DNA from: Candidatus Marinacidobacterales bacterium | Lineage (GTDB): Bacteria; Acidobacteriota; Vicinamibacteria; Marinacidobacterales; DATDRI01 | DNA: 64,000 nucleotides | Direction of reading: 5' to 3' | NCBI GenBank assembly: GCA_965226495.1 | Contig: OZ245365.1 | Location: 1,120,001 to 1,184,000 of the forward strand | Shown: one piece after another, positions 1-64,000 of the stretch | How the letters are laid out: each line of letters begins with the position of its first letter | Numbering within the stretch: position 1 is the first letter of the stretch | Made by a program: the position numbers and the translations under genes | Notes under the pieces: generated by a model | What the model saw: the letters and a program-made list of their open reading frames with translations, nothing else | What the model was told of the DNA's origin: nothing | Databases searched by the model: none

Positions 1-27
1 GAAGGGGCGGAAGTTCTAGGCGCGACT

Positions 28-183
28 AGTGGACGGTAATAATGAAATCGATACTGGACTTCATCGCCGCTATCCACGCGCCCCCCTCACCCGCCCGCCG
101 AAGGCGGGCGACCTCTCCCCCGGAGTCGGGGGAGAGGTAATAGAGGTGGTACCAACTTCGTTGGCACGGCCTATTAGCGGCGG
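28..183. repeat. ~155-bp palindromic intergenic repeat (family A), copy 1; REP/MITE-like
   Basis: Its reverse complement aligns nearly end to end with 22612-22767. Contains a CCCCTCACCC...CCTCTCCCCC/GGGGGAGAGG stem and GAA/TTC-loop hairpins (cgcc-GAA-ggcg; ccaac-TTC-gttgg). Confidence 0.9.
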
Positions 184-782
184 TTTCGATAGAGCTTCTC
201 GTCCACGGCGCTGGTCATCTTGTCCACGTCGAGATTCCCCAAGAATTCACTAATACGCTCGGCCTCGCGTCGCGGATTCGCCACGACGTCCTTGTAGTTC
301 ACTTCCAGCAGCTCGAAACAAGGACGATGTTTCATCAGGTAGTTCACTTTCCAGAGATGATTCTTGTAGACCTCTAACATCTCCTCGTCCGAGGTTTCGG
401 AAGCCTCAGCCCGATTCTTCAGCATTTTCGTTTGGGAGGCCAGAACCTCGTCCAGGTTACGGCGCATGAACACCACCTTGTAGTTGTTCGTCTCCGGGAG
501 ATCTTTTAACAAGAAAGAGATGATCTTGATCGTCTTTCCCCGGAACTCCTTGAGGTAGGACTTGTCCGGCTCTTTCTCCAGCTCCTTGACCCGTTCGTAC
601 TCGTAATACCCTTTGGGGTTGTCCTCGCCGGCCTTTCGGATTCCGTCGGTGGCGATGCTGAGCCCGGCGGCCTCCAGCATCTGCATGGTCATGGACGTCC
701 CGGAGCGGGGGAGGCCCGAGACGACAATCAGCGGCTCACCGAACCGGATTCTTCTATAAGTCCTGACTAAAGTGGATGTCAT
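174..782 (-). CDS. Sulfotransferase family protein (P-loop, PAPS-binding)
   Basis: 5'-PSB loop VVSGLPRSGTS, NPKGYYE, and a 3'-PB-like FMRRNLDEVLASQ; YKDVVANP...ISEFLG. Confidence 0.85.
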   Translation of the reverse strand: MTSTLVRTYRRIRFGEPLIVVSGLPRSGTSMTMQMLEAAGLSIATDGIRKAGEDNPKGYYEYERVKELEKEPDKSYLKEFRGKTIKIISFLLKDLPETNNYKVVFMRRNLDEVLASQTKMLKNRAEASETSDEEMLEVYKNHLWKVNYLMKHRPCFELLEVNYKDVVANPRREAERISEFLGNLDVDKMTSAVDEKLYRNRR

Positions 783-983
783 CCGTGGGCTCCCGACTCC
801 TCCCGGGTTTGGGGGCCGGCGTCAAAACCTAGTAAGATAACGCTCTAGAGCTTGAAATGCCAGCCGCTTCTCAATAAACTACGTGATTCTGGCCCGTTGC
901 CGCGGCGCAGACCAGCCAACCGCTTTCCCCGCATGCGGAAGAGCGGCCCAACTTGCGCCTTCTTGAAAGGAAGACATCCGTTG

Positions 984-3131
984 ATGCGATCTAGTTCGAT
1001 GGGGAAGAGGGTTTCGAGGGCCGCCCCAGTGGTGATTTTCCTGGCGGCCATTCTTGGCTCGGCGGAGCCGGCCTTCGCCTACATCGGCCCGGGCGCTGGC
1101 TTCGCGCTCCTATCCTCTTTCCTTGTTCTCTTTACCACCATTATCCTCGCGATTTTTTCCCTGCTCATTCTTCCTTTCCGTGCGCTCTTCCGGCTCATCT
1201 TGCGCAAGACGCGGCCGAAGCCGTGGATCAAACGTATGATCGTTGTGGGATTCGACGGGCAAGATCCTAAGATCACCGAGCGGCTCTTGAAGAAGGGAAA
1301 GCTTCCGAACTTCAAGCGCCTGGCCGAGATGGGAAGTTATAGCCGCCTCCGTACCACCTTTCCTTCGATCTCGCCGGTGGCCTGGTCTTCCTTCAGTACC
1401 GGCACCAATCCGGCGCGCCACAACATCTATGATTTTCTTGACCGTGATCTCCGGACGTATTTGCCGGTACTTTCTTCGACACACATCGGCGGGCTCGAGA
1501 AGTTCCTGAAGATCGGACGTTATCGGGTTCCCCTGCGCAAGCCGGAAGTCCGGCTGCTCCGCAAGTCCAAACCCTTCTGGTCGATCCTGGGCGAGTACAA
1601 CATCTGGAGCTCGATCATTCGGGTTCCGATTACCTTTCCCCCCGATCACTTTTACGGAGCGCAACTCAGTGCGATGTGTGTGCCGGACCTCTTGGGCACG
1701 CAAGGAACGTTTCAACTTTTCACGACTCGGCCCGCCACCGAAAAATTCAAGGAAGGTGGCATTCGGATATCTCTCACGCCAAACGGGGACCGATTCGAGA
1801 CCAAGTTCGAGGGGCCCGAGAATCTGTTCAGGGAAGACAACGCGAAGCTCCAGGTTCCGTTTACGATTGCTCTGGATCGAGCCGCAAATCGGGTGCGGGT
1901 TTCGATTGGCAGTGACGAGGTGGAGCTTCAGAAGGGGCATTTGAGCGACTGGGTCACGCTGACCTTCAAGGCCGCTCCGGGGATCAAGGTCTCGGGCATT
2001 TGCCGCATGATGGTGACCGAGATGGAGGAGTATTTTTCGCTCTACGTGACTCCCATCAACATCGATCCCGAAAAACCCGCCATGCCGATTTCCCACCCAT
2101 CGTACTACTCGACTTATCTTGCCAAGAAGATCGGTCCCTACTCAACGCTTGGGCTCGCGGAGGACACCTGGGCTCTCAATGAAGGCGTGACCGATGATGG
2201 CACGTTCCTCCAGCAGGCTTATGACATCGATGGTGAGCGCCAGGAGATGTTTTTCGCTGCGATGGATCGGCTTCGTCGTGGGAGCCTGGTCTGCGTCTTC
2301 GACGCGACGGATCGTATCCAGCACATGTTCTGGCACTATACCGAGGACGGACATCCCGCCACCCAAAATGGAAAAGCGGATCTAGTGGGCAAGTACCGCG
2401 ACACAATCGATGAGATCTATATCCATAACGACAAGCTGGTGGGCAAGGTGCTCGATCAACTCGAGGACGGAGACGTGCTCTTCGTGATCTCGGACCACGG
2501 CTTCAGTTCTTTCCGCCGAGGCGTGAACCTGAATGCCTGGCTACAGGCCAACGGCTATTTGACACTCAAAGACGGTGCCGACGGGTCAGCGGAGTGGCTG
2601 CGTGACGTCGATTGGTCGAAAACGAAAGCATACTGCCTCGGTCTCACTGGAATGTTTCTCAATGTGAAGAACCGAGAGGGACAGGGGATCGTCGAGCAAG
2701 GAGCGGAGGCGGAGGTGTTGAAGGCGGAGCTCATCTCCAAGCTCAACGGACTGAAGGACGACGAAAAGGGTGCGGTGGGAATCAATGAAGTCTTCGATAC
2801 CGCCAACGTATACGGCGGTCCTTATATCGGAAATGCCCCGGACCTGATCATCGGTTACAACGGCGGCTACCGAATTTCCTGGGACTGCGCCACCGGCATG
2901 GTCTCCGGACCTGTTTTCGAGGACAACACAAAAGCGTGGAGCGGCGATCACTGCATCGATCCACGGTTGGTCCCCGGCGTGCTGTTTTGCAATCGCGAGA
3001 TCGATTCCGAAGATCCGGCCCTCATCGATATCGCGCCGAGTGCGCTCCGGATGTTCGGTCTCGAGCCACCGAAACATATGGATGGCAAATCCTTGTTTAC
3101 CAAGGAAACGTTTCAAGGCGCGGGGAGCTGA
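984..3131 (+). CDS. Alkaline phosphatase superfamily (type I phosphodiesterase/NPP-like) protein with signal peptide, AYIGPGAG motif and TM anchor
   Basis: VVGFDGQD, TTFPSISPVAWSSFSTG (Ser nucleophile position), DRIQHMFW, VISDHGF, WSGDH. ATG 984 is preceded by GAAAGGAAG. Confidence 0.85.
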   Translation: MRSSSMGKRVSRAAPVVIFLAAILGSAEPAFAYIGPGAGFALLSSFLVLFTTIILAIFSLLILPFRALFRLILRKTRPKPWIKRMIVVGFDGQDPKITERLLKKGKLPNFKRLAEMGSYSRLRTTFPSISPVAWSSFSTGTNPARHNIYDFLDRDLRTYLPVLSSTHIGGLEKFLKIGRYRVPLRKPEVRLLRKSKPFWSILGEYNIWSSIIRVPITFPPDHFYGAQLSAMCVPDLLGTQGTFQLFTTRPATEKFKEGGIRISLTPNGDRFETKFEGPENLFREDNAKLQVPFTIALDRAANRVRVSIGSDEVELQKGHLSDWVTLTFKAAPGIKVSGICRMMVTEMEEYFSLYVTPINIDPEKPAMPISHPSYYSTYLAKKIGPYSTLGLAEDTWALNEGVTDDGTFLQQAYDIDGERQEMFFAAMDRLRRGSLVCVFDATDRIQHMFWHYTEDGHPATQNGKADLVGKYRDTIDEIYIHNDKLVGKVLDQLEDGDVLFVISDHGFSSFRRGVNLNAWLQANGYLTLKDGADGSAEWLRDVDWSKTKAYCLGLTGMFLNVKNREGQGIVEQGAEAEVLKAELISKLNGLKDDEKGAVGINEVFDTANVYGGPYIGNAPDLIIGYNGGYRISWDCATGMVSGPVFEDNTKAWSGDHCIDPRLVPGVLFCNREIDSEDPALIDIAPSALRMFGLEPPKHMDGKSLFTKETFQGAGS

Positions 3132-3133
3132 CG

Positions 3134-5122
3134 ATGGGCCCAACGCGAGCCATCGGCCTGGCTTTGGTGCTCGGTGTAAGCCTGGTAGGAGTCTCCTGCG
3201 GGAGCGACAAGACCAGTGAGCCGACCGGACCGCGGGTCATCATTCTGGGGTTCGACGGCATGGACCATGGGCTCGCCGCCAAGTTCATGTCGGAGGGAAA
3301 GCTCCCGAACCTCTCGCGCGTAGCCGAGCAGGGACATTTCTCTCCGCTAGCGACTTCCGTGCCACCGCAGAGCCCAGTGGCGTGGTCCAACTTCATCACC
3401 GGCATGGACTCGGGTGGCCACGGTATCTTCGATTTCGTACATCGGGATCCGGAAACGATGTTCCCCTTCCTATCGTCGGCCGAGACCCATGCCGGAGGGA
3501 CAACGATCAAGGTCGGGAAATGGCAGATCCCGCTTTCTGGTGGCTCCGTCGAGCTGCTGCGTCGAGGGAAGGCCTTCTGGGAGGTGCTCGAGGAAAACGG
3601 CGTGGAGACGACGATCATCCGGATGCCGGCGAACTACCCCCCGTCGGGGACCGCCACTCGTGAGCTGAGCGGCATGGGAACCGTCGACATCATCGGCTCG
3701 TACGGGACGTTTTCGTTCTATACCTCGGAGCTCTTCGCCTTCGCCGGTGAAGACATTTCCGGTGGGAAGGTCTACGAAGTCGATGTTTTCGACAGCGTCG
3801 TGGAGGCCGAACTCTACGGGCCCGACAATCCTTTTCTCGTGGAGCCGAAAAAAGTCACCTCGCCGTTTACCGCGTATCTCGATCCCGAAGAGTCGCTTGC
3901 CAAGATCGTCGTCGACACCGAAGAAGTCGTTCTCGCGGTAGGAGAGTGGAGCGACTGGGTGCCCATAGAATTCGATCTCATTCCGACTCAGAGTTTGCCC
4001 GGAATGGCCCGTTTCTATCTCAAACAGATAGAGCCCGACTTCGAGCTCTACGTCACTCCGATCAATCTCGATCCCTATGAGCCGGCGCAGCCCATCTCGA
4101 CACCCGCTTCTTATGCCGCGGAGGTGGCCGAAGCATCTGGTCGCTTCTACACCCAAGGAATGCCGGAGGACACCGCCGCCCTCATGGAGGACGTGTTCAC
4201 GCCCGAAGAGTTTCTAACTCAGTCCAAGATAGCGGGAGAAGAAAACGTCGAGCAGTACAAATGGGTGCTCGACCAATTCACGAACGGCCTCCTTTTCTAC
4301 TACTTCGGCAACGTGGATCAAATCAGTCACATGATGTGGCGGGGTCGAGACCCGGGACACCCGGCCTACGATGCGGATCAAGACGCCGGTTTTGCCGGCC
4401 TCATCGACGAGCTCTATCAGGGATTGGACCGAATTGTGGGCTATACGCTCGACAGAATGAACGAAGACGACCTGCTAGTCGTGATGTCGGACCATGGATT
4501 CACTTCGTGGCGGCGGTCCTTTCACTTGAACGCCTGGCTTCACCAGAATGGATTCCTCGCCGTACGGGATCCGAATATGGAAGACGACCCCGGGATTTTC
4601 GCCAACGTGGATTGGACGGGGACGCAGGCCTACGCGGTCGGCATCAATTCGTTGTATATCAATCTCCGCGGGCGTGAAAAGTGGGGAATCGTGAACCCTG
4701 TCGAGAGAGAAGCGATTATGGACGCGATCGCCGAGAAGCTTCTGGCGACCATTGATCCCGAGACCGGTGAGCAAGCCGTGACCAAAGTCTACAAACGAGA
4801 AGAGTTCTACAAGGACCGCGGCGAGCTCGAGATCGGTCCCGATTTAGTCATCGGTTACACCAAAGGAACCCGAGGCTCCAACGAGTCGGCATTGGGCGCG
4901 GTCGGCAAAGAGGTGTTTAGCGACAACACCAGCATTTGGAGCGGCGACCACGCTATGGACCACGAAGCGGTTCCCGGCGTTCTATTCGCGAGTCGTCCTC
5001 TAAAGAGAGATGCCACTCGATTACAAGACCTGGCAGCCGCAGTCCTAGCGGAATTCGGCATCGAGGGAGAGTTTCCCTCGCGAGTTGGCGAAGACGTGGA
5101 GGCCGGTAAGGGAGGAAGTTGA
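3134..5122 (+). CDS. Alkaline phosphatase superfamily (NPP-like) probable lipoprotein; paralog of the upstream gene
   Basis: N-terminus MGPTRAIGLALVLGVSLVGVS-C is lipobox-like; ILGFDGMD, PPQSPVAWSNFITG, DQISHMMW, MSDHGF, WSGDH. Confidence 0.85.
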   Translation: MGPTRAIGLALVLGVSLVGVSCGSDKTSEPTGPRVIILGFDGMDHGLAAKFMSEGKLPNLSRVAEQGHFSPLATSVPPQSPVAWSNFITGMDSGGHGIFDFVHRDPETMFPFLSSAETHAGGTTIKVGKWQIPLSGGSVELLRRGKAFWEVLEENGVETTIIRMPANYPPSGTATRELSGMGTVDIIGSYGTFSFYTSELFAFAGEDISGGKVYEVDVFDSVVEAELYGPDNPFLVEPKKVTSPFTAYLDPEESLAKIVVDTEEVVLAVGEWSDWVPIEFDLIPTQSLPGMARFYLKQIEPDFELYVTPINLDPYEPAQPISTPASYAAEVAEASGRFYTQGMPEDTAALMEDVFTPEEFLTQSKIAGEENVEQYKWVLDQFTNGLLFYYFGNVDQISHMMWRGRDPGHPAYDADQDAGFAGLIDELYQGLDRIVGYTLDRMNEDDLLVVMSDHGFTSWRRSFHLNAWLHQNGFLAVRDPNMEDDPGIFANVDWTGTQAYAVGINSLYINLRGREKWGIVNPVEREAIMDAIAEKLLATIDPETGEQAVTKVYKREEFYKDRGELEIGPDLVIGYTKGTRGSNESALGAVGKEVFSDNTSIWSGDHAMDHEAVPGVLFASRPLKRDATRLQDLAAAVLAEFGIEGEFPSRVGEDVEAGKGGS

Positions 5123-5316
5123 TGTTTGGGTCGACGAAAGTGAAGTTGGATACAGATTTGGTGGCCAAGGTCAAGAAGTATTCGGACATCGCCGGATACT
5201 CCTCGCCCGAGGAGTTCATCACCCATGCTCTCGAAAAAGAGCTGGCCAAGCTCGAGGACGCTGGCTCCGAAGAGGAGATCCGTAAAAGACTTCAGGGGTT
5301 GGGTTACATCTCCTAG
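5122..5316 (+). CDS. Small ribbon-helix-helix-like protein with C-terminal EEIRKRLQGLGY motif
   Basis: TGATG stop/start overlap with the upstream gene and a GGAGGA RBS. Strand-helix-helix pattern KVKLDTDLVAKVKK..GYSSPEEFITHALEKEL. Confidence 0.8.
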   Translation: MFGSTKVKLDTDLVAKVKKYSDIAGYSSPEEFITHALEKELAKLEDAGSEEEIRKRLQGLGYIS

Positions 5317-5334
5317 CCGCCGGTCGCGAATCGT

Positions 5335-6183
5335 ATGTCGTACATCAACGCTATATTGAGGCCTGTCTTCGAGCTTCTTCTTTCGCCCTTTAGCGGGCTT
5401 CCTGCCATCGTGGGGCTGGCGGTGGTGTCGCTGATCACGGCCATCGGGATGCTCCTAGTCTTCAAGAAGACTTCGAACCAGGATGCCATTGCGGCTGTGA
5501 AGCGGCGCATTCACGCCAACCTTTTCGAGATCCGCCTCTTTAACGACGATCTACGAGCCATACTGCGTTCGCAAACCGAGATCCTCCGTCACAACCTGAC
5601 CTATCTTCGCCTGTCCGCGGTTCCCATGTTGTGGACCTTGCCGCCATTGATCTTGATCATCGCTCAACTTCAATTTCACTACGGCTACGCTGGACTCGAT
5701 CCCACTAATCCGGTTCTCCTCAAAGTCGAGCTCCAAGACAGCGGGAACAACGCTTCGTGGGAAGAAGCGCCCCGGCCGGAGCTCACCCTGGCCGCTCCCT
5801 CCGGTATACGGATCGAGACACCTGGTCTGTGGATTCCTTCGCTTCGGGAAATGGATTGGCGAATAGTCGGTGAAGGGAGCGGGGACTACGTAGTCGAAGT
5901 GAAACTCGATGGTCAGTCTCACTCGAAAACGGTGCGAGTCTCGAACGACGTCGTGCTTCGATCGCCCTCGCGTTTGGAAAAGGGCTTCTTGAACCAACTC
6001 CTTTTTCCGGCCGAGCCCCCCCTACTGGCGGACAGTCCCATCAAATCGATCACCGTGAACTACCCGGAGGCGGCGGTGAATACTTTCGTTTTCGGATGGT
6101 CACTGCACTGGATGATCATCTACTTCGTGCTAGCCATCGCCTTCGCATTCGCCCTCAGGAACACGTTCAAAGTCCAGATGTAA
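5335..6183 (+). CDS. Membrane protein resembling DUF106/EMC3/TMCO1 (Oxa1 superfamily) with an inserted soluble beta domain
   Basis: Amphipathic N-helix, TM1 (IVGLAVVSLITAIGMLLVF), charged coiled-coil hairpin, TM2 (PMLWTLPPLILIIAQL), ~135-aa loop, TM3 (WMIIYFVLAIAFAFALR). Confidence 0.6.
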   Translation: MSYINAILRPVFELLLSPFSGLPAIVGLAVVSLITAIGMLLVFKKTSNQDAIAAVKRRIHANLFEIRLFNDDLRAILRSQTEILRHNLTYLRLSAVPMLWTLPPLILIIAQLQFHYGYAGLDPTNPVLLKVELQDSGNNASWEEAPRPELTLAAPSGIRIETPGLWIPSLREMDWRIVGEGSGDYVVEVKLDGQSHSKTVRVSNDVVLRSPSRLEKGFLNQLLFPAEPPLLADSPIKSITVNYPEAAVNTFVFGWSLHWMIIYFVLAIAFAFALRNTFKVQM

Positions 6184-6258
6184 CGGGTTTGCGGGTACGG
6201 GTCTTCGGGCGCATAATGTCTCTAAATCAGTAAAACGTGCGCTAGGAGGAGTTTGGCG

Positions 6259-7002
6259 ATGAGCCAGAAACTAAATGGGCTTGTCCTCGCTGCTTTTTTG
6301 ACGACCGGCCTCATCACCGGTGCGGTCGCGGTGGCCAAGGATAAGCCTCCCGTGGCGACAGGCGAGTTTCAGTTCCTGCTGGTGGGAAAACGTATCGGCG
6401 AGGAGCGGTTTCGGGTCTTCAAGGATAAGAAGGACTATCGCATCGAGTCCACCACGACCTTCTATTGGCCGAAGCCGAGCGCTCAACATTACGAGTGGAA
6501 GCTGGATCGATCTCTTCAGCCGGACAAGCTGGACCACGATCTAAGAGAAGGTGGCAAGGTGATCACCGTCGAGCTGAGGAAAAAAGGCAAGAACTGGCGG
6601 AGCGAGGTCAAAGGAAAAAACGTCAAGAAGGTCAAGGAAGACATGGGCCTGAGGCAGTCTGCGGAGATCGATTTCGGATCACCTTTGTTCCAGTGGATTA
6701 CTTTTCGACACCTCAAGCTTGCAGAAGGGGAAAAGAAAGACGTTGAAGTGATCGTGCTCGAAGCGCCGAAGCCGAAGGTGGCACGCATCGAGCGAACCTA
6801 CACCCGGCTACCGGACGAAGGGGTTCAAGCCGATGTGCAAGGCGAGGTTGTGGCCTCCATTTATGATGTGACCCAATCGGAATCCAGTTACCGGCTTTGG
6901 TTGGATCCAAGCGGCTTCCCTATCCGCACCGAGCGAGAAACACCCGACGGTCTGCTCGAGATTCGACTGGTCCGTTTCGATAAGCACCCGCGGGCCTGGT
7001 GA
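6259..7002 (+). CDS. Exported hypothetical beta-rich protein (DUF3108/DUF6134-like)
   Basis: Signal peptide ending AVA-VA; GKRIGEERF and LWLDPSGFPIR patterns; AGGAGGA RBS. Confidence 0.55.
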   Translation: MSQKLNGLVLAAFLTTGLITGAVAVAKDKPPVATGEFQFLLVGKRIGEERFRVFKDKKDYRIESTTTFYWPKPSAQHYEWKLDRSLQPDKLDHDLREGGKVITVELRKKGKNWRSEVKGKNVKKVKEDMGLRQSAEIDFGSPLFQWITFRHLKLAEGEKKDVEVIVLEAPKPKVARIERTYTRLPDEGVQADVQGEVVASIYDVTQSESSYRLWLDPSGFPIRTERETPDGLLEIRLVRFDKHPRAW

Positions 7003-7021
7003 GGGCGACGGCCGGTTCGAC

Positions 7022-8086
7022 TCACCCGGTCGAGGCCAGTTGGCAGCCTGAGTAGACTGGCCCTGGCTCGCGTGCACGGCTGTCGGAGCGCCGGAATCGC
7101 CCCATCACTTCCTTTCCGTACGTGCGTTCAGCCAGATATTGGTTGTGCGCTGGACACATCATTTGAACGTTGTCAGGGCTGTGGTCGCCGCCCAGGGCAA
7201 ATGCCTCGTCGTGGTGAAACTGCAGCGCATTGCGACTCCGGCACCGTCTGCCGCGTCCGTCCACAAAGGTACAACGGTTCCCGTCGCGCTCGCTGACCGT
7301 GCGCCGCACTGCGGCCGGGATGTAACGTGACGACGGCGATGTGTCGGTCTCTTCGACGCTCTTCCTAGGGGCTGTCGTCTTGCCGAAGCGCTTCGCCTCG
7401 AGTCTTTCGAGCTTCTCGCTCACGGCTTCTTCGATGATCGCAGCCAGGTCGCCGTCTGGAACCGATGAACGCATGAGCGCCTGGAGCCGCTCTAACTTGG
7501 CGTGGAACTCGGCGTTGGCCGTGAACTGGACCTTGTAACGGGCAGGCGCCAGGGGCTCGACCAAAGCGGGCTTGGTCTTCGCAGGAGCGGGTAACTCGAT
7601 CGCAACTTGGTCCGGACCGAGTTGCGAGGCTGCTTTCTTCGGTCGCTGGGGTAGCTTTCGCATCACGGTTGGAACATCCGGCTTCGGGGTGATTTCGATC
7701 ACCAACTCCTCGATCTCTCGTTTGGATCTATGCGCCGCACGAGCCAGAAGCGTTTCTCGATTGGCTTCGGTCAGGTGCAGAGCGAGCTTGGCGATGCCGC
7801 TTAAGTGAAGCCGGCCGTCACCCAGCATCGCGAGCAGCATCGGATGCTTCCGAGACGCACGACCCACTGCGATGCGCAAATAGGCCTCGTGCTCCGACAA
7901 GTGCAACTCCTCCGTGCAGTAGGCAAACATAGAGGAGAATGCCCCTCTCGCATAGAGCCGCCGCTCGTCTACCTCGGCAATATGTGCGACAAGCTCTGAC
8001 TCGATGCGTCGTGAGTTCTGCACCAGCCCTGTTAAGCGGCGGAGTAGCTCATCATCCGAAATTGATTTTAGTAACTTGCTAGACAT
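7022..8086 (-). CDS. DUF222-like domain plus C-terminal HNH endonuclease
   Basis: N-terminal LVAHIAEVDERRLY...FSSMFAYC..L.LSE.EAY.RI; C-terminal RDGNRCTF..RC....LQFHHDEAFALGG.HSPDNVQMMCPAHN. Confidence 0.85.
   Translation of the reverse strand: MSSKLLKSISDDELLRRLTGLVQNSRRIESELVAHIAEVDERRLYARGAFSSMFAYCTEELHLSEHEAYLRIAVGRASRKHPMLLAMLGDGRLHLSGIAKLALHLTEANRETLLARAAHRSKREIEELVIEITPKPDVPTVMRKLPQRPKKAASQLGPDQVAIELPAPAKTKPALVEPLAPARYKVQFTANAEFHAKLERLQALMRSSVPDGDLAAIIEEAVSEKLERLEAKRFGKTTAPRKSVEETDTSPSSRYIPAAVRRTVSERDGNRCTFVDGRGRRCRSRNALQFHHDEAFALGGDHSPDNVQMMCPAHNQYLAERTYGKEVMGRFRRSDSRAREPGPVYSGCQLASTG
7600..7627. repeat. 28-bp near-perfect palindrome inside the HNH gene; related copy at 8373-8392
   Basis: TCGCAACTTGGTCC-GGACCGAGTTGCGA has one mismatch between arms. 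7605-7624 matches 8373-8392 at 18/20. Confidence 0.8.
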
Positions 8087-8514
8087 GATTCGTCCCCCTC
8101 AAGAGTAATATAACAACGTACTTTTTTTGGCCTTGAGGCGACGTGAGCCGGTACGAATGTGCTTCGACGAAGTTTTTTGTCTCGAAGCTGCTAGGCGTTG
8201 ACTAGAACGTCATCGCAAGCTTTAGAGATGGCAGTTCGAAGGTGATCAATGAGATCGGAAATTCTGTTGTGAAATCTTGTCAAGAGAAAAGATCACTTTT
8301 CTTAGTTAGGAACGAGCCGCTTCAGCTCCTCGAACCAGTTAAGTAGGCTAGGGGCAGAGCGACATCATGGCCACTTGGTCTGGACCAAGTTGAGGAACTG
8401 GCGTCGGTCTTGTCTTCTCTCGACGCTCGACATGCTGCCTATCTACTCACCCGTGCTCTGGCCCCTGCCACATCGTTGAGCTATGTTGGCATTTGGGAGG
8501 GCAAGGAGAGCAGC

Positions 8515-9454
8515 ATGAAACGTTGTGCGGGTCTTACGCTTGGGCTTTTACTGTTTGCATTCGCGACATTTGCCGATAACGAGAAAGTGCCTTTGGATTC
8601 CGATCGTTGGGAAATCGAGGCCGAGGAATGGCGCATCGAGGAGCATCTCGGTGAGTCGAGTCTATTTTTGAAGGGTGGCGTTGCGGCCATCAAAGATTCG
8701 GTCTTCACGGACGGTATTATCGAGTTCGACATCGCGTTCCCGGAAGATCGGAACTTCGTGGGAGCCATGTGGCGTTTTCAGGGCGAGGAGAACTTCGAGG
8801 ACTTCTACATAAGGCCTCATCAGTCCGGTAATCCGGACGCGACTCAGTATACGCCGGTCTTCAATGGCATTTCCGGTTGGCAGCTCTATCACGGGGAAGG
8901 CTACGCCGCGCCGGTCGAGTATCGGTTCGACGAGTGGATTCACGTGAAGATTGTGATCTCCGGAAGCCAGGGCGAGATCTACATTGGTGAAGGGGGCGAG
9001 CCGGCTCTCGTGATGCACGAGCTCAAACGTCGGGTTGCGTCAGGTAAGGTGGGACTGAGAGCAGGAAATCGGGCCGTCACTCACTTCGCCAACTTCAGCT
9101 TCCAAGCCGTAGAGAATCCGTCCCTGAAGGGTCGCCCCAAGCACCCGGAACCGGCCCCCGAAGGCACCGTCATGGCCTGGTCTGTCTCGAGCTCGTTCGC
9201 CGAGAGCGATCTCGAAGGCGAATACGACCTCGCCGACCCGCAGACGTTATCTCAACGGTCGCTTGATCTTCGCGGGAACGGATCCTTACCGGTCACGCGA
9301 CTACCGCTTCTTGGGCTCGCTCGGGGATTTCGACGCATTGTATCTGCCACTCGAGGAGGGTGAGAACGAGCTTTGGATGGCGGTTACCGAGAGCTTTGGT
9401 GGCTGGGGAATCAAAGCCAGGTTCGATGACGTCGATGGGATCGAAATAGAATAG
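8515..9454 (+). pseudogene. Secreted DUF1080/ConA-like lectin-hydrolase domain protein, broken by an internal deletion/frameshift near 9246
   Basis: Signal peptide; FTDGIIEFDI, YIRPHQSGNPDATQYTP, WIHVKIVISG. The C-terminus YLNGRLIF...YRSRDYRFLG...ESFGGWG continues in another frame. Confidence 0.7.
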
Positions 9455-9462
9455 GGGGCGGT

Positions 9463-10992
9463 TCAGTTTCGAGAGCGCCAACTCGTGACGAAGACGCCGA
9501 CGAGGAAAATGGTCAGCGTTCCCACCACGATGATCATGTTCGCGTGGAAGGGGCTCCGGAGGTAGGACTCGTCTGGAAGATGTGGCGAGAACGTCATCCA
9601 GAAGATGACGAGCACTCCGGCGACAACCGCCGTGACCGCCGCTGGCCGATCGGCCCGACGAGAGATGAACCCCAGGAGGAACAGTCCGAGCACACCTCCG
9701 GCGAAAATGCCGGAGAGAGTCCACCAAGCATCAAGGAGACTCTTCACGCCGATCATCGCGAGCGCGACACCGACTCCCAACACGCCCATCACCACCGTAG
9801 CGGCGTAAAGGACACGCATCGCCTCTCGTTCGCTCACGGTGCGCTGAAGCCACCCTCGATAAAGATCGGACAGAATGACTGTCGCCGAGCTATTCAGGCT
9901 GGTGTCGATGCTGCTCATCGCTGCCGCTAGGAGAGCCGCGATCAGCAGACCCGCCAAACCGGGTGGGAGTTCTCGAGCGATGAAGTGAGGAAAGACACGG
10001 TCGCCGAGCCCCTCTTTAGTCAACTCTGTTAACTCTGCCGGTTCCTCGTTAAGCGTGTCGGACTGCGTCACGACCTCGTGCCGTAGTTGTTCTTTCAGAT
10101 CCGGGCGGGCCTCGTAGTAGGCGAAGAGGCCAGACCCAATAAGAAAGAACACCAAAGAGATCGGGACGTACAAGAGAGCGGCCAGCCACACCGCGCGAGC
10201 CGCCTCTCGATCGCTGCGTGCGGTGTGGTAGCGCTGCACGAAGCTCTGATCGATACCGAAATTGCTGAGGTTGATGAAGACTCCATAGAGGAGCACGACC
10301 CAGAATGTCGAGGTCGTGAAGTCGAAGGCCAAGCTACCGAGGCCGAACTTGCCTTCCCGCGAAGCGATCTCGAACAGTTGGCCAGGGCCTTCGGGCATAC
10401 CGAAAAGCAGCATCGCCACCACGAGCAGGGCACCGAGCGAGAGCACCAGGCTCTGTGCGACGTCGGTCCAGATGACGGCCTCGATCCCACCGAGAAGCGT
10501 GTAAAGCGTCACAAGCGCGCCGGTGGCCACGATAATCGTTTCGATCGACCACCCGGTGAGAGCCGCGACGGCGATTCCGCCGCCGAACAGGATCGCTCCC
10601 ATCCTGGCGAGTTGGGTCAGTAGGTAGCAGAGCATCGCGTAGACGCGAGCCCATCGCCCAAAGCGTCGTTCGAGATGCGTGTAGGCGGAGATTTCGCCGG
10701 TGTCTCGATAGAAGGGAACGAAATATTTCGTTGCGACCCATGCCGCGAACGGTAGAGATAGGCTGAAGACGAAGGAGTTCCAGTTCGAGGCATAGGCTTT
10801 CCCGGGAACTCCGAGAAACGTGTTGCTGCTGAGATAGGTTCCAAAAAGAGAAAGACCGACCGCCCAACCCGGCAAGGCCCCACCGGCAGCGGTAAATTCG
10901 TGCGCAGTCCGGCTGCGGCGGTAGAGCACACTTCCGAGCGTGACGATGCCGATGGTGTAGATTGCGAGAACGAGGAAGTCGAGAGTGGCCAT
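9463..10992 (-). CDS. Sodium:solute symporter (SSS family)
   Basis: About 13 TM helices; SAYTHLERRFG, YTLLGGIEAVIWTD, DQSFVQRY, AAAMSSIDTSLNS. Confidence 0.93.
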   Translation of the reverse strand: MATLDFLVLAIYTIGIVTLGSVLYRRSRTAHEFTAAGGALPGWAVGLSLFGTYLSSNTFLGVPGKAYASNWNSFVFSLSLPFAAWVATKYFVPFYRDTGEISAYTHLERRFGRWARVYAMLCYLLTQLARMGAILFGGGIAVAALTGWSIETIIVATGALVTLYTLLGGIEAVIWTDVAQSLVLSLGALLVVAMLLFGMPEGPGQLFEIASREGKFGLGSLAFDFTTSTFWVVLLYGVFINLSNFGIDQSFVQRYHTARSDREAARAVWLAALLYVPISLVFFLIGSGLFAYYEARPDLKEQLRHEVVTQSDTLNEEPAELTELTKEGLGDRVFPHFIARELPPGLAGLLIAALLAAAMSSIDTSLNSSATVILSDLYRGWLQRTVSEREAMRVLYAATVVMGVLGVGVALAMIGVKSLLDAWWTLSGIFAGGVLGLFLLGFISRRADRPAAVTAVVAGVLVIFWMTFSPHLPDESYLRSPFHANMIIVVGTLTIFLVGVFVTSWRSRN

Positions 10993-11005
10993 CTTTTTTA
11001 GTCAG

Positions 11006-11095
11006 TGCGCGCGGGGCCCCACCCCCACGCGCTCACGCTCCGCGGCCTCGCTTTCGGCTTCGCAACCTGGGTCGCTCGCCGCTGCGCGTGGGCTC
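11006..11095 (-). repeat. Intergenic repeat family B, partial copy
   Basis: The 28-bp TGCGCGCGGGGCCCCACCCCCACGCGCT (11006-11033) is identical to 53778-53805 and near-identical to the reverse complement of 21546-21571. Confidence 0.85.
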
Positions 11096-11175
11096 AAGGC
11101 TGTTTACCGCGTCTGAATTGTAACCTCTGGGCGGCGTGGTAGAGTAGGCGGAAATAGCGAGTCGGGAGGGGTTAG

Positions 11176-11676
11176 ATGTCTACAGACACGCTCTGTGATC
11201 GCTACCGCAGCTGGTTCGATTACGAGGCCCGGGCCCATGAAAAGGTGCTGCGGTCGCTGCACTCCGTGCCCGCCTCTCATCGCGACGCGCCGGAGTTCCA
11301 AAAGGCTCTAGAACTGGTGGGACACATCGTCGCGGCGCGGTGGCTATGGCTCAATCGGTTCGGCGTCGTTGAGAGTGTCCCAACCCAGCTCTTTCCAGCG
11401 GATGTCGCTCTCGAGGAGTTGGACTCGCTCGTTGACGAGATGCATATCGTTTGGACTGCGTATCTCAGCCGTCTGGACTCGACGGAGCTCGAGAGAGAAT
11501 TCGAGTATCAGAGCATGGAGGGGCCGCGGTTTCGAAATACTATCGAGGATCTTCTGACGCAGCTCTTCGGCCACTCTTGGTATCATCGAGGGCAAATCGC
11601 CGCACTGGTCCGGTTGTTGGGAGGCAAGCCGGCCGGAACGGATTACGTGTTTTGGAGACGCCAGCGAATCGATTGA
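11176..11676 (+). CDS. DinB/YfiT family protein
   Basis: GHIVAARWLW and LFGHSWYHRGQIA His motifs; GGAGGGG RBS. Confidence 0.85.
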   Translation: MSTDTLCDRYRSWFDYEARAHEKVLRSLHSVPASHRDAPEFQKALELVGHIVAARWLWLNRFGVVESVPTQLFPADVALEELDSLVDEMHIVWTAYLSRLDSTELEREFEYQSMEGPRFRNTIEDLLTQLFGHSWYHRGQIAALVRLLGGKPAGTDYVFWRRQRID

Positions 11677-11686
11677 GGAGATGATG

Positions 11687-12778
11687 ATGGCAGAGTCGGA
11701 CCTTTCCAGTAAGCGAGACGCGTTCATCGAGCGACTGGTCGAATCGTTGAGGGGCACGTTCGATATCTTCAGCGCCTACATCGGCGTGAAGCTCGGTCTA
11801 TACGAGTCTCTCGCCGAGGCAGGGCCGTCGACTTCCGTCGAGCTTGCGTCTCGAACCTCCACGCACGAACGCTACATCCGCGAATGGCTGGAGCAACAGG
11901 CCGTCACAGGAATCCTCGATGTCGATGACGAGAAAGCGGCGGCAACTGCACGGCGGTTCAGTCTTCCGGAGGCACATGCCGAGGTTCTCGTCGATCGCGA
12001 GAGCTTGAACTACCTCGCGCCCCTTCCGCAGCTCTTGGTCGGCGCGGTTAGCCCACTAAGGCGATTGCTCGAAGCGTATCGCAAGGGCGGGGGAGTGCCG
12101 TATGCGGACTACGGCGACGATATGGTGAAGGGGCAGGAAGGCATCAACCGCACGATGTTCCTGCAGGAACTCGGTAAAGTTTGGTTACCTGCCATCACCG
12201 ACCTCCACCAGCGCTTGGAATCAGACCCCCCGGGGCGGGTCGCCGATGTCGGTTGCGGTACCGGGTGGTCCGCGATCGGCATTGCGCAAAGTTATCCGAA
12301 GGTACGGGTGGACGGGTTCGACCTGGACGAGGCATCGGTCGAAATCGCTCGTGCCAACGGGCGGGAGGCGGGTCTCTCCGATCGCGTGCAGTTTCATGTC
12401 CGCGATGCCGCGGATCCACATCTCGCCGGTCGCTACGACTTGGTGACCGCTTTCGAGTGCATCCATGACATGTCTCGACCGGTGGAGGGTCTCAAGGCGA
12501 TGCGCAGTCTCGCTGGAGACGACGGGACGGTTTTGGTCGTCGACGAACGGGTCGGGGAAGAATTCTCTACAAAGGATAATGGGATCGACTGGATGATGTA
12601 CGGCTGGAGCATTTTTCACTGCCTTCCGGTTGGAAAAGTGGATGAGCCATCCGCCGAGACCGGGACGGTCATGCGCCCACCGGTTTTCAGGCGTTATGCC
12701 GAGGAGGCCGGTTTTAAGAGTGTAGAAATCTTGCCGATCGAGAGTCTTTTCTTTCGATTCTATCGTCTCGTTCCGTAA
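11687..12778 (+). CDS. Class I SAM-dependent methyltransferase with N-terminal winged helix (Rv2258c-like)
   Basis: ERYIREWLEQQA, VADVGCGTGW, YDLVTAFECIHDM, WSIFHCLP. Confidence 0.88.
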   Translation: MAESDLSSKRDAFIERLVESLRGTFDIFSAYIGVKLGLYESLAEAGPSTSVELASRTSTHERYIREWLEQQAVTGILDVDDEKAAATARRFSLPEAHAEVLVDRESLNYLAPLPQLLVGAVSPLRRLLEAYRKGGGVPYADYGDDMVKGQEGINRTMFLQELGKVWLPAITDLHQRLESDPPGRVADVGCGTGWSAIGIAQSYPKVRVDGFDLDEASVEIARANGREAGLSDRVQFHVRDAADPHLAGRYDLVTAFECIHDMSRPVEGLKAMRSLAGDDGTVLVVDERVGEEFSTKDNGIDWMMYGWSIFHCLPVGKVDEPSAETGTVMRPPVFRRYAEEAGFKSVEILPIESLFFRFYRLVP

Positions 12779-13817
12779 AGTTGGGTTTTGCCGAACAATC
12801 TTTCCTTCAACGGTTTCTTACTTGGTTTCTTTCTCGTTGGCGAAGTAATCCTCGCCGGGTGCGGATCGCAAGATGCTCACATCGCATATGACCTTGTCGA
12901 GCATCTCCCAAGCGCCGTTGTCATTAGAGAGAGCCCTCTTCTGGACTTCGGCTCAGGCTCGAGTCGGGCTCTCCTTTACGCGGGCTGGTCCCGGGATGAG
13001 GTCGCCGCCGACGGAACGACGTTTGTTTGGGGGGTAGGGGAGGGGTCGTCTCTAAACTTTTTTCTGGCCGAGCCACGCGACCTTGCTCTGACTTTCCGTT
13101 GTTGGCCCTTTTCGTATCCGGGCGCACCTTCCCAGACACTGACTTTGTGGATCAATGGCCACGATGTCGGCGGTCTGGAGCTCGGAGCGACGGCCTTGGA
13201 GTATAGGATCGAAGTCCACGCGGCAGACCTCATTTCTGGCACCAACCAGCTCGAGATTGCGTACGGCCATCACCGCTCTCCGAGCGAAGTGCTTCCTGGG
13301 GCCACTGACGATCGAGGTCTTGCAGTTGGTTGGGATTGGCTTCGCATTGGAGAAGCGGCTCCCGCGCGCGCGCCGTTCGCCAGAGGCGATGGGCGAATCG
13401 CATCGGTGATGCTTCCAAACCATCTGCGACTCGAGTACCAATTGGATGTCCCCGCCGAAAGCTCGTTGGTTATCGAAAGCGTGGGGTTTTGGGGCTCCAA
13501 CGAGGAAGCGGAAACGACCAACCTTCAGGTCACCGTTCAAACAATGAACGCGCGGACGGAGGAGCACTTCGAAATTCCCGGGCATGTGGACCTTCCGATA
13601 TCGGTAGCATCGTCGCAGCGCCTGGTCTTGTCCTTTCAGACCCGCGGAGAGCCGGGAGCACCCGGAGCCGATGCCGGCATTCGTCTCCTGCGGCCGACCA
13701 TCCGTTCTGCGTCGTGGCCGGAGTCGAGTGAAACCCCTCTCCGCCCGTCCGGGCGGCCGAACATTCTGCTTTATGTAATCGATACCCTGCGTGCGGACCA
13801 TTTGGGTTGTTACGGGT

Positions 13818-14895
13818 CGCGAATTCATAAAGTAAGTGCAACACAGCTCCCGGATGAGGTGACCTGGAATGTGCCACGATTCCTCAAACAACCAAGAATG
13901 GGGACTCGCTAATGACTTATTACCAGATCACCTCGGAAGAACGCTACACCATCGCGGCGCTGCGACGGGAGGGATTTTGCTCGGCCGAGATCGCGCGGCG
14001 CCTGGGGCGCCACCGGAGCACCATCTCGAGAGAGGTCAGGAGGAACAGCTCACCTAGTGATGGATGCTACCGGCCGAGCAAGGCCATCGAGAGAACGAAC
14101 GGACGACGCTCGCGGTCTCGCCGGAACCAGTACTTCACAAAGGCCGACTTTGCCCTGGTGGAGAAGAAGCTTAAGGCCGACTGGAGCCCAGAGCAGATCT
14201 CCGGCCACCTGCGCCTTCACGGCGAGCTCTCGATCAGCCACGAGACGATCTACACCCACGTTTGGCGGGACAAGGAGGCCGGAGGACATCTATACCGCCA
14301 CCTTCGATGCTCGCCCAAACTTAGACGCAAGCGCCACAACAGCTACGACAGCCGAGGCCGCCTGGCCGGGAAGCGTCACATCTCCGAGCGGCCGTCTTGT
14401 ATCGACAAGCGCCGTGCCGTTGGCCACTGGGAGATTGACACCGTGGTAGGAAAAGACGCGCCGGACTGCGTCACCACGCTCGTGGAACGAAAGACGGGCT
14501 ATGCGCTGATCGGCAAACTGTCCGACCGCAGCATGTTCGGCACTAGCCAGCGAACGAAGATGTTGCTCCGGCGGGTGCCGGATCAGGTCAAGACCATCAC
14601 CGCGGACAATGGCACGGAGTTCCACGACTACGAATCCGTCGAGGAAGCGACCGGCGTCAAGTTCTACTTTGCAACTCCCTATCACTCATGGGAGAGAGGC
14701 AGCAACGAGAACTTCAATGGATTGCTACGACAATACCTGCCGAAGCGCACCAGCCAAGCAGCGCTCACGCAACGCCACTGCGATGGTATCGCAAAGAAGC
14801 TCAACACACGGCCCCGCAAGAGGCTCGGTTACCGCACACCGGAGGAACGTTTCCATGGGAACTAACGAATGGTGCGCTTCAAACTTGAAGTCACA
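13818..14895 (+). mobile_element. IS30 family insertion sequence (1078 bp), 3-bp target duplication GGT
   Basis: Imperfect 27-bp terminal IRs at 13818-13844 (CGCGAATTCATAAAGTAAGTGCAACAC) and 14869-14895 (ATGGTGCGCTTCAAACTTGAAGTCACA). GGT flanks at 13815-13817 and 14896-14898. Confidence 0.92.
13912..14865 (+). CDS. IS30 family DDE transposase
   Basis: HTH IARRLGRHRSTISREVRRN, WSPEQISG, GHWEIDTV, TITADNGTEF, PYHSWERGSNENFNGLLRQYLPK, LNTRPRKRLGYRTP. Confidence 0.97.
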   Translation: MTYYQITSEERYTIAALRREGFCSAEIARRLGRHRSTISREVRRNSSPSDGCYRPSKAIERTNGRRSRSRRNQYFTKADFALVEKKLKADWSPEQISGHLRLHGELSISHETIYTHVWRDKEAGGHLYRHLRCSPKLRRKRHNSYDSRGRLAGKRHISERPSCIDKRRAVGHWEIDTVVGKDAPDCVTTLVERKTGYALIGKLSDRSMFGTSQRTKMLLRRVPDQVKTITADNGTEFHDYESVEEATGVKFYFATPYHSWERGSNENFNGLLRQYLPKRTSQAALTQRHCDGIAKKLNTRPRKRLGYRTPEERFHGN

Positions 14896-16083
14896 GGTCT
14901 TCGAGTCCGACGCCGCGGATCGATGCCTTCGCGGGGCAGGCGACGCTCTTCGAGACGGCGTATGCGCAATCGTCTTGGACCAAGTCATCGGTGGCTTCGA
15001 TCATGTCGGGGCTTCTGCCGCGCGCGCACGCCGCCAACCGGCGCGAGGATGCCTTGCCTCCTGGAATCGACACGCTGGCTGAGCGGCTGGATCGATCGGG
15101 ATACGCCAGAGCCGGTTTCGTTACCAACCCGAACCTCGCGTCGGCCTTTGGTTTCGATCAAGGGTTCGAGACATACGAGCTTCTTGTCGAGGAAGACCCA
15201 CAGCGAGGCTACGTCCGTTCGGATGCACTTAACCGCCGCGCCATCGAATGGCTCGAGAACCGCAGCACGACCGAGCCATTCTTCCTCTATATGCATTCGA
15301 TGGATCCTCATGATCCCTATCTTTCTGGGGCTTCCCGAGCAGAGCCGGCGGACGGGATCGGCACGATGGCATTTATGACTGCTCTCGAGGATGGGCGAAT
15401 CGATTCTTCTGCAGAGATCCATACGAGGCTGATGGAACTGTATGATTCAGAGATCGCGTTCAACGATCAACACTTCGGCGAGCTGCTGGATTGGTTGAAG
15501 CGCGTCGGCCTGTACGAACCAACGCTTATTGTGCTCGTCTCCGACCACGGCGAAGAGTTCGACGACCACGGTTGGTGGCGTCATGGCAAGACGCTCTACC
15601 GGGAGCAGCTCGAGATCCCACTCATCGTGAAGTGGCCGGGAGGGCATGATGTAGGCGTTCGCCGTGAGGACGTTGCTCAGCACGTCGATTTGTTGCCGAC
15701 GTTGATGCGGCACATTGGCGGGGAGTCGACTAGCGATCTTCACGGACGAAGTCTTTGGAGCCGGCAGACCAGCCCCGCAGTGTTCAGCTACCTCAATCTG
15801 GATGGACGCGAGCTGGAAAGCGTCGTCTACCGAGACCAGAAGCTCATCCGGTATCTTTCCTTCGATCGGCCGCGGTCGCCCCTCCAGGTTTTCGATCTCG
15901 CCTCGGATGGAGCGGAGTCCCGAGACCTGGCGCCTGAGCGACCCCTTCCAGCATCCTTTCTGGCGAGGCTTCTCGCACATTCGAGAAGTTTGTCCGGGAC
16001 GCGAGTCCCGGTGCCGGCGACGATCGACGAGTCACTCGAGGAGAAACTTCGGGCGCTCGGCTATCTGCGGTAGTTCTGATGGG

Positions 16084-18585
16084 TCAGCGCACTTCGATCC
16101 AGTCGACCCTCACGCCTAGGTCGCGGATGTCGGATGACCCCGGAATCAAGTTGGCGGGGCGCCAGAGCTTGGTGTCCAATCGGAGAATCGCATAGGAGTC
16201 GTCTCGGCCCGCCGTTAACTCTGGCGGGAGCTCCACGTGATACGTCTGGAACTGGCGTGCCGGTTGAAACGTCGCAAGAGTCTCATCATCCAGGGAGACG
16301 GTGACCGGATAAAGTGGTGCTTCCGTCTGCTCGGGCCCCGCTACCCTTAGCAGAATCTCTCTGCTGTTTGGACCGACCGACGGGAGGAAGACGCTCGACG
16401 TTTTTTGACTCCACCGGTAACTGATTCCGTCCGGTCCGAGCTCCTTTTCGAAGAACCACGCCACCAGTTGATCATCGCTCCCGCCGACGTCGACCAGATT
16501 GAGTTTGGGCATCCGCTCGGCCAGCTCCGCGACATCGACCGCTTTGGATAGCGTGAACCGGAGATGGAAGGGTTTCGGGCCGGTCGGTGGGTGCGTGTAG
16601 GCGAACTCGTAGTGCTGCGTGCCGAAAGAAAAGTCCTTGACGTGTTCGGTGAAGAGTCCGGAAAGTGAGATCTTATAATTGGTCACGAAGTAGATGTCCT
16701 CGTACTCATCGCGCCATTTTGCGATGAGGCTCTCCAGCGAGCCGCGGTCCGGCTTCAGTCCGTAGAACTCCAGGACGTTTTTTCCCTCGAGCTGGGAAAG
16801 TGGAAGCTCCAAAAGGTGTAGGCCCTCTTTACGGGGAAAGATGACGATGTCGCGATCGCCGATGTGCCGAGCCAGCTCCCTTACAAAATGGAGGCTACCG
16901 GGGAACTCCTCGTGTCCCCAGAGGGGCCGTCCGGCGACAAAGTAGGAAACAAGAAGGAGCGATCCAATGATGCGCGGTGCCCAACTCCCGATCCATCCTT
17001 TGGTGCCCCGCAAACTGACCAAGAAAACCGCGATGCAAGCAAAAAGGGTCGGAAGGATTACTGGGATGAAGCGCCGCATCGCGAAGTAGTGATCGTGCCA
17101 GACGCGGACCTTGTAGAAAAAGAAGAGCGAGAACGTCAGACCGACGAGGACGAAGAGGGCTTGACGGCGTTCGCTGCGTGCCAGGAGGAACATCGCGCCT
17201 GCCACGACGAGCGCGAGCCCCACCGGGTAGAGGTACCACCCCATGCGAAGAAACGCTTCGGCATCATGCGGTGCGGTGCGCAGGCCATGCCAAATCGGGC
17301 GGATGAAATACGCGTAGAGTGCCAGCACGAAGATCGACATCGCGGCTGCAATGCGAGCCTTCTTACTCTCGATCAGTGGGGCAATGCGTGGAACCACCTT
17401 TGTCCCCAGCCGGTCGATGAGCAAGAAAACCACCGCCGAGGACGATGCGAAGACCGCGATGTTCTCGAAAAAGATGCGCCAGTAGTGTCGACCAAGAACG
17501 TTCGACACATAGGGCCAGGCGAAAAACCGGCCGTGGAACGCGGCGTGGAGTGCGATGAGCGAGAACGCGCCAAGGAAGGCGAGCTCGGGCGTGCCCAGAT
17601 CTCTGCGCAGCCTTCGCCAGCCGAGATAAAGGCCGAGCGGCAGAAGGAAAAGAAGATTTTCCATGCGCACCAGCAGCGTGGCCCCGAAGGCCGCTCCGCT
17701 GAGAAGCCCGGCCACGCTCGAGCGCTTTTCATCCATGAAATAGAAGGTCAGGAGTCCGGTCACGTAAAGAAACTGGACCAAAATCTCAGCGTTCGGAAAC
17801 CGGGCAAACCAGATTTGGATCTGGAAAACGGCCATCATTCCCGATGCCCAGAGGGCGACCTCGGTGTTGAAGAGTCGTCGTAGTGCGAAGAAGAATCCGG
17901 CCACCCCCATGAGGGCGAAGAATGGCGTCGCGTAGAGACCGGCCTTCATCTCGAAGAGCTGTGACGCGATTCCGATCCAAACCGGATAGAGATGCAATCC
18001 CTGTGGTGAGATGTGCCCGCTGTCGGGGCTATCCATGTGGAATCCGAGAAACCTTGGTTGGCTCCAGGGCGGAAGATCCTTGTCGACGCGAAAGAAGAGA
18101 TCTCGCTCCTCTTCGGGAACGCTCAACACGACGGGATCGACGTAGGTGAGGTTACCCTCACGAGCGAGATGGAATCCTGTGTTGACATAGACTCCGGGAT
18201 CCCGCCCTCCGAGAATGTACTCGTAAGGTGGAAAATAAACGGCCACGCCGAAGCCGATGAGGCATACCAGGACCGCGAGCTCGTCCCGTCTCAGTGCACC
18301 GGGGCGTAGCGACAGGTGCTTGCGGGTGAGCAACGCTCCAACCAGAAGGAACAGAGTGAGACCACCCACAGCGGTAGCCACTCTGACGGCGGAGAAATGA
18401 CCTAGCTCGGCGACTAGCAATCCCGCCCAGCCCGAGAGCACGAGACTTCCCGCGAGCACCAGATAGATTTGTTCGCCGAAAGTCAGTTCCAACGTCTTCT
18501 TGCGTGCGTTGAGCGCCGCGACCAGGACTAGGCCGGGCGCCAAGAACAGTATGAGTGTGGATAGCGTGGCGGTGACCGGGTGCAT
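16084..18585 (-). CDS. Multi-TM GT-C fold glycosyltransferase-like protein with C-terminal extracytoplasmic beta-sandwich
   Basis: Many TM helices; GGRDPGVY loop after early TMs, QIWFARFPNAE, RRFIPVILP; C-terminal SDIRDLGVRVDWIEV. Confidence 0.7.
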   Translation of the reverse strand: MHPVTATLSTLILFLAPGLVLVAALNARKKTLELTFGEQIYLVLAGSLVLSGWAGLLVAELGHFSAVRVATAVGGLTLFLLVGALLTRKHLSLRPGALRRDELAVLVCLIGFGVAVYFPPYEYILGGRDPGVYVNTGFHLAREGNLTYVDPVVLSVPEEERDLFFRVDKDLPPWSQPRFLGFHMDSPDSGHISPQGLHLYPVWIGIASQLFEMKAGLYATPFFALMGVAGFFFALRRLFNTEVALWASGMMAVFQIQIWFARFPNAEILVQFLYVTGLLTFYFMDEKRSSVAGLLSGAAFGATLLVRMENLLFLLPLGLYLGWRRLRRDLGTPELAFLGAFSLIALHAAFHGRFFAWPYVSNVLGRHYWRIFFENIAVFASSSAVVFLLIDRLGTKVVPRIAPLIESKKARIAAAMSIFVLALYAYFIRPIWHGLRTAPHDAEAFLRMGWYLYPVGLALVVAGAMFLLARSERRQALFVLVGLTFSLFFFYKVRVWHDHYFAMRRFIPVILPTLFACIAVFLVSLRGTKGWIGSWAPRIIGSLLLVSYFVAGRPLWGHEEFPGSLHFVRELARHIGDRDIVIFPRKEGLHLLELPLSQLEGKNVLEFYGLKPDRGSLESLIAKWRDEYEDIYFVTNYKISLSGLFTEHVKDFSFGTQHYEFAYTHPPTGPKPFHLRFTLSKAVDVAELAERMPKLNLVDVGGSDDQLVAWFFEKELGPDGISYRWSQKTSSVFLPSVGPNSREILLRVAGPEQTEAPLYPVTVSLDDETLATFQPARQFQTYHVELPPELTAGRDDSYAILRLDTKLWRPANLIPGSSDIRDLGVRVDWIEVR

Positions 18586-18600
18586 GCGCGATCTCGGAAG

Positions 18601-19350
18601 TTAGGGCCTTGCCATCAAGCCGCCGTCGACGACGAGCTCGGTTCCAGTAATGAAACTAGCGTCGTCGGAGAGAAGGAACACGCAGGCGTTCGCCATGTCC
18701 TGCGGCGTACCGACGCGTTTGAGGGGGACGGTGGTGGCAATGGCTTTTTGGGCCTCCTCGTCTCCCTCCCAGCGCTGTTGCATCGGTGTCAAGGTCGGTC
18801 CGGGTAATAGTGCGTTCGATCGAATCCGGTCCGGACCGAACTGAATCGCCAAAGACTTGGAGAGCGACAGGACGGCACCCTTCGAGGCCTGATAGGCGTC
18901 TTGGGGCACGCTGTCTCCGCGAAGGCATTGAATGCTCGAGATGTGCACCATCGCGCCGCTGCCCGTCTTCTTCATTAGGGGGACGGCATGTCGTGCTGTA
19001 TGAACCATCGACTTTAAGTTTATCGCGAGGACTTGATCCCAGACGTTGAGGTCAATCTCCACCGCGGACTTGTCTCGCCCCAGCCATAGGACACCGGCGG
19101 CGTTGGCTAGATAATCCAGCCGTCCTCGTTTTTCGAAGGCGTCTCGCATCGAGTGGGCGACCGTGTCTTCCGAGGTTACGTCTCCTTGAACGTAGTGAAA
19201 TGAACCCTGCCAGTCCGCGACTTCCGAAGGCTGTGCTTTGATATCGACCATCAAGACGTGCGTACCGCGCCGAACGAGCTCGCGGGAAATGGCCAGGCCC
19301 ATGCCCCCGCCCGCTCCCGTTACAAATGCGGTTTTCGCCTCGAAGCTCAT
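18601..19350 (-). CDS. Short-chain dehydrogenase/reductase
   Basis: TGAGGGMG, NAAG, YQASK, PGPTLT, FITGTELVVDGG. Confidence 0.93.
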   Translation of the reverse strand: MSFEAKTAFVTGAGGGMGLAISRELVRRGTHVLMVDIKAQPSEVADWQGSFHYVQGDVTSEDTVAHSMRDAFEKRGRLDYLANAAGVLWLGRDKSAVEIDLNVWDQVLAINLKSMVHTARHAVPLMKKTGSGAMVHISSIQCLRGDSVPQDAYQASKGAVLSLSKSLAIQFGPDRIRSNALLPGPTLTPMQQRWEGDEEAQKAIATTVPLKRVGTPQDMANACVFLLSDDASFITGTELVVDGGLMARP

Positions 19351-19363
19351 CTTCGTGATCTCC

Positions 19364-20095
19364 TCAGTAGCCCGAGATGCCGCCATCCGCGATCAGGGTC
19401 GTACCGTTCACGTAGGACGCTCGGTTGGAGAGCAGGAACTCGACGCATTCCGCGATCTCCTCGGCTGTTCCCATGCGACCCAAGGGACAACGCTTGAGCG
19501 GTGATTTTTCAGAGGTTGCGACTTTCCGCATGTCGTCGGACATCGCGACATCGATGATCCCGGGGGCGATGGCATTGATACGAATCCCGCGCGGGCCGAG
19601 CTGGTGGGCGTTGTTCCGCGTGAGGCTTTCGAGTGCCGCTTTGGTTGCCCCGTACAAAGCGAGGTCTCCCTGCTCGTTGAGGCGGCAACTGATGCTGCTC
19701 ACGTTCACGATCGCCCCGCCGGCTTTCATGTGCCCGATGGCCGCGGCGGTAACCCGCGCCGCACCAAAGACGTTGATGTCGAACATGCGTTTGGTGTGCT
19801 CATCGTCCCAGCTCCCGGCTTCCGAGGCAATCAATATTCCCGCACAGTTGACGATGGCGGTCAATGGACCCAACCGCGTAGCGCTTTCGACGGCTTCCTG
19901 CACGCTTTCGAGGGAGGTCACATCGAGGTGATGCAAGTAAATCTCGGCCTCGCCGGCTTCCCTAGTCCCGTTTCTCGCGGGGTCGATGGAGGTGTCTCCG
20001 GACAAAACGATATAACCGGCATCGAGCAGTCGCCGGTTGATGGCTCTGCCGATACCGCCTTGGCCTCCCGTGACCAGCGCTACACTAGCTCGCAT
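19364..20095 (-). CDS. Short-chain dehydrogenase/reductase
   Basis: TGGQGGIG, NCAG, YGATK, IRINAIAPG. Confidence 0.93.
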   Translation of the reverse strand: MRASVALVTGGQGGIGRAINRRLLDAGYIVLSGDTSIDPARNGTREAGEAEIYLHHLDVTSLESVQEAVESATRLGPLTAIVNCAGILIASEAGSWDDEHTKRMFDINVFGAARVTAAAIGHMKAGGAIVNVSSISCRLNEQGDLALYGATKAALESLTRNNAHQLGPRGIRINAIAPGIIDVAMSDDMRKVATSEKSPLKRCPLGRMGTAEEIAECVEFLLSNRASYVNGTTLIADGGISGY

Positions 20096-20171
20096 TTCTC
20101 GCGTTATGTCTCGGTTCTCGAAGTCAATATATAATCGCTCGGATCATAGACCGTTGCTGCAGAGAATTCTA

Positions 20172-21446
20172 ATGGCCCAGGCGAAACCGTCCGTCGACAT
20201 CGACCAAGCGAACCAGGAGGCATTCGACTGTTTGTGCAAGTCGGAGCCGATTCTCGTCGACGTGCGCCCGGCCATTGAGGTCGTCCCCGGCATGACGAAG
20301 GAAACCGTTCTGACTTCCGGGCCGCTGATGGCGTGGGGGGACTATGTGGGGGGGCAGAGAGCGGCACTGATCGGTGGCGCCTTGTATGAGGGTTTGGCCC
20401 AGAGCGATGAGGAAGCCGACGGGAAATTCGCGAACGGCGCGATTAAAGTTGGAGGCTGCCAGGCCTACGGTTGCGTCGGGTCTGTCGCCGGGATCTACAC
20501 CGCCACGATGCCGGTCTTCGTTGTAGAGAATCGAACGTATGGGAATACCGGTTTCTGCAATTTCTACGAAGGCAAGACGAAAGACCGCCTTTGCTACGGT
20601 GTCTATAACGCAGAAGTGGTGCGCCGTTTAGGCATCATCCAGAACGTTTTGGGCCCCGTCCTCGGCGAGGCGGTACGGCGGTCGGGGGGAATTGAGCTCA
20701 AGCCGATCATGAAACGGGCCCTCCACATGGGCGACGAGCTGCATAGCCGCAATACCGCGGCGTCCTTTATGTTCTCCGATCTCCTGTTTTCCTACTTGCT
20801 GGATTTGGTGGATGAAGACAGGTTCTCGCGGCAGACTATTAAAGATGTCCTGGCTGCGCTCACCGAAGATAACTATTTTTTTCTGCGGCTTTCAATGGCG
20901 GCCGCCAAGAGTACCGCCGATGCGGCCGGGGGCATCGAGGGCTCCAGTGTCGTCACCGGCATGGCCATCAACTGTCGGGGATTCGCCATCCGGGTAAGCG
21001 GTTTGGGGGATCAATGGTTCTTGGGATCTCACGCCTCGGTGGAGGCGAAGCTCTTCGACGGTCACACCGAAGATGAGATCACCTGGATGGGGGGGGAGAG
21101 CCTGATGGCGGAGACGGTGGGGCTGGGCGGGTTCGCGCAAGCGGCCGCATTCGCCTTACAGGCTTACCAGGGCGGATCTCCTGAAGCCATGGTCGAAAAC
21201 AACAAGGCGATGTACGAGATCACGGTTGGAGAGCACACCGACTACAAGATACCGTTCCTCGCGTATCGAGGAACGCCAACTGGAATCGACATTCGAAGAG
21301 TGCTAGAGAAACGGATCTATCCGGTGATCGATGCTGGCATTCCTGGCCGCGACGGCGGACAGATCGGAGCTGGCGTCGTCAGCGCGCCCAGAGACTGTTT
21401 CGAGATGGCCCACGAGGCATTCACCGAAAAGTATGGCGGCCCGTAA
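20172..21446 (+). CDS. DUF1116 (YlbE/YahG/AllG-like) protein
   Basis: ALHMGDELHSRNTAA, NYFFLRLSMAAAK, FAIRVSGLGDQWF, MAETVGLGGFA, GTPTGID, GGQIGAG. Confidence 0.85.
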   Translation: MAQAKPSVDIDQANQEAFDCLCKSEPILVDVRPAIEVVPGMTKETVLTSGPLMAWGDYVGGQRAALIGGALYEGLAQSDEEADGKFANGAIKVGGCQAYGCVGSVAGIYTATMPVFVVENRTYGNTGFCNFYEGKTKDRLCYGVYNAEVVRRLGIIQNVLGPVLGEAVRRSGGIELKPIMKRALHMGDELHSRNTAASFMFSDLLFSYLLDLVDEDRFSRQTIKDVLAALTEDNYFFLRLSMAAAKSTADAAGGIEGSSVVTGMAINCRGFAIRVSGLGDQWFLGSHASVEAKLFDGHTEDEITWMGGESLMAETVGLGGFAQAAAFALQAYQGGSPEAMVENNKAMYEITVGEHTDYKIPFLAYRGTPTGIDIRRVLEKRIYPVIDAGIPGRDGGQIGAGVVSAPRDCFEMAHEAFTEKYGGP

Positions 21447-21571
21447 GGGCCGCCCGGCCGGGAGGAATTGCTCACGAATTGAACGGCAAGGGAACCCGGC
21501 CGTGGTTTTAGGCCCGAGCGCAGCCGCTTGCCGGCGAAGCATGAGGCGTGGGGGTGGGGCCCCGCGCCATT
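21438..21571 (+). repeat. Intergenic repeat family B, long (~130 bp) copy
   Basis: CCGGCCGGGAGGAATTG..CAAGGGAACC(C)GGCCGTG..AGGCCCGAGCG..GCGTGGGGGTGGGGCCCCGCG aligns with the reverse complement of 53776-53900. Confidence 0.85.
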
Positions 21572-21638
21572 TATTGAGGAGTGAGGGCGCACTGATTAGA
21601 GACTTCGCGACGCGTTACGACGGAAGAGTGGACGGGAC

Positions 21639-22574
21639 ATGCCCTTACACCCGAAACTAAAAGAATTGCTGGATCAGCCAGCCGATCCGAATGCGAAGCC
21701 GATCGAGGAGATCCCCATCGAGGAGATTCGACGCCAATTCAACGAGGAGATCGCGGCCATCGACAAACCCGGCCCGGAAATGAAAGACATCCTAGATCGG
21801 GCCGTCGACGTTGGCGACGCGGAGATCCAGGTTCGATGGTACATCCCGAGCACGCTTTCAGCGGAAAGCGGCAATCCAGTCCTCGTGTTTTTTCATGGAG
21901 GGGGTTGGATTCAGGGCAACATCGCGACTCATGACTCGATGTGCCGCGTGTTGGCTCACGATGGGCGGAGTCTGGTCTGCTCGGTGGACTATCGCCTCGC
22001 TCCCGAGAACAAGTTTCCCGTTCCCTTGAACGACAGCTACGCCGCGACGAAGTGGGCCCACCAAAACGCCGCCAAGTTCGGTGGCGATCCCGGCCGGCTG
22101 GCAGTAGGCGGTGACAGCGCCGGTGGCAACCTGGCGGCGGCGATCTCGCTCAAAGCCCGTGATGAAGGATCGACGCCAATCGCCTTTCAACTACTCTTAT
22201 ATCCGGTGACGGACCTTGCCAGCGACACGGAATCGAAACAGAAGTTCTCCAAAGGGTATTGGTTGGACACCCTGGAGTTCTTGATTCAGAGCTACGTTGC
22301 TAAGGAAGGGGACAAAACCAACCCGTTAGCGTCGCCACTACGGGCGGAGAATTTTTCCGGTTTACCACCTGCGTATATCGTAACTGCGGGCCACGATCCG
22401 CTCCGAGACGAAGGAAAAGAGTATGCAACCAGGCTTCGGGAAGCTGGAGTCGCTGCGAAGTACGATTGCTATGAGTCCATGATTCATGGCTTCATCTCCA
22501 TTCGCGGCATCGTGGATGAGGGAGAAAGGGCCTTACAGGCGTGTGCAGCTTCCCTCCGCGAGGCATTCGACTAG
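21639..22574 (+). CDS. Alpha/beta hydrolase, HSL family esterase
   Basis: HGGGW, VDYRLAPE, GDSAGG, DPLRDEG, HGF. Confidence 0.93.
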   Translation: MPLHPKLKELLDQPADPNAKPIEEIPIEEIRRQFNEEIAAIDKPGPEMKDILDRAVDVGDAEIQVRWYIPSTLSAESGNPVLVFFHGGGWIQGNIATHDSMCRVLAHDGRSLVCSVDYRLAPENKFPVPLNDSYAATKWAHQNAAKFGGDPGRLAVGGDSAGGNLAAAISLKARDEGSTPIAFQLLLYPVTDLASDTESKQKFSKGYWLDTLEFLIQSYVAKEGDKTNPLASPLRAENFSGLPPAYIVTAGHDPLRDEGKEYATRLREAGVAAKYDCYESMIHGFISIRGIVDEGERALQACAASLREAFD

Positions 22575-22611
22575 CGCACTTGGCGCGGATCCGCGGCTTG
22601 TGTTTTAATAG

Positions 22612-22767
22612 CCGCCGACCAGTAGGCTGTACCAACGAAGTTGGTACCACCTCTATCACCTCTCCCCCGAAAGCGGGGGAGAGGTCGTCCGCCGAAGGCG
22701 GGCGGGTGAGGGGGTGCGTTGATAGTGGCGATGAAGTCCACTATCGATTTCATTGCTACAGTCCACT
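22612..22767. repeat. ~155-bp palindromic intergenic repeat (family A), copy 2, inverted relative to copy 1
   Basis: Aligns to the reverse complement of 28-183 along the whole length, with scattered substitutions. Confidence 0.9.
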
Positions 22768-22799
22768 GCGCTCGGCCAGCATCGACGGGAGACGCTGTC

Positions 22800-23918
22800 A
22801 TGGCAAGAGACGGAAGGAACATCGACTTCGGTTTCGTAGCCTCCGCGGCCGGCGCACCCGGCGCCTCGGATTCCGAGACGTATGAGAATATACTCGGTGA
22901 CTGCGAGGAATACTCTGCGCTGGGTTACAGTACGGCCTGGGTCCTCGAGCACCACTTCTCGGACTATTTCCCCACGCCGGACCCGGTAGCCTTGCTCCAC
23001 TTCATCGGAGCCCGGTTTCCAAAACTCAATTTGGGCACGTGCGTCATCGTGACGCCATGGTACGAACCCCTGCGGTTGGCAGGAGCCATCGCACAGCTCA
23101 ATACGTTCACCGAACGTGAGCTCCACCTGGGTTTGGGGCGGGGGGCGGCAAAGTACGAGTACGATCGCTTCGGTCGTGACATGGAAGCGTCACGCCCACG
23201 GTTCAAGGAGACGTTGGATATCCTTCGCCTCGCGCTTCGCGGAGAGCCGTTTACGTACCAGGGCAAGATCTTTCAGATGACGAAGGAGACCAGGGTTCGT
23301 CCGCGCACCAATGCGGAGAAGATCCACTTCTATGGCGCCATCGGGAGCCCGGGCTCGGCGGCGATCATGGCAGAGCTCGGGATCCCGCCAATGTGCACAA
23401 CCATCGGTGACTATGAAGCACAAAAACGCACGTTGGATGCGTGGAAGGACGAGGCCCGCTCGAAAGGGGCTTCGACCGACGTGAAATTTCCGATCATGGT
23501 CAACTGCGTCATCGCCGATACCGATGAAGAGGCTGTCGAGGAAGCCCAGCTTTACATGCCGCGGTTCATGCAGGCCCAAGTGGATCACTACACGGTCGAT
23601 GAGACCGATTGGGAGAACATCAAGAGCTACGAGGCTTGGAAGAGGATATTCTCCGGTCTCAAGTCGAGATGTGATCCCGAGAACATCCCAGCTTGGACGA
23701 AGTGGCAGTTTGTCGGGACGCCGGAGACCGTGCGAGAGAGAGTGCAGGCCTATATCGACGCGGGATTCAACACGTTCCTCATCCACACTGCGACGCCAGA
23801 CGTGCCGGTCGAGCCGCGGCGCCAATGGACTCGAAGATTCGCCACCGAGGTCGCACCTCACTTCTCCTCTTCATTCGGGGCTGGCCGTCGGCAACAGGTA
23901 TCCCAGGTCGATCGGTAA
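22800..23918 (+). CDS. Luciferase-like (LLM class) flavin-dependent monooxygenase
   Basis: AWVLEHHFS, PLRLA, LGLGRG..KYEYDRFG, VGTPETVRERV. Confidence 0.9.
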   Translation: MARDGRNIDFGFVASAAGAPGASDSETYENILGDCEEYSALGYSTAWVLEHHFSDYFPTPDPVALLHFIGARFPKLNLGTCVIVTPWYEPLRLAGAIAQLNTFTERELHLGLGRGAAKYEYDRFGRDMEASRPRFKETLDILRLALRGEPFTYQGKIFQMTKETRVRPRTNAEKIHFYGAIGSPGSAAIMAELGIPPMCTTIGDYEAQKRTLDAWKDEARSKGASTDVKFPIMVNCVIADTDEEAVEEAQLYMPRFMQAQVDHYTVDETDWENIKSYEAWKRIFSGLKSRCDPENIPAWTKWQFVGTPETVRERVQAYIDAGFNTFLIHTATPDVPVEPRRQWTRRFATEVAPHFSSSFGAGRRQQVSQVDR

Positions 23919-23919
23919 G

Positions 23920-25338
23920 ATGTTCAGTCCGAGCGAGATGAAAGCGCGCGCCGAGGCGGCGAAGGGACCCGCCGCCGCCTTAGCGGAGCGGGGTGCCAAG
24001 TTTGTGCAAATCGAAGTCCCCGACATCAACGGGACGGTGCGCGGCAAGATCGCGGGCATCAAGAAGGCACTCTCCCCGGCCGGAACGGCCTTGTCGACGT
24101 TGATGGTCTCTTTCCGGAGCCGTGACGAAGTCAGTCTGACGCCCTTCAGCAACTTCGACAACGCGTTCCCGAAATTCGTGGCGGTTCCCGACACGTCGAC
24201 CGTGGTGAGCTGGCCGTGGAGCCGGGACATGGGGGCGGTTCTCTGTGACCTTTATATGGAAGACGGATCACCTTGTCCCATGGATGCCCGCCAGATTCTG
24301 AAGAACGTCGTCGCCGAGTACCACAAGCTGGATCTCGAGCCGCGAGCGGCCATCGAGTACGAGTTCTACGTGTACGAAGCCGACGACACGCTAATGCGCG
24401 AGGGTCGATACCGGGAGCTCAAGACCTTCGGACGAGGTTGGGATTGCTACAGCGTGGCTCGGTTCCCGACTTTCCAGCCTCTGGCCAAAGAGTTCCTTAC
24501 CCGCATGGAGGGGATCGGGATCGATGTCGAAGCGTTCCACACCGAGCTGGGCCACGGGATGCTCGAGTTCACCATGGGGCACGAATCACCGGTGAAAGCG
24601 GCCGATGACGCAGTGCGGACCAAGCTCTATTTCAAGCAACTGTGCGCCGAGCAAGGTCTGGTCGTGTCTTTCATGCCGGCTATCTACGTGGGTACGGGTG
24701 ATTCAGCGAGCGGTGCGCACCATCATCTGAGTTTCTGGCGTGACGGGAAGAACATCAGCTGGGATCCGGACAAGAAGACGCTCGGCGCGGTGACGCGAAA
24801 GGTCGCCGCCGGCATGATGGACACCATGACCGATTTCCATCTTGTGTTTCGGCCGTGGGTTAACTCCTACCGCCGGATGAACTACCTGCAGTGGAACCCG
24901 GAGAACACCTCGTGGGGTCTCGACAATCACACCACGGCGATTCGTGTCGTACATGGCGCGGTACCAGCACAGCAGACCCGGCTGGAGCACCGGACGCCCG
25001 GATCCGACGTGAACCCGTACCTCAGTCTAGCGGTGATGCTGCTAGGGGGGCTCTACGGAATCCAAAACGATCTCGACCCTGGGGCGTACGCGGATGGCGA
25101 TCCCATGAAATACGATCGGTTTCAGCTTCTGCCGAAGACACTTCCCGATTCCATCAAAGCCTTCCAGGAATCGAGGCACACGCGCGCCATGCTCGGAGAA
25201 GCGTTTGTCGACCATTTCGCGGCGCTCAAGAACGACGAATGGAAGGACTTCACCAAGTGGACCGAGGACAAGGGTGTCCCGCTCTCCACCGAAGACGTGA
25301 CCGATTGGGAGTTCCAGCACTACTTCGTTTGGGCTTAA
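23920..25338 (+). CDS. Glutamine synthetase-like gamma-glutamyl ligase (PuuA/GmaS-type, not canonical GlnA)
   Basis: DINGTVRGK, IEYEFY, HTELGHGMLE, SGAHHHLSFW, NSYRR, WGLDNHTTAIR, RLEHRTPGSDVNPYL. Confidence 0.88.
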   Translation: MFSPSEMKARAEAAKGPAAALAERGAKFVQIEVPDINGTVRGKIAGIKKALSPAGTALSTLMVSFRSRDEVSLTPFSNFDNAFPKFVAVPDTSTVVSWPWSRDMGAVLCDLYMEDGSPCPMDARQILKNVVAEYHKLDLEPRAAIEYEFYVYEADDTLMREGRYRELKTFGRGWDCYSVARFPTFQPLAKEFLTRMEGIGIDVEAFHTELGHGMLEFTMGHESPVKAADDAVRTKLYFKQLCAEQGLVVSFMPAIYVGTGDSASGAHHHLSFWRDGKNISWDPDKKTLGAVTRKVAAGMMDTMTDFHLVFRPWVNSYRRMNYLQWNPENTSWGLDNHTTAIRVVHGAVPAQQTRLEHRTPGSDVNPYLSLAVMLLGGLYGIQNDLDPGAYADGDPMKYDRFQLLPKTLPDSIKAFQESRHTRAMLGEAFVDHFAALKNDEWKDFTKWTEDKGVPLSTEDVTDWEFQHYFVWA

Positions 25339-25342
25339 CCGC

Positions 25343-25374
25343 CTGTCAGGCTGTCAGGCTGTCAGGCTGTCAGG
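25343..25374. repeat. Tandem repeat (CTGTCAGG)4 between convergent genes
   Basis: Four perfect 8-bp units read directly from the sequence. Confidence 0.9.
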
Positions 25375-25632
25375 CTACTTCTTCCGCGCTTTGGCCTTCT
25401 TCTTGGGCTTCTTTTGGGAAGTCTTCTTGGCTTGCTTTCTTAGCTTCGCGGCATCCCGCTTCAAGGCCGCAATCTCCCGGTCGATAGCGCGAAGCTCTTT
25501 CTTCACGGCACTGTTTGCCGAGGCGGCGCTCTTCTTCGCCTTCTTACTCCATCCCGCAGCACTCTTCTTGATCTTTTTGCCAATCGCTGTCGCGCTTTTC
25601 CTCGCCTTTCGCAAGGTTGCCGCAATCACCAT
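25375..25632 (-). CDS. Small Lys/Ala-rich basic protein (histone H1/Hc1-like candidate)
   Basis: 85 aa, very K/A-rich with a central coiled coil; AGGAGAG and GGAG motifs lie upstream of the ATG. Confidence 0.65.
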   Translation of the reverse strand: MVIAATLRKARKSATAIGKKIKKSAAGWSKKAKKSAASANSAVKKELRAIDREIAALKRDAAKLRKQAKKTSQKKPKKKAKARKK

Positions 25633-25794
25633 GTCTCCGCTCTCCTTTGTGAGGGTTATGGCTCAATTATAAGTGTAATCGAGGGTCTTGGAGCCCTTAG
25701 TGGCTCCTTGCTTTTGGACCGCCCTATCATCAATAATACGTTCCCATCTCGGCTCGGTCCTCAGTTTTCATCACATTCGTTGTGAGGTGACTTC

Positions 25795-28509
25795 ATGGAA
25801 GGCCAAACCATCCAACATTACAAGATCGCCGAAAGAATCGGAAAGGGCGGCATGGGTGAGGTCTACCGCGCGACCGACACCAAGCTGAATCGCGACGTAG
25901 CGATCAAGGTCATTCCCGATCTCTTCGCCAAGGATCCCGATCGGATGGCACGGTTCAGCCGTGAGGCGCAGGTACTCGCCTCGCTGAACCACCCCAACAT
26001 CGCCGCGATTCATGGGCTGGAGGAGTCAGAAGGGAAGCGGGCTCTGGTCATGGAGCTCGTCGATGGCGAGACCCTGCAGGAGCGTATCAAGCGAGGCGCG
26101 GTCCCGGTCGAAGAGGCTCTCAAGTACGCGAAGCAGATTGCCGAAGCGCTCGAAGAGGCACATGAGCACGGTTTCATTCATCGGGATCTGAAACCGGCCA
26201 ATATCAAGATCACCTCGAACGGCATGGTGAAGGTTCTCGATTTTGGCTTAGCCAAGGCCATGGAAGGCGAGTCGAGCTCCGGGTCTTCTCCCGACCTCAG
26301 TCAGTCACCGACTCTCAGTGCGGCTGCGACTGCGGCCGGCGTCATTCTTGGCACCGCGGCCTACATGAGCCCGGAGCAGGCGCGCGGGCAGAAGGTAGAT
26401 CGGCGCGCGGATATCTGGTCTTTCGGTGTCGTGCTCTACGAGATGCTCACCGGTAGATCGGTGTACTCCGGCGAGACGGTGTCCGACGTTCTGGCAAAAG
26501 TTCTAGAGCGGGAGCCGGATTGGGACTCGTTGCCTAAGGACACGCCAGCGAGCACTCAGCGTCTTCTTCGACGATGCTTCGAGAAAAATGTGAGGCAGCG
26601 TCTCCAGTCGATGGGCGACGCGCGCATCGTCATCGACGAGTATCTGTCCAACCCGGCCGCCGAGTCGACGGTAATTGCGGGGCCGGCGGCTGCAACGACC
26701 CCGCCTCTGGCGACGCGCGTGCTCCCTTGGGCACTGTTCGGCGTGGCGGCTCTGGTCGCAGCCCTCGTTGCTCTTTCTCCTGGCCCGGCACCCGAGCCTC
26801 CTCTGAAGCTGAGTGTCGAGGTTGGCGCCGAACCCATTTGGAACGTTCTCGGTTCCAGCGTCGTCCTCTCGCCGGACGGAACCCGCATCGCCTACATCGT
26901 GGGCGACGGTAACCAGAGGGAAGTCCGCGTCCGCTCGCTGGATCAGTTGGAAGGGTTGACCGTCGCAACGGGAGCTCCATACCATCCCTTCTTTTCGCCC
27001 GACGGCCAGTGGATCGGATACGTGACGCCCAGCGAAATGCAAAAGGTTCCGCTCAGCGGAGGAACAGCGATGACCCTGTGCGAGGTCGAGCGCAGCCGCG
27101 GCGCCAGCTGGGGGCCCGATGACATGATTATTTTCGCTCCCAGCCCCAACAGTGCCTTGCTTCAGGTACCCGCGGCGGGAGGAGAGCCCAAGCCTCTGAC
27201 CACCCTCGACGAGTCCAACGGGGAGGCGAGCCATCGTTGGCCTCAGGTGCTACCTGGAGGCGAGGCGGTTTTGTTTACTTCTCATAGTCAGGCGGGCGGA
27301 GGTTTCGACAGCGCCAACGTCGAAGTGCTCCTGATCGCGACCGGGGAGCGGAAGGTGCTGCGTCGGGGCGGCTCCTACGGTCGTTACTTGCCGTCGGGGC
27401 ACTTGGTGTATGTGAACCAGGCGACTCTTTTCGCGATGCCCTTCGACTTGAGAAAACTTGAAGTGACCGGCTCGCCCGCTCCGGTCGTGCAGGATGTCTC
27501 ATGGGGCGTCGCCCACGGTGGGGCTCAGTTCAGCGTGTCCGAGACCGGGAGGCTTGCCTACATAGCAGGGGATAACACCGTTCCCGAGTACCCGGTGGCA
27601 TGGGTGGAACGAAACGGCGGAAGCGCTCCTCTCTTCGATGAGCTCGGGAGTTATGGCAACCCTCGGTTATCACCCGACGGCAAACGTCTCTCGCTGACGG
27701 TTCTCCGCGATGGCAACTGGGACATTTGGGTTTACGATCTGGAGCGAGGTGTCTCTACACGTCTGACCTTCGATGAAGCCGTCGACACGGAACAGGTGTG
27801 GTCTCCCGACGGAGAATTCATTGTGTTCAGTTCGGACCGTCATGGAGGAGCGGAAAACCTGTATCGGAAGCGCGCCGACGGATCGGGAGAGTTGGAGCGG
27901 CTGACAGAGGACGAGACGGACCAGTGGGCGAGCTCCTGGTCTCCCGACGGCCGCCACATCGCTTACATGTCAGCCGCAAACGCTTTCGATGTGTGGGTGC
28001 TTCCTCTCGAGGGTGATCGCAAGCCCGAGCTTTTTCTGAGCACGCCCTTTAGGGAATACGCTGGGGAATTCTCCCCTGACGGCCGCTGGCTTGCCTACGT
28101 CTCCAATGAATCGGACCGTTTCGAGGTGTATGTACGACCCTTCCCATCGAGGGGGGGGAAGTGGCAGGTTTCGGACGGTGGGGGCGATTTTCCCCGGTGG
28201 TCACAAGACGGCCGCCAGCTCTTCTACCGGACCGACAGCGGGATGATGGTCGCCTCCGTAGAGACGGCGGGAGACACGTTTCGGGCAGGGAAGCCTCGAC
28301 AGTTGTTTGAAGGGGTCTTTCGCGGCGGGATCGGAGGCGTGGGCTTCGCCGGAAACAGTTTCGCCGACTACGACGTCTCCAGCGACGGCCAACGGTTCGT
28401 GATGTTTCCGGCTGCCGAAGCTTCTGGGCAGGCAGAGCATCCACATATCACGTTGGTAACCAACTGGTTCGACGATCTCCGCCGCACATTCTCTGGCGGC
28501 TCAAACTGA
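25795..28509 (+). CDS. Hanks-type Ser/Thr protein kinase with TM segment and TolB-like PD40 beta-propeller
   Basis: IGKGGMGEVY, VAIK, HRDLKPAN, DFGLAK, GTAAYMSPEQ, DIWSFG; repeated SPDG motifs. Confidence 0.95.
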   Translation: MEGQTIQHYKIAERIGKGGMGEVYRATDTKLNRDVAIKVIPDLFAKDPDRMARFSREAQVLASLNHPNIAAIHGLEESEGKRALVMELVDGETLQERIKRGAVPVEEALKYAKQIAEALEEAHEHGFIHRDLKPANIKITSNGMVKVLDFGLAKAMEGESSSGSSPDLSQSPTLSAAATAAGVILGTAAYMSPEQARGQKVDRRADIWSFGVVLYEMLTGRSVYSGETVSDVLAKVLEREPDWDSLPKDTPASTQRLLRRCFEKNVRQRLQSMGDARIVIDEYLSNPAAESTVIAGPAAATTPPLATRVLPWALFGVAALVAALVALSPGPAPEPPLKLSVEVGAEPIWNVLGSSVVLSPDGTRIAYIVGDGNQREVRVRSLDQLEGLTVATGAPYHPFFSPDGQWIGYVTPSEMQKVPLSGGTAMTLCEVERSRGASWGPDDMIIFAPSPNSALLQVPAAGGEPKPLTTLDESNGEASHRWPQVLPGGEAVLFTSHSQAGGGFDSANVEVLLIATGERKVLRRGGSYGRYLPSGHLVYVNQATLFAMPFDLRKLEVTGSPAPVVQDVSWGVAHGGAQFSVSETGRLAYIAGDNTVPEYPVAWVERNGGSAPLFDELGSYGNPRLSPDGKRLSLTVLRDGNWDIWVYDLERGVSTRLTFDEAVDTEQVWSPDGEFIVFSSDRHGGAENLYRKRADGSGELERLTEDETDQWASSWSPDGRHIAYMSAANAFDVWVLPLEGDRKPELFLSTPFREYAGEFSPDGRWLAYVSNESDRFEVYVRPFPSRGGKWQVSDGGGDFPRWSQDGRQLFYRTDSGMMVASVETAGDTFRAGKPRQLFEGVFRGGIGGVGFAGNSFADYDVSSDGQRFVMFPAAEASGQAEHPHITLVTNWFDDLRRTFSGGSN

Positions 28510-28526
28510 TTCGGAAGGACTCTTAG

Positions 28527-29120
28527 ATGATACGACTCACGCAGAAAATTGTTCTAGCCGTTGGACTCATTGCTGTAGTCGCCTGCGGTGGTACGAAGCT
28601 CTCGGGTACTTGGCAAGATCCGAACATGGCGGGGGTGCCGTTTAAGAAAGTGATCGTTCTTACTCTGGCCAAGGACAAGATCATGCGGCGTGTCGCCGAG
28701 GACGAGTTTGTGAACAGCCTTCCCAAGAACACGCAGGGGGTCCAGTCTTACAATCTGATTCCGGACGACGAGCTCAAAGACGAGGCAAAGGTAAGAGCCC
28801 GGCTCGAGAAGGCCAATTTCGACGGCGCCGCGGTTTTGCGGCTCGTGGGAACGGACAACCAAGTGACCTACAACCCAGGCACGATCATGTATTCGTTTTG
28901 GGGATACTATGGCTATGCCTCTCCCTTCGTGTACGACACCAGCTACGTGACATCGGAGCAGGTCGTGCGTGTCGAGACTGCGGTCTACTCCATGGCCACC
29001 GAGAAACTGATCTGGTCGGGTGTCAGCGAGAGTATGAATCCGAGCTCGGCTAAGAGTGTCGTGGACGATGTCGTCCGCGTCGTCGTCACCGATCTCAAAC
29101 GACTCGGAATCGTCAGGTAG
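28527..29120 (+). CDS. Lipoprotein (DUF4136-like)
   Basis: VVAC lipobox, RRVAEDEF, Tyr/Gly-rich loop, KLIWSG. Confidence 0.7.
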   Translation: MIRLTQKIVLAVGLIAVVACGGTKLSGTWQDPNMAGVPFKKVIVLTLAKDKIMRRVAEDEFVNSLPKNTQGVQSYNLIPDDELKDEAKVRARLEKANFDGAAVLRLVGTDNQVTYNPGTIMYSFWGYYGYASPFVYDTSYVTSEQVVRVETAVYSMATEKLIWSGVSESMNPSSAKSVVDDVVRVVVTDLKRLGIVR

Positions 29121-29126
29121 CTCGAC

Positions 29127-29948
29127 CTATTGGGTCGTGGCGGGCTTGGGGGCCTCGACGGTCACGCTCGCGAGAAGCCGGGTCGTGATCGGAGTTCCCT
29201 CGGGAAGGATCAACTCCTCCCCCCGGGTGGCCAAGACCGCTCCGGTACCCGCGCCCCCTCCTACCGCGGTGCCTATGGCGGCTCCTTTCTTGCCTCCAAC
29301 GATCGCGCCAACCAAAGCGCCTGCGCCCGCACCGATGCCAATCTTCGCTGCATCTTTCTTCTGAGTGGACCTCGCCTCTAGGCGAAGGGCTTCCGCCTCG
29401 ATCGAGATCTCTTCATCGTCGAAGGTAACAACACGATCGAACTCGAGAGTCAGCTCGGCGCGTCCCTTGACCTTGTCGGAACGCTTTGCATGTGCGACGT
29501 GCCCCAGGACCTGAGTGCCGGCCGGGAGCGCCGCCCGTCCTTCGACGGTGATGGCCTGGCTCGTGCGAGCCGTGAAGCGGTCGCCGGTTTTTGAATCCAC
29601 GCTCGAAATAGGGGTTTCGAGCTCCACGACGAGCTTCTCGCCGACAGGGATGGTTAGAAGGACGCGCGGCTCTCGACCAAGGAGTTCTGCCAGGAAGCCC
29701 ACGTTTTCGGTGATGACGGCGGAAGTCGTCCCCGGGTCAGAGTCATTATTAGTGGCTTCGTTGGCGGGAGTTCTCCCGGCCGTCATCCACAAGACACCGA
29801 CGGCCAGTATGGCCGCCGCTAGGGTGGCCGCGACACCCTTTCCAAAGCCGCCACCTCGTTTGGCGGCCGCCTGGAGGGACCCGCCGCAACTCGAGCAAAA
29901 AGCAGCCTTTTCTTCGGCAGACGCGCCGCACTGAGAACAGTACCTCAT
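29127..29948 (-). CDS. Zinc-ribbon + TM + TrbI/VirB10-like beta domain + glycine-zipper protein
   Basis: CSQCG...FCSSCG; ISSVDSKTGDRF...LPAGTQVLGHV; GAGAGALVGAIVGGKKGAAIG. Confidence 0.7.
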   Translation of the reverse strand: MRYCSQCGASAEEKAAFCSSCGGSLQAAAKRGGGFGKGVAATLAAAILAVGVLWMTAGRTPANEATNNDSDPGTTSAVITENVGFLAELLGREPRVLLTIPVGEKLVVELETPISSVDSKTGDRFTARTSQAITVEGRAALPAGTQVLGHVAHAKRSDKVKGRAELTLEFDRVVTFDDEEISIEAEALRLEARSTQKKDAAKIGIGAGAGALVGAIVGGKKGAAIGTAVGGGAGTGAVLATRGEELILPEGTPITTRLLASVTVEAPKPATTQ

Positions 29949-30124
29949 GGCGTTCCCCTTTTCCGTTGGATTGTTTGGATTTCTACCCAGTGTACGGGCC
30001 TCGACGGGGACCGTCAAACCAGCAGTCGGGCCGGGTTGATTTCGGTGTGGCCCAGCACTAATATTCCTGTCTGTCTAAGCCTCGAAAAAGTAGTGGGCTC
30101 CCCTCCGGAGTTGCAGGAGCGAGT

Positions 30125-31570
30125 TTGAACAGCTCGACCGGCGAGACACCCGCTCACAACTATTCACGCGTCGACGAGTTGTTGCAGGCGCGCGAAGCGC
30201 GTGTCCTCGCGTGGTCGCTTGTCGCAAGGCTCATCGCTTTTTCCATCGTGACCGTGTTTTCCCTCCTGCAACTTCTGGGCGTCGTCCGAGGTATCGTCGC
30301 CGACACCGACGCTGACGCGGTGATTGTATTGTTCCTGTCGATGGCGTGCGGCGCGGCGGTCGTCTACGGCCTCGTTCTCGCGCGGCGCGGAGAGCAGCTC
30401 CGCCGGGTCGGTTTGGGAGCGGTCTTCCTGGATCTCGCCTTCATGGCTTCCTTGCCGTTCATCTGGCTCCAGACGACCCCGACCTACGCATCGTTGGGAT
30501 TCCTGATGAAGGGTGAGCTATTCACCCTCGCCTCGACGATGCTCGTCGTCAACACTCTGACGCTCACGCCGCTGTACCCGGCACTGATCGCGGCCGGCTC
30601 CATCCTGATTCATGTTGCGATCATTGTCATCGTGACGTTGGATCCGCGGGTGGTTTTCGTTTCCGGATATATGGAGCACTTCTCGACCCCGGCGGTGAAC
30701 CCGGGGGTATTCAATCTCCGGATTCTCATTTTGGCGCTCGAGGGAGCGTTCCTCTGGTTGCTCGCCAAGACGGCGCGAAGAACGATTCGCGACGCGGTCG
30801 AGCTCGAGGTGTCGAACTTCGAGATCAAGGAACGGCAGGCCGAGCTCTTGATGGAAGGCAAGATGGCGGCCATGAGCGAACTTGTCGCTGGCGTGGCGCA
30901 CGAAGTGAACACGCCCCTCGGCGTCGTGAGAAGCAATCTCGATACCTCGGAAGCGGCGACCTCGAAGCTGGCGGAGGCTGTTCCTTCGGGAAACGCCGCG
31001 ATTGAGCGGATCGTTCAAGTGATGAAAGAAAACGGGCGGGTCGCTCGACAGGCTGTCGCACGCATTGCCAAGGTCGTGGGCTCGTTGAAGGATTTCGCAA
31101 GCCTCGACCAAGCGGAGCTGCAGCGAACGGACATTCGGGAGGGCCTCGATACGGCACTTGCCCTGATCGAGCCCAACAAGAAAGCCGGAATCTAGGTCGT
31201 CAAGGAGTATTCGGACGTTCCAGAGATTCTGTGCCGGCCGAAGGAGCTGAATCAAGTCTTCATGACGGTGCTGGTTAATGCTTTCGAAGCTATGGCGGGT
31301 GAGGGCACCCTCCGCGTCTTCACTTCACTGAGCGACAGTCAGATTTTGGTCAAGATAGCCGACACCGGCTCCGGGATCTCCTCGGACCAATTGGAGGGGC
31401 TCTTCGAAATCGGTTTCGGAGCCAGCAAAGGCCGGATCTCGATGGCGCTCGGCTTGCCGCTCGGCCGGCGGATTGTGGAGCGTCACGGCGGCACGCTGTC
31501 GGTCGAGAGCGAGCTGGGGAAGGGTGCCGTTTTTACGATCTCGCTTCCCACGGATGCCAAGCAGGCCTAG
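30125..31570 (+). pseudogene. Membrane sensor histidine kinase with in-frame TAG at 31193-31195
   Basis: H-box AGVAHEVNTPLG. Reading through the stop gives GI*VVKEYSDVPEILCRPKELNQVFMTVLVNA, then DTGSGI and VESELGKGAVF. Confidence 0.85.
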
Positions 31571-33144
31571 AAGTCCTTGCCCACGAGCGCCAGCGACTGG
31601 TGCATCGTTCGCTGCGGGTGTTTTTGCCGGAGCCGCGAATGAAAGAAGCGATTGAGCCCGGCGAGCACGTACTTCTTGTCGAGAGTCTCGCTCTGGAGCT
31701 CCTCGCGGAGTGCCCAAAAAGTCTTGAGCAAATGACTCGAGTAGATCGGAGGATCCAGTCCGTGATCGAGAACCGTGGCCTGGCATTCCTCGAGAAACGT
31801 CGATTCCTCCTCCACGAGCCATGGTGTCTCATCGATTTCGAGATCGACGAAGGGGCGAAGCCGCCCGACGAAACACCCCATTTGTAACAACGCCAGCTTC
31901 CAAAACTCGGGAAACTTTCCGCACTGTTTACGCGCTGCATTTGCGAAGGTGAGTGGGTGGGTACCGAAGAGCCAACCCGCATTCTTTGCCACCGGCTGCT
32001 GGGTGGTATCGTCGAACTTCGTGTCGTAGTGAAGCAGGTTCCGGGCGCAGGTCGTCAGCAACGTTTCGTAGAGAGCAGCAGGGACGGCTGCATCCCGCGC
32101 ACGCGACACGACCCATTCCAGGGTCTTGTTGACGGTCATGCCGTAAGGGGTAACGCCGTTCAAAATGCCGGTCCCGTGTTCTTCCGGATACAGCTCGATA
32201 TGTTGCTCTAGCTTCTGAAACTCCGGAAGCAGGTCCTCACGAGTGGCATAGATAATCGAGCGAACGAGATTCCTCGTCAGGAAAGGAAGGACCTCTGGGC
32301 CCAACCGCTCCGCCAAAGCCGCCACTTTGGAAACGTAGATCAGCGAATGCCCAAAGTCATTGAAGTGCGCCAGCGCGGCCCGTGTGAAGGCACGATCGAG
32401 ATCGCGGAACTCGATTCCGCTCGACAGGGCGCCGTTTAGGTACCGGATGGCCTCCTCCTCTTTCTCTTGTTCGATCGCGGTGACAAAGCCTTCCTCCGAA
32501 TAGGGCCGTTCCCCTGACGAATACGGGTAATCGCCTTGCCGGAGGCTGTCGTGGGCCATGTGATCGATGGCCTCCACGAGACACGTCAGCCGCTCTCCGG
32601 TCTTGCCCTCCAACTCGTCGTAGAGATCGATCCAATCTGCGGTAGCGGCGTACGCGTGGGTCATTCCGAACTCGTACTTTTCATGGGACCACTCGATAGC
32701 CTGTCGTACCGCGACTAGAGGGTCGACCCCGTGGAAATGAAGCTTGGCGATCTGTCGGCTGATCCGCCCGTAGTCTCGGTCGTCGAACGCGCCCTTGAGG
32801 GCCCGAATGATGTCTCGCTCGATCACCGACTGGGGAGGGTCGGTCAGATCGATCCACACCTGTCCCTCTTCCAGCTTCGTGGGGTAGCTACGGACGTTAT
32901 CCAGGCCGAGGAGGTTCTCCCCGGACTTCAGGTCGAACTTCCAGTTATGCCAGTTACAGGTCAGCACACAGTTCTCGTCGACCGCACCTTCCCGCAACGG
33001 GTAGCCCTCATGCGGACAGCGGTTATCGGTGGCGAAAATTTTGTCGTCAACCTCGAACACCGCGATCTGTTTCTTTCCGTCCCTGAGCAAAGAGGGGCCC
33101 TTCTGTCGAAGCTCGTCGATGGGCATCGCAACGGTCCAACTCAT
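31567..33144 (-). CDS. Rieske [2Fe-2S] (NirD-like) domain fused to a helical His-containing domain
   Basis: CPHEGYPL...CNWHNWKFDL; FGMTHA, HFNDFGHSLIY; GAGGAGA RBS before ATG 33144. Confidence 0.8.
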   Translation of the reverse strand: MSWTVAMPIDELRQKGPSLLRDGKKQIAVFEVDDKIFATDNRCPHEGYPLREGAVDENCVLTCNWHNWKFDLKSGENLLGLDNVRSYPTKLEEGQVWIDLTDPPQSVIERDIIRALKGAFDDRDYGRISRQIAKLHFHGVDPLVAVRQAIEWSHEKYEFGMTHAYAATADWIDLYDELEGKTGERLTCLVEAIDHMAHDSLRQGDYPYSSGERPYSEEGFVTAIEQEKEEEAIRYLNGALSSGIEFRDLDRAFTRAALAHFNDFGHSLIYVSKVAALAERLGPEVLPFLTRNLVRSIIYATREDLLPEFQKLEQHIELYPEEHGTGILNGVTPYGMTVNKTLEWVVSRARDAAVPAALYETLLTTCARNLLHYDTKFDDTTQQPVAKNAGWLFGTHPLTFANAARKQCGKFPEFWKLALLQMGCFVGRLRPFVDLEIDETPWLVEEESTFLEECQATVLDHGLDPPIYSSHLLKTFWALREELQSETLDKKYVLAGLNRFFHSRLRQKHPQRTMHQSLALVGKDF

Positions 33145-33319
33145 ATTGTCTCCTCGCAAGACTCCCTCTTCCTCAGGCATAGTTTAGTCGTGGCGCTTCG
33201 TTGTGTCCAAATGCGGGACGGGCTCTTGAGTAGACCTCCGTCTTCTCCCTAGACTAAAGCGAGCTTGGGCCCTTACCATGGCCCAGCACTCTTCAGGCGA
33301 AGGGTGCCTAGGAGGAGTA

Positions 33320-34402
33320 ATGACGCGACGGGGCCGGGGGATGACGATTTGCGGCTTGATAGGGATTCTGGCCGCCGCACTATTACTAGTTGACCAGGCG
33401 GCGGGGCAAACCGCCAGGTTTAAAGCCATTCTCGACGAGTATGCCGAGTTCGATGACGACGATTACGGGCTACTGCAGCGCGGAGGAGTGGTTGCCAAGA
33501 CGCTCCCTACCGACGAGAAACGGGAGGTCGTCGCTTTCACCGTCACTCGAGTCGCCATCCCTCCGGATTTCTACATGCGCCAATTCGAAGACATCGTCAA
33601 TTTCAAGAAGAGCGAAGCGGTTTCCGAAATCGGGGTCTTCAGCACGCCACCGCAGATCGAAGACCTGGCGGGGTTGACCTTTCCCCAGCAGGATCTCGAA
33701 GATCTCAAGAAGTGCAAGCCGGGCAATTGCAAAGTTAGGCTGTCCGACGAAGCTATGGAGCGCTTTCAAGGAAGCATCGACTGGTCGTCATCCGACGCCG
33801 ATGCGCGGGCGTTTCAGCTGGCGAAAGAGATGATGGTGGAGTACATCACGGCCTACCTCACCGGAGGCAACCAAGCCCTCGCGGAATACCACGACAAGAA
33901 GAGGGCGATACCTTTGAGGAAGGACTTCGAAGATATCCTCGACCAGTCGGCGCCGGTCGCCGCGGTAGCGCCTGAGCTTATTCAGTATCTGAGAGATTTT
34001 CCAAATGCCGAGCTCCCGGGCGCTAAGAATTTCGTCTATTGATCCAAGGAAAAGTTCGGATTGAAAGATGTTGTCAGCATCACGCACGTAACCATCTACC
34101 AGCGCACAATCGAGGGGCGGTTGCAAGCATTCATAGCGTCGAAGCAGGCGTACGCCAGTCACTACTTCGATTCGTCGCTCGGACTAACGGCCGCCGTGGA
34201 AGATGAGGATGCCGGGGGTGCGCCGACGAACTACCTCGTCTACTTGAACCGATCGCGGACCTTGGACCTCGCAGGGAGTTTTAGCGGGTTGCGGCGTCGA
34301 ATCGTTGAGGGCCGAACAAAAGATGGAATGGAGAAGAACATGGGGCTCATGAAGGCCCGCCTGAAGGCAGTGTACCAGGCGGAGGATTCCCCGTCACGGT
34401 AG
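33320..34402 (+). pseudogene. Exported hypothetical protein with in-frame TGA at 34040-34042
   Basis: Signal peptide. The frame continues FVY*SKEKFGLKDVVSITH...SKQAYASHYFDSSL...YLNRSR; the stop is probably TGG>TGA. Confidence 0.75.
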
Positions 34403-34415
34403 GGAGCGTGGCTCA

Positions 34416-34826
34416 ATGAGTGATACAAGGGAAATTCAGGCTGAGTGGTTGGCAGACTCTCGCTTTCGGATCGAATCCAGCCTAGGTGTCGAGGCGGTTT
34501 TCGATGGTGACCGAGAGGCCGGCCTTTCCCCCATGGAAAACTTGCTCGGCTCTCTCGCGACTTGCATGGGGATCGACGTCGCGATGATTCTTGAAAAGAT
34601 GCGGGCAGATCTGCGGGGTCTGAAGATAAGCATACGCGGCGAGCGCAATCCGCAGCCGCCGAAATTTTATCGAAAGATAGACTTTGAGTTCACGGTAACC
34701 GGTAACATTCCACAAGAGAAGGTCGAACGAGCGATCAGCCTGTCATTCGACAAGTATTGCAGTGTCTTTCACACGCTTCGCAAGGATCTCGTGGTCGACC
34801 ACAGGGTGGTCATCCAAGGAGGATGA
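34416..34826 (+). CDS. OsmC/Ohr family protein
   Basis: SPMENLLGSLATCMGIDV...KMR; AISLSFDKYCSV. Confidence 0.92.
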   Translation: MSDTREIQAEWLADSRFRIESSLGVEAVFDGDREAGLSPMENLLGSLATCMGIDVAMILEKMRADLRGLKISIRGERNPQPPKFYRKIDFEFTVTGNIPQEKVERAISLSFDKYCSVFHTLRKDLVVDHRVVIQGG

Positions 34827-34848
34827 CCGCCGTCACCGGCAGTTGGAA

Positions 34849-35274
34849 TCACGATAAAGATTTTTTCAATGCGTCGAGAAGGGCCATGTAGATCGGGTGG
34901 AGGAACTCCTCGGCGGCAGCATCGTTGCCGGTCCAGCTAGACGACCACTCGACGAAGGTCGCGTTGTCCGCGGTAGCGGGGGAGACTCGAATCACGCTAA
35001 TATACCCTTTGATCTCGTCCTGAGAGATGGGCGACGGCCCCTGGTCGATGCTGTAGCGGATCTTCCTGTCGATCTGGTTGACCTCGAGAAGGGTCTCGTG
35101 GAATGCATCGTTCAAGATGCGCTTGGCACCGGCCTGATTGCCTTGAGACTCTCCTACTTTCTCGCACTTGTCGATCACCCCGGCTGCCCAAGACATGTCA
35201 TGAAAGTCGGTCAGCTTCTCCCAAGCCTTCTCGACCGGTGCTTTGATGACGATGGATTGATAGGTCTTGCCCAT
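34849..35274 (-). CDS. SRPBCC/polyketide cyclase-like (MxaD-like) protein
   Basis: IKAPVEKAWEKLTDF, GAKRIL, ETLLEVN...IRYSI, TFVEWSSSW. Confidence 0.85.
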   Translation of the reverse strand: MGKTYQSIVIKAPVEKAWEKLTDFHDMSWAAGVIDKCEKVGESQGNQAGAKRILNDAFHETLLEVNQIDRKIRYSIDQGPSPISQDEIKGYISVIRVSPATADNATFVEWSSSWTGNDAAAEEFLHPIYMALLDALKKSLS

Positions 35275-35387
35275 ACCTAATATCTCCTTGTCTGGTCGTA
35301 TAGTTTTCTTTCTGTTCCGCTAGGCGATCTTAGCATCGCTGGATTTCGTTGGTGGATGCACCGTGGATTCGCTGTGCCTAACTCGAG

Positions 35388-36473
35388 CTAATCAGGCGGC
35401 GGCACATTTTCAACGTCGTGCTCCTGGACCCGGAAGACCCACGTTAGGGGGATCGAGTCTGGTCGATAGCAGATATTGTCGTCACAGGCTTGGTACTGAA
35501 ACGATCCTTCGAGGGTCAGAGTCTTGTCGTATAGGTGCTCGATGGCCTGATGAGGGCCGATGACCACGTCCCGCATGATGCGGAACCTGTCTTCGTAGAC
35601 CGGCACCGTCTCGTCGATGGCGGGGAGATGGAGCGTACGCGACTCCGGGTACTCCGGGTCAAAAGCCCACCATATCTCCGACTCCGGTATCTGCCACTCG
35701 ATGGGGATGTAGCCCTCGACGCCCGGCGCGTAGAGATGCATCTTAGGAGGGAGCTCGACGTCTAGTATGAGAGTCAAGCGATTTCCGGGTCGCACCACGT
35801 CGTCGCTTGCAGACGCCGTCAATTTCAACTGGTTGTTCGTTGCCTCGGTGGCGGTGTTCCCCGCGGGGTCTTCGAAATGACGCACCAGCACGTTGGACGC
35901 CGTATATCGCTCACGGTGGTCTATTTCGAAGAACTTAGCCTCGACGATCCCGTTTTCATCGATGATGAACATCCCGGGGAAGGGGAGGCCATAACTCTCG
36001 TGATCGGGAGCGTAGTTGGTATTCAATATCCCGAAGGCTCTGATGACTTCTGAGTCGGGATCGGACAGGAGGGGGTATGTGATTCCCTTGCGGTCGCCGA
36101 AGTGACGCAGGATCGCCACGCTATCGTACGTGAGCGCCGCGATGTTCAGGCCACGCTCGGCGAAGTCTTGCTTCTTCTCTTCCAGCTCCACGAGCTGGGT
36201 TTTGCAGTACGGTCACCAGTCGGCGGAGCGCACCACCAGGAAGACGAGGCCGGCGGGTCCCTTTAGGTTATCGAAGTTTCGAGTCTTGCGGCTCCGATCC
36301 ACAGCCTGGAAGTCGGGGATCTTGTCTCCAACCTCCGGACCCGTCGTGACCTCGCGGTCGTTCTTCGATAAAGGTATGAGCTCTGCCCGTCCCTGTCCCC
36401 AAGACAGAGGTGCGGTCGTCATTAACAACAGGGTCGCACCCGCCAGCCATCGGTCGAATCGCATCTCCAACAT
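35388..36473 (-). CDS. Selenoprotein: AhpC/TSA peroxiredoxin-like domain (UxxC) fused to a DsbD-N-like domain
   Basis: ORFs 36213..36473 and 35388..36191 are one frame joined by TGA at 36215-36213 in RSADW-U-PYCKTQL. Also GPEVGDKIPDF, YPLLSDPDSEVIRAFGI, YQACDDNICYRP and a signal peptide. Confidence 0.9.
36182..36198 (-). promoter_or_regulatory. Putative bacterial SECIS hairpin
   Basis: CCAGCTC-GTG-GAGCTGG 7-bp stem; the apical loop starts with G at nt +22 after the UGA. Confidence 0.75.
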
Positions 36474-36810
36474 CCCTTCGTCCTATATCGGATTTCGCTC
36501 CTTCCAACGCCAGACATTGTAAGAGTATAGCGCGGGGAGAGCGAACGGCTGAATCCAGGTGGACTGTCGATGAGTCGAAATCGACGTGGTATGGCAGGTA
36601 TACTAACTGGTCCCTCCCAATCTCCTCACAGGAGCACGGTGTCCCAAACTCGGCAACCTTGGCTATCTGGCCCCGTTCCTATTGTGGGGCTCGGGCGTAG
36701 CATACCTGGGCGTTTTCGCGCTCCTAGTGCTGACGGGGCCTTGGGTCCCTGGCACACTACCCGGGGGGACGATGATGTCGCTGGTCGTGCTCGTTTACGG
36801 CCGCTCCCGG

Positions 36811-38070
36811 CTAAGACTGAGATTCTCGCTCCGGGACGATCCACCTCCACTGCAACGCACCGAGAACCGCGACCAACGCACCTAGCGCCAGAGCCCACTG
36901 CCAGCCGAACACTGTGCCCACCCACGGCGTCACGACCGGTGCAGCCATCCCGCCCACATTCCCACCGGTGTTGAGTATTTCCTGCCGCAGTGGTTCCTTT
37001 CCGACCGCCGAGCTCGATAGCCGTGGTCCAAAAAGCCGCCTCCGCGGCGGTGACCGAGCCCAAGGCGAGACTGAACCAAAGGACGACCCAAATCGGGTCT
37101 TTTGCCAGGACGCCAACACCGAGCATGATCGCACCGGTGATCATTCCGGTGATGGGAACCGCGACCCGGCCTCGTCGGTGTCCCATGATCCGCTCGAGCC
37201 GATCGGTGATGAAACCACCCGACAACATTCCTGCTGCCATGGCGAGCCCGACGATGGTCGAGTAGAGCCGGCTCGTGTCGGATCCCAGGCCCAGTACGGA
37301 GCCGAAGTAATAGAGCATCCAGTAAAAGAACAGGTACTCGAAATAATTCACGGCGGCGTAAGAGAGCGTGAGCAGAGCGAGTCCTGGCTTTCGGATCAGC
37401 CGACTCCAGTCGGAACTCGTTTGGCCCCGTTCTGTCTTTTGCGTGGTTGCCGGTGATACGCGCCGCGCGGTAGGGGAATCTCCTGCCAGCGCAACCCAGA
37501 GTATTCCGAGACAAGCAGTCACTCCACCCGTAATCAAGAAGGCGGCGGGCCAATCCACCCAATCGATCAAAGCTCCGAAAACGTAGTACGTGCTCGCGAT
37601 GCCCAACGCCGCCGCGCTGACTGCCAAGCCATTCGCCGTGCCCCGTTGGCTCGTTGGGATCCAATTCGCAACCGTTCTGGCGCTCGACGGGTGAAGCGGC
37701 GCGTTCAAGCCACCCATGATGGAGCGAACGACTAGAAGCGAGATCCACATCTGACTGCCGGCCACGAGTCCCAATCCGAGCAATCCGGTCAGAGCTCCGA
37801 AAACGGCGGTGCCCAACGCCATCAGGCCGAGTGCCAACCAAACGCCGAATCTATCGGCGAAGATACCCGCTGGCGTCATGCACAGCGTGTAGGTGAATAG
37901 GAATGCGGAATAAACATACCCATTTGGGTAGGGGAGATGGCGAACTGATCCATGATCCGCTCGTCGCCGGCCACGGACATGCTCACTCGGTTGAGATGGC
38001 TGATGAAGGTGATCCCCATGAGCAGCGGGACGACGCGCCATCGGGTCCAGTCGTATTTCGTCGCGGCCAT
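36811..38070 (-). pseudogene. MFS transporter (ACS/D-galactonate-like) with two frameshifts (~37918 and ~36980)
   Basis: ISHLNRVSMSVA / YSAFLFTYTLCMTPAGIFADRFG...VANWIPTSQRGTANG / ILNTGGNVGG are spread over three ORF segments; both breaks sit in short homopolymers. Confidence 0.85.
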
Positions 38071-38144
38071 GGGCGGCAATCATAACCTCCGGCCGGGGAT
38101 TGACAAACCAGAGACGCCGACCAAGAATTGTCTCTTCTTCCTTT

Positions 38145-38180
38145 ACTCCCTCTCCCTTTGGGGAGAGGAGGGCGTCAGGG
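38145..38180. repeat. Short REP-like palindrome related to the family A core
   Basis: CCCTCTCCC-TTTG-GGGAGAGG hairpin. Confidence 0.65.
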
Positions 38181-38196
38181 ACCTGTGGAGACTTCA

Positions 38197-38760
38197 ATGA
38201 CGACAGTAAGCTTCGCCAAGATGGAAGATTGCACCGCCGAGGACATTGCTCTGATCGAGGGGGTCGAGAGCAAATTCGCGGCGGGAGTCGCGGACCGGGT
38301 GCTCGCTCACCTGAAGAGCTTGGAAGCCGAGCCGACGCCTCTTCAGGTCGACCGCCTCGAGCACTCTTTACAGACGGCGACCCGGGCTCAGCAGGACGGA
38401 GCCAATGAGGAGACGGTGGTAGCGGCCCTCCTGCACGACATCGGCGACATGCTCGCACCGTACAACCATTGCGAGCTCGCGGCAGCAATACTGAGACCTT
38501 ACGTATCCGAGAAAACATACTGGATCGTCAAGCACCACGGCATCTTCCAGGCGTATTACTACGCTCATTTGGAGAGCGGCGACCGCAACGCCCGCGAGCG
38601 CTACCGCGATCATCCCCACTACCAGGCCGCAGTGGATTTTTGCCACAAGTGGGACATGCCTGCCTTCGATCCAGCGTACGAAAGCCTGCCGTTAACGTTC
38701 TTCGAGCCCATGGTTCGGCGGCTCTTCGCTAGCGAGCCTCTCATGTACGACCGCAAGTAA
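38197..38760 (+). CDS. HD-domain metalloprotein (PhnZ/MIOX-like oxygenase or phosphohydrolase group)
   Basis: RLEHSLQTATRA, AALLHDIGD, YNHCE, VKHHGIFQ, WDMPAFDP. Confidence 0.8.
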   Translation: MTTVSFAKMEDCTAEDIALIEGVESKFAAGVADRVLAHLKSLEAEPTPLQVDRLEHSLQTATRAQQDGANEETVVAALLHDIGDMLAPYNHCELAAAILRPYVSEKTYWIVKHHGIFQAYYYAHLESGDRNARERYRDHPHYQAAVDFCHKWDMPAFDPAYESLPLTFFEPMVRRLFASEPLMYDRK

Positions 38761-38776
38761 ACGGAGGACGAGAGAA

Positions 38777-39313
38777 ATGGAGCGAGTAGTGCGCGTTCCT
38801 GTAAAGCGGTTGACGCCAGAGGCGGCCGAAGGTTTCGGCAAGGTCATCCGGAGTCTCGATGAGTTGGACCCCATCATTCGGAAGGGTGAGATGGTTAAGG
38901 AGCGGATGGAAGTGCGCCGCCAGGGAGACGAGCTTTACTTCAAGAACCACGCGGTGGATGACGAAGGGGTTGTCGCTAAGCTAGTGGACGGCGCAGCCCG
39001 CATCAGCTACGTCAATTTCCACGGGGACGCCACCCAGGCCTTTATCGGTGCCGATCGGAAACCGACCGTGTTCCTTCTGGCGAAACCCACCAAGAACCCG
39101 CGCCCAGAGGACTTCGTCGGGTTCTACTCCGATGGCTCGCTGGGGATGAGCATGTTCCCCGATGTTTGGCACACATCTCCTCTTCCAGTCGAGGGGAGTC
39201 AGGAGTACGAAAATACACAAGGGAACCAGTATCACCAGGCCACCGAGGGGCACGATTTTGGACCCGAAGGTGTCGTGCTCGAGGTCCCGCTCGAGGAGCC
39301 CCAGGAAGCGTAA
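38777..39313 (+). CDS. Ureidoglycolate lyase-like cupin
   Basis: LTPEAAEGFGKVI, HGDATQAF, DVWHTSPLP. Confidence 0.65.
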   Translation: MERVVRVPVKRLTPEAAEGFGKVIRSLDELDPIIRKGEMVKERMEVRRQGDELYFKNHAVDDEGVVAKLVDGAARISYVNFHGDATQAFIGADRKPTVFLLAKPTKNPRPEDFVGFYSDGSLGMSMFPDVWHTSPLPVEGSQEYENTQGNQYHQATEGHDFGPEGVVLEVPLEEPQEA

Positions 39314-39340
39314 TACACTTGGGTCACAAGGAGATTGGAC

Positions 39341-40012
39341 ATGTCACAGAAGAAATCTTCCCTTCAAGACGTCAAACCCGAAAACAGCGCTCTTCTCGTC
39401 ATCGATATGAGCAGGGACTTTCTCGCTCCGGGGGCTCCCCTGGAGAATTCCGCCGGTCGTGAAATGGCGGATCACCTGTCGGAGTTGATGGATCGGTGCC
39501 GCGCGGTCGGCTTGCCGATCATTTACGTCAATCATGTCCATCATCCCGAAACACGAAACATTGGTACTCTGGCGGAGCGTTTCCCGAACATCGGTCAGGG
39601 CAAAGTACTCCGGGCCGGCAGTCGCGGTGTCGAAATGTGGGAGAAGATCGCTCCCAAGGAAGGCGACATCATCGTAGAGAAGATCCGGCAGTCGGGCTTC
39701 GTCTATACCGGCCTCGAGGCCACGTTGCGGGAGCTCGGTGTTCGCAACGTTATTGTGAGTGGCGTTTCGGTGGGAGCGTGCGTGGAGTGTACGGCTAGGG
39801 ATGCCGTGGCCCGCGACTTCCATACCATCATGTTGAGCGACGGCACTTCCGCGAACTCTCTGCCCGATCAAGGGTGGGGTGAGATCGATTTCGAGACGCT
39901 ACAGCGGGTGTTCCTCAGTAACTTCGCCTTCCACTTTGGCGGAGTGGCTTCCATTGACGAGCTGATGAACGGTCCACTTGCTGCGAGTGAGCCGGGGCGC
40001 CGGGCGGGCTAG
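39341..40012 (+). CDS. Isochorismatase-family cysteine hydrolase (RutB-like)
   Basis: ALLVIDMSRDF, IVEKIRQSGF, GACVECTARDA. Confidence 0.9.
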   Translation: MSQKKSSLQDVKPENSALLVIDMSRDFLAPGAPLENSAGREMADHLSELMDRCRAVGLPIIYVNHVHHPETRNIGTLAERFPNIGQGKVLRAGSRGVEMWEKIAPKEGDIIVEKIRQSGFVYTGLEATLRELGVRNVIVSGVSVGACVECTARDAVARDFHTIMLSDGTSANSLPDQGWGEIDFETLQRVFLSNFAFHFGGVASIDELMNGPLAASEPGRRAG

Positions 40013-41445
40013 CGAGAATTCAAACGAGGTCTCAGAGGGTCACCCGCGACGTCGTCGCGGATCGTCTTCAGCTTGACCAATAGTTCGGACAGGACCTCGG
40101 GTCTTTCGGAAGCCACGTCGACAACTTCGAAACGGTTGTCGCCGAAGTCGTATAGTCGAACATCTTTGAGCGTTTCGTCGGACAGTAACTTCCAATTCCC
40201 GTCCCGCAAGGCGAAGTGGAAACCCTGGTCATCGTCGAATTCCCAATAGAGCGGCTGCTCTCGGGCGAATGGTTCGCCCCGGAGAACCGCTGAAAAATCC
40301 TCGCCATCGATGGGCCGGTCGTCGGGGACCGAAAACCGTGCGAGGGAAGCGAGTGTCGGCAGTAAGTCGTAACCGATGAGCGGTGCGTTGGACTCGGATC
40401 CCGGCGTCACATGTCCCGGCCATCGAACGATCGCCGGCACCCGGATGCCGCCCTCGTAAAGATCGGCTTTGCGTCCGCGGAACCCTCCTGTACTGCCGTA
40501 GAGGTTGATCTCCCACCAATGCCTCCAGTCGGTCGTGACCGGCCCGTTATCGCTCGCAAAGAACAAGAACGTGTTGTCCCGTAAACCGAGGCGGTCGATG
40601 CGACGCAGCAGCCGACCGATCTGGTAATCCATATAAGTAATGTTGGCGTAGTATTCGCCCGGACCGCGGGCAGCGAGATTGTGCGGGATATCGAGCGTAT
40701 TGGCGATGGGATCGGGCTGTCCGGAGGTGAGATCCGCATAGATCTGGTTCACCCAACTAGGGTTCGCGATCGTGGAATGTGGCTCGATCAACGGCAGGTA
40801 CATAAAAAATGGAGTATCCGCGGTCCGCTGGCCAAGCCACTCCATCGCCTCGTCAACGACGATCTGCGCGGTGAACCCTTGCATCGGACCGAGCGGCTCG
40901 CCGTTTCGATAGAAGTTTACGGGATTCTGATTGTGCGGAATTGGCCAGGCGTGGAGCGCGAGCCAGCGATCGAATCCGTGATCGCCGGGCTGCGTGTGGT
41001 CTTGGCGATCCAGACCGCCATTCAGATGCCACTTCCCGGCCATGAAGGTTTGATAGCCCTTTTCTTTGAGCAACGTGGCGATCGTGATCTCGCGAGGCCC
41101 GAGCTGCACATCCGTGTCGGGTGGAATCCAGCTTTCGATACCGGTCCGGTAGTGAGTCCTGCCGGTGAGTAGCGATGCGCGGGAGGGCGAGCAAAGAGGA
41201 GAGGGCGCGTAGTATGAAGTCAGGCGCATGCCGTCCTGAGCTAGCCGATCGAGTGTCGGGGTCCGGAGCGTGTGGTGACCGTAGCTTCCTAAGTCCCCGT
41301 AGCCGAGATCGTCGGCGTAGATGACGAGGATGTTGGGAGGGACTTGGTCGGGCTGCGGGGCCGCCGGCGCGGCAGAAAACGCGCCCCCCGCGAACGTTGC
41401 CGCTAGGAAGGTCGCGCCTATTCGAAGGGATCGATATTGGGCCAT
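40009..41445 (-). CDS. Secreted formylglycine-type (Cys) arylsulfatase
   Basis: Signal peptide; PNILVIYADDLGYGDL, CSPSRASLLTGR, GKWHL, SDNG, LYEGGIRVP. Confidence 0.95.
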   Translation of the reverse strand: MAQYRSLRIGATFLAATFAGGAFSAAPAAPQPDQVPPNILVIYADDLGYGDLGSYGHHTLRTPTLDRLAQDGMRLTSYYAPSPLCSPSRASLLTGRTHYRTGIESWIPPDTDVQLGPREITIATLLKEKGYQTFMAGKWHLNGGLDRQDHTQPGDHGFDRWLALHAWPIPHNQNPVNFYRNGEPLGPMQGFTAQIVVDEAMEWLGQRTADTPFFMYLPLIEPHSTIANPSWVNQIYADLTSGQPDPIANTLDIPHNLAARGPGEYYANITYMDYQIGRLLRRIDRLGLRDNTFLFFASDNGPVTTDWRHWWEINLYGSTGGFRGRKADLYEGGIRVPAIVRWPGHVTPGSESNAPLIGYDLLPTLASLARFSVPDDRPIDGEDFSAVLRGEPFAREQPLYWEFDDDQGFHFALRDGNWKLLSDETLKDVRLYDFGDNRFEVVDVASERPEVLSELLVKLKTIRDDVAGDPLRPRLNSR

Positions 41446-41499
41446 CGGGGATATAGTTCATAGCATGATTCACTCAACACACCAAATCGGCCGGTCGTG

Positions 41500-42510
41500 A
41501 TGGCGAAAAAGCCCGAGAAGAAAGTCCGGTTCGACATAGGACTTCTGCCGACTCGGCCCGTTGGCGAGGTGGCAGAACTTGCCGTTGTCGCCGAGGAGGC
41601 GGGATTTGGCGGTGTTTGGGTCGCCGATTCGCAATCCGTGTTTCGCGATGCCTGGGCAACCCTCGCCCTGTGCGCCGATCGGACGCAGAAGATCCGTTTG
41701 GCCACCGGGGTTACAAATCCGATCACCCGTCACCCCGCCGTGCTGGCCGGCAACATCGCGACTTTGAACGAGCTCTCCGGTGGGAGAGCGATTCTCGGAG
41801 TGGGGCGTGGTGAAAGTGCCGTTTACAACCTGGGATTGAAGCCAGCGACGATCCGACAGTGGGAAGACCGCGCTCTGACGATTAGAGCTCTCCTTCAAGG
41901 AGGTACGACCACGTATCAAGGTCGGGAGATTCGGATGGCCTGGCCGGTCTCGCCGGTCCCCATCTTCTTTGCCGCATCCGGTCCGAAGGCGCTCCAATCG
42001 GCAGGGAAGGTTGCCGATGGAGTCCTCTTCCAAGTGGGCTCCGAGACTTCCTTGATCGAGTACGCTCTCGAGAACGTACGAAAGGGAGCCGCCGCCGCCG
42101 GCCGGAATTTCGACGAGATCCAATTGTTCGTGAGGCTCGCCTGCAACGTTGGGCGAGACCGCGTCCGTGCGAGAGAAGAGGTCAAAGGTTATGGAGCGGT
42201 GGCGGCGGGCACCGTGTTCAGCTCGGTCCCCAAGGAGGTTTTTCCAGAGCGCCTGTGGTTGGAGCTAAAGGAAATGAAGGATCGGTACGACTACTACCAG
42301 CACGGGAGCTCAGACGCCGTACACAATGAGCTGGTGACGGATCGCATCCTCGACTCAATTGCTATCGCCGGAACGCCCGAGGAAGCCGTCTCACGTTTTC
42401 AAGAGATCGTACGCCTCGGCGTCGATGGCTTCGTCATACCCATTACCAGTAGCCAGCCTCGAGCACTCCTCCGGACGCTCTCCGAAGATGTCATCGCTTC
42501 CCTAATATAG
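41500..42510 (+). CDS. LLM class (Mer-like) flavin/F420-dependent oxidoreductase
   Basis: AEEAGFGGVWVADSQ, LATGVTNPITRHP, LSGGRAILGVGRG, AASGPKAL...ADGV. Confidence 0.9.
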   Translation: MAKKPEKKVRFDIGLLPTRPVGEVAELAVVAEEAGFGGVWVADSQSVFRDAWATLALCADRTQKIRLATGVTNPITRHPAVLAGNIATLNELSGGRAILGVGRGESAVYNLGLKPATIRQWEDRALTIRALLQGGTTTYQGREIRMAWPVSPVPIFFAASGPKALQSAGKVADGVLFQVGSETSLIEYALENVRKGAAAAGRNFDEIQLFVRLACNVGRDRVRAREEVKGYGAVAAGTVFSSVPKEVFPERLWLELKEMKDRYDYYQHGSSDAVHNELVTDRILDSIAIAGTPEEAVSRFQEIVRLGVDGFVIPITSSQPRALLRTLSEDVIASLI

Positions 42511-42605
42511 GTGGAGGACGTCAGTTTACGCGGTAAACTACAGGGCCAACCGTAGCCGAGCCATCAGGAGAACCGTGGCCATCGATCAAGGGCGGAAAGC
42601 TGGGA

Positions 42606-43004
42606 ATGAAGATCGCTGTCGTTTACCGTCCCTATCACGCGCGACTTCGAGAACTGCCGCAGTCAGGCGTTAAGTTAGGGGTCGACCTACACACAATGGC
42701 TTCTCATGGGCCACCGGTGGGGCCCGATCCTGGAGTCGAACGACCTTGGGTATGTTTGAGCAACGGGGAGGGAACTACCTGTCCCCAAGAATGGATCGAA
42801 TCTTTGAAAGCTTGTTTCGAAGAAAGTTTCGGCACGAACGTCCGTCTTAACGATCCTTTCAAGGGAGGCTTCATCGCCCGCTCCCATTCAACCGAGTTAC
42901 CGTGGTTGCAAGTAGAGCTTTCCCGCGCCGCTTTCATGACGAACATCGAGAAACGCCAGGGTGTTCTCGCAGCGCTTCGACAGTGGTGCGAGCAGAGTTT
43001 CTGA
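42606..43004 (+). pseudogene. N-formylglutamate amidohydrolase, 5'-truncated fragment
   Basis: YRPYHARL, DLHTM, NDPFKGGFI, LQVELSR are present; the N-terminal PH-G half is absent. Confidence 0.7.
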
Positions 43005-43224
43005 GCCCGTCTTCCAACCTCACAAGACGGAGACTGGGAGACGACGCGTTATGCCATTCTTCGACCTTCTGTTAAACTAAGGAAAGCCCTACAGGAGGAT
43101 AGCCAGGAAAGCTGATCTGAACTGGGCAGCCTTTTTCTGCCCGGAACGAGGCACGATTGGATAACCTCCGCCCATCCCATAGACCGGATAATTTGAAGCT
43201 GCTTTTCCGCACAGGTGAGACCAC

Positions 43225-44547
43225 ATGAGTAGCTTGATCCAGACCAAGCAGCGCCCCGTGACCGCGTACCCAACCGTGAACCTCAATCTCAACGTCCGGG
43301 GCCTGACCCCCTCGGCGACCCTCGCCATCAACGAGCGAAGCACGGAGCTTCTTCAGCAGGGCCGGGAGGTCTTCAAGCTGGGACTGGGGCAGTCTCCTTT
43401 CCCCGTCCCCCGGGTCGTGGTCGAGGCGCTCCGGGAGAACGCTCATCAAAAAGACTACCTTCCGGTGAGGGGGCTGGGTGCCCTCCGGGAGTCGGTCGCG
43501 GCCTATCACGCCCGCAAACACGGTATAGAGCGAACAGGAGACAACGTGCTGGTCGGACCGGGCTCGAAAGAGCTGATGTTCCTGATCCAGCTCGTTTATT
43601 ACGGCGATCTCGTTATCCCCACGCCGTCATGGGTCACATACGCCCCGCAGGCCCAGATCATTGGTCGCCACGTCCGCTGGCTCAACACTCAGCGCAGCTC
43701 GCATTGGGAGCTGCGGCCCGAGGAGCTCGAGGAGCTCTGTCACGATGATCCCGATCGACCCCGACTGGTGATTCTCAACTACCCGAACAATCCTACCGGT
43801 TGCACCTATCCGGTCGACACTTTAAAGGAGCTCGCAGAAGTCGCCCGGCGCTACCGCGTGGTCATGCTATCCGACGAAATCTACGGCGAGATTCATCATG
43901 ACGGTCGTCATAACTCGATGGCCGAGTTTTACCCCGAAGGGACGATTATCAGCTCCGGCCTGAGCAAATGGTGCGGCGCTGGAGGGTGGAGGCTCGGCAC
44001 GTTTACTTTTCCTGACAGCTTGGCGTGGCTTCAGCAATCCGTGGCGGTGGTCGCCAGCGAGACCTTCACGTCGACCAGCGCTCCCATCCAATACGCAGCG
44101 GTCCGAGCCTTCGAGGGCGGGGAGGAGATCGAAAGCTATCTCTTCCAGTGCCGGCGAATACTCCGTGCCTTGGGCCAATGCTGTTTTGACCGCCTAAAGA
44201 AAGCGCGGATTGAGTTGACTCCGCCCGATGGAGCCTTCTACCTCTTTCCCGACTTCCGCGTCTTCAGAGGGAAGCTGCGGAAGGTCGGCATCCGCACCAG
44301 CGCCGATCTGTGCGATAGACTGCTCGAAGAGACCGGCGTTGCCATGCTCCCCGGCTCGGCCTTCGGCCGGCGCGCGGCCGAGTTGACGTTGCGTATGGCC
44401 TATGTCGATTTCGATGGCACTGCGGCACTCATCGCTGCCACGGGCACGACTCCGGATCAACCCCTGGGCGAGGCTTTCGCCCGGGAGCATTGCCGTCCCG
44501 TATTAGAGGCATTGGACCGGATCTGCCATTGGGTGTCGGCGCTCTAG
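43225..44547 (+). CDS. Class I/II PLP-dependent aminotransferase (aspartate aminotransferase-like)
   Basis: LGLGQSPFP, NYPNNPTG, SDEIY, SGLSKWCGAGGWRLG, GAFYLF. Confidence 0.93.
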   Translation: MSSLIQTKQRPVTAYPTVNLNLNVRGLTPSATLAINERSTELLQQGREVFKLGLGQSPFPVPRVVVEALRENAHQKDYLPVRGLGALRESVAAYHARKHGIERTGDNVLVGPGSKELMFLIQLVYYGDLVIPTPSWVTYAPQAQIIGRHVRWLNTQRSSHWELRPEELEELCHDDPDRPRLVILNYPNNPTGCTYPVDTLKELAEVARRYRVVMLSDEIYGEIHHDGRHNSMAEFYPEGTIISSGLSKWCGAGGWRLGTFTFPDSLAWLQQSVAVVASETFTSTSAPIQYAAVRAFEGGEEIESYLFQCRRILRALGQCCFDRLKKARIELTPPDGAFYLFPDFRVFRGKLRKVGIRTSADLCDRLLEETGVAMLPGSAFGRRAAELTLRMAYVDFDGTAALIAATGTTPDQPLGEAFAREHCRPVLEALDRICHWVSAL

Positions 44548-44576
44548 AGCCTAGTGGTTCCAATCCTCCCGTCCTT

Positions 44577-45287
44577 CTACACGTGGTGTATTTCGTCCGG
44601 TGGTTCCTGTTTGGTTTTTCCATCCCGCAGGTGCCTCTCCAACACGTCTCGCGCGATGTCCTTGCCCGCCAGGCCGAACGACAACGCCAAGGCCAACACG
44701 ATGCCGCCGAAGGTGATGGAGAATGCGGCGAGCACCACCGTCCGTCCGATCGAAAGATGCTCCAATGCCACGGCAAAACCGAGGATGAGTATTGCGGCTT
44801 GAACCGATCGGGCGACCAGGCTCGCACGCGGAACGCTAGCGTTGACCAACGCGATAAGCACGCTTCGGTGTAGGAATCGAGCCAACAAGTAGCTAACCGC
44901 CAAAATAGCCAAGGCTACCAGAATGTTTGGAAGGTATCCGAAGAAGCTGGAAATGAGCTCGGTCGTTGCCTTCAGATTCAAAGCGGAAAGCGCCATAAAA
45001 AAGAAAATCAGCGCTAGGAGATAGTACACGACTTTCGCGACCAAATCGGAAGGGGACAGCCGAACTCCTCCCCGGGTCAGGACCTCTCCGAGACCCGAGC
45101 GTTGACTAAAGGTATTGAAACCGGCAAACCGGAGAAATCTCCGCAAGAACGCCCGCACCAACCGCGCAAAGATTGCCCCGAAGAGCAAAACCGCGAACAT
45201 GAGAAGAACGTTAGGGAGGAACTCGAGCACCCGATCCACGAAGAGTCGTATGGGTTCCATCACAGGATGGTTGTACCAATCGGGCAT
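44577..45287 (-). CDS. CmpX-like / MscS TM-helix repeat membrane protein
   Basis: Two FLPN/YLPN TM-helix repeats; ALALSFGLAGKDIA. Confidence 0.8.
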   Translation of the reverse strand: MPDWYNHPVMEPIRLFVDRVLEFLPNVLLMFAVLLFGAIFARLVRAFLRRFLRFAGFNTFSQRSGLGEVLTRGGVRLSPSDLVAKVVYYLLALIFFFMALSALNLKATTELISSFFGYLPNILVALAILAVSYLLARFLHRSVLIALVNASVPRASLVARSVQAAILILGFAVALEHLSIGRTVVLAAFSITFGGIVLALALSFGLAGKDIARDVLERHLRDGKTKQEPPDEIHHV

Positions 45288-45290
45288 GGT

Positions 45291-46571
45291 TTACCTCCCC
45301 TCGTTTGCGGCTTGCCAGCGGCCGACGAAATGAGCCTTTTCCGACTCGTAGGCTTTTGCGAGAGCTTCGATTTTTTCCTCGACTTCATCCGAGTCCGACT
45401 CCGCGGTGTCCAGGACGAAGGCCGCGGTGCGTCCGAGGTACAGAGGGGTTAGCGACTTCAGTAGATGTTCCAGGCTCATGACGCGGCGACGATAGGCGAG
45501 CGCAAAGTCGTAGACGACCGAGGCCCAGAGATCGTCTGGGAAAGCGTGGGTTGCCCCGCCGGCGATCTCTTGGACCCGTTGTAGGTTCTGCGGTCGGATG
45601 GCATCTTTCCAAACGGGTCCCAAATCTCGAACACCTTGATGGAAGTTGTCGATCATTCTCTGCGTGTTGACCGCGATCGGCTCCAGCCCTACCGAATACT
45701 CGAAGCCAAAATAGGGTATCGGCTCGGACCCTTCGATGCCAGGCCACAATTCTGAATACGTGCCCATGAGCTCGAACACGGAGGAGACAACCTGAACCAA
45801 CATGGCAGAGAGGTCGGCCCCGGGGTCTTTGGCATCGTGGATTTTCGCCCCCAAGTAGGCCTCACACACTTTGAATCCCTCCGCCAAAGCGGTCGTGGTC
45901 ATCCAGATGTCGATACCGAAGCGGGCGACGTTGGTGTCCCAGACGTCTTTCGAGAGATAGCACTTCGCGAGCGCCTGAGAAAATCCGAAGTCGCCTCCGA
46001 TGGGTTGCCGGACCCTCGTGCCGTAAAGCGCCCGAGTCAGCGGATACACGATGCTATTCGTGATGGTTCCGTCGTACTTGTGTCGCCGGTAAAGGGGTGC
46101 GGTATAGTCGTAGCCTTCCTCGAGAATGGGCCCTACCAAAAGTTCCACCCACTCGGGTGTGATACTCCGTAAATCGGAATCGACGACCGCGCAGGCCTTT
46201 ACTCCCAGGAGCTCGGCGATCTTGAAGATGGTTCGAAACGCGCTGCCTTTGCCCGGAAGTCCATGGTAGGGCGTGACAATCTTATGAACCGGGTGCAGAC
46301 GGTGTCGCACCATTAACTTGTCGAGGGCGGTGAACTCCGTGGACGCCACCACCTCGCGGGTGCCGTCGGTTGAGCCACCGTCGGAGTTGACAATGACCGA
46401 GCGGGACTCGGGGAAGTGCTTGGTGAGTCCTGCACTGACCGCCTGGACCACATGAGCAATCGTCCTTGCGTTGTTGAAACTGGGGATGCCCACCAGGATG
46501 TCGACTCTCCCTAGCTCAGCGACTCGCCGGGATGTTTCCTCGCTAAGGAGGCCGTCGTCATTAAGGGCCAT
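45291..46571 (-). CDS. GT-A glycosyltransferase, glucosylglycerate synthase (Ggs)-like
   Basis: VGIPSFNNA, DGGSTDGT, GKGSAFR, VDSDLRSI, RHKYDGTIT, RQPIGGDF, FGIDIWMT, KIHDAKDP. Confidence 0.8.
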   Translation of the reverse strand: MALNDDGLLSEETSRRVAELGRVDILVGIPSFNNARTIAHVVQAVSAGLTKHFPESRSVIVNSDGGSTDGTREVVASTEFTALDKLMVRHRLHPVHKIVTPYHGLPGKGSAFRTIFKIAELLGVKACAVVDSDLRSITPEWVELLVGPILEEGYDYTAPLYRRHKYDGTITNSIVYPLTRALYGTRVRQPIGGDFGFSQALAKCYLSKDVWDTNVARFGIDIWMTTTALAEGFKVCEAYLGAKIHDAKDPGADLSAMLVQVVSSVFELMGTYSELWPGIEGSEPIPYFGFEYSVGLEPIAVNTQRMIDNFHQGVRDLGPVWKDAIRPQNLQRVQEIAGGATHAFPDDLWASVVYDFALAYRRRVMSLEHLLKSLTPLYLGRTAAFVLDTAESDSDEVEEKIEALAKAYESEKAHFVGRWQAANEGR

Positions 46572-46625
46572 CGGGCCATCAATTGTATTACAAGGCGCTC
46601 GGCCTAGGCAGATGAAGAAGTTTCG

Positions 46626-47060
46626 TTATCCCTGCTCTAGGCGGTTCTTGATGATGAACATTTCCGTGTCGTGGGAAGAGCAAGTTTGGAGCCAAGTCTG
46701 GTCGGACGTCCCCTTCGCCCGCCACGTCATCAGAGTAACCAAACACTCTTTCGGCCCTCGACCCACGTTGGTCCCTGGAGTGACCCGTATGACGTTCTTC
46801 GGAACCAGGCGATCGGGAGAAGGACCAATATCGGCGTAGACCATGAGATTTTCCGGATCGGTTCGGAGCCGGATATAGCCTTGGGACCGGTCGAACATCG
46901 AAGTTCCGGTGAACAGGTTGTCGCCAAGTGCCTTGCGGTCCATGCTTCCCAGAGTCCAGTCGCTGTGCTTGACGCCGTCGGAGACATAGGCGAACGCGGC
47001 CTCGGCCGCACAACTCACCGCGATGCTGGAGGTGTGACAGTGGGGGTCGGTCATGTCCAT
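46626..47060 (-). CDS. SRPBCC-like small protein
   Basis: HTSSIAV..AAEAAFAYVSD...WTLGS; C-terminal helix EMFIIKNRLE; AGGAGAG RBS. Confidence 0.6.
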   Translation of the reverse strand: MDMTDPHCHTSSIAVSCAAEAAFAYVSDGVKHSDWTLGSMDRKALGDNLFTGTSMFDRSQGYIRLRTDPENLMVYADIGPSPDRLVPKNVIRVTPGTNVGRGPKECLVTLMTWRAKGTSDQTWLQTCSSHDTEMFIIKNRLEQG

Positions 47061-47113
47061 TGGTTTTCTCTCCTCTGAATCTGAGTCGTTCTCTCAGTGC
47101 TAATATCACATTC

Positions 47114-48246
47114 ATGAAGGTCGCGACGGTCGTTCTTCTACTCGCATTGGCCCTCGGGGTATCGGCGGCCGCCGAGGAACCATTGCCGCGGCACGGGCAT
47201 CGTATGGTCTACGACAGTTCCCGAAAAGCCGTGGTGATGTTCGGCGGCCGGACCCACGACAAGAACTATCTGGGAGATATCTGGAGTTGGGACGGTGAAA
47301 CGTGGACGCAAGTTGCCGCTGCCGGACCCGGGCCGCGCGCCTGGTTCGGCTTGGCCTACGACACGTCCCGTGAGGTTCTCGTCCTTTTTGGAGGGCGCGA
47401 TGCTAGCGGCGAGCCCCGCGCCGACACGTGGGAATTGAGAGGAACGCAATGGACGTTGGTCGCCGAGGCCGGTCCGGAACCGCGGGACCACCACGCGATG
47501 GTTTACGACCCGGCCCGAGCGCCTGGTTCGGCTTGGCCTACGACACGTCCCGTGAGGTTCTCGTCCTTTTTGGAGGGCGCGATGCTAGCGGCGAGCCCCG
47601 CGCCGACACGTGGGAATTGAGAGGAACGCAATGGACGTTGGTCGCCGAGGCCGGTCCGGAACCGCGGGACCACCACGCGATGGTTTACGACCCGGCCCGA
47701 GCTCGCGTGGTGTTGCAAGGGGGCTATAACGGGACGATCTCGTTCGACGATACCTGGGAGTGGAACGGTCGGGCGTGGGCTCGCGTCTCGTCTGGAGTCG
47801 TGGGCGAGCGGGACGCTCACCAGCTCATCTACGATCACGCTCATTCTCGTTCTGTTCTTTACGGAGGGATCTATCTCGACGCCGATCGCAAGACAGTGGT
47901 TCTTGGCGACACCTGGGCTTGGGATGGTGAGTGGGAGCAGCTCGACGAGGGACATGAGAATGGGCGTTCCCACCACTCCATGAGCGTCGATCCGGGATGT
48001 GAGTGTCTCCTCCGATTCGGAGGAGGCGATTCGAAGCGAGTGCCTCGCGGTCGGACGTGGAGGTTTAGGGAAGGGAAGTGGACCGAGTTGCATGTGAACG
48101 GCCCCGACGCACGCGTCGATCACGACATGGCCTTCGATCCCTCTCGAAGCAGGGTGGTGCTCTTCGGTGGCTACATCCCCGCACCGCGCGGCGAGATCTT
48201 TGGAGACACCTGGGAGTGGGATGGGGAGGTTTGGCGGCGACGGTGA
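47114..48246 (+). pseudogene. Secreted Kelch-repeat beta-propeller, frameshifted by a 182-bp tandem duplication
   Basis: Signal peptide; repeated R..H.M.YD....VVLFGG...DTWEW blades; 47339-47520 is identical to 47521-47702. Confidence 0.85.
47339..47702. repeat. Perfect 182-bp direct tandem duplication
   Basis: Two identical units with GC microhomology at the junction. Confidence 0.95.
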
Positions 48247-48548
48247 AGTTTCTATCGCTGCCGCCTGTGGTGAACGTGTGGACCACCTCCCGTCTTCTCC
48301 TTGTCTGTCATTGGCCTTCTTTCGAAGCGCTACTTCATTCGCATTTCGAAGTTCGTGCCGTACTCCTTCCTTTCTGAGAAGGATCTTATGGACTGACGTT
48401 TTGCAGCATCCGCACAAGAGCCTTCGTTATCAGGCTTGCTTCCGCGGATCTTCCACCACAATGAGAATCGTCTCGCCATCACCGGCGCCGACTTTTTCTG
48501 GGGGCGCTGTCATGCGGCGCCCGCCTCGCGACGGGCGCCGCAATTGCT

Positions 48549-49787
48549 TCACTCCTCGCTCCGCGGGCCGGGAGGTGACACTTTGGTGCCGTATCGTTCG
48601 TTGATTTCGTCGTAGATTTGCTGCACCACGTCGGGGAAGGGCACTCGTCCACCCACAATGAGATCCGAGAATCCAATCTGCTGGCTGAAGTCGGGCGGCA
48701 ATTTTGGCTGCGTCGCAGGCTGGGGCCAGATGTCTTCATCGATTGCAGCCATCCGCACCCGAACGTCATCCCGCGTCACGTTGAAGACCATATAATCGGT
48801 GCCCAGAGCGAGCGGACCGTCATAGGTCTTGCGAATGTCGGCGAGAACCGTCGGCGCGGTATCGAAGTCGTTGAAAAAGTGATACCCCACGGCCATCCGC
48901 GGCTTGATTCCTGCCATCACTTTGCCGAACTGCGCCGGCGAGGTGTGAACCTGGGTCCCGACGTTGAGAGCCGTCTGGGGTGTGAATCTCTGCTTCTCGA
49001 TCAGGACGGAGGGTGGCGCGAAGCACTCGTGGGTCGCGATGTCTGCGTCCTTGGTGTGCTCCATCCACCACTTGTTCGGAAACGTGTCACTGCTGTAAGC
49101 GAACTTGAGACCGTTCCACTCGAGAATGAAACTCACCGGGCCGTCCAGAGCATGAATGGCCGGAATCGAGCGGATAGTGACGCCGTTCTCGCTGTAGATC
49201 GCTTTGTTGACCGCCCTGTAGTCGAACTCGTTGACCTCGATCTCCAAGCCTCGAATGTCCACGTTCCCGAGGCGAGACCCTTTGTCCCAAGTCAGCATTT
49301 TCTCCATGTGCTCGATAGCATAGGCGATACCGTACTCTGGCGCGTGTCCGGAAGGCCCCCAGACCCGCATCGTGTTGACCCGGTTCCCAATCACACCACC
49401 CACCCAGAGCGCGTCCATGTCCCCGAAGTGATCGGAGTGTAGGTGCCCAATAAAGACCTTGTCGAGATAGTCGTATGGGATCTTCATAGCCGAGATGCGC
49501 TCCGCCGAACCGGTCCCGATGTCGAAAATGAATCTGTCACCGTTTCCGAGCTCGACGAGCCAACAGGCGGCCGCCTGTTTCGGTCGGGCGTTGGGCATTC
49601 CCGTACCGCAGGCCGTCACCCGCATCTCATCCGGACCGAGCGCCTCCGTGCCCGGGTAGTAGACGTCGTGCTCCGGAAGAGCGTCGACTGGTGAGGATTG
49701 TGGTTGCGCGGCGATCAACAAGACGGCCGCGAGGCAGGCCGCGAAACCCGCGAGAAAGGTAAAAAAGTAGCTCGTTCGTTTGATCAT
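48549..49787 (-). CDS. MBL-fold metallo-hydrolase (RNase Z/AtsA arylsulfatase-like, GntH-like family)
   Basis: ACGTGMP, FDIGTG, GHLHSDHFGD, PAIHALDG, YSSDT, HTSPAQFG; N-terminal signal/TM segment. Confidence 0.85.
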   Translation of the reverse strand: MIKRTSYFFTFLAGFAACLAAVLLIAAQPQSSPVDALPEHDVYYPGTEALGPDEMRVTACGTGMPNARPKQAAACWLVELGNGDRFIFDIGTGSAERISAMKIPYDYLDKVFIGHLHSDHFGDMDALWVGGVIGNRVNTMRVWGPSGHAPEYGIAYAIEHMEKMLTWDKGSRLGNVDIRGLEIEVNEFDYRAVNKAIYSENGVTIRSIPAIHALDGPVSFILEWNGLKFAYSSDTFPNKWWMEHTKDADIATHECFAPPSVLIEKQRFTPQTALNVGTQVHTSPAQFGKVMAGIKPRMAVGYHFFNDFDTAPTVLADIRKTYDGPLALGTDYMVFNVTRDDVRVRMAAIDEDIWPQPATQPKLPPDFSQQIGFSDLIVGGRVPFPDVVQQIYDEINERYGTKVSPPGPRSEE

Positions 49788-50240
49788 CAGAACACTCCCT
49801 TCGGTCCGTTTGACCTCATTTGCTGTCGCAAGCGACCGACGTGCTCAGCCCCGAGCTCGTTGAAAGCTTCAGTTGGGCGCCGCTTATTGTTGTTTGTCTT
49901 CTCCACGTCCTCGGCATGTCTTCCTCCCGGCCAGAATTCGAAACCAATGCCGATGAGCGGCCCCTGCGAGGTGGCTTCGTACCGATAAAAGTCTGGAAGG
50001 CGGTCCGTCCCTTGCTCGTACTCGACATCCATCCACCGGTACTGAACCACGAGCAGGATCTTCTCGCGCAAGAGAAATGCGACACCACCCTGAAGATTTG
50101 TCGTTAGCTCCGACCCTGCACCGAAGCCACCGAAGTCGGCCCTTGCCGACAAACGGATTTTCGGGTGCACCTGGCCGATCCAGCGGGCACCGACGATCGG
50201 GTCGAGCCAGTCGATGGCGAAGTCTACGGCCGGGCCGCCG
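49787..50240 (-). pseudogene. C-terminal fragment of an outer-membrane beta-barrel protein
   Basis: DWLDPIVGARW...RADFGGFGAGS...YRWMDVEY...GPLIGIGFEF. No N-terminus or start is present and the frame reads past the expected terminal Phe. Confidence 0.65.
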
Positions 50241-50264
50241 ATGGTTCGTCTTGACTCTCTCAGT

Positions 50265-50777
50265 TCACTTCTTCCGCGTGAACTGAACCGTCGTGAAATG
50301 ATCCTTGCCTGTTTCCTTCCAGGTCCATTTCTGCGTGAAGTGATTCTCGTCTTGGAAGGTCACGACCAATCCGCTGATATGAGCGTGGTTCGTACTGTTT
50401 AGGTTCGTCCCTCCGGTGAAAGTGAAATCGAGAACCTTGGGATCACCTGTAATGGGTTCGGTCTGCATCCGCGGTTGATTGTTCCCGGTGCAGTAGTGGG
50501 TGAGCGCCACGCGATCGTAATCCAGATTGTAGATCGTCACCATAGGAGCTTCGGCTTCGGACCCGAGCGTCTCCATGAGTGCGGTCCCTCCGGAGATGAG
50601 CTCGTAGGAGGCTTCGCGTGAAGTGCCATCTTCGGCCTGTCCTTCCCACTCACCGACCAGCGTCTTGAGTTTGTCGAAACCGATCTGACCTTTGGAATCT
50701 CCGGCCGTTGCACTGGCACTGATCGCTAGGACAAAGATGGCCGCCGATAGTGCTGACAGTAGGGTTAATCGCTTCAT
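50265..50777 (-). CDS. Exported hypothetical protein (THYC..NQPRM motif)
   Basis: Signal peptide; FDKLKTLVGEWEG, LTHYCTGNNQPRM; AAGGAGA RBS. Confidence 0.75.
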   Translation of the reverse strand: MKRLTLLSALSAAIFVLAISASATAGDSKGQIGFDKLKTLVGEWEGQAEDGTSREASYELISGGTALMETLGSEAEAPMVTIYNLDYDRVALTHYCTGNNQPRMQTEPITGDPKVLDFTFTGGTNLNSTNHAHISGLVVTFQDENHFTQKWTWKETGKDHFTTVQFTRKK

Positions 50778-50821
50778 CAATATCTCCTTTGTTGGCTTAG
50801 TACTTCATTGCAGGGTTGTGG

Positions 50822-52960
50822 TCAAAAACGAACCAAGTACGAGAACTTGACGAAGAACTGGCTCGCATCGTTCATGAATACGTTTCGGGTTCGGGCCAAG
50901 CCGCTCGCCGTTGTCTGAAGCCTAGGGTCGATGTTTTGCAGGTTACCGTTATAGCCCACGTACAAAGCGGTGCCGTGGTGCAGGAAATAGGTGAACAAGA
51001 AATCGGCGTTGAAATTCTTGGTGTTGGGGAGGCTCGTTCTCGCCGCATTAGCCAGGACGGCGTTGTACTGAAGGATGGCGCGAACCGACAAGGCCCGTGT
51101 GACTTGATAGTTCAGTTTGGATTGGACGATGTGATTGTTGAAGACGCAGCCGTCGCCCTCGCGATCCGTCAGGCGGGTCAGCAGATACCGAGTGTCGAGT
51201 GTCAGCGAGGTTACCGGCCGCAAGACAATTCCGAGATCCGCGGACGTGAGGTTCTCCAAAGTCGGTTTCTCGCCCCGGGGCGGTTGGAAGTTGATCCCGG
51301 TTCCGGTGACGAAATGGGTGTTGAAGTTGACTTGTGGGACGAAGGCCGTTGAGAACATCAAGCCTCCAATCGATTGCGAGAAGCGTTCGTTGGTCGAGAG
51401 CCCTGGGAAATCCTGCGGCCTAAGGGTTTCGTTAATGTCGAGGTAATAGGCGCCCAGTCTCGTTTGGCGCGTCCATTCCCAGTGAATCGCCGGGCCGTAG
51501 GTGAGCTCGAGCTCGGTACCGTCGTGGTCCGTGGTCTGCACAATCTTGAAGTCCGGACCCCAGGATACGAAGCGCTCTCCCTCCGGACGAAAACGGTAGC
51601 CGGCAAGTTGATCCACGGAGCGAATGTCCGGGCGAGGATCGAAGCCCACGGCGGTGCGGAAGCCCGGGCTTCGATCTCGATAGTTCAGGTTGTAGTTGAA
51701 CTGCCGGCCGGAGCGGTTGAGACTCGCCTCATAGGCAGGGCCATGAAGCGTGGCGCCGTCGAGAAACGTCGTCGCGCTGGTCGCGGCTTGGAAAGCCGCG
51801 GTCCAGTTCTGATTGAGCTTGAAGCGACCGTCGACTCCCGCGACACGGTTGCTGCTCTGTGCAAACTCGCGGTCGGTATAGATCGCTCCGATGCTGGATT
51901 GATTGCCGATGTCTCGGCTGAGTCGGAAAATGCCGAAAAGAGCACGCTCGTCCGAAATGACCCCTGGAATCGCGCGGCTCGACGATCGATCGTCGGTGAC
52001 GAGGGCACCGATTGCGTAAGGCCCTAGTTTGCCCGTCATCCGGACGCCGGCGGAAGGATCTTGAATCCGCCGAGTGAAGACGAGATTGATCGGAGTCTGA
52101 AAGAAACTGGCATTCTCGAGGAAGAACGGTCGCTTCTCGGGAAAGAAGACCTCAAAGCGCTGGTTGACGGTCACTTGGGGTTCGTCGGACTCCACTTGGC
52201 TCGATCGAAGTTGCGGGCGTCCAGCGCGCGGAACGCCCGATAAAAGGCATAAGGAATCAGATGCACGTTTCGTCCGGGAGATACGTTCTCGATTCCGGTC
52301 ATTAGCCCCGCCTGGTTCAACCGCCCTTCAACGCGGCTGGAGTAGGTCGGCCAATATGACTCCTCGTTGTTTCGGGGAATGTTGCGCTGCAGCATCAGTC
52401 CCCACGATTGCTGCGAAGCCGGGGAGAACCGGAGACTGCGGAAGGGGACAGACATCCAGACCACGTAACCGCGCTCAGTCCTTTGGCCTTTCGAATGCCA
52501 CACCGTGTCGAAGGAGTAATCCCAGCCTTGGCCTTCGATCCAGACGCCGGTGTTCTGAATCCCGAGAGGATTCGCCGCAAAGGCGTAGGCACGCCGTTGA
52601 TCCCGAAACGTATCGATTTGAATGGAAATGAAGTCGTCGTCGAGGACCTGCTCTCCCCGCGCCACCATACGGGCTCGGATCTTTGCCGGGTCGTCATCGA
52701 AGCATACGAAGACCACGTAAAGGTTGGTGTCATCGTAAGACAGATAGACGTCAGTCCGCTGCGTGGACTCGGCCCCGTCTCTCGGAGTGCGCTGAACGAA
52801 GCCACGAACTTTCGCCATGGCGGTTTCGCCGGACTCGGACATGTCGAGAAAGTCGGTCAGCTGAGGCGCCTCGTCGGTCCGGGGAACCTTGAACACCGAG
52901 CGTGGGGTCGCGACGGCCGGCGGCGATAAGACTGACAGCGCGAGTAAGACCGGGAGTCAT
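50822..52960 (-). pseudogene. CBM9-like sugar-binding + DUF5916 outer-membrane protein, with a frameshift near the start and a deletion near 52201
   Basis: YDDTNLYVVFVCFD, DTFRDQRRAYAF..NPLGIQ / SQVESDEPQVTVNQRFEVFFPEKRPFFLE...FVKFSYLVRF. Signal peptide LPVLLALSVL is out of frame with ATG 52960. Confidence 0.8.
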
Positions 52961-53757
52961 GCGAAGAGCTCTTGGAGTACGTCGTTCCAGCGCTTCTCGA
53001 ACTCGGTGACTTCGTGCTGCGGTATGCCGTAGGTGGATAGCCAGACGGTGGCACTACCACCCTGTGACGACGGATCGAGCTTCACGCGAAGCAAGGAGTC
53101 GTTTCGATCCTCAACCGTTCCACTGAATTGCTTTCCAGGTGTGTTGACTTGAACCACGCCACGAAAGACTTCGCCTGTCGCGGATGTAATGGAGTAACGG
53201 TCTCCCTCTTGCAGGCCCTCGAGCGTGCCTTGCTTCACGACGGCACTCGGTCCCACGAGGCGAGACCAGGCGTCATCGAAGGGGATTCGAAAGGTTGCCA
53301 GGGCCCACGCCACCAGCCGACGCTCTCCGGCGTGTTTTTCGAGGTAGTGCCTGAGGCCTCGAAGCTCGAAGTCCCAGCCGCGATGAAAGGATTCGAAATA
53401 CTCGTTGTCCCAGTCGTCGCCGTAGCGAAATCCGGAGTGGACGACGCGAAGAACGGTGGTTCCTCCCTTCGCCTCCAAGAAGTAGTCCAGGATGAGCGGT
53501 GTTACTTCCTTCGCGGAGCCACTCGTGAATTTGGGGGCACCGACGGAACGGAGGCGATGGTTCGGCTCCCAGATCTCGATGCGCGAATCCCACACCGAAT
53601 ACTGCTTGGTCCAGCTCAACTCGACGTTGCCGCCCACCCCCGGATTCACCGTCGCCTCGAGAGGAAACCAGCCCATGAGCTCGTCGGCGTCGGTGAGCGC
53701 TTTCCAGACGCTCTCTACGGGTGCGTCGATTTCGATTTCTGTCTCAAAGGTTCTCAT
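52957..53757 (-). CDS. SRPBCC/AHSA1-like domain protein
   Basis: IEIDAPVESVWKALTD...WF, GGTTVLRVVHSGF, RGW...L..YLE. Confidence 0.88.
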   Translation of the reverse strand: MRTFETEIEIDAPVESVWKALTDADELMGWFPLEATVNPGVGGNVELSWTKQYSVWDSRIEIWEPNHRLRSVGAPKFTSGSAKEVTPLILDYFLEAKGGTTVLRVVHSGFRYGDDWDNEYFESFHRGWDFELRGLRHYLEKHAGERRLVAWALATFRIPFDDAWSRLVGPSAVVKQGTLEGLQEGDRYSITSATGEVFRGVVQVNTPGKQFSGTVEDRNDSLLRVKLDPSSQGGSATVWLSTYGIPQHEVTEFEKRWNDVLQELFA

Positions 53758-53775
53758 GATTGATCTCCTTTAATC

Positions 53776-53900
53776 AATGCGCGCGGGGCCCCACCCCCAC
53801 GCGCTGGCCCTCGCTCTTCGCTCGGGCCTCAGACACGGCCGGTTCCCTTGGCGCCCGCACTCCATGAGCCAATTCCTCCCGGCCGGCGGGCCTCCGGCCC
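53776..53900 (-). repeat. Intergenic repeat family B, long copy overlapping the 3' end of the regulator gene
   Basis: Aligns with 21438-21571 and 11006-11033. Confidence 0.85.
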
Positions 53901-54503
53901 GTCACTTGCGGGATAGGAACCCAGGAAAACCTCAAAGCTTCGGCCTCCCGCAGCCTTCTCGTCGTGGTACTTCGCGACGAGCTGCTCCACTGCCTCAGTG
54001 AGCTCCTCAGCGAATCCGTTCCTCTCTTTTGCGGATGCGAAACGAACCTGCGTTTGCATGGAGAGCGTGGGGAGTTTTTTTCGTGCTTTGGCAGCGTGTT
54101 CCCGCAGCAGCCCGACGTGGCGGATGACGCGAGCAGCGAGCGCCACCAGATAGGCCGACGAAAAACGATCCCCGATGCGGTCGGGATCCGCCGCCACTCC
54201 CCCAAGAGCCCGCGGTGCCACCACGAAAGCCCTCGCTGCGGTTCTCAAGATCCGCTCCGTGCAATTGCCCTTGCGTCGTTCCTCGACGAGCTCGACAAAT
54301 CCTGAGCCCTCGAGCTCCCTGAGGTGATAGTTCAGCTTCTGCCGGGGGAGGGAGAGCTTACGGGCGAGTCCCGAAGCCGAGTCGGGCTCCTGGAGCTCTT
54401 CGACGATACGGAGCCGTAACGGATCCATTAGAACGGCCGCGCGATCCACCTGCTCGACCATGTCGAGGGTCGCCACCTGAAGTTGTTCGGTAACGGGGCT
54501 CAT
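53829..54503 (-). CDS. ArsR-like winged-helix transcriptional regulator
   Basis: DPLRLRIVEEL.EPDSASGLARKL.LPRQKLNYHLRELE..GFVELVEERRKGNCTER. Confidence 0.88.
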   Translation of the reverse strand: MSPVTEQLQVATLDMVEQVDRAAVLMDPLRLRIVEELQEPDSASGLARKLSLPRQKLNYHLRELEGSGFVELVEERRKGNCTERILRTAARAFVVAPRALGGVAADPDRIGDRFSSAYLVALAARVIRHVGLLREHAAKARKKLPTLSMQTQVRFASAKERNGFAEELTEAVEQLVAKYHDEKAAGGRSFEVFLGSYPASDGPEARRPGGIGSWSAGAKGTGRV

Positions 54504-54526
54504 GGGTTCTCCCTCCTCATGGTTAG

Positions 54527-54561
54527 AAGATAGTTCCGATTAATAAATTTGTCAAGACAAA
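54527..54561 (-). promoter_or_regulatory. Sigma70-like promoter (TTGACA-N17-TATCTT) overlapped by palindrome TTTGTC-AA-GACAAA
   Basis: -35 at 54555-54550, -10 at 54532-54527, inverted repeat at 54548-54561, all upstream of the ArsR-like gene. Confidence 0.7.
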
Positions 54562-54640
54562 ATAATATGTCGGTAAAAGAGAGGACCGCGCTTTAAGTTA
54601 CTTATTTTGAGTCTATTAGAGGTAGAATGACGCCGCGGAC

Positions 54641-54914
54641 ATGCGTCATTCTCTGCTGCTCTCGCTGGTACTGTCCTGGGCCTGCGGTTCCGGGCCCGAC
54701 GCGGACATGGATCGAGCGGCTTCCGAGGCACCAAGCGTCGCGTTCCTGCTGGTTCAAGCCCTCAGCCCTTTCGAGGTGGAGATCTGGGAGGCCATCCAGC
54801 GAGCCGAAGAGGATGGCGACGCGTCGCGGGTCAAGATGGTGGAGATGAAAGACCCGACCGAGTTCGAGACGACCGTCCGTCAGGTTAGCAACGCCGGCTA
54901 CGACGTTGTGGTCA
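54641..54914 (+). pseudogene. N-terminal fragment of a BMP-family nucleoside ABC substrate-binding lipoprotein
   Basis: SWAC lipobox-like site; VAFLL...IWEAIQRA...FETTVRQVSNAGYDVVV, then an abrupt change of sequence family. Confidence 0.7.
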
Positions 54915-55185
54915 GGCAGGGATGGCACTTTCTTTGTCGCACTTGGGAATCTTCTCCGAAGGGATGACCGCCGGCCGCGGGTTCATCGCGTTCGCGGCGG
55001 CCGCCTTTGCCAGCGGAAACATTCCCGGTACGGTGGGGGCCGCTCTTCTCTTTGCCTTCTTCGGTAGCGTGGCCATCCGCCTCGAGGGAGTGGGGCTCCC
55101 TACCCATTTCGTCCAGATGATCCCTTATCTCGTGACGCTGGGAGCACTGTTCTTGGCCAGCCGTCTAAGGACCGCCCAGGCCTGA
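54915..55185 (+). pseudogene. C-terminal fragment of a nucleoside ABC permease
   Basis: AGMALSL...FSEGMTAGRGFIAFAA...AALLFAFF...QMIPYLVTL. Confidence 0.8.
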
Positions 55186-55212
55186 GCGAGCGATGCTATC
55201 ATCCGAACGCCC

Positions 55213-56195
55213 ATGACAAACGACGCATTCCCAGAGTTCAAGCTGCCTGACGAGCTTCTGGGTCGGCCGGTGGACGTGATGGTGCTGGGAAACTCACGGC
55301 TCGAGATGGAGTGCAAGTTCCCGGTTGGTCCGCCGTCGGGGGACAAAAAGACCTTCGTATCGAAAGGCCGATCTACACCGCCGGCGGATGTGGGGCCAAT
55401 GTCGCGTGTTTCACGGCGCGCCTGGGAGGTCGAGCCGCTTTGGTGAGTCGCGTGGGCGACGGGAGAGATAGTGAGCCCGTCTGGGACGAGCTCCGTCGAT
55501 CCGGGGTCGAAACGCGCTACGTCAAACGCGTCGGGGGCACCGAGGGAAGTCTTCTCGTTATTCTCACCAATCCCGATGGCGACTGGACAGTATTGAGTTA
55601 TGTCGATGCGACGCTCGAGGTTCGACCGGAGGATTTGCCGGGTAAGGAGGCTCTCGGGAGCGCGAAGATTCTTCACATCGAAGGCTTCTACTTGGGGCAG
55701 GATCACCCCGATCTGGAGAGCGTCGTTTCGAAAGCACGTGAGGCGGGTTGTTTGATCTCGACCGACGGCGCGACCCCAGTGGCGAATTCGCGGCCGGCAC
55801 GACTGACGCAGTTTTTCGGCATGAGTGATATCGTGTTTGCGAACCGGTCGGAAGCATTGGCGGCTAGCAAGGCGAAAACACCGGAAGACGCAGCGGCGGC
55901 CTTTCCGTCCATGGGGCCGCGACTTTCTTTCTTGAAGCTGGGCCAGGAAGGCTCGTGGGTCGTGACGTCGGAGCGACTTGGCCGCGTGCCGGCCTATGCA
56001 GTCGATGTCGTCGACACTGTTGCAGCGGGTGATGCCTACGCTGCCGCGGCGCTTCTGCACTTGTGCCAAGGCGGAACGCTTTCTGCGGCGGCGAAGCGGG
56101 GGAGTGCGGCGGGAGCCCTCGCATGCCGCGGCCCTGGCTCGCTCTCCAGTGTTTTTGACACGAGGGACGTCGACGCGTTATTGGAAAACTCATGA
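55213..56195 (+). pseudogene. PfkB/ribokinase-family kinase with a frameshift near 55308
   Basis: DVMVLGN in one frame, then GGCGANVA...RVGD, FANRSEA, LKLGQEGS, VVDTVAAGDAY in the next. Confidence 0.8.
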
Positions 56196-57013
56196 CCAAA
56201 TCCATTCACGAAAGATTCGGCGGGCAATGCATGCCTGATGACATCGCCTCCTACGTGTTGGTGCCGGGGAGTCAGGCCCGCGTCGAGAGGTTCGCGTCCG
56301 CGTGGGACACGTCTCGTAAAGTGGCTGAGCACTTCGAGTTTCTCGTTTATACCGGCGAGATGGCGGGCGTCCCCTTGTCCGCATGCTGTACGGGGATTGG
56401 CGGTCGTTCGGTCAGCATCGCGGTCGATGAGCTCGCCGCACTGGGGGCGCGCACGCTTCTTCGAGCGGGCGTCACGGGGTCGATGCAACCTGGCGTTGCT
56501 GCCGGCGATCTCATCATCGCTTCCGGGGCGGTGCGAATGGACAAGACCAGCGAACACTACGTGTTCCTCGAATATCCGGCCGTCGCGGACTTCGAGGTCG
56601 TTGCGGCCTTGATCGCGGCGGCACAGAAGCACGGCTTCCCCTATCACGTCGGTGTCGCGGCCACTTCATCATCTTTTTACTGCGGGGAAGGAACCTCTGG
56701 TTACGGCGAGTACCGTCATTCTGGAATGGATTCGATCGCCTCGGATCTAACGGCGGCTAAGGTCTACGACTGGGATACTGAGACCGCGACACTCCTTACT
56801 CTGGCGGGTCTCTACGGTCTTCGCGCCGGACGCGTGAACGCGGTGGTCGATGATCCCGAGACCGGCAACTACAATCCGATCGGGGAAGAGAGGGCGGTCA
56901 AGACGGCTCTCGAGGCGATCTTGATTCTCGCCGCCTGGGATGAGGAGAAAAAGAGAACGAAGACTCGGTACGCGTTGCCCGATTACCCTCTAAGGAAGGA
57001 CGAGTCATCTTGA
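56192..57013 (+). CDS. Uridine phosphorylase-like nucleoside phosphorylase (divergent)
   Basis: YVLVPG, CTGIGGRSVSIAVDEL, GDLIIASGAVRMDKTSEHY, YPAVADF, SSSFYCGE. Confidence 0.85.
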   Translation: MTKSIHERFGGQCMPDDIASYVLVPGSQARVERFASAWDTSRKVAEHFEFLVYTGEMAGVPLSACCTGIGGRSVSIAVDELAALGARTLLRAGVTGSMQPGVAAGDLIIASGAVRMDKTSEHYVFLEYPAVADFEVVAALIAAAQKHGFPYHVGVAATSSSFYCGEGTSGYGEYRHSGMDSIASDLTAAKVYDWDTETATLLTLAGLYGLRAGRVNAVVDDPETGNYNPIGEERAVKTALEAILILAAWDEEKKRTKTRYALPDYPLRKDESS

Positions 57014-57801
57014 CGGACCCCAGAGAGCACGTCCACTACAACTTCGGCGGCGAATGCCAGCCGGGTGACATTGCTCCGTACGTTCTCTTGCCGACCGCGG
57101 TGCATCAGGTCGAAAAAGCTGTGGCCGACATGGAAAACGCGCGCAAGCTGACCCATCACTATGAGTTTCTGGTCTATACCGGCGAGTACGCGGGGGTTCC
57201 CCTGTCTGTCTGCTCAACCGGGATGGGAGGGATGTCCGTTTCCATTGCCATCGAGGAACTGGCTCGGCTCGGAGCCCGGACCTTATTGCAAGTGGGGTTG
57301 GCAGAGCCGCTACCGGATGAGCCTCCAACCGGAGGTTTGATGATTGCCAAGGGGGCGGCTCGTTTCGACGGGACGAGCAACGACTACGTGCGCCCCGAGT
57401 TCCCGGCGCTCGCACATTTCGAAGTCGTCATGGCCGCGATCGCGGCGGCGGAACATCTCCATCAAGCCTATCGAGTCGGGATCGTCGCATCGCTTGCATC
57501 GACGCCAAGGTCACGAGAGGACGGCGCGCAAATGGTCCACTCCATTCTCGACGAGCGGACCAAGCCGATGCGTGAAGCGATTCGTCAGGCAGGTGTTCAA
57601 GGTGGAAGTGGGGAAGAGGCCACCGTTTTTGTCCAGTCGGCGATCTACGGATTTCGCGCCGGTGCCATCAGCGCGCGCCCCGACGGGGAGGACAGCTTGA
57701 TCGCAACTGGCCTCGAAACGATACGGGTGCTAGGAGAATGGGATCGCAGGAAAGCCGAGGAGAAGGTCCCTCACACGGTACCGCGCGTAGGCGACGTTTG
57801 A
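57010..57801 (+). CDS. Uridine phosphorylase-like paralog with a degenerate active site
   Basis: CSTGMGGMSVSIAIEEL, GAARFDGTSNDY.RPEFPALA; the phosphate-binding arginines are not evident. Confidence 0.75.
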   Translation: MTDPREHVHYNFGGECQPGDIAPYVLLPTAVHQVEKAVADMENARKLTHHYEFLVYTGEYAGVPLSVCSTGMGGMSVSIAIEELARLGARTLLQVGLAEPLPDEPPTGGLMIAKGAARFDGTSNDYVRPEFPALAHFEVVMAAIAAAEHLHQAYRVGIVASLASTPRSREDGAQMVHSILDERTKPMREAIRQAGVQGGSGEEATVFVQSAIYGFRAGAISARPDGEDSLIATGLETIRVLGEWDRRKAEEKVPHTVPRVGDV

Positions 57802-57808
57802 CGGGGAC

Positions 57809-59556
57809 TCAGGCAGGCAGGCCGACGCGCCGCATCAGATCTTGAAAGCGCGGATCTGCGCGCAACATGCGTAGCTCAGCAACCTTGAGGTAGACCAGAG
57901 CGCCATCGCGCTCCCGATAAGCCTTTTCCAACCACGTGAAGCACCGATCCGTATCTCCCAGGGCCAAATGGATCATGGCGATCTCAGCTGCTGGCCGAGT
58001 GAGCTTCTCCAGAATCTCCCGCGCCTCTTTCTTTCTTTCTTTCTTTCTTTCTTCCTTCCTACTCGCGCATAATAATATCCGAGCGTCCCGATGAGGGGGC
58101 CGCGACGCCCTGCTAGATCGATCGCTTTTTCGAGCTGCGCGATGGCCTCATCGAGTCGCGACTGCTCCAGATAAGTTATGCTCAGACCAAAGTGTGCCTC
58201 GCCGAAGTTCGGATCCAGCTCCAACGTCCTTCGATACTGTTGGATGGCTTGCTCGTACTGACCCGCGAAGTGCAACAGCCGTGCGAGAGCGGCGTTGATA
58301 ATGAGTGACAGGGGATCGAGCTCCTGAGCACGATTGATCGTCGCCAACGCCTCTTCGTGACGCCCCATGGCACCCAAGTAAATCGCATACCAATGGTGGG
58401 TGGTGGCATGGTTGACGTTCAACTTTAGGGCACGCCGAAATGAGCGCTCAGCGCCGCTCCAGTCCCAATCGTATCGGAACTTTATGAATGCGAGCGATGT
58501 GTGCGGCTCGGGCAACTTTGGGTCTATTCGCAACGCCTCCAACGCCGCGGCCCGCGCTTTGCCCACCGCCTCCCGCGGTGTCAGGCGGCCGTACCCTGCC
58601 GAACCGGCCAGGGTGTAAGAATCGGCCAGGCCTGCGTATGCTTGGGCGCAGCTCGGATCTTTTTCGATTGCCTGCTGATAACATTCAATAGCCTTCTGAA
58701 TGCCTTCTTCCGTCCTTTTGTTCCAGTGGTAGCGTCCCTCCAGGTAGAGCCGGTACGCGTCCGTATTTTCCGCTTGTCGTTTGGCAAGCTTCCTTTTCTG
58801 CGCCCCACTCAACTTAAACGACAGCCGCCCGGCGATCTCCTTGGAGATTTCCGCTTGCACTGCAAGGATGTCGGAGAGCGGCCGATCGTATTGCTCCCCC
58901 CAAAGCTGCCACCCGGTGGTGGCGTCCACTAACTCCACACCCACGATCAGAGTTTGCCCGTGTTGAACGACTCGCCCCACCAGTACCGCGCGGACATTCA
59001 ACTCCATCCCGACTGTTTGGGGATCCGTTTCTCGTCCTTTGAAGCGAAACACCGTGCTGCGCGCCATAACGCGCAGCCCGGGCAGTTGTGAGAGGTTGTT
59101 GATCAGGCTCTCGGTGATACCGTCGCTCAGGTATTCCGTTTTGGGGTCCCCACCGACATTGCCAAAAGGCAATACCGCAAGAGAATCAATGGTTTTAGCC
59201 ATTGGGTGTGTACGCGATGCTGTCCCTCGTACCTCGGTCACTTCGGCAACGAAGCTGTAACCACGCCCAGGCACAGTCGCCACGTACCGGTGCTCGGCAG
59301 GGCGTTCGCCCAACGCCTTCCTCAGCGAGGAGATGTTGCGCGTCAGGTTATTCTCCTCCACGACCGTGTCGTGCCAGACCGCTTTCATGAGGTCATCTTT
59401 TTCCAAAACCTGGCCGCGGCACTCGATAAGGGCGAACAGGATTCCAAAGGCTTTCGGGGTGAGCGGCACAACCTCACCATCACGTAGCAACAGGCGCTTG
59501 AGTGGGTCTACGCGAAACCGCTCGAACTCGTAGAAACGAACACCTGGCTTGGGCAC
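57809..59556 (-). pseudogene. OmpR/CadC-type wHTH + TolB-N-like + TPR regulator, frameshifted at an (AAAG)6 tract
   Basis: [39 protein letters not shown]; [18 protein letters not shown]; TPRs. The C-terminus EAREIL...DPRFQDLMRRVGL lies in another frame. Confidence 0.85.
58027..58050. repeat. Simple sequence repeat (CTTT)6
   Basis: Six perfect tetranucleotide units inside the CDS. Confidence 0.95.
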
Positions 59557-59564
59557 TGGTTGCC

Positions 59565-59594
59565 TTCAGGAATTTTCAGGAATTTTCACATTTC
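59565..59594. promoter_or_regulatory. 10-bp-period direct repeats (TTCAGGAATT x2 + TTCACATTTC); candidate wHTH operator
   Basis: Located in the divergent intergenic region next to the wHTH-TPR gene. Confidence 0.55.
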
Positions 59595-59694
59595 TCTCAA
59601 CGACTTGTCAATCGAGTACCGGTACTGTGTAGCTCGCAAGACTCCCGGAGGCACCTGTTGCCACAGGAAACAGTTCTTCGGTTGGGAGGATGTT

Positions 59695-61095
59695 ATGAAA
59701 GAACTACGAGCGACCTCGAGCAACGGTGCGGTCACAGTCATAACAGAACAGGTCATTGAGCAATTCAGGGCGACGCTGCGTGGCCCGTTGCTGCTGCCCG
59801 ATGACGAGAGCTACGACACCGCCCGTACAGTTTGGAATGCAATGGTCGACAAGCGGCCGGCCTTGATTGCGCGCTGCGCAGGAACGGCGGATGTCATCCA
59901 GTGCGTGCGGTTTGCGCGCGAGCATGACCTGCTCGTCTCCGTACGCGGCGGCGGGCACAACTATGCCGGCATGGCCGTTTGCGATGATGGGCTGATGATC
60001 GACTTGTCGCCGATGAAGGGCATCCGCGTCGATCCCGCCCGGCAGACAGCGCGGGCTCAGCCGGGACTGAGGCTGGGCGAATTTGATATCGAGACGCAAG
60101 CATTCGGCCTGGCCACCACGCTCGGGGTAAATACCGACACCGGGATTGCGGGCCTGACCCTGGGCGGCGGCAATGGCTGGCTAGGGGGCAAATATGGGCT
60201 CGCCTGCGACAACCTGCTGTCGGTGGACGTTGTCACGGCCGATGGCGAGCTGGTGACCGCGAGCGAGAGCGAGCATGAAGATTTGTTCTGGGGCGTGCGG
60301 GGCGCGGGGGCCAATTTTGGGATTGTCACGTCGTTCGAGTACCGCCTGCATCCGGTAGGCCCGGTGCTGGGGGGCATGGTGCTTTACCCGATGAGTAAGG
60401 CTAAAGAAGCGCTTCGGTTCTTTAGCGAGTTCTCGAGCACATGCCCCGATGAGGCGAGCACAGTTGGACTACTGATGACGGCTCCGGACGGCAACCTGGC
60501 CGTGGGGATTGCTGCTTGCTACTGCGGGCCTACTGATCAAGGAGAGAAAATCCTGAAGCCGCTCAGAACGTTTTCTTCGCCGCTGGCAGACCTCATCGCG
60601 GCACGGCCCTACGTGGAGATGCAGAGCTTGTTCGATGAAGCCTGGGCACCCGGACGATTTTATTACCACAAAGCGAACAACATTCGCGCATTGAGCGACG
60701 CCGCGATTGAAACCCTTGTGGCATACGCCGAGACCATGCCCACCGCCCTATCGTCCATCTACTTCCAGCAGTTTCATGGCGCTGCCAGCCGCCTCGCCGC
60801 GAGCGACAGTGCGTTCCCGCATCGCTACGATCACTTCCTATTTGGCCCCCACCCAGCAACGGAGAACCCAGACGATTCCGAGAAGATGATCCGCTGGGCG
60901 CGGGAATGCTGGCAGGCGATGCAGCCGTTCGTCGAGGCGCTGGATGTGAACGCGCTGGAGGACGTTCTGGAGGAGGGTGAACAACGGGTGCGGGAGGCCT
61001 ACGGTCCCAACTACGAACGGTTGCTCGCCTTGAAGAACACGTACGATCCGACGAACTTCTTCCGCCTGAACGCGAACATCAAAACGACCGTGTAG
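59695..61095 (+). CDS. FAD-binding oxidoreductase (berberine bridge enzyme/GlcD-like)
   Basis: VRGGGHNYAG, TGIAGLTLGGG.GWL, DLFWGVRG.GANFGIVT, YDPTNFFRLNANI; GGGAGGA RBS. Confidence 0.93.
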   Translation: MKELRATSSNGAVTVITEQVIEQFRATLRGPLLLPDDESYDTARTVWNAMVDKRPALIARCAGTADVIQCVRFAREHDLLVSVRGGGHNYAGMAVCDDGLMIDLSPMKGIRVDPARQTARAQPGLRLGEFDIETQAFGLATTLGVNTDTGIAGLTLGGGNGWLGGKYGLACDNLLSVDVVTADGELVTASESEHEDLFWGVRGAGANFGIVTSFEYRLHPVGPVLGGMVLYPMSKAKEALRFFSEFSSTCPDEASTVGLLMTAPDGNLAVGIAACYCGPTDQGEKILKPLRTFSSPLADLIAARPYVEMQSLFDEAWAPGRFYYHKANNIRALSDAAIETLVAYAETMPTALSSIYFQQFHGAASRLAASDSAFPHRYDHFLFGPHPATENPDDSEKMIRWARECWQAMQPFVEALDVNALEDVLEEGEQRVREAYGPNYERLLALKNTYDPTNFFRLNANIKTTV

Positions 61096-61153
61096 CGGGA
61101 CGATTCTACGAACCGTCACGCCAAGTTCCGCACACGGTTCCCCGGTTAATCAA

Positions 61154-61726
61154 TTAGGCGTCGACCGAGAAGATCGTCTTGCACTTGGGGCAGCGGATCT
61201 TCTTCCCGCCGGTGAAGCTGGGGATGCGAAGCTCGAGCTTGCACTTGGGGCAGGTGATGTGCACTTTTTTCGCTGCCTTGGACCCCGCCCCGGCGAGGAG
61301 TCCTTGTTTGAGGTCCTGTTCGACCGCGGGGAAGTTCTCGTCGGTCCATGGGTTCTTTTGTTTCCAGCGGGTGAGAAAAGTCCCGTTCCGGATTGCGAAA
61401 TCGATCGGTAGATAAAGCTTCTGCTGGGTCTCGGCGATCACCCGGTTCATCTCGGGATACTCCCGCGAAACCACCGTAAGCGCGAGTAGATCCGTGGCTT
61501 GTTCGTCATCTAGAATCGAGCACGGGGCAGTCTGCAAACAGAGCTCTTGTTTCTCCAGGTGGCCCCATTTCGTTCGCGACGAGAGGGCCCAGGCGAGCCA
61601 AGCGTTGGGGTCACGCTCTGGGTACTGGACGCGTATTCGCTTCGTGGTCGACAACAGCGCCTCGGCCGCCGACTTTAGCGCTTCCTCGTTTTCCCAGAGG
61701 GAGCGGACTTTGGTCCAGATACCCAT
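61154..61726 (-). CDS. Hypothetical protein with C-terminal Cys4 zinc ribbon
   Basis: CPKC...CPKC; GGAGG RBS. Confidence 0.7.
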   Translation of the reverse strand: MGIWTKVRSLWENEEALKSAAEALLSTTKRIRVQYPERDPNAWLAWALSSRTKWGHLEKQELCLQTAPCSILDDEQATDLLALTVVSREYPEMNRVIAETQQKLYLPIDFAIRNGTFLTRWKQKNPWTDENFPAVEQDLKQGLLAGAGSKAAKKVHITCPKCKLELRIPSFTGGKKIRCPKCKTIFSVDA

Positions 61727-61743
61727 GGAGCCGCCTCCGTAGG

Positions 61744-61779
61744 CCCCTCACCCTACCCTCTCCCCAGGGGGAGAGGGTA
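61744..61779. repeat. Short REP-like palindrome related to the family A core
   Basis: CCCCTCACCCTACCCTCTCCCC-AG-GGGGAGAGGGTA. Confidence 0.75.
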
Positions 61780-61920
61780 TAAGGGAAGGAAGCCAACTAT
61801 TTTTCCTGGAACTAATAACAATAATAATGGGCATTCTCCGAGTTGGCAATCTCCAATCTGAGTACTGTTTGCTCCCGCTATTGTGCTAGCCTACGGCACG
61901 GGTTCGGAGGGAGGGTCTTT

Positions 61921-63285
61921 ATGCTGAAGAAACTGCTGATCGTCGTCGTCGTCCTGCTAGCGATTGTCCTTTTCCTGGCCGCCCGCGATTGGGACTCGCC
62001 GGGGCTCGGGCAGGCGCTTCTCGACAAGGCCGGCGAGCGGACGGGGATCCAAATGACCGCCACCGGGTTCCGATTCAATTTGCTTAAGGGAGTAGAACTT
62101 TCAGGTGTCCAGGCCTCGCAAAAGGATGAGGGGCGGGAGTTCAGCTTTACCCTCGACCGCCTCATCTTCGAGCATCGCCTGCTGCCGCTTCTTTCGGGCA
62201 CCGTGGCCATCGACCGCATCGTCTTCGAGCGACCTCAGTTCGAGCTGGTGGAGTCGGCAGACAAGCCTGCGGGGAAGGAAGAGCCGAAAAAAACCAAAGA
62301 GAAGGAGCCCCGCGAAGAGGGGACTCCGACCGTTACCGATGATGGCGACGGCTTTGCGCTCGATGTGCAGCAAATCGTGATCCACGACGGCACGTTCGTA
62401 ATGAAGAAAACGGGCCAGGACGGAGAAACGCGCATCGAAGAACTAGACTTCGAGATGCAGAAGTTGAAGTTCGATCCCACTGCCGGATCGCTTGCCGCAC
62501 TCTCCGCAGATGGCGAGCTGTCGATAGGCCAGATTCTGCTCGACACGTCCACCATTACCGCCGTCGAAAGCCAATTCACCTTGACGAGCGCTGTTTTCGA
62601 TCTGGTCTCGCTAACGTTCACGACTCCACACGGCAAGTTCGCAGGCGAGATGCAGGTCGACTTCAATCCGGTGCCCCACGCTTATAAGTTGAACGCTCAG
62701 GCCGATCCGCTCGATCTCAACAGCATGGTTGGAGCGAGCGACGGGTTCGGTCCGGGCAGCGTCAAACTCGAAGCAGAAGGCGTCGGCTCGGACACCAAGG
62801 ATGTGAAAGCCTCCGGCAATGTGCTTCTGGCTGCCGGCGAGTTTCCGGCCGCCGAGATGTTCACCGGCGTGGACAAGGCTTTGGGGAAGACGGTTTTGGT
62901 CGGGGCGCAATACCAAGCCACGGAAGCGCAGTTTCGACTCGAGAACAACGTGGTGAAGCTTTCACCGTTTCAATTCACGAGCGAGATCGCAAGGTTGGAT
63001 CTCGAGGGTTGGGTAAACCTCACGGGTCCGATCGAACTCGGTTTCGTCGTCGCCACACCGCGCGAGGGGATTGCGATCGAGGGAGTTGGGTCGGACGTTT
63101 TGGACCTTCTCTCAGACGACGAAGGGTGGGTTCCGGTTCCCATGAGCGTGACCGGGACGCTCGAAGACCCCAAGGTGCGTCCCGATTCCAAGGCTTTATT
63201 GGCGCAGGCCGGCCAGGGGTTGAAACGCGAAGCCACCGAAGCCGCCACCGACGCACTTCGCGGCCTCCTTCGCAAGAAAAACTGA
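61921..63285 (+). CDS. AsmA-like protein
   Basis: N-terminal TM; LLPLLSGTVAIDRIVFERPQFEL; C-terminal VPMSVTGTLEDPKVRPD. Confidence 0.8.
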   Translation: MLKKLLIVVVVLLAIVLFLAARDWDSPGLGQALLDKAGERTGIQMTATGFRFNLLKGVELSGVQASQKDEGREFSFTLDRLIFEHRLLPLLSGTVAIDRIVFERPQFELVESADKPAGKEEPKKTKEKEPREEGTPTVTDDGDGFALDVQQIVIHDGTFVMKKTGQDGETRIEELDFEMQKLKFDPTAGSLAALSADGELSIGQILLDTSTITAVESQFTLTSAVFDLVSLTFTTPHGKFAGEMQVDFNPVPHAYKLNAQADPLDLNSMVGASDGFGPGSVKLEAEGVGSDTKDVKASGNVLLAAGEFPAAEMFTGVDKALGKTVLVGAQYQATEAQFRLENNVVKLSPFQFTSEIARLDLEGWVNLTGPIELGFVVATPREGIAIEGVGSDVLDLLSDDEGWVPVPMSVTGTLEDPKVRPDSKALLAQAGQGLKREATEAATDALRGLLRKKN

Positions 63286-63292
63286 GGTTCGC

Positions 63293-64000
63293 TTACGGAA
63301 GCCTTCGCCTTAACGCCGCGGCCTCGGCCATGGATTGATCGATATGATCTAGCAGCCGGTTGAGCTCGTGATTCAAATAGGTTCTGGTAAATCCGTCAAG
63401 ATCGCTCGTGGGATCGAGATCCCCAATGGACTCGAGTGCGGCAAGTCCAGGCAGAGTCGGAATAGATACAGCCGGATCCTGATGATAAGGACCTCGCTCT
63501 TGATAGCGCACCCGGATGAGGGGGCGCACGATGCGAACCAAGGACCGTGCAACCTCGGGCTGAGGAATGCTCGGTGCCTTCGAGCGAAGGTTCCGCTGCA
63601 GTAACAGCAGGAGCTCGTGTAGTTCTTCGTTGCGCTCCAAGGCGCGACTCAAGTCCAAGTGATCGCCGGCGAGCCGTTGTCTTTCCTCGAGGAGGGCTCG
63701 CAGCTCTCGCGTGACGGCGGGTAGGTCGATGGGGGGAGTTGGCGAGCTCATCAGGCGCCAAAGCGCCGATGCGTAGACGCGGCTCGCTTCGGTCAAGACC
63801 TCGAAGTCGACCTTGTCGATCGTATCCTCCGGCGTGTGCCACCACCAATACCCCGCGCCTCCCTCGCTGCGCCGTTGATGAAACTGCAGAAGCGGAAGCC
63901 CCACTGCATAAAAACTTTGGTCCGAGTTCCGAGCGGGCCGGTCCGGTTCCAGCTCAACGTTCGCCACATCTTCGAGGACGGCTCGAGCCAGCCGGTCCAT
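63293..64000 (-). CDS. M28-family peptidase, C-terminal part (runs off the window)
   Basis: NSDQSFYAVGLP, WWWHTPEDTIDKVD. Confidence 0.75.
   Translation of the reverse strand: MDRLARAVLEDVANVELEPDRPARNSDQSFYAVGLPLLQFHQRRSEGGAGYWWWHTPEDTIDKVDFEVLTEASRVYASALWRLMSSPTPPIDLPAVTRELRALLEERQRLAGDHLDLSRALERNEELHELLLLLQRNLRSKAPSIPQPEVARSLVRIVRPLIRVRYQERGPYHQDPAVSIPTLPGLAALESIGDLDPTSDLDGFTRTYLNHELNRLLDHIDQSMAEAAALRRRLP

Follow-up and report, generated by a model that had tools for sequence, protein, structure and literature searches.

Why does a single operon encode two AlkP paralogs whose topology signals point to opposite faces of the cytoplasmic membrane, together with a 64 residue protein and a YidC-like membrane protein, and what might the sulfotransferase gene that diverges from it contribute? 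The locus lies in a 64,000 nucleotide stretch of the Candidatus Marinacidobacterales contig OZ245365.1 (hereafter the window), in whose coordinates all positions are given. The five ORFs claimed by the first-pass annotation are all in place (Table 1), and the spacing it described matches the start and stop positions: a 2 nt gap between alkpA and alkpB (TGA 3129–3131, ATG 3134), a TGATG overlap between alkpB and mini at 5120–5124, and an 18 nt gap before the membrane protein gene (TAG 5314–5316, ATG 5335). The motifs AYIGPGAG, RALFRLILRKTRPKPWIKR, SPVAWS.F.TG and WSGDH were likewise all found in the translations. The divergent promoter region holds a TTGAAA-N17-TAAACT block that is kept inside the family; no k-mer or dyad shared across phyla rose above shuffle level in the promoter regions.

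Table 1. Coordinates of the locus within the window.
Feature	Position	Strand	Description
sulfotransferase	174-782	-	202 aa ORF
divergent promoter region	783-998	.	between sulfotransferase gene and alkpA
alkpA	999-3131	+	710 aa from ATG at 999; longest ORF start = 852
alkpB	3134-5122	+	662 aa ORF
mini	5122-5316	+	64 aa ORF
membrane protein gene	5335-6183	+	282 aa ORF

The earlier proposal had been staked on the genes occurring together in other genomes, and this co-occurrence was found both across phyla and at the genome level. The whole set was present in 62 of 80 cross-phylum loci, drawn from several phyla (five genes in 48, four genes in 14); 16 of the 80 were cut at contig ends and two were true exceptions. 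Gene order was kept in all 18 loci of the widened relatives (18/18), and its recurrence across phyla is far beyond chance. The universal core comprises alkpA, alkpB, the 64 residue protein (mini) and the membrane protein with its three TM helices, and we read the module as self-contained and horizontally spread. Among 201 sampled Acidobacteriota genomes, 59 carried the membrane gene, and mini lay directly upstream of it in every one of these (59/59). The alkpA/alkpB pair is kept even where unlinked: genomes G120 and G179 encode an unlinked alkpA with the same anchor elsewhere in the genome, and all five "four-gene" genomes (5/5) have an unlinked B-like copy elsewhere, with a twin-arginine (Tat) signal and a lipobox. 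In G061 the membrane gene is missing; mini is present there, and the genome's AlkP of this clade is soluble and lacks the anchor. No substrate, lipid-synthesis or carrier gene was found conserved beside the set at the loci compared, and a literature search found no published description of this gene set, which is widely shared among bacteria yet unstudied.

Both AlkP proteins match PF01663 (E-values of 3.5e-29 for alkpA and 4.3e-29 for alkpB), in common with NPP-type AlkP enzymes (Xac NPP, ENPP4/6/7, PhnA, PafA/SPAP). The AF2 model of alkpA (pLDDT 84.4) matched the folds of NPP7 (Z 27.6), NPP4 and NPP6 (27.4 each), Xac NPP (27.3) and PhnA (25.6) by VIA, i.e., Z 25–28 over ~350 residues, with identity between such enzymes and the module of only 9–17%. 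The lipid-acting NPP7 and NPP6 are tied with the nucleotide-acting NPP4 and Xac NPP in this comparison, and therefore the alkpA fold gives no pointer to a lipid substrate. Conserved residues include D86, S/T125, D435, D438, H442, D499, H500, D650 and H651; the nucleophile position (S in 31 and T in eight of 39 orthologs) and the Asp/His motifs are like those of the NPP-type enzymes, and the proposed nucleophile Ser aligns with a position that differs (T vs A) between two PhnA PDB entries. Judged by these intact motifs, alkpA is probably an NPP-type phosphodiesterase/phosphotransferase whose catalytic site is intact, with Ser or Thr as its nucleophile. Unlike the NPP-type enzymes, it has a conserved, beta-rich insertion of ~220 aa (roughly residues 145–365), one paralog of the module is predicted to face the cytoplasm on a unique anchor, and the pair always consists of an inside copy and an outside copy.

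The N-terminus of alkpA runs from a cleavable-looking signal peptide ending in AxA through Y[IVM]GPGAG and one TM helix to a basic cluster; sequence rules, the basis for both orientation and signal-peptide cleavage, predict that its catalytic domain lies in the cytoplasm near the membrane. The anchor motif is unique to alkpA within genome G000. A DNA pattern for it was found in 57 of the 59 genomes with the membrane gene versus four of the 142 others (as a control, the reversed pattern matches 12/201 genomes), a co-occurrence that largely counts a single cassette twice, with separate evidence coming only from the f50 lineage and G061. The B sequences form a single clade in the tree (SH-like support 100), and the lipobox Cys suggests that alkpB is an exported lipoprotein on the outer face of the cytoplasmic membrane. 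The opposite topology signals claimed earlier were seen in every genome tested (anchor in 64/64 alkpA and lipobox in 51/52 alkpB orthologs); the claim that the two are close paralogs stood as to paralogy, their closeness being just 39% identity.

The fourth gene of the operon had been described as DUF106/Oxa1-like, and our searches bear this out. Its product, modelled by AF2 with a pLDDT of 94.4 and a pTM of 0.86, is laid out as TM1, a cytoplasmic helical hairpin, TM2, a ~125-aa Ig-like periplasmic domain and TM3. The best fold match by VIA was the multipass-translocon chain 7tut_8, which we take to be TMCO1 (Z 12.6, rmsd 3.8, 136 residues aligned; next row 8.2), and YidC 3wo7_A and EMC3 6ww7_C scored Z 7.6 and 7.3, respectively. 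The family profile matched MJ0480 (5c8j) with an E-value of 9.6e-12; the protein itself scored only 0.11 against PF01956 (EMC3_TMCO1), a family matched by four of its 45 relatives. The protein is a bacterial DUF106/Ylp1-type member of the Oxa1 superfamily and a relative of archaeal YidC. Ylp1/MJ0480 (DUF106, PF01956), TMCO1 and EMC3 have the same three TM helices and cytoplasmic helical hairpin; unlike them, the operon protein is bacterial and is encoded in an enzyme operon, and its Ig-like domain (Foldseek matches to Ig-like folds at E > 2e-3) lies between TM2 and TM3, where the superfamily is hypervariable. As a canonical YidC is also encoded at another place in G000, the operon's YidC relative is an extra, specialised copy. 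In the available parts of the sources, PMC5868721 places DUF106 in archaea and eukaryotes, whilst 10.1101/2020.12.20.422553 treats the YidC proteins of archaea and of bacteria as two groups, each monophyletic; going by these portions, a bacterial operon here carries a type of membrane protein so far described as archaeal and eukaryotic.

How these parts might work together is suggested by their anatomy. Three-part envelope modification systems (Gtr-type glucosylation, Arn, Dlt) combine a cytoplasmic enzyme, a small membrane conduit and a periplasmic enzyme. The module is like them in logic only, in that one gene set encodes an enzyme for each side plus a membrane protein; unlike them, both of its enzymes come from a single AlkP clade as paralogs, its membrane protein belongs to the Oxa1 superfamily rather than to GtrA, MBOAT or GT-C, and no carrier or donor was found for it. 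We tentatively favour an envelope module whose core acts at the inner and the outer face of the cytoplasmic membrane, with its enzymes and a YidC-like conduit or inserter. In this proposal a procoat-like anchor, made up of the signal peptide, a short Y[IVM]GPGAG segment in the periplasm, the TM helix and the basic cluster, would hold alkpA ~20 residues away from the inner face, and alkpB, the same kind of enzyme, would be exported and fixed to the outer face by its lipid anchor; we infer that the two act on a membrane-bound lipid or lipid-linked phosphodiester on both leaflets. The YidC-like protein, YidC being termed both insertase and lipid scramblase in the available part of PMC11997395, may provide a trans-bilayer step via a hydrophilic groove, as scramblase or conduit, and/or insert and hold the alkpA anchor. 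Trans-membrane group transfer is still something we infer from this anatomy.

A narrower reading would have the YidC-like protein only insert or hold the alkpA hairpin anchor, with alkpA and alkpB as independent hydrolases between which nothing passes; such hydrolases could serve, e.g., phosphodiester turnover or scavenging inside and outside the cell. A signal peptide followed by a very short translocated loop and a TM helix resembles the substrates of YidC-type insertases, and the alkpA anchor may be of this kind; its restriction to alkpA in G000, the way it tracks the membrane gene, and the anchor-less AlkP of G061 would all suit a dedicated insertase. We nevertheless consider this unlikely to be the whole function, as G000 already has a canonical YidC, and the Ig-like periplasmic domain, the strict keeping of the exported paralog and the position of mini are left unexplained.

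Searches with mini pointed to a ribbon-helix-helix (RHH) relationship. It has no Pfam family at threshold (PF07704 at E 0.022), its Atlas clusters are named "putative CopG family transcriptional regulator" (score 0.98), and its profile weakly matched the NikR RHH domain (E 0.08, with GYSS common to both) and MazE4 (E 0.32). Identity across phyla is unusually high (75–95%), and G25, Y26, E31, E40, L57, G59, L60, G61 and Y62 do not vary among 32 sequences reaching down to 34% identity. With its strand-helix-helix pattern (including a conserved KVK strand, presumed DNA-facing), acidic linker and invariant C-terminal L.GLGY[IM]S, mini looks like a soluble RHH-like protein. It resembles RHH regulators and antitoxins (CopG, the NikR N-domain, MazE/VapB-type) in the strand-helix-helix and GYSS turn, and RHH antitoxins in having a tail beyond the fold; unlike the known ones, it combines the lack of a threshold Pfam family and of a found operator with the invariant end. 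RHH antitoxins bind their partners by their tails, and in the envelope module we favour, mini would most likely be the regulator, its conserved tail docking onto a partner in the same way.

These features also fit a signalling pair, in which the membrane protein would sense through its Ig-like domain and hold or release mini by its tail, thereby controlling the AlkP genes. The constant position of mini directly upstream of the membrane gene would agree with this, as would its antitoxin-like layout, albeit with weak MazE4 and PF07704 matches, and the basic, well-conserved cytoplasmic hairpin of the membrane protein. However, no conserved mini operator was found in 61 promoter regions, nor in 40 non-redundant ones, and G061 has mini without the membrane gene; we regard such a pair as quite improbable.

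The sulfotransferase matches PF13469 (E 5e-14) and PF00685 (E 8e-11), and no signal peptide or TM helix was found in it. Across 65 sequences, VSGLPRSGTSM, R108 and EVLASQ show little or no variation, and the best PDB match was to TPST2 (E 0.015), over the P-loop only. The first-pass annotation had counted it among the parts of its candidate system, but it is no universal member: at a cut-off of E<=1e-20, its ortholog was linked in 24 of the 59 core-bearing genomes (in three arrangements), elsewhere in 17 and not found in 18, and five of five divergent-lineage genomes gave matches at P-loop level only. It is a PAPS-type, frequent yet non-obligatory companion of the core. The suggestion of PAPS as a possible donor fared better, with PAPS-synthesis and PAP-recycling genes adjoining the set in some lineages (PAPS synthase in 17/80 loci, a CysQ-like gene in 10/80). 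Within the two-faced envelope module, this cytoplasmic PAPS-dependent enzyme would, in most lineages, place sulfate onto the substrate or a related acceptor.

Such a companion could also belong to phosphorus-sparing lipid remodelling, with the AlkP pair stripping phospho-head groups from both leaflets, the YidC-like protein equilibrating them and the sulfotransferase building an anionic sulfolipid. In its favour, the enzymes adjoin the membrane from both sides, the top fold matches include NPP7 and NPP6, and some lineages have PAPS synthase and the CysQ-like gene next to the set; against this, no Pho-box-like direct repeat was found in the promoter regions searched, the sulfotransferase is missing from the 18 genomes above, and no acyl- or glycosyltransferase was found conserved in the set at the loci compared, leaving this reading a slim chance. 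Slimmer still is the relay first proposed, in which a PAPS-derived sulfo or phospho group would travel from the inside AlkP through a DltX-like Tyr of mini and through the membrane protein, reaching the outside AlkP and finally an envelope acceptor. Opposite topologies, a conserved membrane partner, an invariant C-terminal Tyr and the weak P-loop likeness to protein-tyrosine sulfotransferase speak for it, and in RaxST/RaxX and DltX-type carriers, too, a small conserved-Tyr protein adjoins a sulfotransferase, RaxX being a 60-residue sulfated precursor in the available part of PMC6637879. Unlike RaxX and DltX, mini appears folded and RHH-like rather than a variable precursor, no TM helix or secretion signal was found in it, its Y26 sits in the GYSS loop common to the NikR RHH domain, and both Tyr residues stay invariant in lineages without the sulfotransferase, all of which tells against the carrier role. 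As the sulfotransferase lies outside the universal core, with no ortholog in 18/59 genomes, a sulfo relay is ruled out as the core function, and the relay as a whole is very unlikely. That the genes are chance neighbours or an annotation artefact without common function can be dismissed as next to impossible, given the conserved order across phyla and the co-occurrence at genome level.

Against the favoured envelope module stand the lack of a conserved substrate, lipid-synthesis or carrier gene beside the set, that of a conserved mini operator, and locus L071, where mini occurs with the sulfotransferase and a GT2 gene and with no AlkP or membrane genes nearby. Two RNA contigs map inside alkpA.

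Our searches revealed a conserved module in which an enzyme on the inside of the membrane (AlkpA) is combined with a paralog on the outside (AlkpB), an archaeal-type relative of YidC and a ribbon-helix-helix (RHH)-like mini-protein, often together with PAPS-dependent sulfation. All five genes described in the first-pass annotation were present in the window precisely as claimed, and its operon spacing (a 2-nt gap, a TGATG overlap and an 18-nt gap) was confirmed, in a genome (G000) of 6.34 Mb on a single contig. A literature search that covered few subscription journals turned up no account of these genes as a set, so they may still have been described elsewhere. None of the five proteins matched a PADLOC defence model (0 families at E ≤ 0.1), and tRNA and Rfam searches across the window found none. 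Metatranscriptome RNA was represented by two short contigs from one metatranscriptome, both within alkpA; the other genes were without coverage, which proves nothing.

Features of the gene set, its surroundings and loci of relatives (positions in the window unless a locus is named)
Feature	Position	Strand	Length	Remark
Sulfotransferase	174-782	minus	202 aa	
alkpA	999-3131	plus		divergent from sulfotransferase; first gene of four-gene operon
alkpB	3134-5122	plus		
mini	5122-5316	plus	64 aa	
Membrane protein	5335-6183	plus	282 aa	
Dispersed repeat	25-177		~150 bp	directly 3' of sulfotransferase stop
Dispersed repeat, second copy	~22612-22767	minus		
Secreted protein, PF06475	6253-7002	plus		directly downstream of operon
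HNH/IscB-like protein	7022-8086	minus	354 aa	
Ankyrin-repeat protein	L111 11300-12019			beside sulfotransferase, shortly upstream of the window in G000
PF01663 protein	L127 3661-6411	plus	916 aa	~1.6 kb from unlinked sulfotransferase
Sulfotransferase-mini cluster	L071 6333-11004			G061, bin labelled Schekmanbacteria

The five genes occurred in the same order in 18/18 widened loci of relatives, among them one with the sulfotransferase 2.8 kb off (L013) and one with the AlkP genes in fragments (L027). A cross-species scan with the mini alignment as query and one genome per species gave 410 loci, and the best 80 of these lay in Acidobacteriota classes and in bins labelled Gammaproteobacteria, Gemmatimonadota, Myxococcota, Methylomirabilota, Schekmanbacteria and Akkermansiaceae. 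The complete five-gene set was found in 48 of these 80 and a four-gene set without alkpB in 14; contig ends cut 16, and two were exceptions despite full flanks: L101 lacked a sulfotransferase over a 10 kb distance, and L071 had only the sulfotransferase, mini and a GT2 gene. Neighbours outside the gene set varied among the 80 loci. In a phylum sample of 201 genomes, each at least 85% complete, the membrane gene was present in 59, and in 59/59 of these mini lay upstream of it on the same contig (widest gap seen 1.2 kb). The sample includes one unpublished genome (G111) and another tally includes a second (G007), and no claim depends on either alone. A DNA pattern of the AlkpA anchor motif matched 57/59 membrane-gene genomes vs 4/142 others, the reversed pattern used as a control matching 12 of the 201.

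Both paralogs scored far above the gathering cut-off of 23 for PF01663 (102.9 bits for AlkpA and 102.6 bits for AlkpB), and a model of AlkpA (pLDDT 84.4) was placed by VIA closest to NPP7, NPP4, NPP6 and Xac NPP (Z 27.3–27.6), followed by PhnA (Z 25.6) and, lower, sulfatases; Foldseek matched it to SPAP (E 2.4e-11). The nucleophile position, S125, was Ser in 31 and Thr in 8 of 39 aligned orthologs, and it aligned with a position that differs (T/A) between two PhnA entries. Eight residues (D86, D435, D438, H442, D499, H500, D650 and H651) were invariant in AlkpA orthologs, and these we take, by motif analogy rather than by superposition, to be the metal-site residues. A conserved beta-rich insert of ~220 residues is a hallmark of the clade. 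By these matches both proteins belong to the AlkP superfamily, NPP type, as putative phosphodiesterases or phosphotransferases; the AlkP fold does not discriminate between nucleotide and lipid substrates.

All of our topology calls were made by sequence rules. The N-termini of all 64 listed AlkpA orthologs, read by eye from relatives that are not mutually independent, run from a positive N-region through a variable hydrophobic stretch to an AxA-type end, followed by the invariant Y[IVM]GPGAG, one TM helix and an Arg/Lys cluster, and the first catalytic strand begins only ~20 residues past this cluster. By the positive-inside rule the enzyme would therefore be cytoplasmic and beside the membrane, only a very short end of it reaching the periplasm. 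A soluble member of the AlkP clade without the anchor is encoded in G061, and therefore this type of enzyme works in the cytoplasm. On the other side, a lipobox Cys was present in 51/52 AlkpB orthologs, counted in the same manner. The "four-gene" genomes are not truly B-less: all five tested had a B-like paralog elsewhere, each with a twin-arginine signal and lipobox, and two genomes with only a Tat-signal AlkP in the operon had an anchored alkpA at another locus. In a FastTree tree of 116 sequences the A and B proteins were split on one branch with support 100, and the duplication is therefore old, with both copies retained. Paralogous enzymes so strictly retained on opposite faces of one membrane, as predicted here, form an arrangement that is seldom seen and instructive for the biochemistry of envelopes.

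In the AF2 model of the membrane protein (pLDDT 94.4; helices 24-46, 49-68 and 73-116, 259-274) an amphipathic helix at the N-terminus precedes TM1, a cytoplasmic helical hairpin leads into TM2, and a beta-sandwich domain separates TM2 from TM3. Its best VIA match among 48,161 representatives was chain 8 of 7tut, a multipass translocon (Z 12.6, rmsd 3.8, 136 residues aligned), which we take to be TMCO1; the next row scored Z 8.2, YidC Z 7.6 and EMC3 Z 7.3. A Foldseek search of the PDB returned Ig-like folds only, none at E ≤ 1e-3, and the helical core was recovered by VIA and profile only. The family profile matched the archaeal DUF106 protein MJ0480 (5c8j, E 9.6e-12), and PF01956 was matched by 4/45 relatives (best E 4.8e-8). 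Because the window's own protein falls below the PF01956 gathering score (12.8 bits vs 27.1, E 0.11), its membership of the DUF106/Ylp1/TMCO1/EMC3 branch of the Oxa1 superfamily rests on profile and fold. It is a putative insertase or scramblase. The family comprises 2189 representative clusters at E ≤ 1e-3. Passages in two papers assign DUF106/Ylp1-type proteins to archaea and eukaryotes (PMC5868721, 10.1101/2020.12.20.422553), and here there is a large bacterial branch; the second, a preprint, also places the bacterial-specific YidC hairpin where our membrane protein carries its Ig-like domain (10.1101/2020.12.20.422553).

We tentatively favour, as a possible reading, a module for leaflet substrates. 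AlkpA and AlkpB would take a membrane-bound phosphodiester as their substrate on both leaflets, the YidC-like membrane protein would supply a trans-bilayer step, insert the AlkpA anchor or do both, and mini would serve as a regulator or adaptor of the module. That the membrane protein is a dedicated insertase and nothing more seems unlikely to us; the anchor of AlkpA would suit such a role, which does not account for the strict retention of the exported paralog. A canonical YidC is also encoded in G000, and a bacterial branch found beside a normal YidC and bound to specific enzymes offers a natural test case for a minimal Oxa1 core beyond general insertion. We regard as unlikely a bolder proposal, in which bacteria recruited this archaeal-type relative of YidC not for general insertion but to serve as the membrane conduit of a novel route of envelope modification. 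An AlkP transferase on the inside would load a phospho-linked group, sulfated in many lineages, onto a carrier in the membrane; the loaded group would be moved across by the DUF106-like protein, and the outside paralog would hand it to an envelope acceptor. If true, this would be a fourth answer to the inside/conduit/outside problem, alongside Gtr, Arn and Dlt.

Mini is acidic and soluble-looking, with no hydrophobic segment and no signal peptide. It is 75–95% identical across phyla in the top loci and 34–42% identical in divergent families, which keep KVK[LI], GYSS.EE and a C-terminal L.GLGY[IM]S. No Pfam or NCBIfam family was matched at threshold, PF07704 being reached at 16.1 bits vs 28.3 (E 0.022). 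The mini profile aligned weakly with the RHH domain of NikR (E 0.08), the GYSS being common to both, and with MazE4 (E 0.32); mini clusters were named CopG in Atlas with a feature score of 0.98. In layout, an RHH-like domain followed by an acidic linker and a tail that is conserved, mini resembles antitoxins that hold their partners by the tail. Mini and the membrane protein would act as a sensor-regulator pair in a further alternative that we consider improbable; the RHH likeness is in keeping with it. Our operator search found no k-mer or dyad shared by promoter regions above background (the best exact k-mer occurred in 10/61), nor any excess of dyads and direct repeats over shuffles in 40 non-redundant promoter regions, an operator being still possible. 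Fusions of mini were singletons, to AlkP proteins only (3/20 matches, each one sequence), and are best explained by read-through across the TGATG overlap.

The sulfotransferase matched PF13469 (53.5 bits vs a gathering score of 27) and PF00685 (42.3 vs 22). The PAPS-binding loops (5'-PSB and 3'-PB) were conserved across 65 sequences, in VSGLPRSGTSM, R108 and EVLASQ, and the sole PDB match was to TPST2, weak (E 0.015) and over the P-loop region only. An ortholog (E ≤ 1e-20) was found in 41/59 membrane-gene genomes. Reading of coordinates by eye, again across non-independent relatives, placed the gene divergent upstream of the operon in 15 genomes, directly downstream in the same operon in eight (one being G111), upstream and co-directional in one and elsewhere in 17; it was not found in 18. 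Two divergent families, represented by five genomes, had the operon with no sulfotransferase nearby and, elsewhere in the genome, nothing beyond P-loop-level matches. Because the operon occurs without it in these families and in the 59-genome tally, the sulfotransferase is a real but dispensable companion. A bifunctional PAPS synthase was encoded in 17/80 loci and a CysQ-like phosphatase in 10/80; in G000 the PAPS synthase lies at 390 kb distance. A phosphorus-sparing remodelling towards sulfolipids would draw on this sulfation and is, in our view, improbable given a companion that is dispensable. The hosts belong to phyla that are abundant in soil and sediment, largely uncultured and poorly known in their envelopes; a sulfated envelope component in them, if present, would matter for the cycling of sulfur and phosphorus. 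Genes neighbouring the unlinked sulfotransferases had no common theme; the unlinked sulfotransferase of L127 lies near a canonical PF01663 gene (E 1.1e-90), which may be coincidence.

The relay proposed in the first-pass annotation, a sulfo or phospho group passed across the membrane by way of a DltX-like Tyr carrier, is highly improbable: DltX-type carriers are small TM proteins that expose their C-terminal Tyr on the outer side of the membrane, and mini has no such helix. The GYSS shared with the NikR RHH domain would make Y26 a fold residue, an explanation that fails to cover only the tail Tyr.

Several features around the gene set were observed in passing. The dispersed repeat beside the sulfotransferase looks MITE-like, with 26 genome matches at 76–91% identity, and DNA runs gave high contig depth over window 1-237. 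The secreted protein downstream of the operon matched PF06475, "putative glycolipid-binding" (E 1.3e-10), in a position retained in close relatives only, and is a weak hint that the product is a lipid. The next gene, which matched HNH weakly (E 0.006) and an IscB model faintly, was seen again near the gene set in a few relatives, and the ankyrin-repeat gene flanked the sulfotransferase in this genus and a few relatives (6/80 loci). A polyphosphate kinase 2 gene lay convergent and downstream of the operon in 7/80 loci, all of one lineage (L036, L038, L080, L081 and others). In L027/L069, L096 and L084 the AlkP genes were broken into several frames, as were the sulfotransferase and membrane gene of L096; decay or assembly error could be behind this. 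In L071 the sulfotransferase and mini were clustered with the GT2 glycosyltransferase, a GDPD-family phosphodiesterase, a bPH protein and an epimerase; a search of that genome with the family alignment found no membrane gene, and the cluster is without AlkP genes.

Follow-up and report, generated by a model that had tools for sequence, protein, structure and literature searches.

The gene at 5122..5316 of the window (the whole 64,000-nucleotide stretch of DNA that was analysed) encodes a real protein with a ribbon-helix-helix (RHH) fold, here called RHH1, which ends in a short helix also found at the end of many enzymes of the sulfatase/NPP type and of a large set of APS kinases, and which lies in a conserved cassette directly behind genes for enzymes of the alkaline phosphatase (AlkP) superfamily. 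RHH1 may well be a cytoplasmic docking subunit, that is, an adaptor or regulatory cap, dedicated to AlkP1, one of the enzymes of this cassette.

Genomic context

The features of the window on which the argument draws are the following.

174..782, minus strand: divergent sulfotransferase gene (PF13469 5e-14, PF00685 8e-11)
852..880, plus strand: promoter-like TTGAAA-17-TAAACT ahead of AlkP1 (consensus scan; block kept in the 3 closest relatives)
984..3131, plus strand: AlkP1, NPP-type enzyme (PF01663 4.4e-29), with a signal-like segment, YIGPGAG, one transmembrane segment and a basic stretch
3134..5122, plus strand: AlkP2, NPP-type paralog (PF01663 4.3e-29), with a lipoprotein-like signal (…LVGVSC) and without a tail
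5110..5115, plus strand: Shine-Dalgarno GGGAGG of RHH1, the ATG following 6 nt further on (sequence reading)
5122..5316, plus strand: RHH1 open reading frame, 64 aa, stop included in the coordinates (ATG 5122, stop TAG 5314-5316), ending EEEIRKRLQGLGYIS
5122..5256, plus strand: RHH core, residues 1-45 (extended N-terminus, helix 11-24, G25-Y-S-S turn, helix 29-45; AF2 model)
5260..5313, plus strand: acidic linker and LGY tail, residues 47-64 (helix 50-60, then GYIS)
5335..6183, plus strand: 282-aa membrane protein, predicted to have three transmembrane helices, a hairpin of helices in the cytoplasm (putatively Oxa1/EMC3/TMCO1-like) and an Ig-like domain in the periplasm
12788-13912: N-terminal piece of an interrupted sulfatase gene
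13912-14865: transposase open reading frame inside the sulfatase gene (Pfam HTH_38 1.2e-15, rve 2.3e-7)
14991-16073: C-terminal piece of the sulfatase (PF00884 4.2e-31), ending LEEKLRALGYLR
15981..16073, plus strand: cis LGY tail of the IS-interrupted sulfatase

The ATG of RHH1 overlaps the TGA stop of AlkP2 (TGATG, 5120-5124). The catalytic domain of AlkP1 is predicted to be cytoplasmic because of the signal-like segment, the YIGPGAG sequence, the single transmembrane segment and the basic stretch, and export as a lipoprotein is predicted for AlkP2, whose homolog P0271 carries …FTGC. Neither AlkP1 nor AlkP2 terminates in the LGY motif, as a sequence-only reading of this DNA had noted for both upstream paralogs. 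That reading had also described a sulfatase-like protein at 12788-16073 with the same end as RHH1; the end motif is there, but the gene is not intact, since the transposase open reading frame interrupts it, and no convincing terminal inverted repeats were found around the insertion. Upstream of AlkP1, a weak direct repeat (GCCAGCCGCTT and GCCAACCGCTT, 56 nt apart) was considered as a candidate operator and rejected; it is not conserved in relatives. In the model of the membrane protein (pLDDT 93.9), helices span residues 24-46, 49-68, 73-116 and 259-274; the PF01956 match in its orthologs is weak, lying below the cut-off in 11/44, with a best E of 0.0028. Its top VIA match is 7tut_8, a chain which we take to be TMCO1 (Z 8.7, rmsd 3.9, 136 aligned), just 0.5 above unrelated helical rows, and Foldseek picked up the Ig-like domain alone.

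RHH1 is a ribbon-helix-helix protein

The claim of an RHH-like mini-protein at this position is borne out by the open reading frame, a structure model and comparisons of structure and profile. The AF2 model of RHH1 (pLDDT 86.5 overall and 93-96 over residues 11-40, with residues 1-10 extended) contains the strand-helix-turn-helix core of about 45 residues that characterizes the RHH superfamily, and the matches listed by Foldseek for this model are mostly RHH proteins, with NikR 2hza first (prob 0.99, rmsd 1.7 over 48); the best matches have an rmsd of 1-2 Å over 41-49 columns, although with E values of at least 0.17. The RHH1 profile likewise matched NikR in the PDB (E 0.029). The G-x-S/T turn between the helices, a second RHH criterion, is present as G25-Y26-S27-S28, and the protein has a K-x-K strand and a core net charge, counted from the sequence, of about -1. 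Among 46 diverse members, G25 and Y26 are conserved in at least 90% and Y62 in 46/46. No curated RHH family model reaches its cut-off in Pfam or NCBIfam; the sole Pfam match is PSK_trans_fac (E 0.022, 16.1 bits against a cut-off of 28.3), and NCBIfam gives none.

Homologs of similar length number 2414. Another 20 relatives are longer, all of them in single-member clusters, and were considered as gene fusions; the 9 junctions inspected, 6 from this search and 3 from another, resemble frameshifted or read-through sequence in which the start Met of the RHH part is kept, and the fusions were discarded.

The LGY tail is a shared module

The C-terminal short helix of RHH1, which closes with GLGYIS, conforms to a motif of 16-17 residues composed of an acidic stretch followed by I/V-x-x-R/K-L-x-x-L-G-Y-I/V/L-x. 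Profile comparison by hhalign matches the last 17 columns of the RHH1 family to 20 cis tails of this genome (probability 93.6%, E 2.1e-7), a resemblance which, judged by this alignment, exceeds chance and upholds the proposed identity of the RHH1 and sulfatase tails. Differences from the cis tails are that the RHH1 helix is borne on a 45-residue RHH scaffold instead of an enzyme, that a Gly precedes LGY and that the last residue is always Ser. The C-terminus reads [QKR]GLGY[IML]S in 80/80 RHH1 copies, and the tail residues I, K, L, G, L, G, Y and S are invariant in 81/81 copies, each encoded by 2-6 synonymous codons.

The statement that many sulfatase/NPP-like proteins end in this way holds for this genome, where the tail closes 25/61 frames of the sulfatase/NPP type. 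Open frames ending in [RKQE]L..LGY.{0,3} number 23 genome-wide, and 19 of the 20 that were typed (a set omitting the RHH1 frame, the sulfatase piece of the window and a 67-aa frame at genome 4049340-4049543) belong to the AlkP superfamily, 16 with PF00884 and 3 with PF01663. The tail is not confined to these enzymes, as APS kinases also end in it (119/120 homologs of one tailed kinase). Both exported lipoproteins and cytoplasmic proteins carry cis tails, which makes a single common receptor hard to picture, and the LGY Tyr is also found on exported enzymes and in internal copies that run into further domains. Among PDB chains the best match to the tail profile has an E of 0.082 and none has LGY; the alignment with PDB sulfatases does not extend over the tail, and solved APS kinases cover the tailed kinase, 206 residues long, only to about residue 180. 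As far as our literature searches went, no published description of the LGY tail or of the RHH cassette was found: the term 'LGY motif' was not found in any paper, the matches listed for six tail strings were all unrelated, and the cassette was absent among the matches listed for RHH together with nucleotide pyrophosphatase and sulfotransferase.

RHH1 belongs to a conserved cassette

The cassette has the order sulfotransferase / AlkP1-(AlkP2)-RHH-Oxa1/EMC3-like membrane protein. The gene immediately ahead of the RHH gene is an AlkP gene in 78/80 related loci, the 2 exceptions being cut by a contig start, and the membrane gene lies downstream, also in 78/80, the exceptions being cut by contig ends; the median gaps are about 19 nt and about 18 nt, respectively, and the sulfotransferase is divergent in 60/80. 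Homologs thus keep both the tail and the AlkP neighbourhood; together with the interaction predicted below, this means that none of the refutations named in the sequence-only reading came about. Among 301 genomes of the phylum, 85 have a match to AlkP1 at E<=1e-170; the RHH gene (E<=1e-11) is found in 83 of these, and in the other 2 the AlkP gene is at a contig end. RHH1 identity exceeds AlkP1 identity in 78/78 loci, across classes and phyla, and comparison of the genes shows purifying selection on RHH1.

Predicted docking on AlkP1

The complex prediction, run on our own alignments (that of AlkP1 comprising 61 orthologs), combined AlkP1 residues 80-715 (numbered from the ATG at 984), the sole partner tried, with two RHH copies, and was accompanied by 3 controls. 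It gave an ipSAE of 0.63 (runs 0.63, 0.61 and 0.67) against 0.00 for the best control, with at least 86% of contacts common to the runs and a partner pLDDT of at least 74. In calibration, the ipSAE mark was reached by 116/157 solved complexes and 2/215 mismatched pairs; the docking job departed from this calibration in its own alignments and its two partner copies. In the model, RHH1 faces the catalytic domain of AlkP1 with its tail and with the GYSS-EF loop, which is invariant, and the RHH1 contact residues (22, 24-28, 31-32, 35, 42, 47-48, 50, 53 and 55-62) are near-invariant columns of the family alignment. On the enzyme side, some contact residues (S195, R190, P613-Y614, I168 and Q240) do not vary among the 61 AlkP1 orthologs and are different in 53 AlkP2 proteins and 9 homologs from RHH-less genomes. 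Invariants specific to AlkP1 occupy 6/32 interface positions against 44/604 others (one-sided Fisher p 0.032), an enrichment that is modest and that is gone when invariant positions alone are compared (p 0.23). The model supports docking of RHH1 on the AlkP1 domain that is predicted to be cytoplasmic, with an interface that appears to adjoin active-site-type motifs of the enzyme, as these motifs were assigned.

In the favoured explanation, AlkP1 would be the membrane-anchored NPP-type enzyme of the cassette, with its catalytic domain facing the cytoplasm. The RHH1 core presumably dimerises, as do RHH proteins, and one subunit would put the invariant G-Y-S-S..E-F turn and the C-terminal LGY helix onto a conserved AlkP1 surface. 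This surface includes residue 145, the neighbour of the near-invariant pair H146-N147, and W652, which precedes the D655-H656 motif by three residues; it also takes in stretches within residues 139-196, 234-242, 612-614 and 696-698. We infer that this contact regulates or completes the enzyme. The LGY helix would then be a portable docking module, the same that ends many sulfatase/NPP enzymes and APS kinases, and through it RHH1 would plug into an interaction code tying sulfate-activation proteins to these enzymes.

The proposal that the tail is supplied in trans is therefore supported in part, by the prediction with AlkP1, but not in the form of a replacement for a lost cis tail: 0/73 upstream AlkP genes end in LGY and 0/9 of the best AlkP1/2 homologs in RHH-less genomes are tailed, so that the predicted anti-correlation between cis tail and RHH gene is absent. 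These last homologs, which have neither tail nor RHH, indicate that the enzyme fold does not require the LGY helix. AlkP2, also put forward as a partner, is disfavoured by its lipoprotein-type signal, which makes it unlikely that a cytoplasmic RHH1 would meet the mature protein.

DNA binding and alternative explanations

A paralog, RHH2, with the same tail, adjoins a third tail-less NPP paralog (AlkP3) in 8/8 loci fetched, with a tailed APS kinase in 5/8, and heads sulfate-activation Sat-CysC-AlkP3 operons. In two loci (L110, where the array is at 6445-6472, and L112), RHH2 is immediately preceded by three or four AT(T/A)RGG hexamers with 11-bp spacing, a pattern absent elsewhere in 117 loci. 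Because RHH2 heads these operons behind 11-bp-periodic repeats, DNA binding has probably been kept in the RHH-tail family. This bears on the alternative that survives best, although we consider it unlikely, namely that RHH1 is a DNA-binding repressor of the cassette sequestered on membrane-anchored AlkP1 by its tail and GYSS turn, the state of the enzyme or other tailed proteins feeding back on transcription. The GYSS-type turn contacts the DNA backbone in canonical RHH proteins, and its use in the modelled interface, in a protein with the G-x-S-S turn and the K-x-K strand of the fold, suggests that DNA and enzyme binding could exclude each other; the RHH2 arrays are also in keeping with such a switch. 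Nevertheless, k-mer and palindrome scans of the sulfotransferase-AlkP1 intergenic region in 50 loci returned no conserved repeat or palindrome, but GC-rich words and a -10-like TATACT, the core of RHH1 carries a slightly negative net charge, and the RHH1 gene sits mid-operon. In genomes with both paralogs, the regulator's position is held by RHH2, and RHH1 keeps its place between the AlkP2 and membrane genes, an arrangement suggestive of another role for RHH1.

It is also unlikely that RHH1 is an ordinary CopG-type autorepressor in which the tail aids higher-order oligomerisation on DNA and its likeness to enzyme tails is that of a generic helix. Relatives are named 'metal-responsive CopG/Arc/MetJ family transcriptional regulator' in one source, the ESM Atlas auto-names clusters CopG, NikR and RHH antitoxins are the best PDB matches, and the RHH fold, the K-x-K strand and the GYSS turn would suit an ordinary DNA-binding repressor, which RHH2 resembles; against this, all Pfam and NCBIfam models stay below cut-off, conservation above that of the neighbouring enzymes would be uncommon for a repressor that sits on an operator, the tail fits the profile of the cis tails and is seen again on APS kinases of the same clusters, and the complex prediction passed with clean controls. 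Equally doubtful is a broader scheme in which the LGY helix would be the general docking code of a so far undescribed sulfation machine: the cytoplasmic NPP-type enzymes AlkP1 and AlkP3 would act as hubs recruiting every tail-bearing protein, among them APS kinase, for PAPS supply, and RHH proteins, and the RHH-tail proteins would be transcription factors sensing hub occupancy, docked at the active-site rim through their would-be DNA turn and withheld from operators, so that expression tracks the state of the membrane enzyme.

The position of the membrane gene, close behind the RHH gene, and the presence of two tailed proteins (RHH2 and CysC) in RHH2 clusters would suit a partner other than AlkP1, either the cytoplasmic hairpin of the Oxa1/EMC3-like protein or other LGY tails in homotypic bundles; this is quite improbable, as the RHH gene is paired with an AlkP paralog in RHH2 loci such as L115-L117, where nothing matching the membrane protein of the window was found, and no further clearly cytoplasmic tailed protein was identified in the cassette or among the 23 tailed frames of the genome. 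Finally, a Tyr carrier, with Y62 or Y26 receiving a sulfate or phosphate group from the cassette enzymes and shuttling it, would fit the conservation of both residues, the linked sulfotransferase and the putative active-site motifs beside the interface, but is highly improbable given the same Tyr on exported enzymes and in internal copies, and a Gly before it, unlike the acidic context of tyrosine sulfation sites.

Relation to known systems and significance

The docking of RHH1 on AlkP1 would resemble that of RHH type II antitoxins (ParD, CopA_SO, MazE9, AtaR), which are among its best Foldseek matches and in which a small N-terminal RHH core is followed by a flexible C-terminal extension gripping a partner encoded next door. 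RHH1 differs in that its predicted partner is an alkaline-phosphatase-superfamily enzyme, its gene is mid-operon, its tail is common to enzymes and no toxin gene was found adjoining it, the neighbours being the PF01663 enzymes and a membrane protein without a significant Pfam family. With the N-terminal RHH domains of NikR and PutA the likeness lies in the core, NikR being the best match in sequence and fold, G-Y turn included; however, RHH1, with 64 residues, has no C-terminal metal-binding tetramerisation domain, and only the linker and tail helix follow residue 45. PutA joins an RHH domain to a membrane-associating enzyme, whereas RHH1 has no catalytic domain, and enzyme and RHH are separate polypeptides. 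In the cysteine synthase complex, the C-terminal tail of CysE docks into CysK, at or near the active site, and regulates it; one protein of the sulfur pathway thus binds another through a short, conserved peptide at its C-terminus, as predicted for RHH1, although the sequences and folds are unrelated, the LGY peptide is found on several unrelated proteins and its binding is predicted from a model.

If the docking is real, the 16-residue helix would be a transferable address label, linking regulators, the kinase that makes PAPS and dozens of proteins annotated as "sulfatase" with a single uncharacterised class of phosphodiesterase-like enzymes of soil and sediment bacteria, and would give a direct handle on the role of these very abundant, mis-named enzymes. 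It would also represent a new coupling of a ribbon-helix-helix protein to an enzyme, and would flag thousands of "CopG regulators" as probably enzyme subunits.

Conservation and Fold of RHH1

The reading frame and its translation signal are as follows.

Window 5122-5316, + strand: RHH1 open reading frame, 64 codons, reading MFGSTKVKLD…EEEIRKRLQGLGYIS
Window, + strand, 6 nt 5' of the RHH1 start: ribosome-binding site GGGAGG, read from the sequence

The TGA stop of the preceding gene overlaps the RHH1 ATG, and the open frame of 64 codons ending EEEIRKRLQGLGYIS bears out the sequence-only reading that this stretch codes for a mini-protein with an LGY-type tail. Searches returned 2414 homologous proteins of 35-112 amino acids at E ≤ 0.01, the best 120 of which show 84-98% identity, and 349 cluster representatives at E ≤ 1e-3 when no word index was used. 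Across 46 diverse family members Y62 is invariant, and M1, G25, Y26, E31, F32, E38, G59, L60, and G61 are retained in at least 90%; in the 81 RHH1 copies from the window and 80 further loci, eight tail residues are invariant through 2-6 synonymous codons each, so that it is the peptide that is constrained and not the DNA 5' of the next gene. On this sequence evidence, RHH1 is a real gene under strong protein-level selection. Its longer relatives amount to only 20 matching proteins, every one a single-member cluster, and fusion proteins were rejected since the nine junctions inspected read as frameshifted; RHH1 is thus essentially always a stand-alone protein.

In the AF2 model of RHH1 (pLDDT 86.5), the N-terminus is extended and three helices follow, spanning residues 11-24, 29-45, and 50-60. 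RHH proteins (NikR, RHH antitoxins, omega, Arc, CopG, and PutA) make up most of the Foldseek matches listed for this model; the closest superpose at an rmsd of 1-2 Å, with E-values that are weak (0.17 and above), as can be expected of 45 residues. A profile of the family picks out the RHH domain of NikR (E 0.029); together, these data uphold the proposed RHH-like character of the mini-protein. None of the curated Pfam and NCBIfam models attains its cut-off on RHH1.

Gene Cassette and Co-occurrence

Gene context was surveyed in 80 loci, all from other genomes and chiefly from Acidobacteriota MAGs, with a few from records labelled Gammaproteobacteria, Gemmatimonadota, Myxococcota, or Methylomirabilota. 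In 78 of them the gene immediately upstream of RHH1 encodes an AlkP enzyme, and in 78 the gene immediately downstream encodes the 282-aa membrane protein, the other two loci beginning or stopping, respectively, at a contig edge; the adjacency to AlkP genes on which the sequence-only reading depended is therefore found. The divergent sulfotransferase is present in 60/80 loci, AlkP1 and AlkP2 occur together in 53/80, and AlkP1 occurs alone in 15, while identity to the window is higher for the RHH protein than for AlkP1 in 78/78 loci. In a sample of 301 genomes from the phylum, the RHH family was found in 110. AlkP1 is strongly matched in 85 genomes, of which 83 have the RHH, the AlkP gene lying at a contig end in both exceptions; the 83-genome tally includes the unpublished G049 and the AlkP tally also the unpublished G024 and G152, the omission of which does not materially alter either figure. 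The window also holds a 249-aa ORF matching PF06475 'putative glycolipid-binding' (6253-7002, + strand; 1.3e-10) and a 354-aa ORF in which an HNH-like Cys/His motif can be made out by eye close to the C-terminus (7022-8086, − strand); in the searched flanks of the 80 loci, a glycolipid-binding-like match was present only in L008 and an HNH-like match only in L003.

The LGY Tail as a Shared Module

The two upstream enzymes are NPP-type members of the AP superfamily (PF01663, 4.4e-29 and 4.3e-29) and, as originally noticed, lack the LGY motif at their C-termini, while the sulfatase-type frame ending at 16073 does close with it (LEEKLRALGYLR). This sulfatase gene (12788-16073) is split into an N-terminal piece (12788-13912) and a C-terminal piece (14991-16073) by the following insertion, which would be of IS30 type and around which no clear terminal inverted repeats were found.

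Window 13912-14865, strand not given: transposase ORF inside the sulfatase gene (HTH_38, 1.2e-15; rve integrase core, 2.3e-7)

The genome to which the window belongs is a single contig of 6.34 Mb with 23 open frames ending [RKQE]L..LGY.{0,3}; 19 of the 20 fetched belong to the AlkP superfamily (16 sulfatase-type and 3 NPP-type), many with, by eye, lipoprotein-type signals at the N-terminus. The tail closes 25 of the 61 open frames matching PF00884 or PF01663, and in roughly five others it lies a few residues short of the end. An 89-aa frame without Pfam match (own genome 734593-734862, ending RERLEALGYLDN) overlaps, within a tailed-sulfatase cluster, another frame in which a short stretch matches a sulfatase N-terminus, and is thus probably a broken sulfatase gene. 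Over its final 17 columns, the RHH-family profile aligns with a profile of 20 of these cis tails at a probability of 93.6% (E 2.1e-7); judged by this profile match, the RHH1 tail and the enzyme cis tails are one shared module. A free C-terminus is not required, since the LGY helix is internal in four long sulfatase-type frames, where it comes directly after the catalytic domain and leads into a linker with …DPKDKI… and then another C-terminal region, TPR-like by eye.

Own genome 1019733-1022399, strand not given: sulfatase-type frame with internal LGY helix
Own genome 2258077-2260242, strand not given: the same
Own genome 3053171-3055453, strand not given: the same
Own genome 5565860-5568100, strand not given: the same

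The idea that the RHH tail stands in for something the enzyme has lost, with cis tails anti-correlated with the RHH gene, fails because the AlkP1/2 family is natively tail-less: none of the 73 readable C-termini of AlkP genes upstream of RHH has an LGY end, nor does any of the best AlkP1/2 homologs (34-39% identity) of nine RHH-less genomes (0/9), where a tail was expected.

Predicted Topology and Predicted Docking on AlkP1

At the N-terminus of AlkP1, a signal-like segment that closes with AFA precedes YIGPGAG, a single hydrophobic span, and an Arg/Lys run, a layout that would place the catalytic domain in the cytoplasm; for AlkP2, a lipoprotein-like signal at the start (…LVGVSC) points to export, and RHH1 has no signal sequence. 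From these predicted topologies, RHH1 has three candidate partners in the cytoplasm, namely AlkP1, the sulfotransferase, and the hairpin that the membrane protein would expose there. The model of the membrane protein (window 5335-6183; pLDDT 93.9) has a helical core and an Ig-like domain between the last two TM helices; a weak PF01956 (EMC3/TMCO1) match in 11/44 orthologs and a closest structural match to one of the chains in 7TUT, a multipass-translocon entry, by a margin of only 0.5 Z, are suggestive, not conclusive, of an Oxa1-type protein with an Oxa1/EMC3/TMCO1-like core.

Complex prediction with AlkP1 residues 80-715 (61-row alignment) and two RHH1 copies (46 rows), the check proposed with the sequence-only reading as applied to one of the two AlkP paralogs, did return a predicted interaction, with a score of 0.63 (runs 0.63, 0.61, and 0.67) versus 0.00 for the best of three controls; the mark in the tool's calibration is reached by 116/157 solved complexes and 2/215 mismatched pairs, a calibration from which our own alignments and two-copy design depart. 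Contacts agree between runs by at least 86%, with a partner pLDDT of at least 74, and recall of a known structure by the model is unlikely since no solved complex of an RHH protein with an AP enzyme is known. The prediction supports, but does not show, binding of RHH1 to AlkP1. On RHH1, the predicted interface (residues 22, 24-28, 31-32, 35, 42, 47-48, 50, 53, and 55-62) is the near-invariant turn plus the tail; the AlkP1 side includes residues 139, 145, 194-196, 612-614, 652, and 696-698, residue 145 being next to the near-invariant H146-N147 and W652 ahead of D655-H656, two presumable active-site-type motifs of the AP superfamily. S195, R190, P613-Y614, I168, and Q240 do not vary among 61 AlkP1 orthologs and differ in 53 AlkP2 and 9 RHH-less homologs; such positions are modestly enriched at the interface (6/32 versus 44/604 elsewhere, p 0.032), the enrichment among invariant positions alone not being significant (p 0.23).

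RHH2 and Sulfate Activation

In some genomes there is also a divergent second copy, RHH2, with the C-terminus …AIRKRLKN(L/M)GY(L/F); it lies beside AlkP3, a third NPP paralog, soluble and tail-less, in 8/8 loci fetched and beside an APS kinase with the same LGY tail in five of them.

RHH2 operons of other Acidobacteriota genomes, with tailed APS kinase and soluble tail-less NPP paralog
L110 6445-9888
L112 11846-13928
L115 49-2500
L116 3379-5648
L117 5384-8627

In L110, the only one scanned for ATP sulfurylase, a CysQ-like gene is set off from the run RHH2, ATP sulfurylase, tailed APS kinase, AlkP3, AlkP1, AlkP2, RHH1, and membrane protein. When the 120 best-scoring homologs of a single tailed kinase are compared (P0286-P0405; query L115 1880-2497), 119 have the kinase tail, …RL(K/R)DLGY(I or LG), about 25 residues past the end of solved APS kinases, none of which includes it; an LGY-like helix just ahead of the tail (e.g., TLE.LGYIP) corresponds to the native C-terminal helix of the kinase. 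The APS kinase of the window's genome is a Sat-CysC fusion without extra tail.

RHH2 is the first gene of its operon, and directly 5' of it two loci have three to four AT(T/A)RGG hexamers with 11-bp spacing, a pattern absent from the other 115 of 117 loci.

L110 6445-6472, + strand: AT(T/A)RGG array
L112 13901-13928, − strand: AT(T/A)RGG array

The array looks like an RHH operator, and other repeats or palindromes occur upstream of RHH2 in L111, L113, and L117; from such operator-like repeats, DNA binding is probably alive in the RHH-tail family. This bears on the main rival explanation, a dual role of RHH1 as a sequestered repressor; RHH1 itself keeps a separate, mid-operon position even in genomes with RHH2, and the window's genome has RHH1 and no RHH2.

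Literature searches returned no description of either the LGY tail or the sulfotransferase-AlkP-RHH-membrane protein cassette, both being, as far as those searches reached, undescribed in print. In Halobacterium salinarum, the sulfatase-like AP-superfamily proteins VNG1056C and VNG1057C were considered by the authors of one article as candidate N-glycan sulfotransferases, and a section heading of the same article states that N-glycan sulfation is affected by deletion of either one (PMC11980604); the article offers a precedent for AP-fold proteins acting in sulfation. The most economical account would make RHH1 a docking subunit of a cytoplasmic AlkP1 that may cap, activate, or report on the enzyme, docked via a portable helix that would also bring APS kinase, and possibly other proteins too, to AlkP-type enzymes.

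Follow-up and report, generated by a model that had tools for sequence, protein, structure and literature searches.

A bacterial Ylp1-type (DUF106) protein of the Oxa1 superfamily encoded in a conserved phosphoesterase module

In those parts of the literature that were accessible to us, the three-helix DUF106/Ylp1 type of the Oxa1 superfamily is assigned to archaea and eukaryotes, and the form given for bacteria is YidC. A gene in a 64,000-nucleotide stretch of DNA from a Candidatus Marinacidobacterales bacterium (contig OZ245365.1; this whole stretch is termed the window) raises the questions of whether a bacterium can encode a true member of the three-helix type and what such a protein might do there. 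A search of the literature yielded no paper on bacterial DUF106. A previous, sequence-only reading had assigned the gene product to the DUF106/EMC3/TMCO1 branch of the superfamily and had remarked that bacteria typically use YidC; indeed, the host genome has its own canonical YidC, a separate gene at C1:5693192 (PF02096, 187 bits), and a single copy of the Ylp1-type gene.

The locus and its genes

The Ylp1-type gene belongs to a densely packed row on one strand, in which PDE1 ends at 3131, PDE2 occupies 3134-5122, a small gene 5122-5316, and the Ylp1-type gene begins at 5335. The genes of the locus, with the two N-terminal segments of PDE1, are as follows.

174..782, minus strand: sulfotransferase gene, 202 amino acids, divergently transcribed (Pfam Sulfotransfer_3, 5e-14; Sulfotransfer_1, 8e-11)
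984..3131, plus strand: PDE1 gene (PF01663, Pfam E 3.6e-29)
984-1079, plus strand: signal-peptide-like segment of PDE1 ending A-F-A, from the anatomy of the N-terminus
1080..1247, plus strand: PDE1 anchor, with the invariant YIGPGAG, one TM helix and an Arg/Lys-rich stretch (alignment, n=63)
3134..5122, plus strand: PDE2 gene (PF01663, Pfam E 4.3e-29)
5122..5316, plus strand: RHH-GLGYIS small protein gene, 64 amino acids, with a ribbon-helix-helix (RHH) fold, an extra helix and an invariant C-terminal tail
5335..6183, plus strand: gene for the Ylp1-type Oxa1-superfamily (DUF106-type) membrane protein, 282 amino acids, ATG start

The start of the small gene was taken as the ATG at 5122, while the open reading frame list begins it at the TTG at 5119. 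The reading frame at 5335-6183 is far beyond chance because it matches 1946 database proteins and 2189 clusters (50% identity) at E≤0.001, 335 of the clusters at E≤1e-30, and nearly all of the best 150 of the 2189 clusters measure 250-305 amino acids and align with it end to end. The long reading frames that seem to span the gene reflect read-through, in GC-rich DNA, of its other frames. No fused long form of the protein was found among 7999 scored candidates of 495-2000 amino acids, which is weak evidence. NCBIfam gave no match for the Ylp1-type protein, and PADLOC matched none of the five locus proteins to a defence system. The downstream Glycolipid_bind gene (6253-7002) was considered as a module member and rejected, as it occurs in only 3 of 80 loci. 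In one metatranscriptome run, two short contigs (266 and 153 bases, identical) fell inside PDE1 and the Ylp1-type gene had none, a result that marks the latter neither as transcribed nor as silent.

Homology, fold and anatomy of the Ylp1-type protein

The Ylp1-type protein is a true homologue of MJ0480/Ylp1 (DUF106), and is thus a bacterial member of the three-helix archaeal/ER type of the Oxa1 superfamily that includes Ylp1, TMCO1, EMC3 and GET1. In a phmmer search, MJ0480 (PDB 5c8j) was matched at E 2e-5 over residues 5-121 (residues 14-126 of MJ0480), and family profiles reached the same protein at E 4e-12 and 5.4e-10, with a second, weak collinear stretch at TM3 (residues 248-275 versus 171-198). 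MJ0480 is the only significant sequence relative that has a solved structure, and the family-profile sequence searches of the PDB gave no match to TMCO1, EMC3, GET1 or YidC. The Pfam model of the archaeal family, PF01956, gave 12.8 bits (E 0.11) for the protein itself versus a cut-off of 27.1 and found nothing in the whole genome at E≤1, and 5 of 36 relatives matched it at E≤0.01 (best 4.8e-8). The YidC/Oxa1/Alb3 family, PF02096, was not among the Pfam matches of the protein, even at E≤10. Some relatives in the databases have PF01956 precomputed as a domain, or are named 'DUF106 family' by JGI.

An AlphaFold2 model built with 36 relatives (mean pLDDT 92.4, pTM 0.82) bears out the architecture that had been read from the letters: an N-terminal helix, TM1, a coiled-coil hairpin, TM2, a beta-rich insert and TM3. 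DSSP places helices at residues 2-19, 24-46, 49-68, 73-116 and 259-274 and strands between 127 and 241; the membrane core has three helices, and a helical hairpin connects TM1 to TM2. With VIA-align the best match was chain 8 (177 residues) of 7tut, a multipass translocon, at Z 12.0 (rmsd 3.8 over 138 residues, model residues 18-282) versus Z 8.3 for the runner-up, a Z of 12 being, by the tool's own caveat, within the range that helical models may reach by chance. This chain we take to be TMCO1, by elimination. Foldseek with the whole model found no PDB match at E≤0.001, and its only matches were Ig-like ones to the insert, with none to the helical core. The DUF106/EMC3/TMCO1 assignment is supported by the MJ0480 matches and the fold match to 7tut. 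The parts of the protein are:

5338..5391, plus strand: N-terminal helix, residues 2-19 (DSSP on the model)
5404..5472, plus strand: TM1, residues 24-46, with conserved S32 and T35 and a T46-S47-N48-Q49 cap (model; conservation in 63 sequences)
5479..5613, plus strand: basic coiled-coil hairpin, residues 49-93, predicted to be cytoplasmic (model; aligns with the MJ0480 coiled coil)
5614..5682, plus strand: TM2, residues 94-116, with invariant P97 and P104, and Q111/Q113 at its outer end (model; conservation)
5689..6105, plus strand: TM2-TM3 insert, residues 119-257 (Foldseek, VIA-align, conservation)
6106..6159, plus strand: TM3, residues 258-275, with invariant W259 first and R275 last (model; weak match to MJ0480 171-198; conservation)

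The motifs noted earlier in the last two membrane helices can be read as 'VPMLWTLPPL' in TM2 and 'HWMIIYFVLAIAFAFALR' in TM3, and the insert, previously put at ∼135 amino acids, measures ∼139. The coiled-coil hairpin is the most conserved part of the protein (K56, R67, D71 and Y90), with K56, R67 and D71 near-invariant in both clades, and K198, E227 and Y243 of the insert are invariant in both clades. Residues 120-205 of the insert form an Ig-like beta-sandwich: Foldseek matches are solely Ig-like/E-set, and the best VIA-align scores were those with InvE (Z 6.1) and filamin (Z 5.6; rmsd 2.5 over 74 residues).

An N-out/C-in topology with a cytosolic coiled coil is stated for homologues by Anghel et al. 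Homology and charge (10 Lys/Arg within residues 44-93, and R275 and K279 past TM3) predict the same N-out/C-in topology for the Ylp1-type protein, with the coiled coil probably cytoplasmic and the Ig-like insert probably periplasmic. Judged on sequence only, the putative groove positions are polar at S32 in 90% of the sequences, at T35 in 65% and at S267 in 87% (Ala in the Ylp1-type protein itself), and the positions that match polar groove residues of MJ0480 are F264 and A271, such that the groove looks less polar than that of MJ0480. The hydrophilic groove, whose absence the sequence-only reading had named as a refutation, can at this level be discerned only in part.

Gene partners of the Ylp1-type protein

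The small gene adjoins the Ylp1-type gene in 79 of 80 related loci, and PDE1 and PDE2 matches are each present in 76. Among the 12 most distant relatives fetched (23-31% identity), the gene order PDE2, small gene, Ylp1-type gene is retained in all 12, with PDE1 also adjoining in 9; the other three genomes all carry the PDE1 anchor elsewhere. Thus PDE2 and the small protein are never unlinked from the Ylp1-type gene, unlike PDE1 (unlinked in 3 of the 12 distant loci). Across 401 sampled genomes of the phylum, the Ylp1-type gene was found in 120 (78 of 228 genera) and the anchor in 121, with 117 having both and 277 neither, and the small protein is present in every one of the 120 genomes with the Ylp1-type gene. 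Related genomes are not independent, and therefore these co-occurrence counts overstate the support. Such constant association with two phosphatase-like enzymes and a very small protein bearing a tail is indicative of a membrane machine that has yet to be studied. Rows bearing the labels Pseudomonadota, Myxococcota, Gemmatimonadota and Actinomycetota are nested among Acidobacteriota rows and may result from mis-binning. For a spread beyond the phylum, the Atlas clusters called Aminicenantota and Planctomycetota provide no more than leads. The fixed partners (the RHH-tail protein, PDE2 and the PDE1 anchor) and the invariant insert residues were both absent from the sequence-only reading.

PDE1 and PDE2 score 102.9 and 102.6 bits against PF01663 (type I phosphodiesterase/NPP family; cut-off 23), are 39% identical over 628 amino acids, and both hold the motifs GFDG, SPVAWS, SDHGF and WSGDH, which presumably contain the catalytic residues of PF01663 enzymes. 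No solved relative was found for PDE1 at E≤0.001 or for PDE2 below E 0.3. PDE1 is a membrane-anchored enzyme of the alkaline-phosphatase superfamily, with a catalytic domain that sequence signals and homology predict to be cytoplasmic. PDE2, which has an N-terminal signal peptide and a lipobox-like Cys (a twin-arginine-like signal in distant relatives), is its exported paralogue and on the same grounds is predicted to be periplasmic. In the alignment of PDE1 anchors (n=63), Y1, G3, P4, G5, A6 and G7 are invariant, and 68 of the 76 anchors have, immediately before the invariant Tyr, a stretch of hydrophobic residues and a small-x-small tripeptide, with a TM helix and the Arg/Lys-rich stretch after it. 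The predicted N-terminal hairpin of PDE1 (signal peptide, the ∼8 exported residues YIGPGAG, TM helix) has the same design as phage procoat, a classic YidC-only substrate. The anchor gave exactly one match per genome in the 121 genomes that have it, and therefore represents one client rather than a general sorting signal.

The small protein has the strand-helix-helix fold in its model (pLDDT 89.8), and its GLGYIS tail is identical in all 79 sequences (78 loci and the window). Foldseek matched it to NikR (2hza, rmsd 0.9 over 42 residues, probability 1.00) as well as to CopG, Arc and PutA, with E-values that are weak (0.14 and up) because the RHH domain is small.

A sulfotransferase lies within 8 kb in 60 of the 80 related loci and is therefore a frequent, non-obligatory companion. 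Other genes linked in the 80 loci are PAPS synthase (28; 22 strong and 6 weak), CysQ-like (15) and sulfatase-domain proteins (27). In the host genome, no PAPS gene was found in the 15 kb upstream of the module, and an APS-kinase domain is encoded ∼386 kb away from it. That genes for a sulfotransferase and for PAPS synthesis are so often nearby suggests, as the substrate of the module, an envelope compound that is sulfated or linked by a phosphodiester.

Proposed role and comparison with known systems

The earlier proposal, a dedicated insertase or a conduit that thins the membrane, is plausible and agrees with the constancy of the partner genes. We tentatively favour a reading, to which we give somewhat less than even weight, in which the Ylp1-type protein is an Oxa1-type subunit dedicated to this one module, with a specialised role alongside the ordinary YidC, which would insert the PDE1 anchor or keep it in place and would link the two sides of the membrane. 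The three-helix insertase-type core would insert the unusual N-terminal hairpin of PDE1 and probably then hold it. PDE2 would bind to the conserved periplasmic Ig-like domain, and the small tailed protein or PDE1 to the coiled coil. The complex would in this way keep PDE1 and PDE2, as paralogous phosphoesterases, one on either side of the inner membrane. However, YidC is present and could itself insert the PDE1 hairpin, and the groove, mapped to F264, A271 and A267, looks less polar than in MJ0480. Moreover, a model of pure PDE1 insertion leaves unexplained the unlinked PDE1 of the 3 distant loci, the invariant periplasmic residues and the small cytoplasmic protein.

Several of these same observations could be accommodated if the core no longer inserted proteins and instead thinned the membrane, passing a polar group or lipid head group between PDE1 and PDE2, with a lipid-linked or sulfated/phosphorylated intermediate as the candidate cargo. 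We regard such a conduit or scramblase as rather unlikely, although the two paralogous enzymes are predicted to lie on opposite faces, the Ylp1-type protein is the sole membrane-spanning protein of the module besides the single PDE1 helix, the sulfotransferase, PAPS synthase, CysQ-like and sulfatase-domain linkages would be in keeping with such cargo, and YidC is called both an insertase and a lipid scramblase in the abstract of PMC11997395. The groove positions, however, are rather hydrophobic, the action of PDE1 and PDE2 on one molecule is an assumption, and the invariant PDE1 anchor and the small protein are left unaccounted for. Decidedly speculative and less probable still is a new kind of trans-membrane relay made up of all four proteins, in which the Oxa1-type core, taken over from the machinery of protein insertion, would couple the cytoplasmic and periplasmic alkaline-phosphatase-type enzymes, with the GLGYIS tail (perhaps with its Tyr or Ser modified by the sulfotransferase) as carrier or adaptor, such that a sulfo- or phospho-linked group is passed through the inner membrane and serves in making or remodelling a component of the envelope. 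If true, no counterpart of this sulfation or phosphoester pathway has been described, and bacteria would be using the Oxa1 fold for something other than insertion.

The small protein invites a regulatory explanation, namely that it is a transcription factor held at the membrane through the coiled coil and its GLGYIS tail and released when the periplasmic Ig-like domain or PDE2 senses a signal. Its fold is that of the DNA-binding repressors NikR, CopG, Arc and PutA, it has a weak Pfam match to an RHH transcription-factor family (E 0.023), and its gene is never separated from the Ylp1-type gene (79/80 and 12/12 loci, 120/120 genomes). However, in 60 loci no operator-like word common outside coding sequence was found upstream of PDE1, the common words falling in the sulfotransferase coding sequence, and identity of the small protein among the 79 loci is 65-94%, which is above what is usual for a local regulator; we consider such a tether to be quite improbable. 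It is harder still to credit that the protein is a general-purpose second insertase, an accessory YidC-like factor for many membrane proteins whose gene lies in the operon by chance. Homology to insertases and a basic coiled coil that, by its sequence, resembles those of ribosome-binding relatives would fit such a role, but the presence of the gene tracks the module rather than the phylum (281 of the 401 sampled genomes are without it), it is never away from the small protein and PDE2, and the genome already has YidC.

A Ylp1-type protein that is common in one bacterial phylum beside YidC and is bound to one fixed client set makes the module a natural test case for a minimal Oxa1 core that does not serve as the general insertase of the cell. 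It also bears on the number of helices, three or five, in the ancestral insertase, a question raised in the sections of the literature available to us. The module flags an unstudied sulfation-linked envelope system with enzymes on both membrane faces, and the reading of a module-dedicated subunit names a candidate client (the PDE1 hairpin) and partners, which makes it directly testable.

The closest known system is MJ0480/Ylp1 of Methanocaldococcus jannaschii (PF01956), in which TM1, coiled coil, TM2 and TM3 follow one another as they do in the bacterial protein and which shares the motifs around the Pro-rich start of TM2 and the Trp at the start of TM3. It differs in its TM2-TM3 loop of ∼44 residues (chain residues 127-170), where the bacterial protein has the ∼139-residue insert with the Ig-like domain, and in more polar TM3 groove positions. 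MJ0480 is the general factor of an archaeal cell, whereas the Ylp1-type protein is bacterial, locked to a phosphoesterase module, and accompanied by YidC. The ER members TMCO1, EMC3 and GET1 are related to it through the best fold match, the 7tut chain taken to be TMCO1, rather than through any PDB sequence match, and they lack its Ig-like domain on the non-cytosolic side. Archaeal and ER members act with obligate membrane partners bound to TM3, according to Lewis and Hegde, and the Ylp1-type protein probably likewise has fixed partners, although no gene for an EMC6/GET2/OPTI/Elp1-type membrane partner is present within the conserved module. With YidC (PF02096) it has in common the superfamily and the predicted orientation, but its core has three helices rather than five. 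Gram-negative YidC also carries a large periplasmic beta domain (P1), and the one in the Ylp1-type protein is an Ig-like sandwich that lies between its TM2 and TM3.

Architecture and superfamily membership of the Oxa1-like protein

The Oxa1-like gene closes a tight row of four genes in the window, which are listed here with the neighbouring sulfotransferase gene.

Genes of the module and the neighbouring sulfotransferase gene
174-782: sulfotransferase, divergent from the module
984-3131: PDE1, alkaline-phosphatase-superfamily enzyme (PF01663) with an N-terminal anchor
3134-5122: PDE2, paralogous alkaline-phosphatase-superfamily enzyme (PF01663)
5122-5316: small gene, 64 aa
5335-6183, + strand: Oxa1-like gene, ATG start, 282 codons

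On sequence grounds the Oxa1-like ORF is a real gene. A word-indexed search with its product returned 1946 proteins at E≤0.001, and an exhaustive search of clusters at 50% identity returned 2189 at the same threshold (1403 of them reach E≤1e-10 and 335 reach E≤1e-30), the best 150 of which are almost all 250-305 aa long and align end to end. An AlphaFold2 model, with an alignment of 36 diverse relatives as input, has a mean pLDDT of 92.4, a pTM of 0.82 and all residues at or above 70, with helices at residues 2-19, 24-46, 49-68 and 73-116, strands within 127-241 and a final helix at 259-274. This order bears out the anatomy described in the sequence-only reading (N-terminal helix, TM1, coiled-coil hairpin, TM2, β-rich insertion and TM3), and both of the motifs that it quoted occur in the translated sequence ('VPMLWTLPPL' within TM2 and 'HWMIIYFVLAIAFAFALR' within TM3).

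By homology the protein is a three-helix-type member of the Oxa1 superfamily, one barely visible to curated libraries. The sole Pfam match is EMC3_TMCO1 (PF01956) at E 0.11 (12.8 bits versus a cut-off of 27.1), there is no match in NCBIfam, and the PF01956 model has no match anywhere in the genome at E≤1. PF01956 is matched independently by 5 of the 36 relatives (best 4.8e-8), and some relatives are already labelled DUF106 by automatic annotation, many bearing the JGI name 'uncharacterized membrane protein (DUF106 family)'. A phmmer search of all PDB chains gave one significant relative, the archaeal DUF106 'YidC-like' protein MJ0480 (5c8j; E 2e-5, residues 5-121 versus 14-126). The profile of 36 relatives reached MJ0480 at E 4e-12 and added a weak, collinear second stretch that places TM3 (248-275) on MJ0480 171-198, and a second profile of 63 sequences reached it at 5.4e-10. 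Foldseek gave no match to the helical core of the model. The top match of VIA-align, exhaustive over 48,161 chains, was chain 8 (177 residues) of the ribosome-bound multipass translocon 7tut (Z 12.0, rmsd 3.8, 138 aligned residues, model residues 18-282; runner-up row Z 8.3). This chain is presumably TMCO1, by elimination. The multipass translocon includes TMCO1, a member of the Oxa1 superfamily, according to the published description. Since helical models may reach a Z of this size by chance, a caveat of the tool itself, homology was rested on the sequence evidence with the fold match as support.

DUF106/Ylp1 is called archaeal and eukaryotic in the literature consulted, and Lewis and Hegde set aside EMC3 and TMCO1 alone as PF01956 members from outside the archaea. 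In openly available literature, we found no title on DUF106 concerning bacteria, no work joining the Oxa1 superfamily with Acidobacteria and no bacterial form of DUF106. The module also occurs in records labelled Gammaproteobacteria, Myxococcota, Gemmatimonadales and Bifidobacteriaceae (loci L055, L067, L019, L075 and L072). These labels could reflect gene transfer or may belong to mis-binned contigs, because the Oxa1-like proteins of the other-phylum records nest among Acidobacteriota rows in the tree.

Conservation of the module and its surroundings

The genome is a single contig of 6.34 Mb (94.8% complete) in which the Oxa1-like gene is single-copy and a canonical YidC is encoded elsewhere (PF02096, 187 bits, 595-aa frame); the Oxa1-like protein thus supplements YidC rather than replacing it. 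Its gene keeps fixed company, being inherited with the small ribbon-helix-helix (RHH) protein, PDE2 and the PDE1 anchor. By tblastn in 80 related loci drawn from species-representative genomes, the small gene was found in 79, PDE2 in 76, the sulfotransferase in 60 and PDE1 in 76, some PDE1 matches on truncated contigs being cross-matches of the paralogue (PDE1 and PDE2 are 39% identical over 628 aa); an ORF bearing the PDE1 anchor motif is present in 62 of the 80 and in the window. Each of the three genes 3' of the Oxa1-like gene is found in only 2 or 3 of the 80. Among the 12 most distant relatives retrieved, the order PDE2-small gene-Oxa1-like gene is kept in all 12 and PDE1 adjoins in nine; in all three remaining genomes the anchor is encoded elsewhere.

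Occurrence in a phylum survey of 401 evenly sampled genomes (including G049, flagged unpublished; related genomes among them are not independent)
Oxa1-like gene: 120/401 genomes; 108/371 high-quality genomes; 78/228 genera
PDE1 anchor: 121/401 genomes, one match in each
Oxa1-like gene and PDE1 anchor together: 117/401 genomes
Oxa1-like gene without anchor: 3/401 genomes (completeness 79, 81 and 95%)
PDE1 anchor without Oxa1-like gene: 4/401 genomes (completeness 75, 77, 83 and 98%)
Both absent: 277/401 genomes
Small protein: 123/401 genomes, including 120/120 with the Oxa1-like gene; two of the three extras are weak matches

Besides the sulfotransferase, further genes in the related loci link the module to sulfation: a fused ATP-sulfurylase/APS-kinase in 28 of the 80 (22 strong and 6 weak matches), a CysQ-like inositol-monophosphatase-family gene in 15 and sulfatase-domain proteins of ∼820 aa in 27. 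The first two are often located immediately upstream of the sulfotransferase or immediately downstream of the Oxa1-like gene, and polyphosphate kinase 2 genes border the module in seven loci (L007, L020 and L011 among the examples of flanks). None of the three sulfur-related types occurs within 15 kb upstream in the window's genome, where an APS-kinase domain lies ∼386 kb away. That 15-kb stretch (L083) encodes a DUF3604 protein, a radical-SAM protein with an HMPTM zinc ribbon, an NYN/LOTUS protein, a response-regulator-oxidoreductase fusion, a cNMP-binding histidine kinase and an ankyrin-repeat protein; relatives show no linkage of any of these to the module. Directly 3' of the Oxa1-like gene, 6253-7002 (+) encodes a secreted-looking 249-aa protein ('putative glycolipid-binding', PF06475, E 1.3e-10) found in only 3 of the 80 loci. 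The 354-aa ORF at 7022-8086 (-), with a sole, below-threshold HNH endonuclease match (E 0.006), was rejected as a module member, being present in 2 of the 80. Further on, a sulfatase-domain gene at 12788-16073 appears to be interrupted by an insertion sequence: its first part, 12788-13912, lacks a Pfam match and is 83% identical to residues 5-268 of the intact 657-aa sulfatase-domain protein of a close relative (L004:14315-16288), a transposase gene follows (13912-14865, HTH_38 and rve), and 14991-16073 holds the remainder of the domain (PF00884 profile positions 54-300).

Insert, groove and partner proteins

The Oxa1-like protein carries an Ig-like insert with invariant residues. Residues 120-205 of the model resemble Ig-like sandwiches in Foldseek (the N-domain of a cyclomaltodextrinase, S-layer SbsC domains and filamin, the last at rmsd 2.8 over 86 columns; probability up to 1.00, E never better than 2e-3) and in VIA-align (adhesin InvE, Z 6.1; filamin, Z 5.6, rmsd 2.5 over 74 residues). 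Because the superfamily is N-out/C-in with a cytosolic coiled coil, as the literature has it, and because Lys/Arg residues mark the coiled coil (10 per 50 residues) and the few residues beyond TM3 (R275 and K279), a periplasmic position is expected for the insert. The insert is more than a passive loop: three of the five residues invariant across the close clade and relatives of only 23-31% identity (P97, K198, E227, Y243 and W259) fall inside it. The coiled-coil motif reads IKAxILAIRIYRDFW in a distant clade (L084-L095) and IHAxLFEIRLFNDDL in that of the window.

A hydrophilic groove had been set as a test of the superfamily assignment, and it was assessed from sequence. Conserved polar helix positions are S32 (90%), T35 (polar in 65%) and S267 (polar in 87%, Ala in the window's protein), with polar caps at T46-S47-N48-Q49 and Q111/Q113. 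With TM3 mapped to MJ0480 through the 36-relative profile and groove positions taken from Lewis and Hegde, F264 occupies the place of the groove-end Ile, while S267, A271 and R275 align with the +3 Ser, +7 Ser and +11 Arg, respectively. Judged by these residues, the groove would be at best partly hydrophilic.

The model of the small protein (pLDDT 89.8) is an RHH domain followed by an extra helix and a tail, with fold matches to NikR (rmsd 0.9, 42 residues), CopG, Arc, PutA and antitoxins at probabilities near 1, the E-values being weak because of its small size. All 79 sequences compared share the tail GLGYIS without change, and the 12 distant loci have GLGYI[S/D/E] in its place. PDE1 begins with a signal-peptide-like segment, at whose end 68 of 76 anchors have a small-x-small tripeptide immediately followed by an invariant Tyr; the invariant Y-x-GPGAG, one TM helix, an Arg/Lys-rich stretch and the catalytic domain follow. 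By the positive-inside rule the catalytic domain would be cytoplasmic, with only ∼8 residues exported, a design that we take to be that of phage procoat, a textbook YidC-only substrate. In the close clade, a crude pattern detects a PDE2 signal peptide bearing a lipobox-like Cys in 40 of 63 N-termini, and 6 of 7 PDE2-type N-termini read from distant loci have a twin-arginine-like signal (in L084-L095, for example, MKRREFLK), which replaces the lipobox-like one. That one enzyme carries export signals of two kinds argues that PDE2 works outside the cytoplasm. In metatranscriptomic run X20, two short contigs identical to the window (1711-1976 and 2248-2400) both lie within PDE1, and the rest of the module genes yielded none.

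Proposed role of the Oxa1-like protein

We tentatively propose, at a little under an even chance, that the Oxa1-like protein is a module-dedicated subunit that would insert the PDE1 hairpin and probably then keep hold of it, while its periplasmic domain would dock PDE2 and its coiled coil the small protein or PDE1. The outcome would be a complex with the paralogous enzymes on both membrane faces. This proposal is favoured by the presence of exactly one client-like anchor per genome by the resemblance of that anchor to a YidC substrate and by the comparison with archaeal and ER relatives, which, according to Lewis and Hegde, use obligate partners on TM3; it is weakened because the YidC of the cell could itself insert the hairpin, because PDE1 is the only partner able to be unlinked and because the groove shows no clear polarity.

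A conduit or scramblase between PDE1 and PDE2, the enzymes that their predicted signals would place on opposite sides of the membrane, seems to us unlikely. We consider it distinctly improbable that the protein is a membrane tether for an RHH regulator. A general second insertase, acting beside YidC in a genome where the gene keeps fixed company, is the reading to which we give very little credence.
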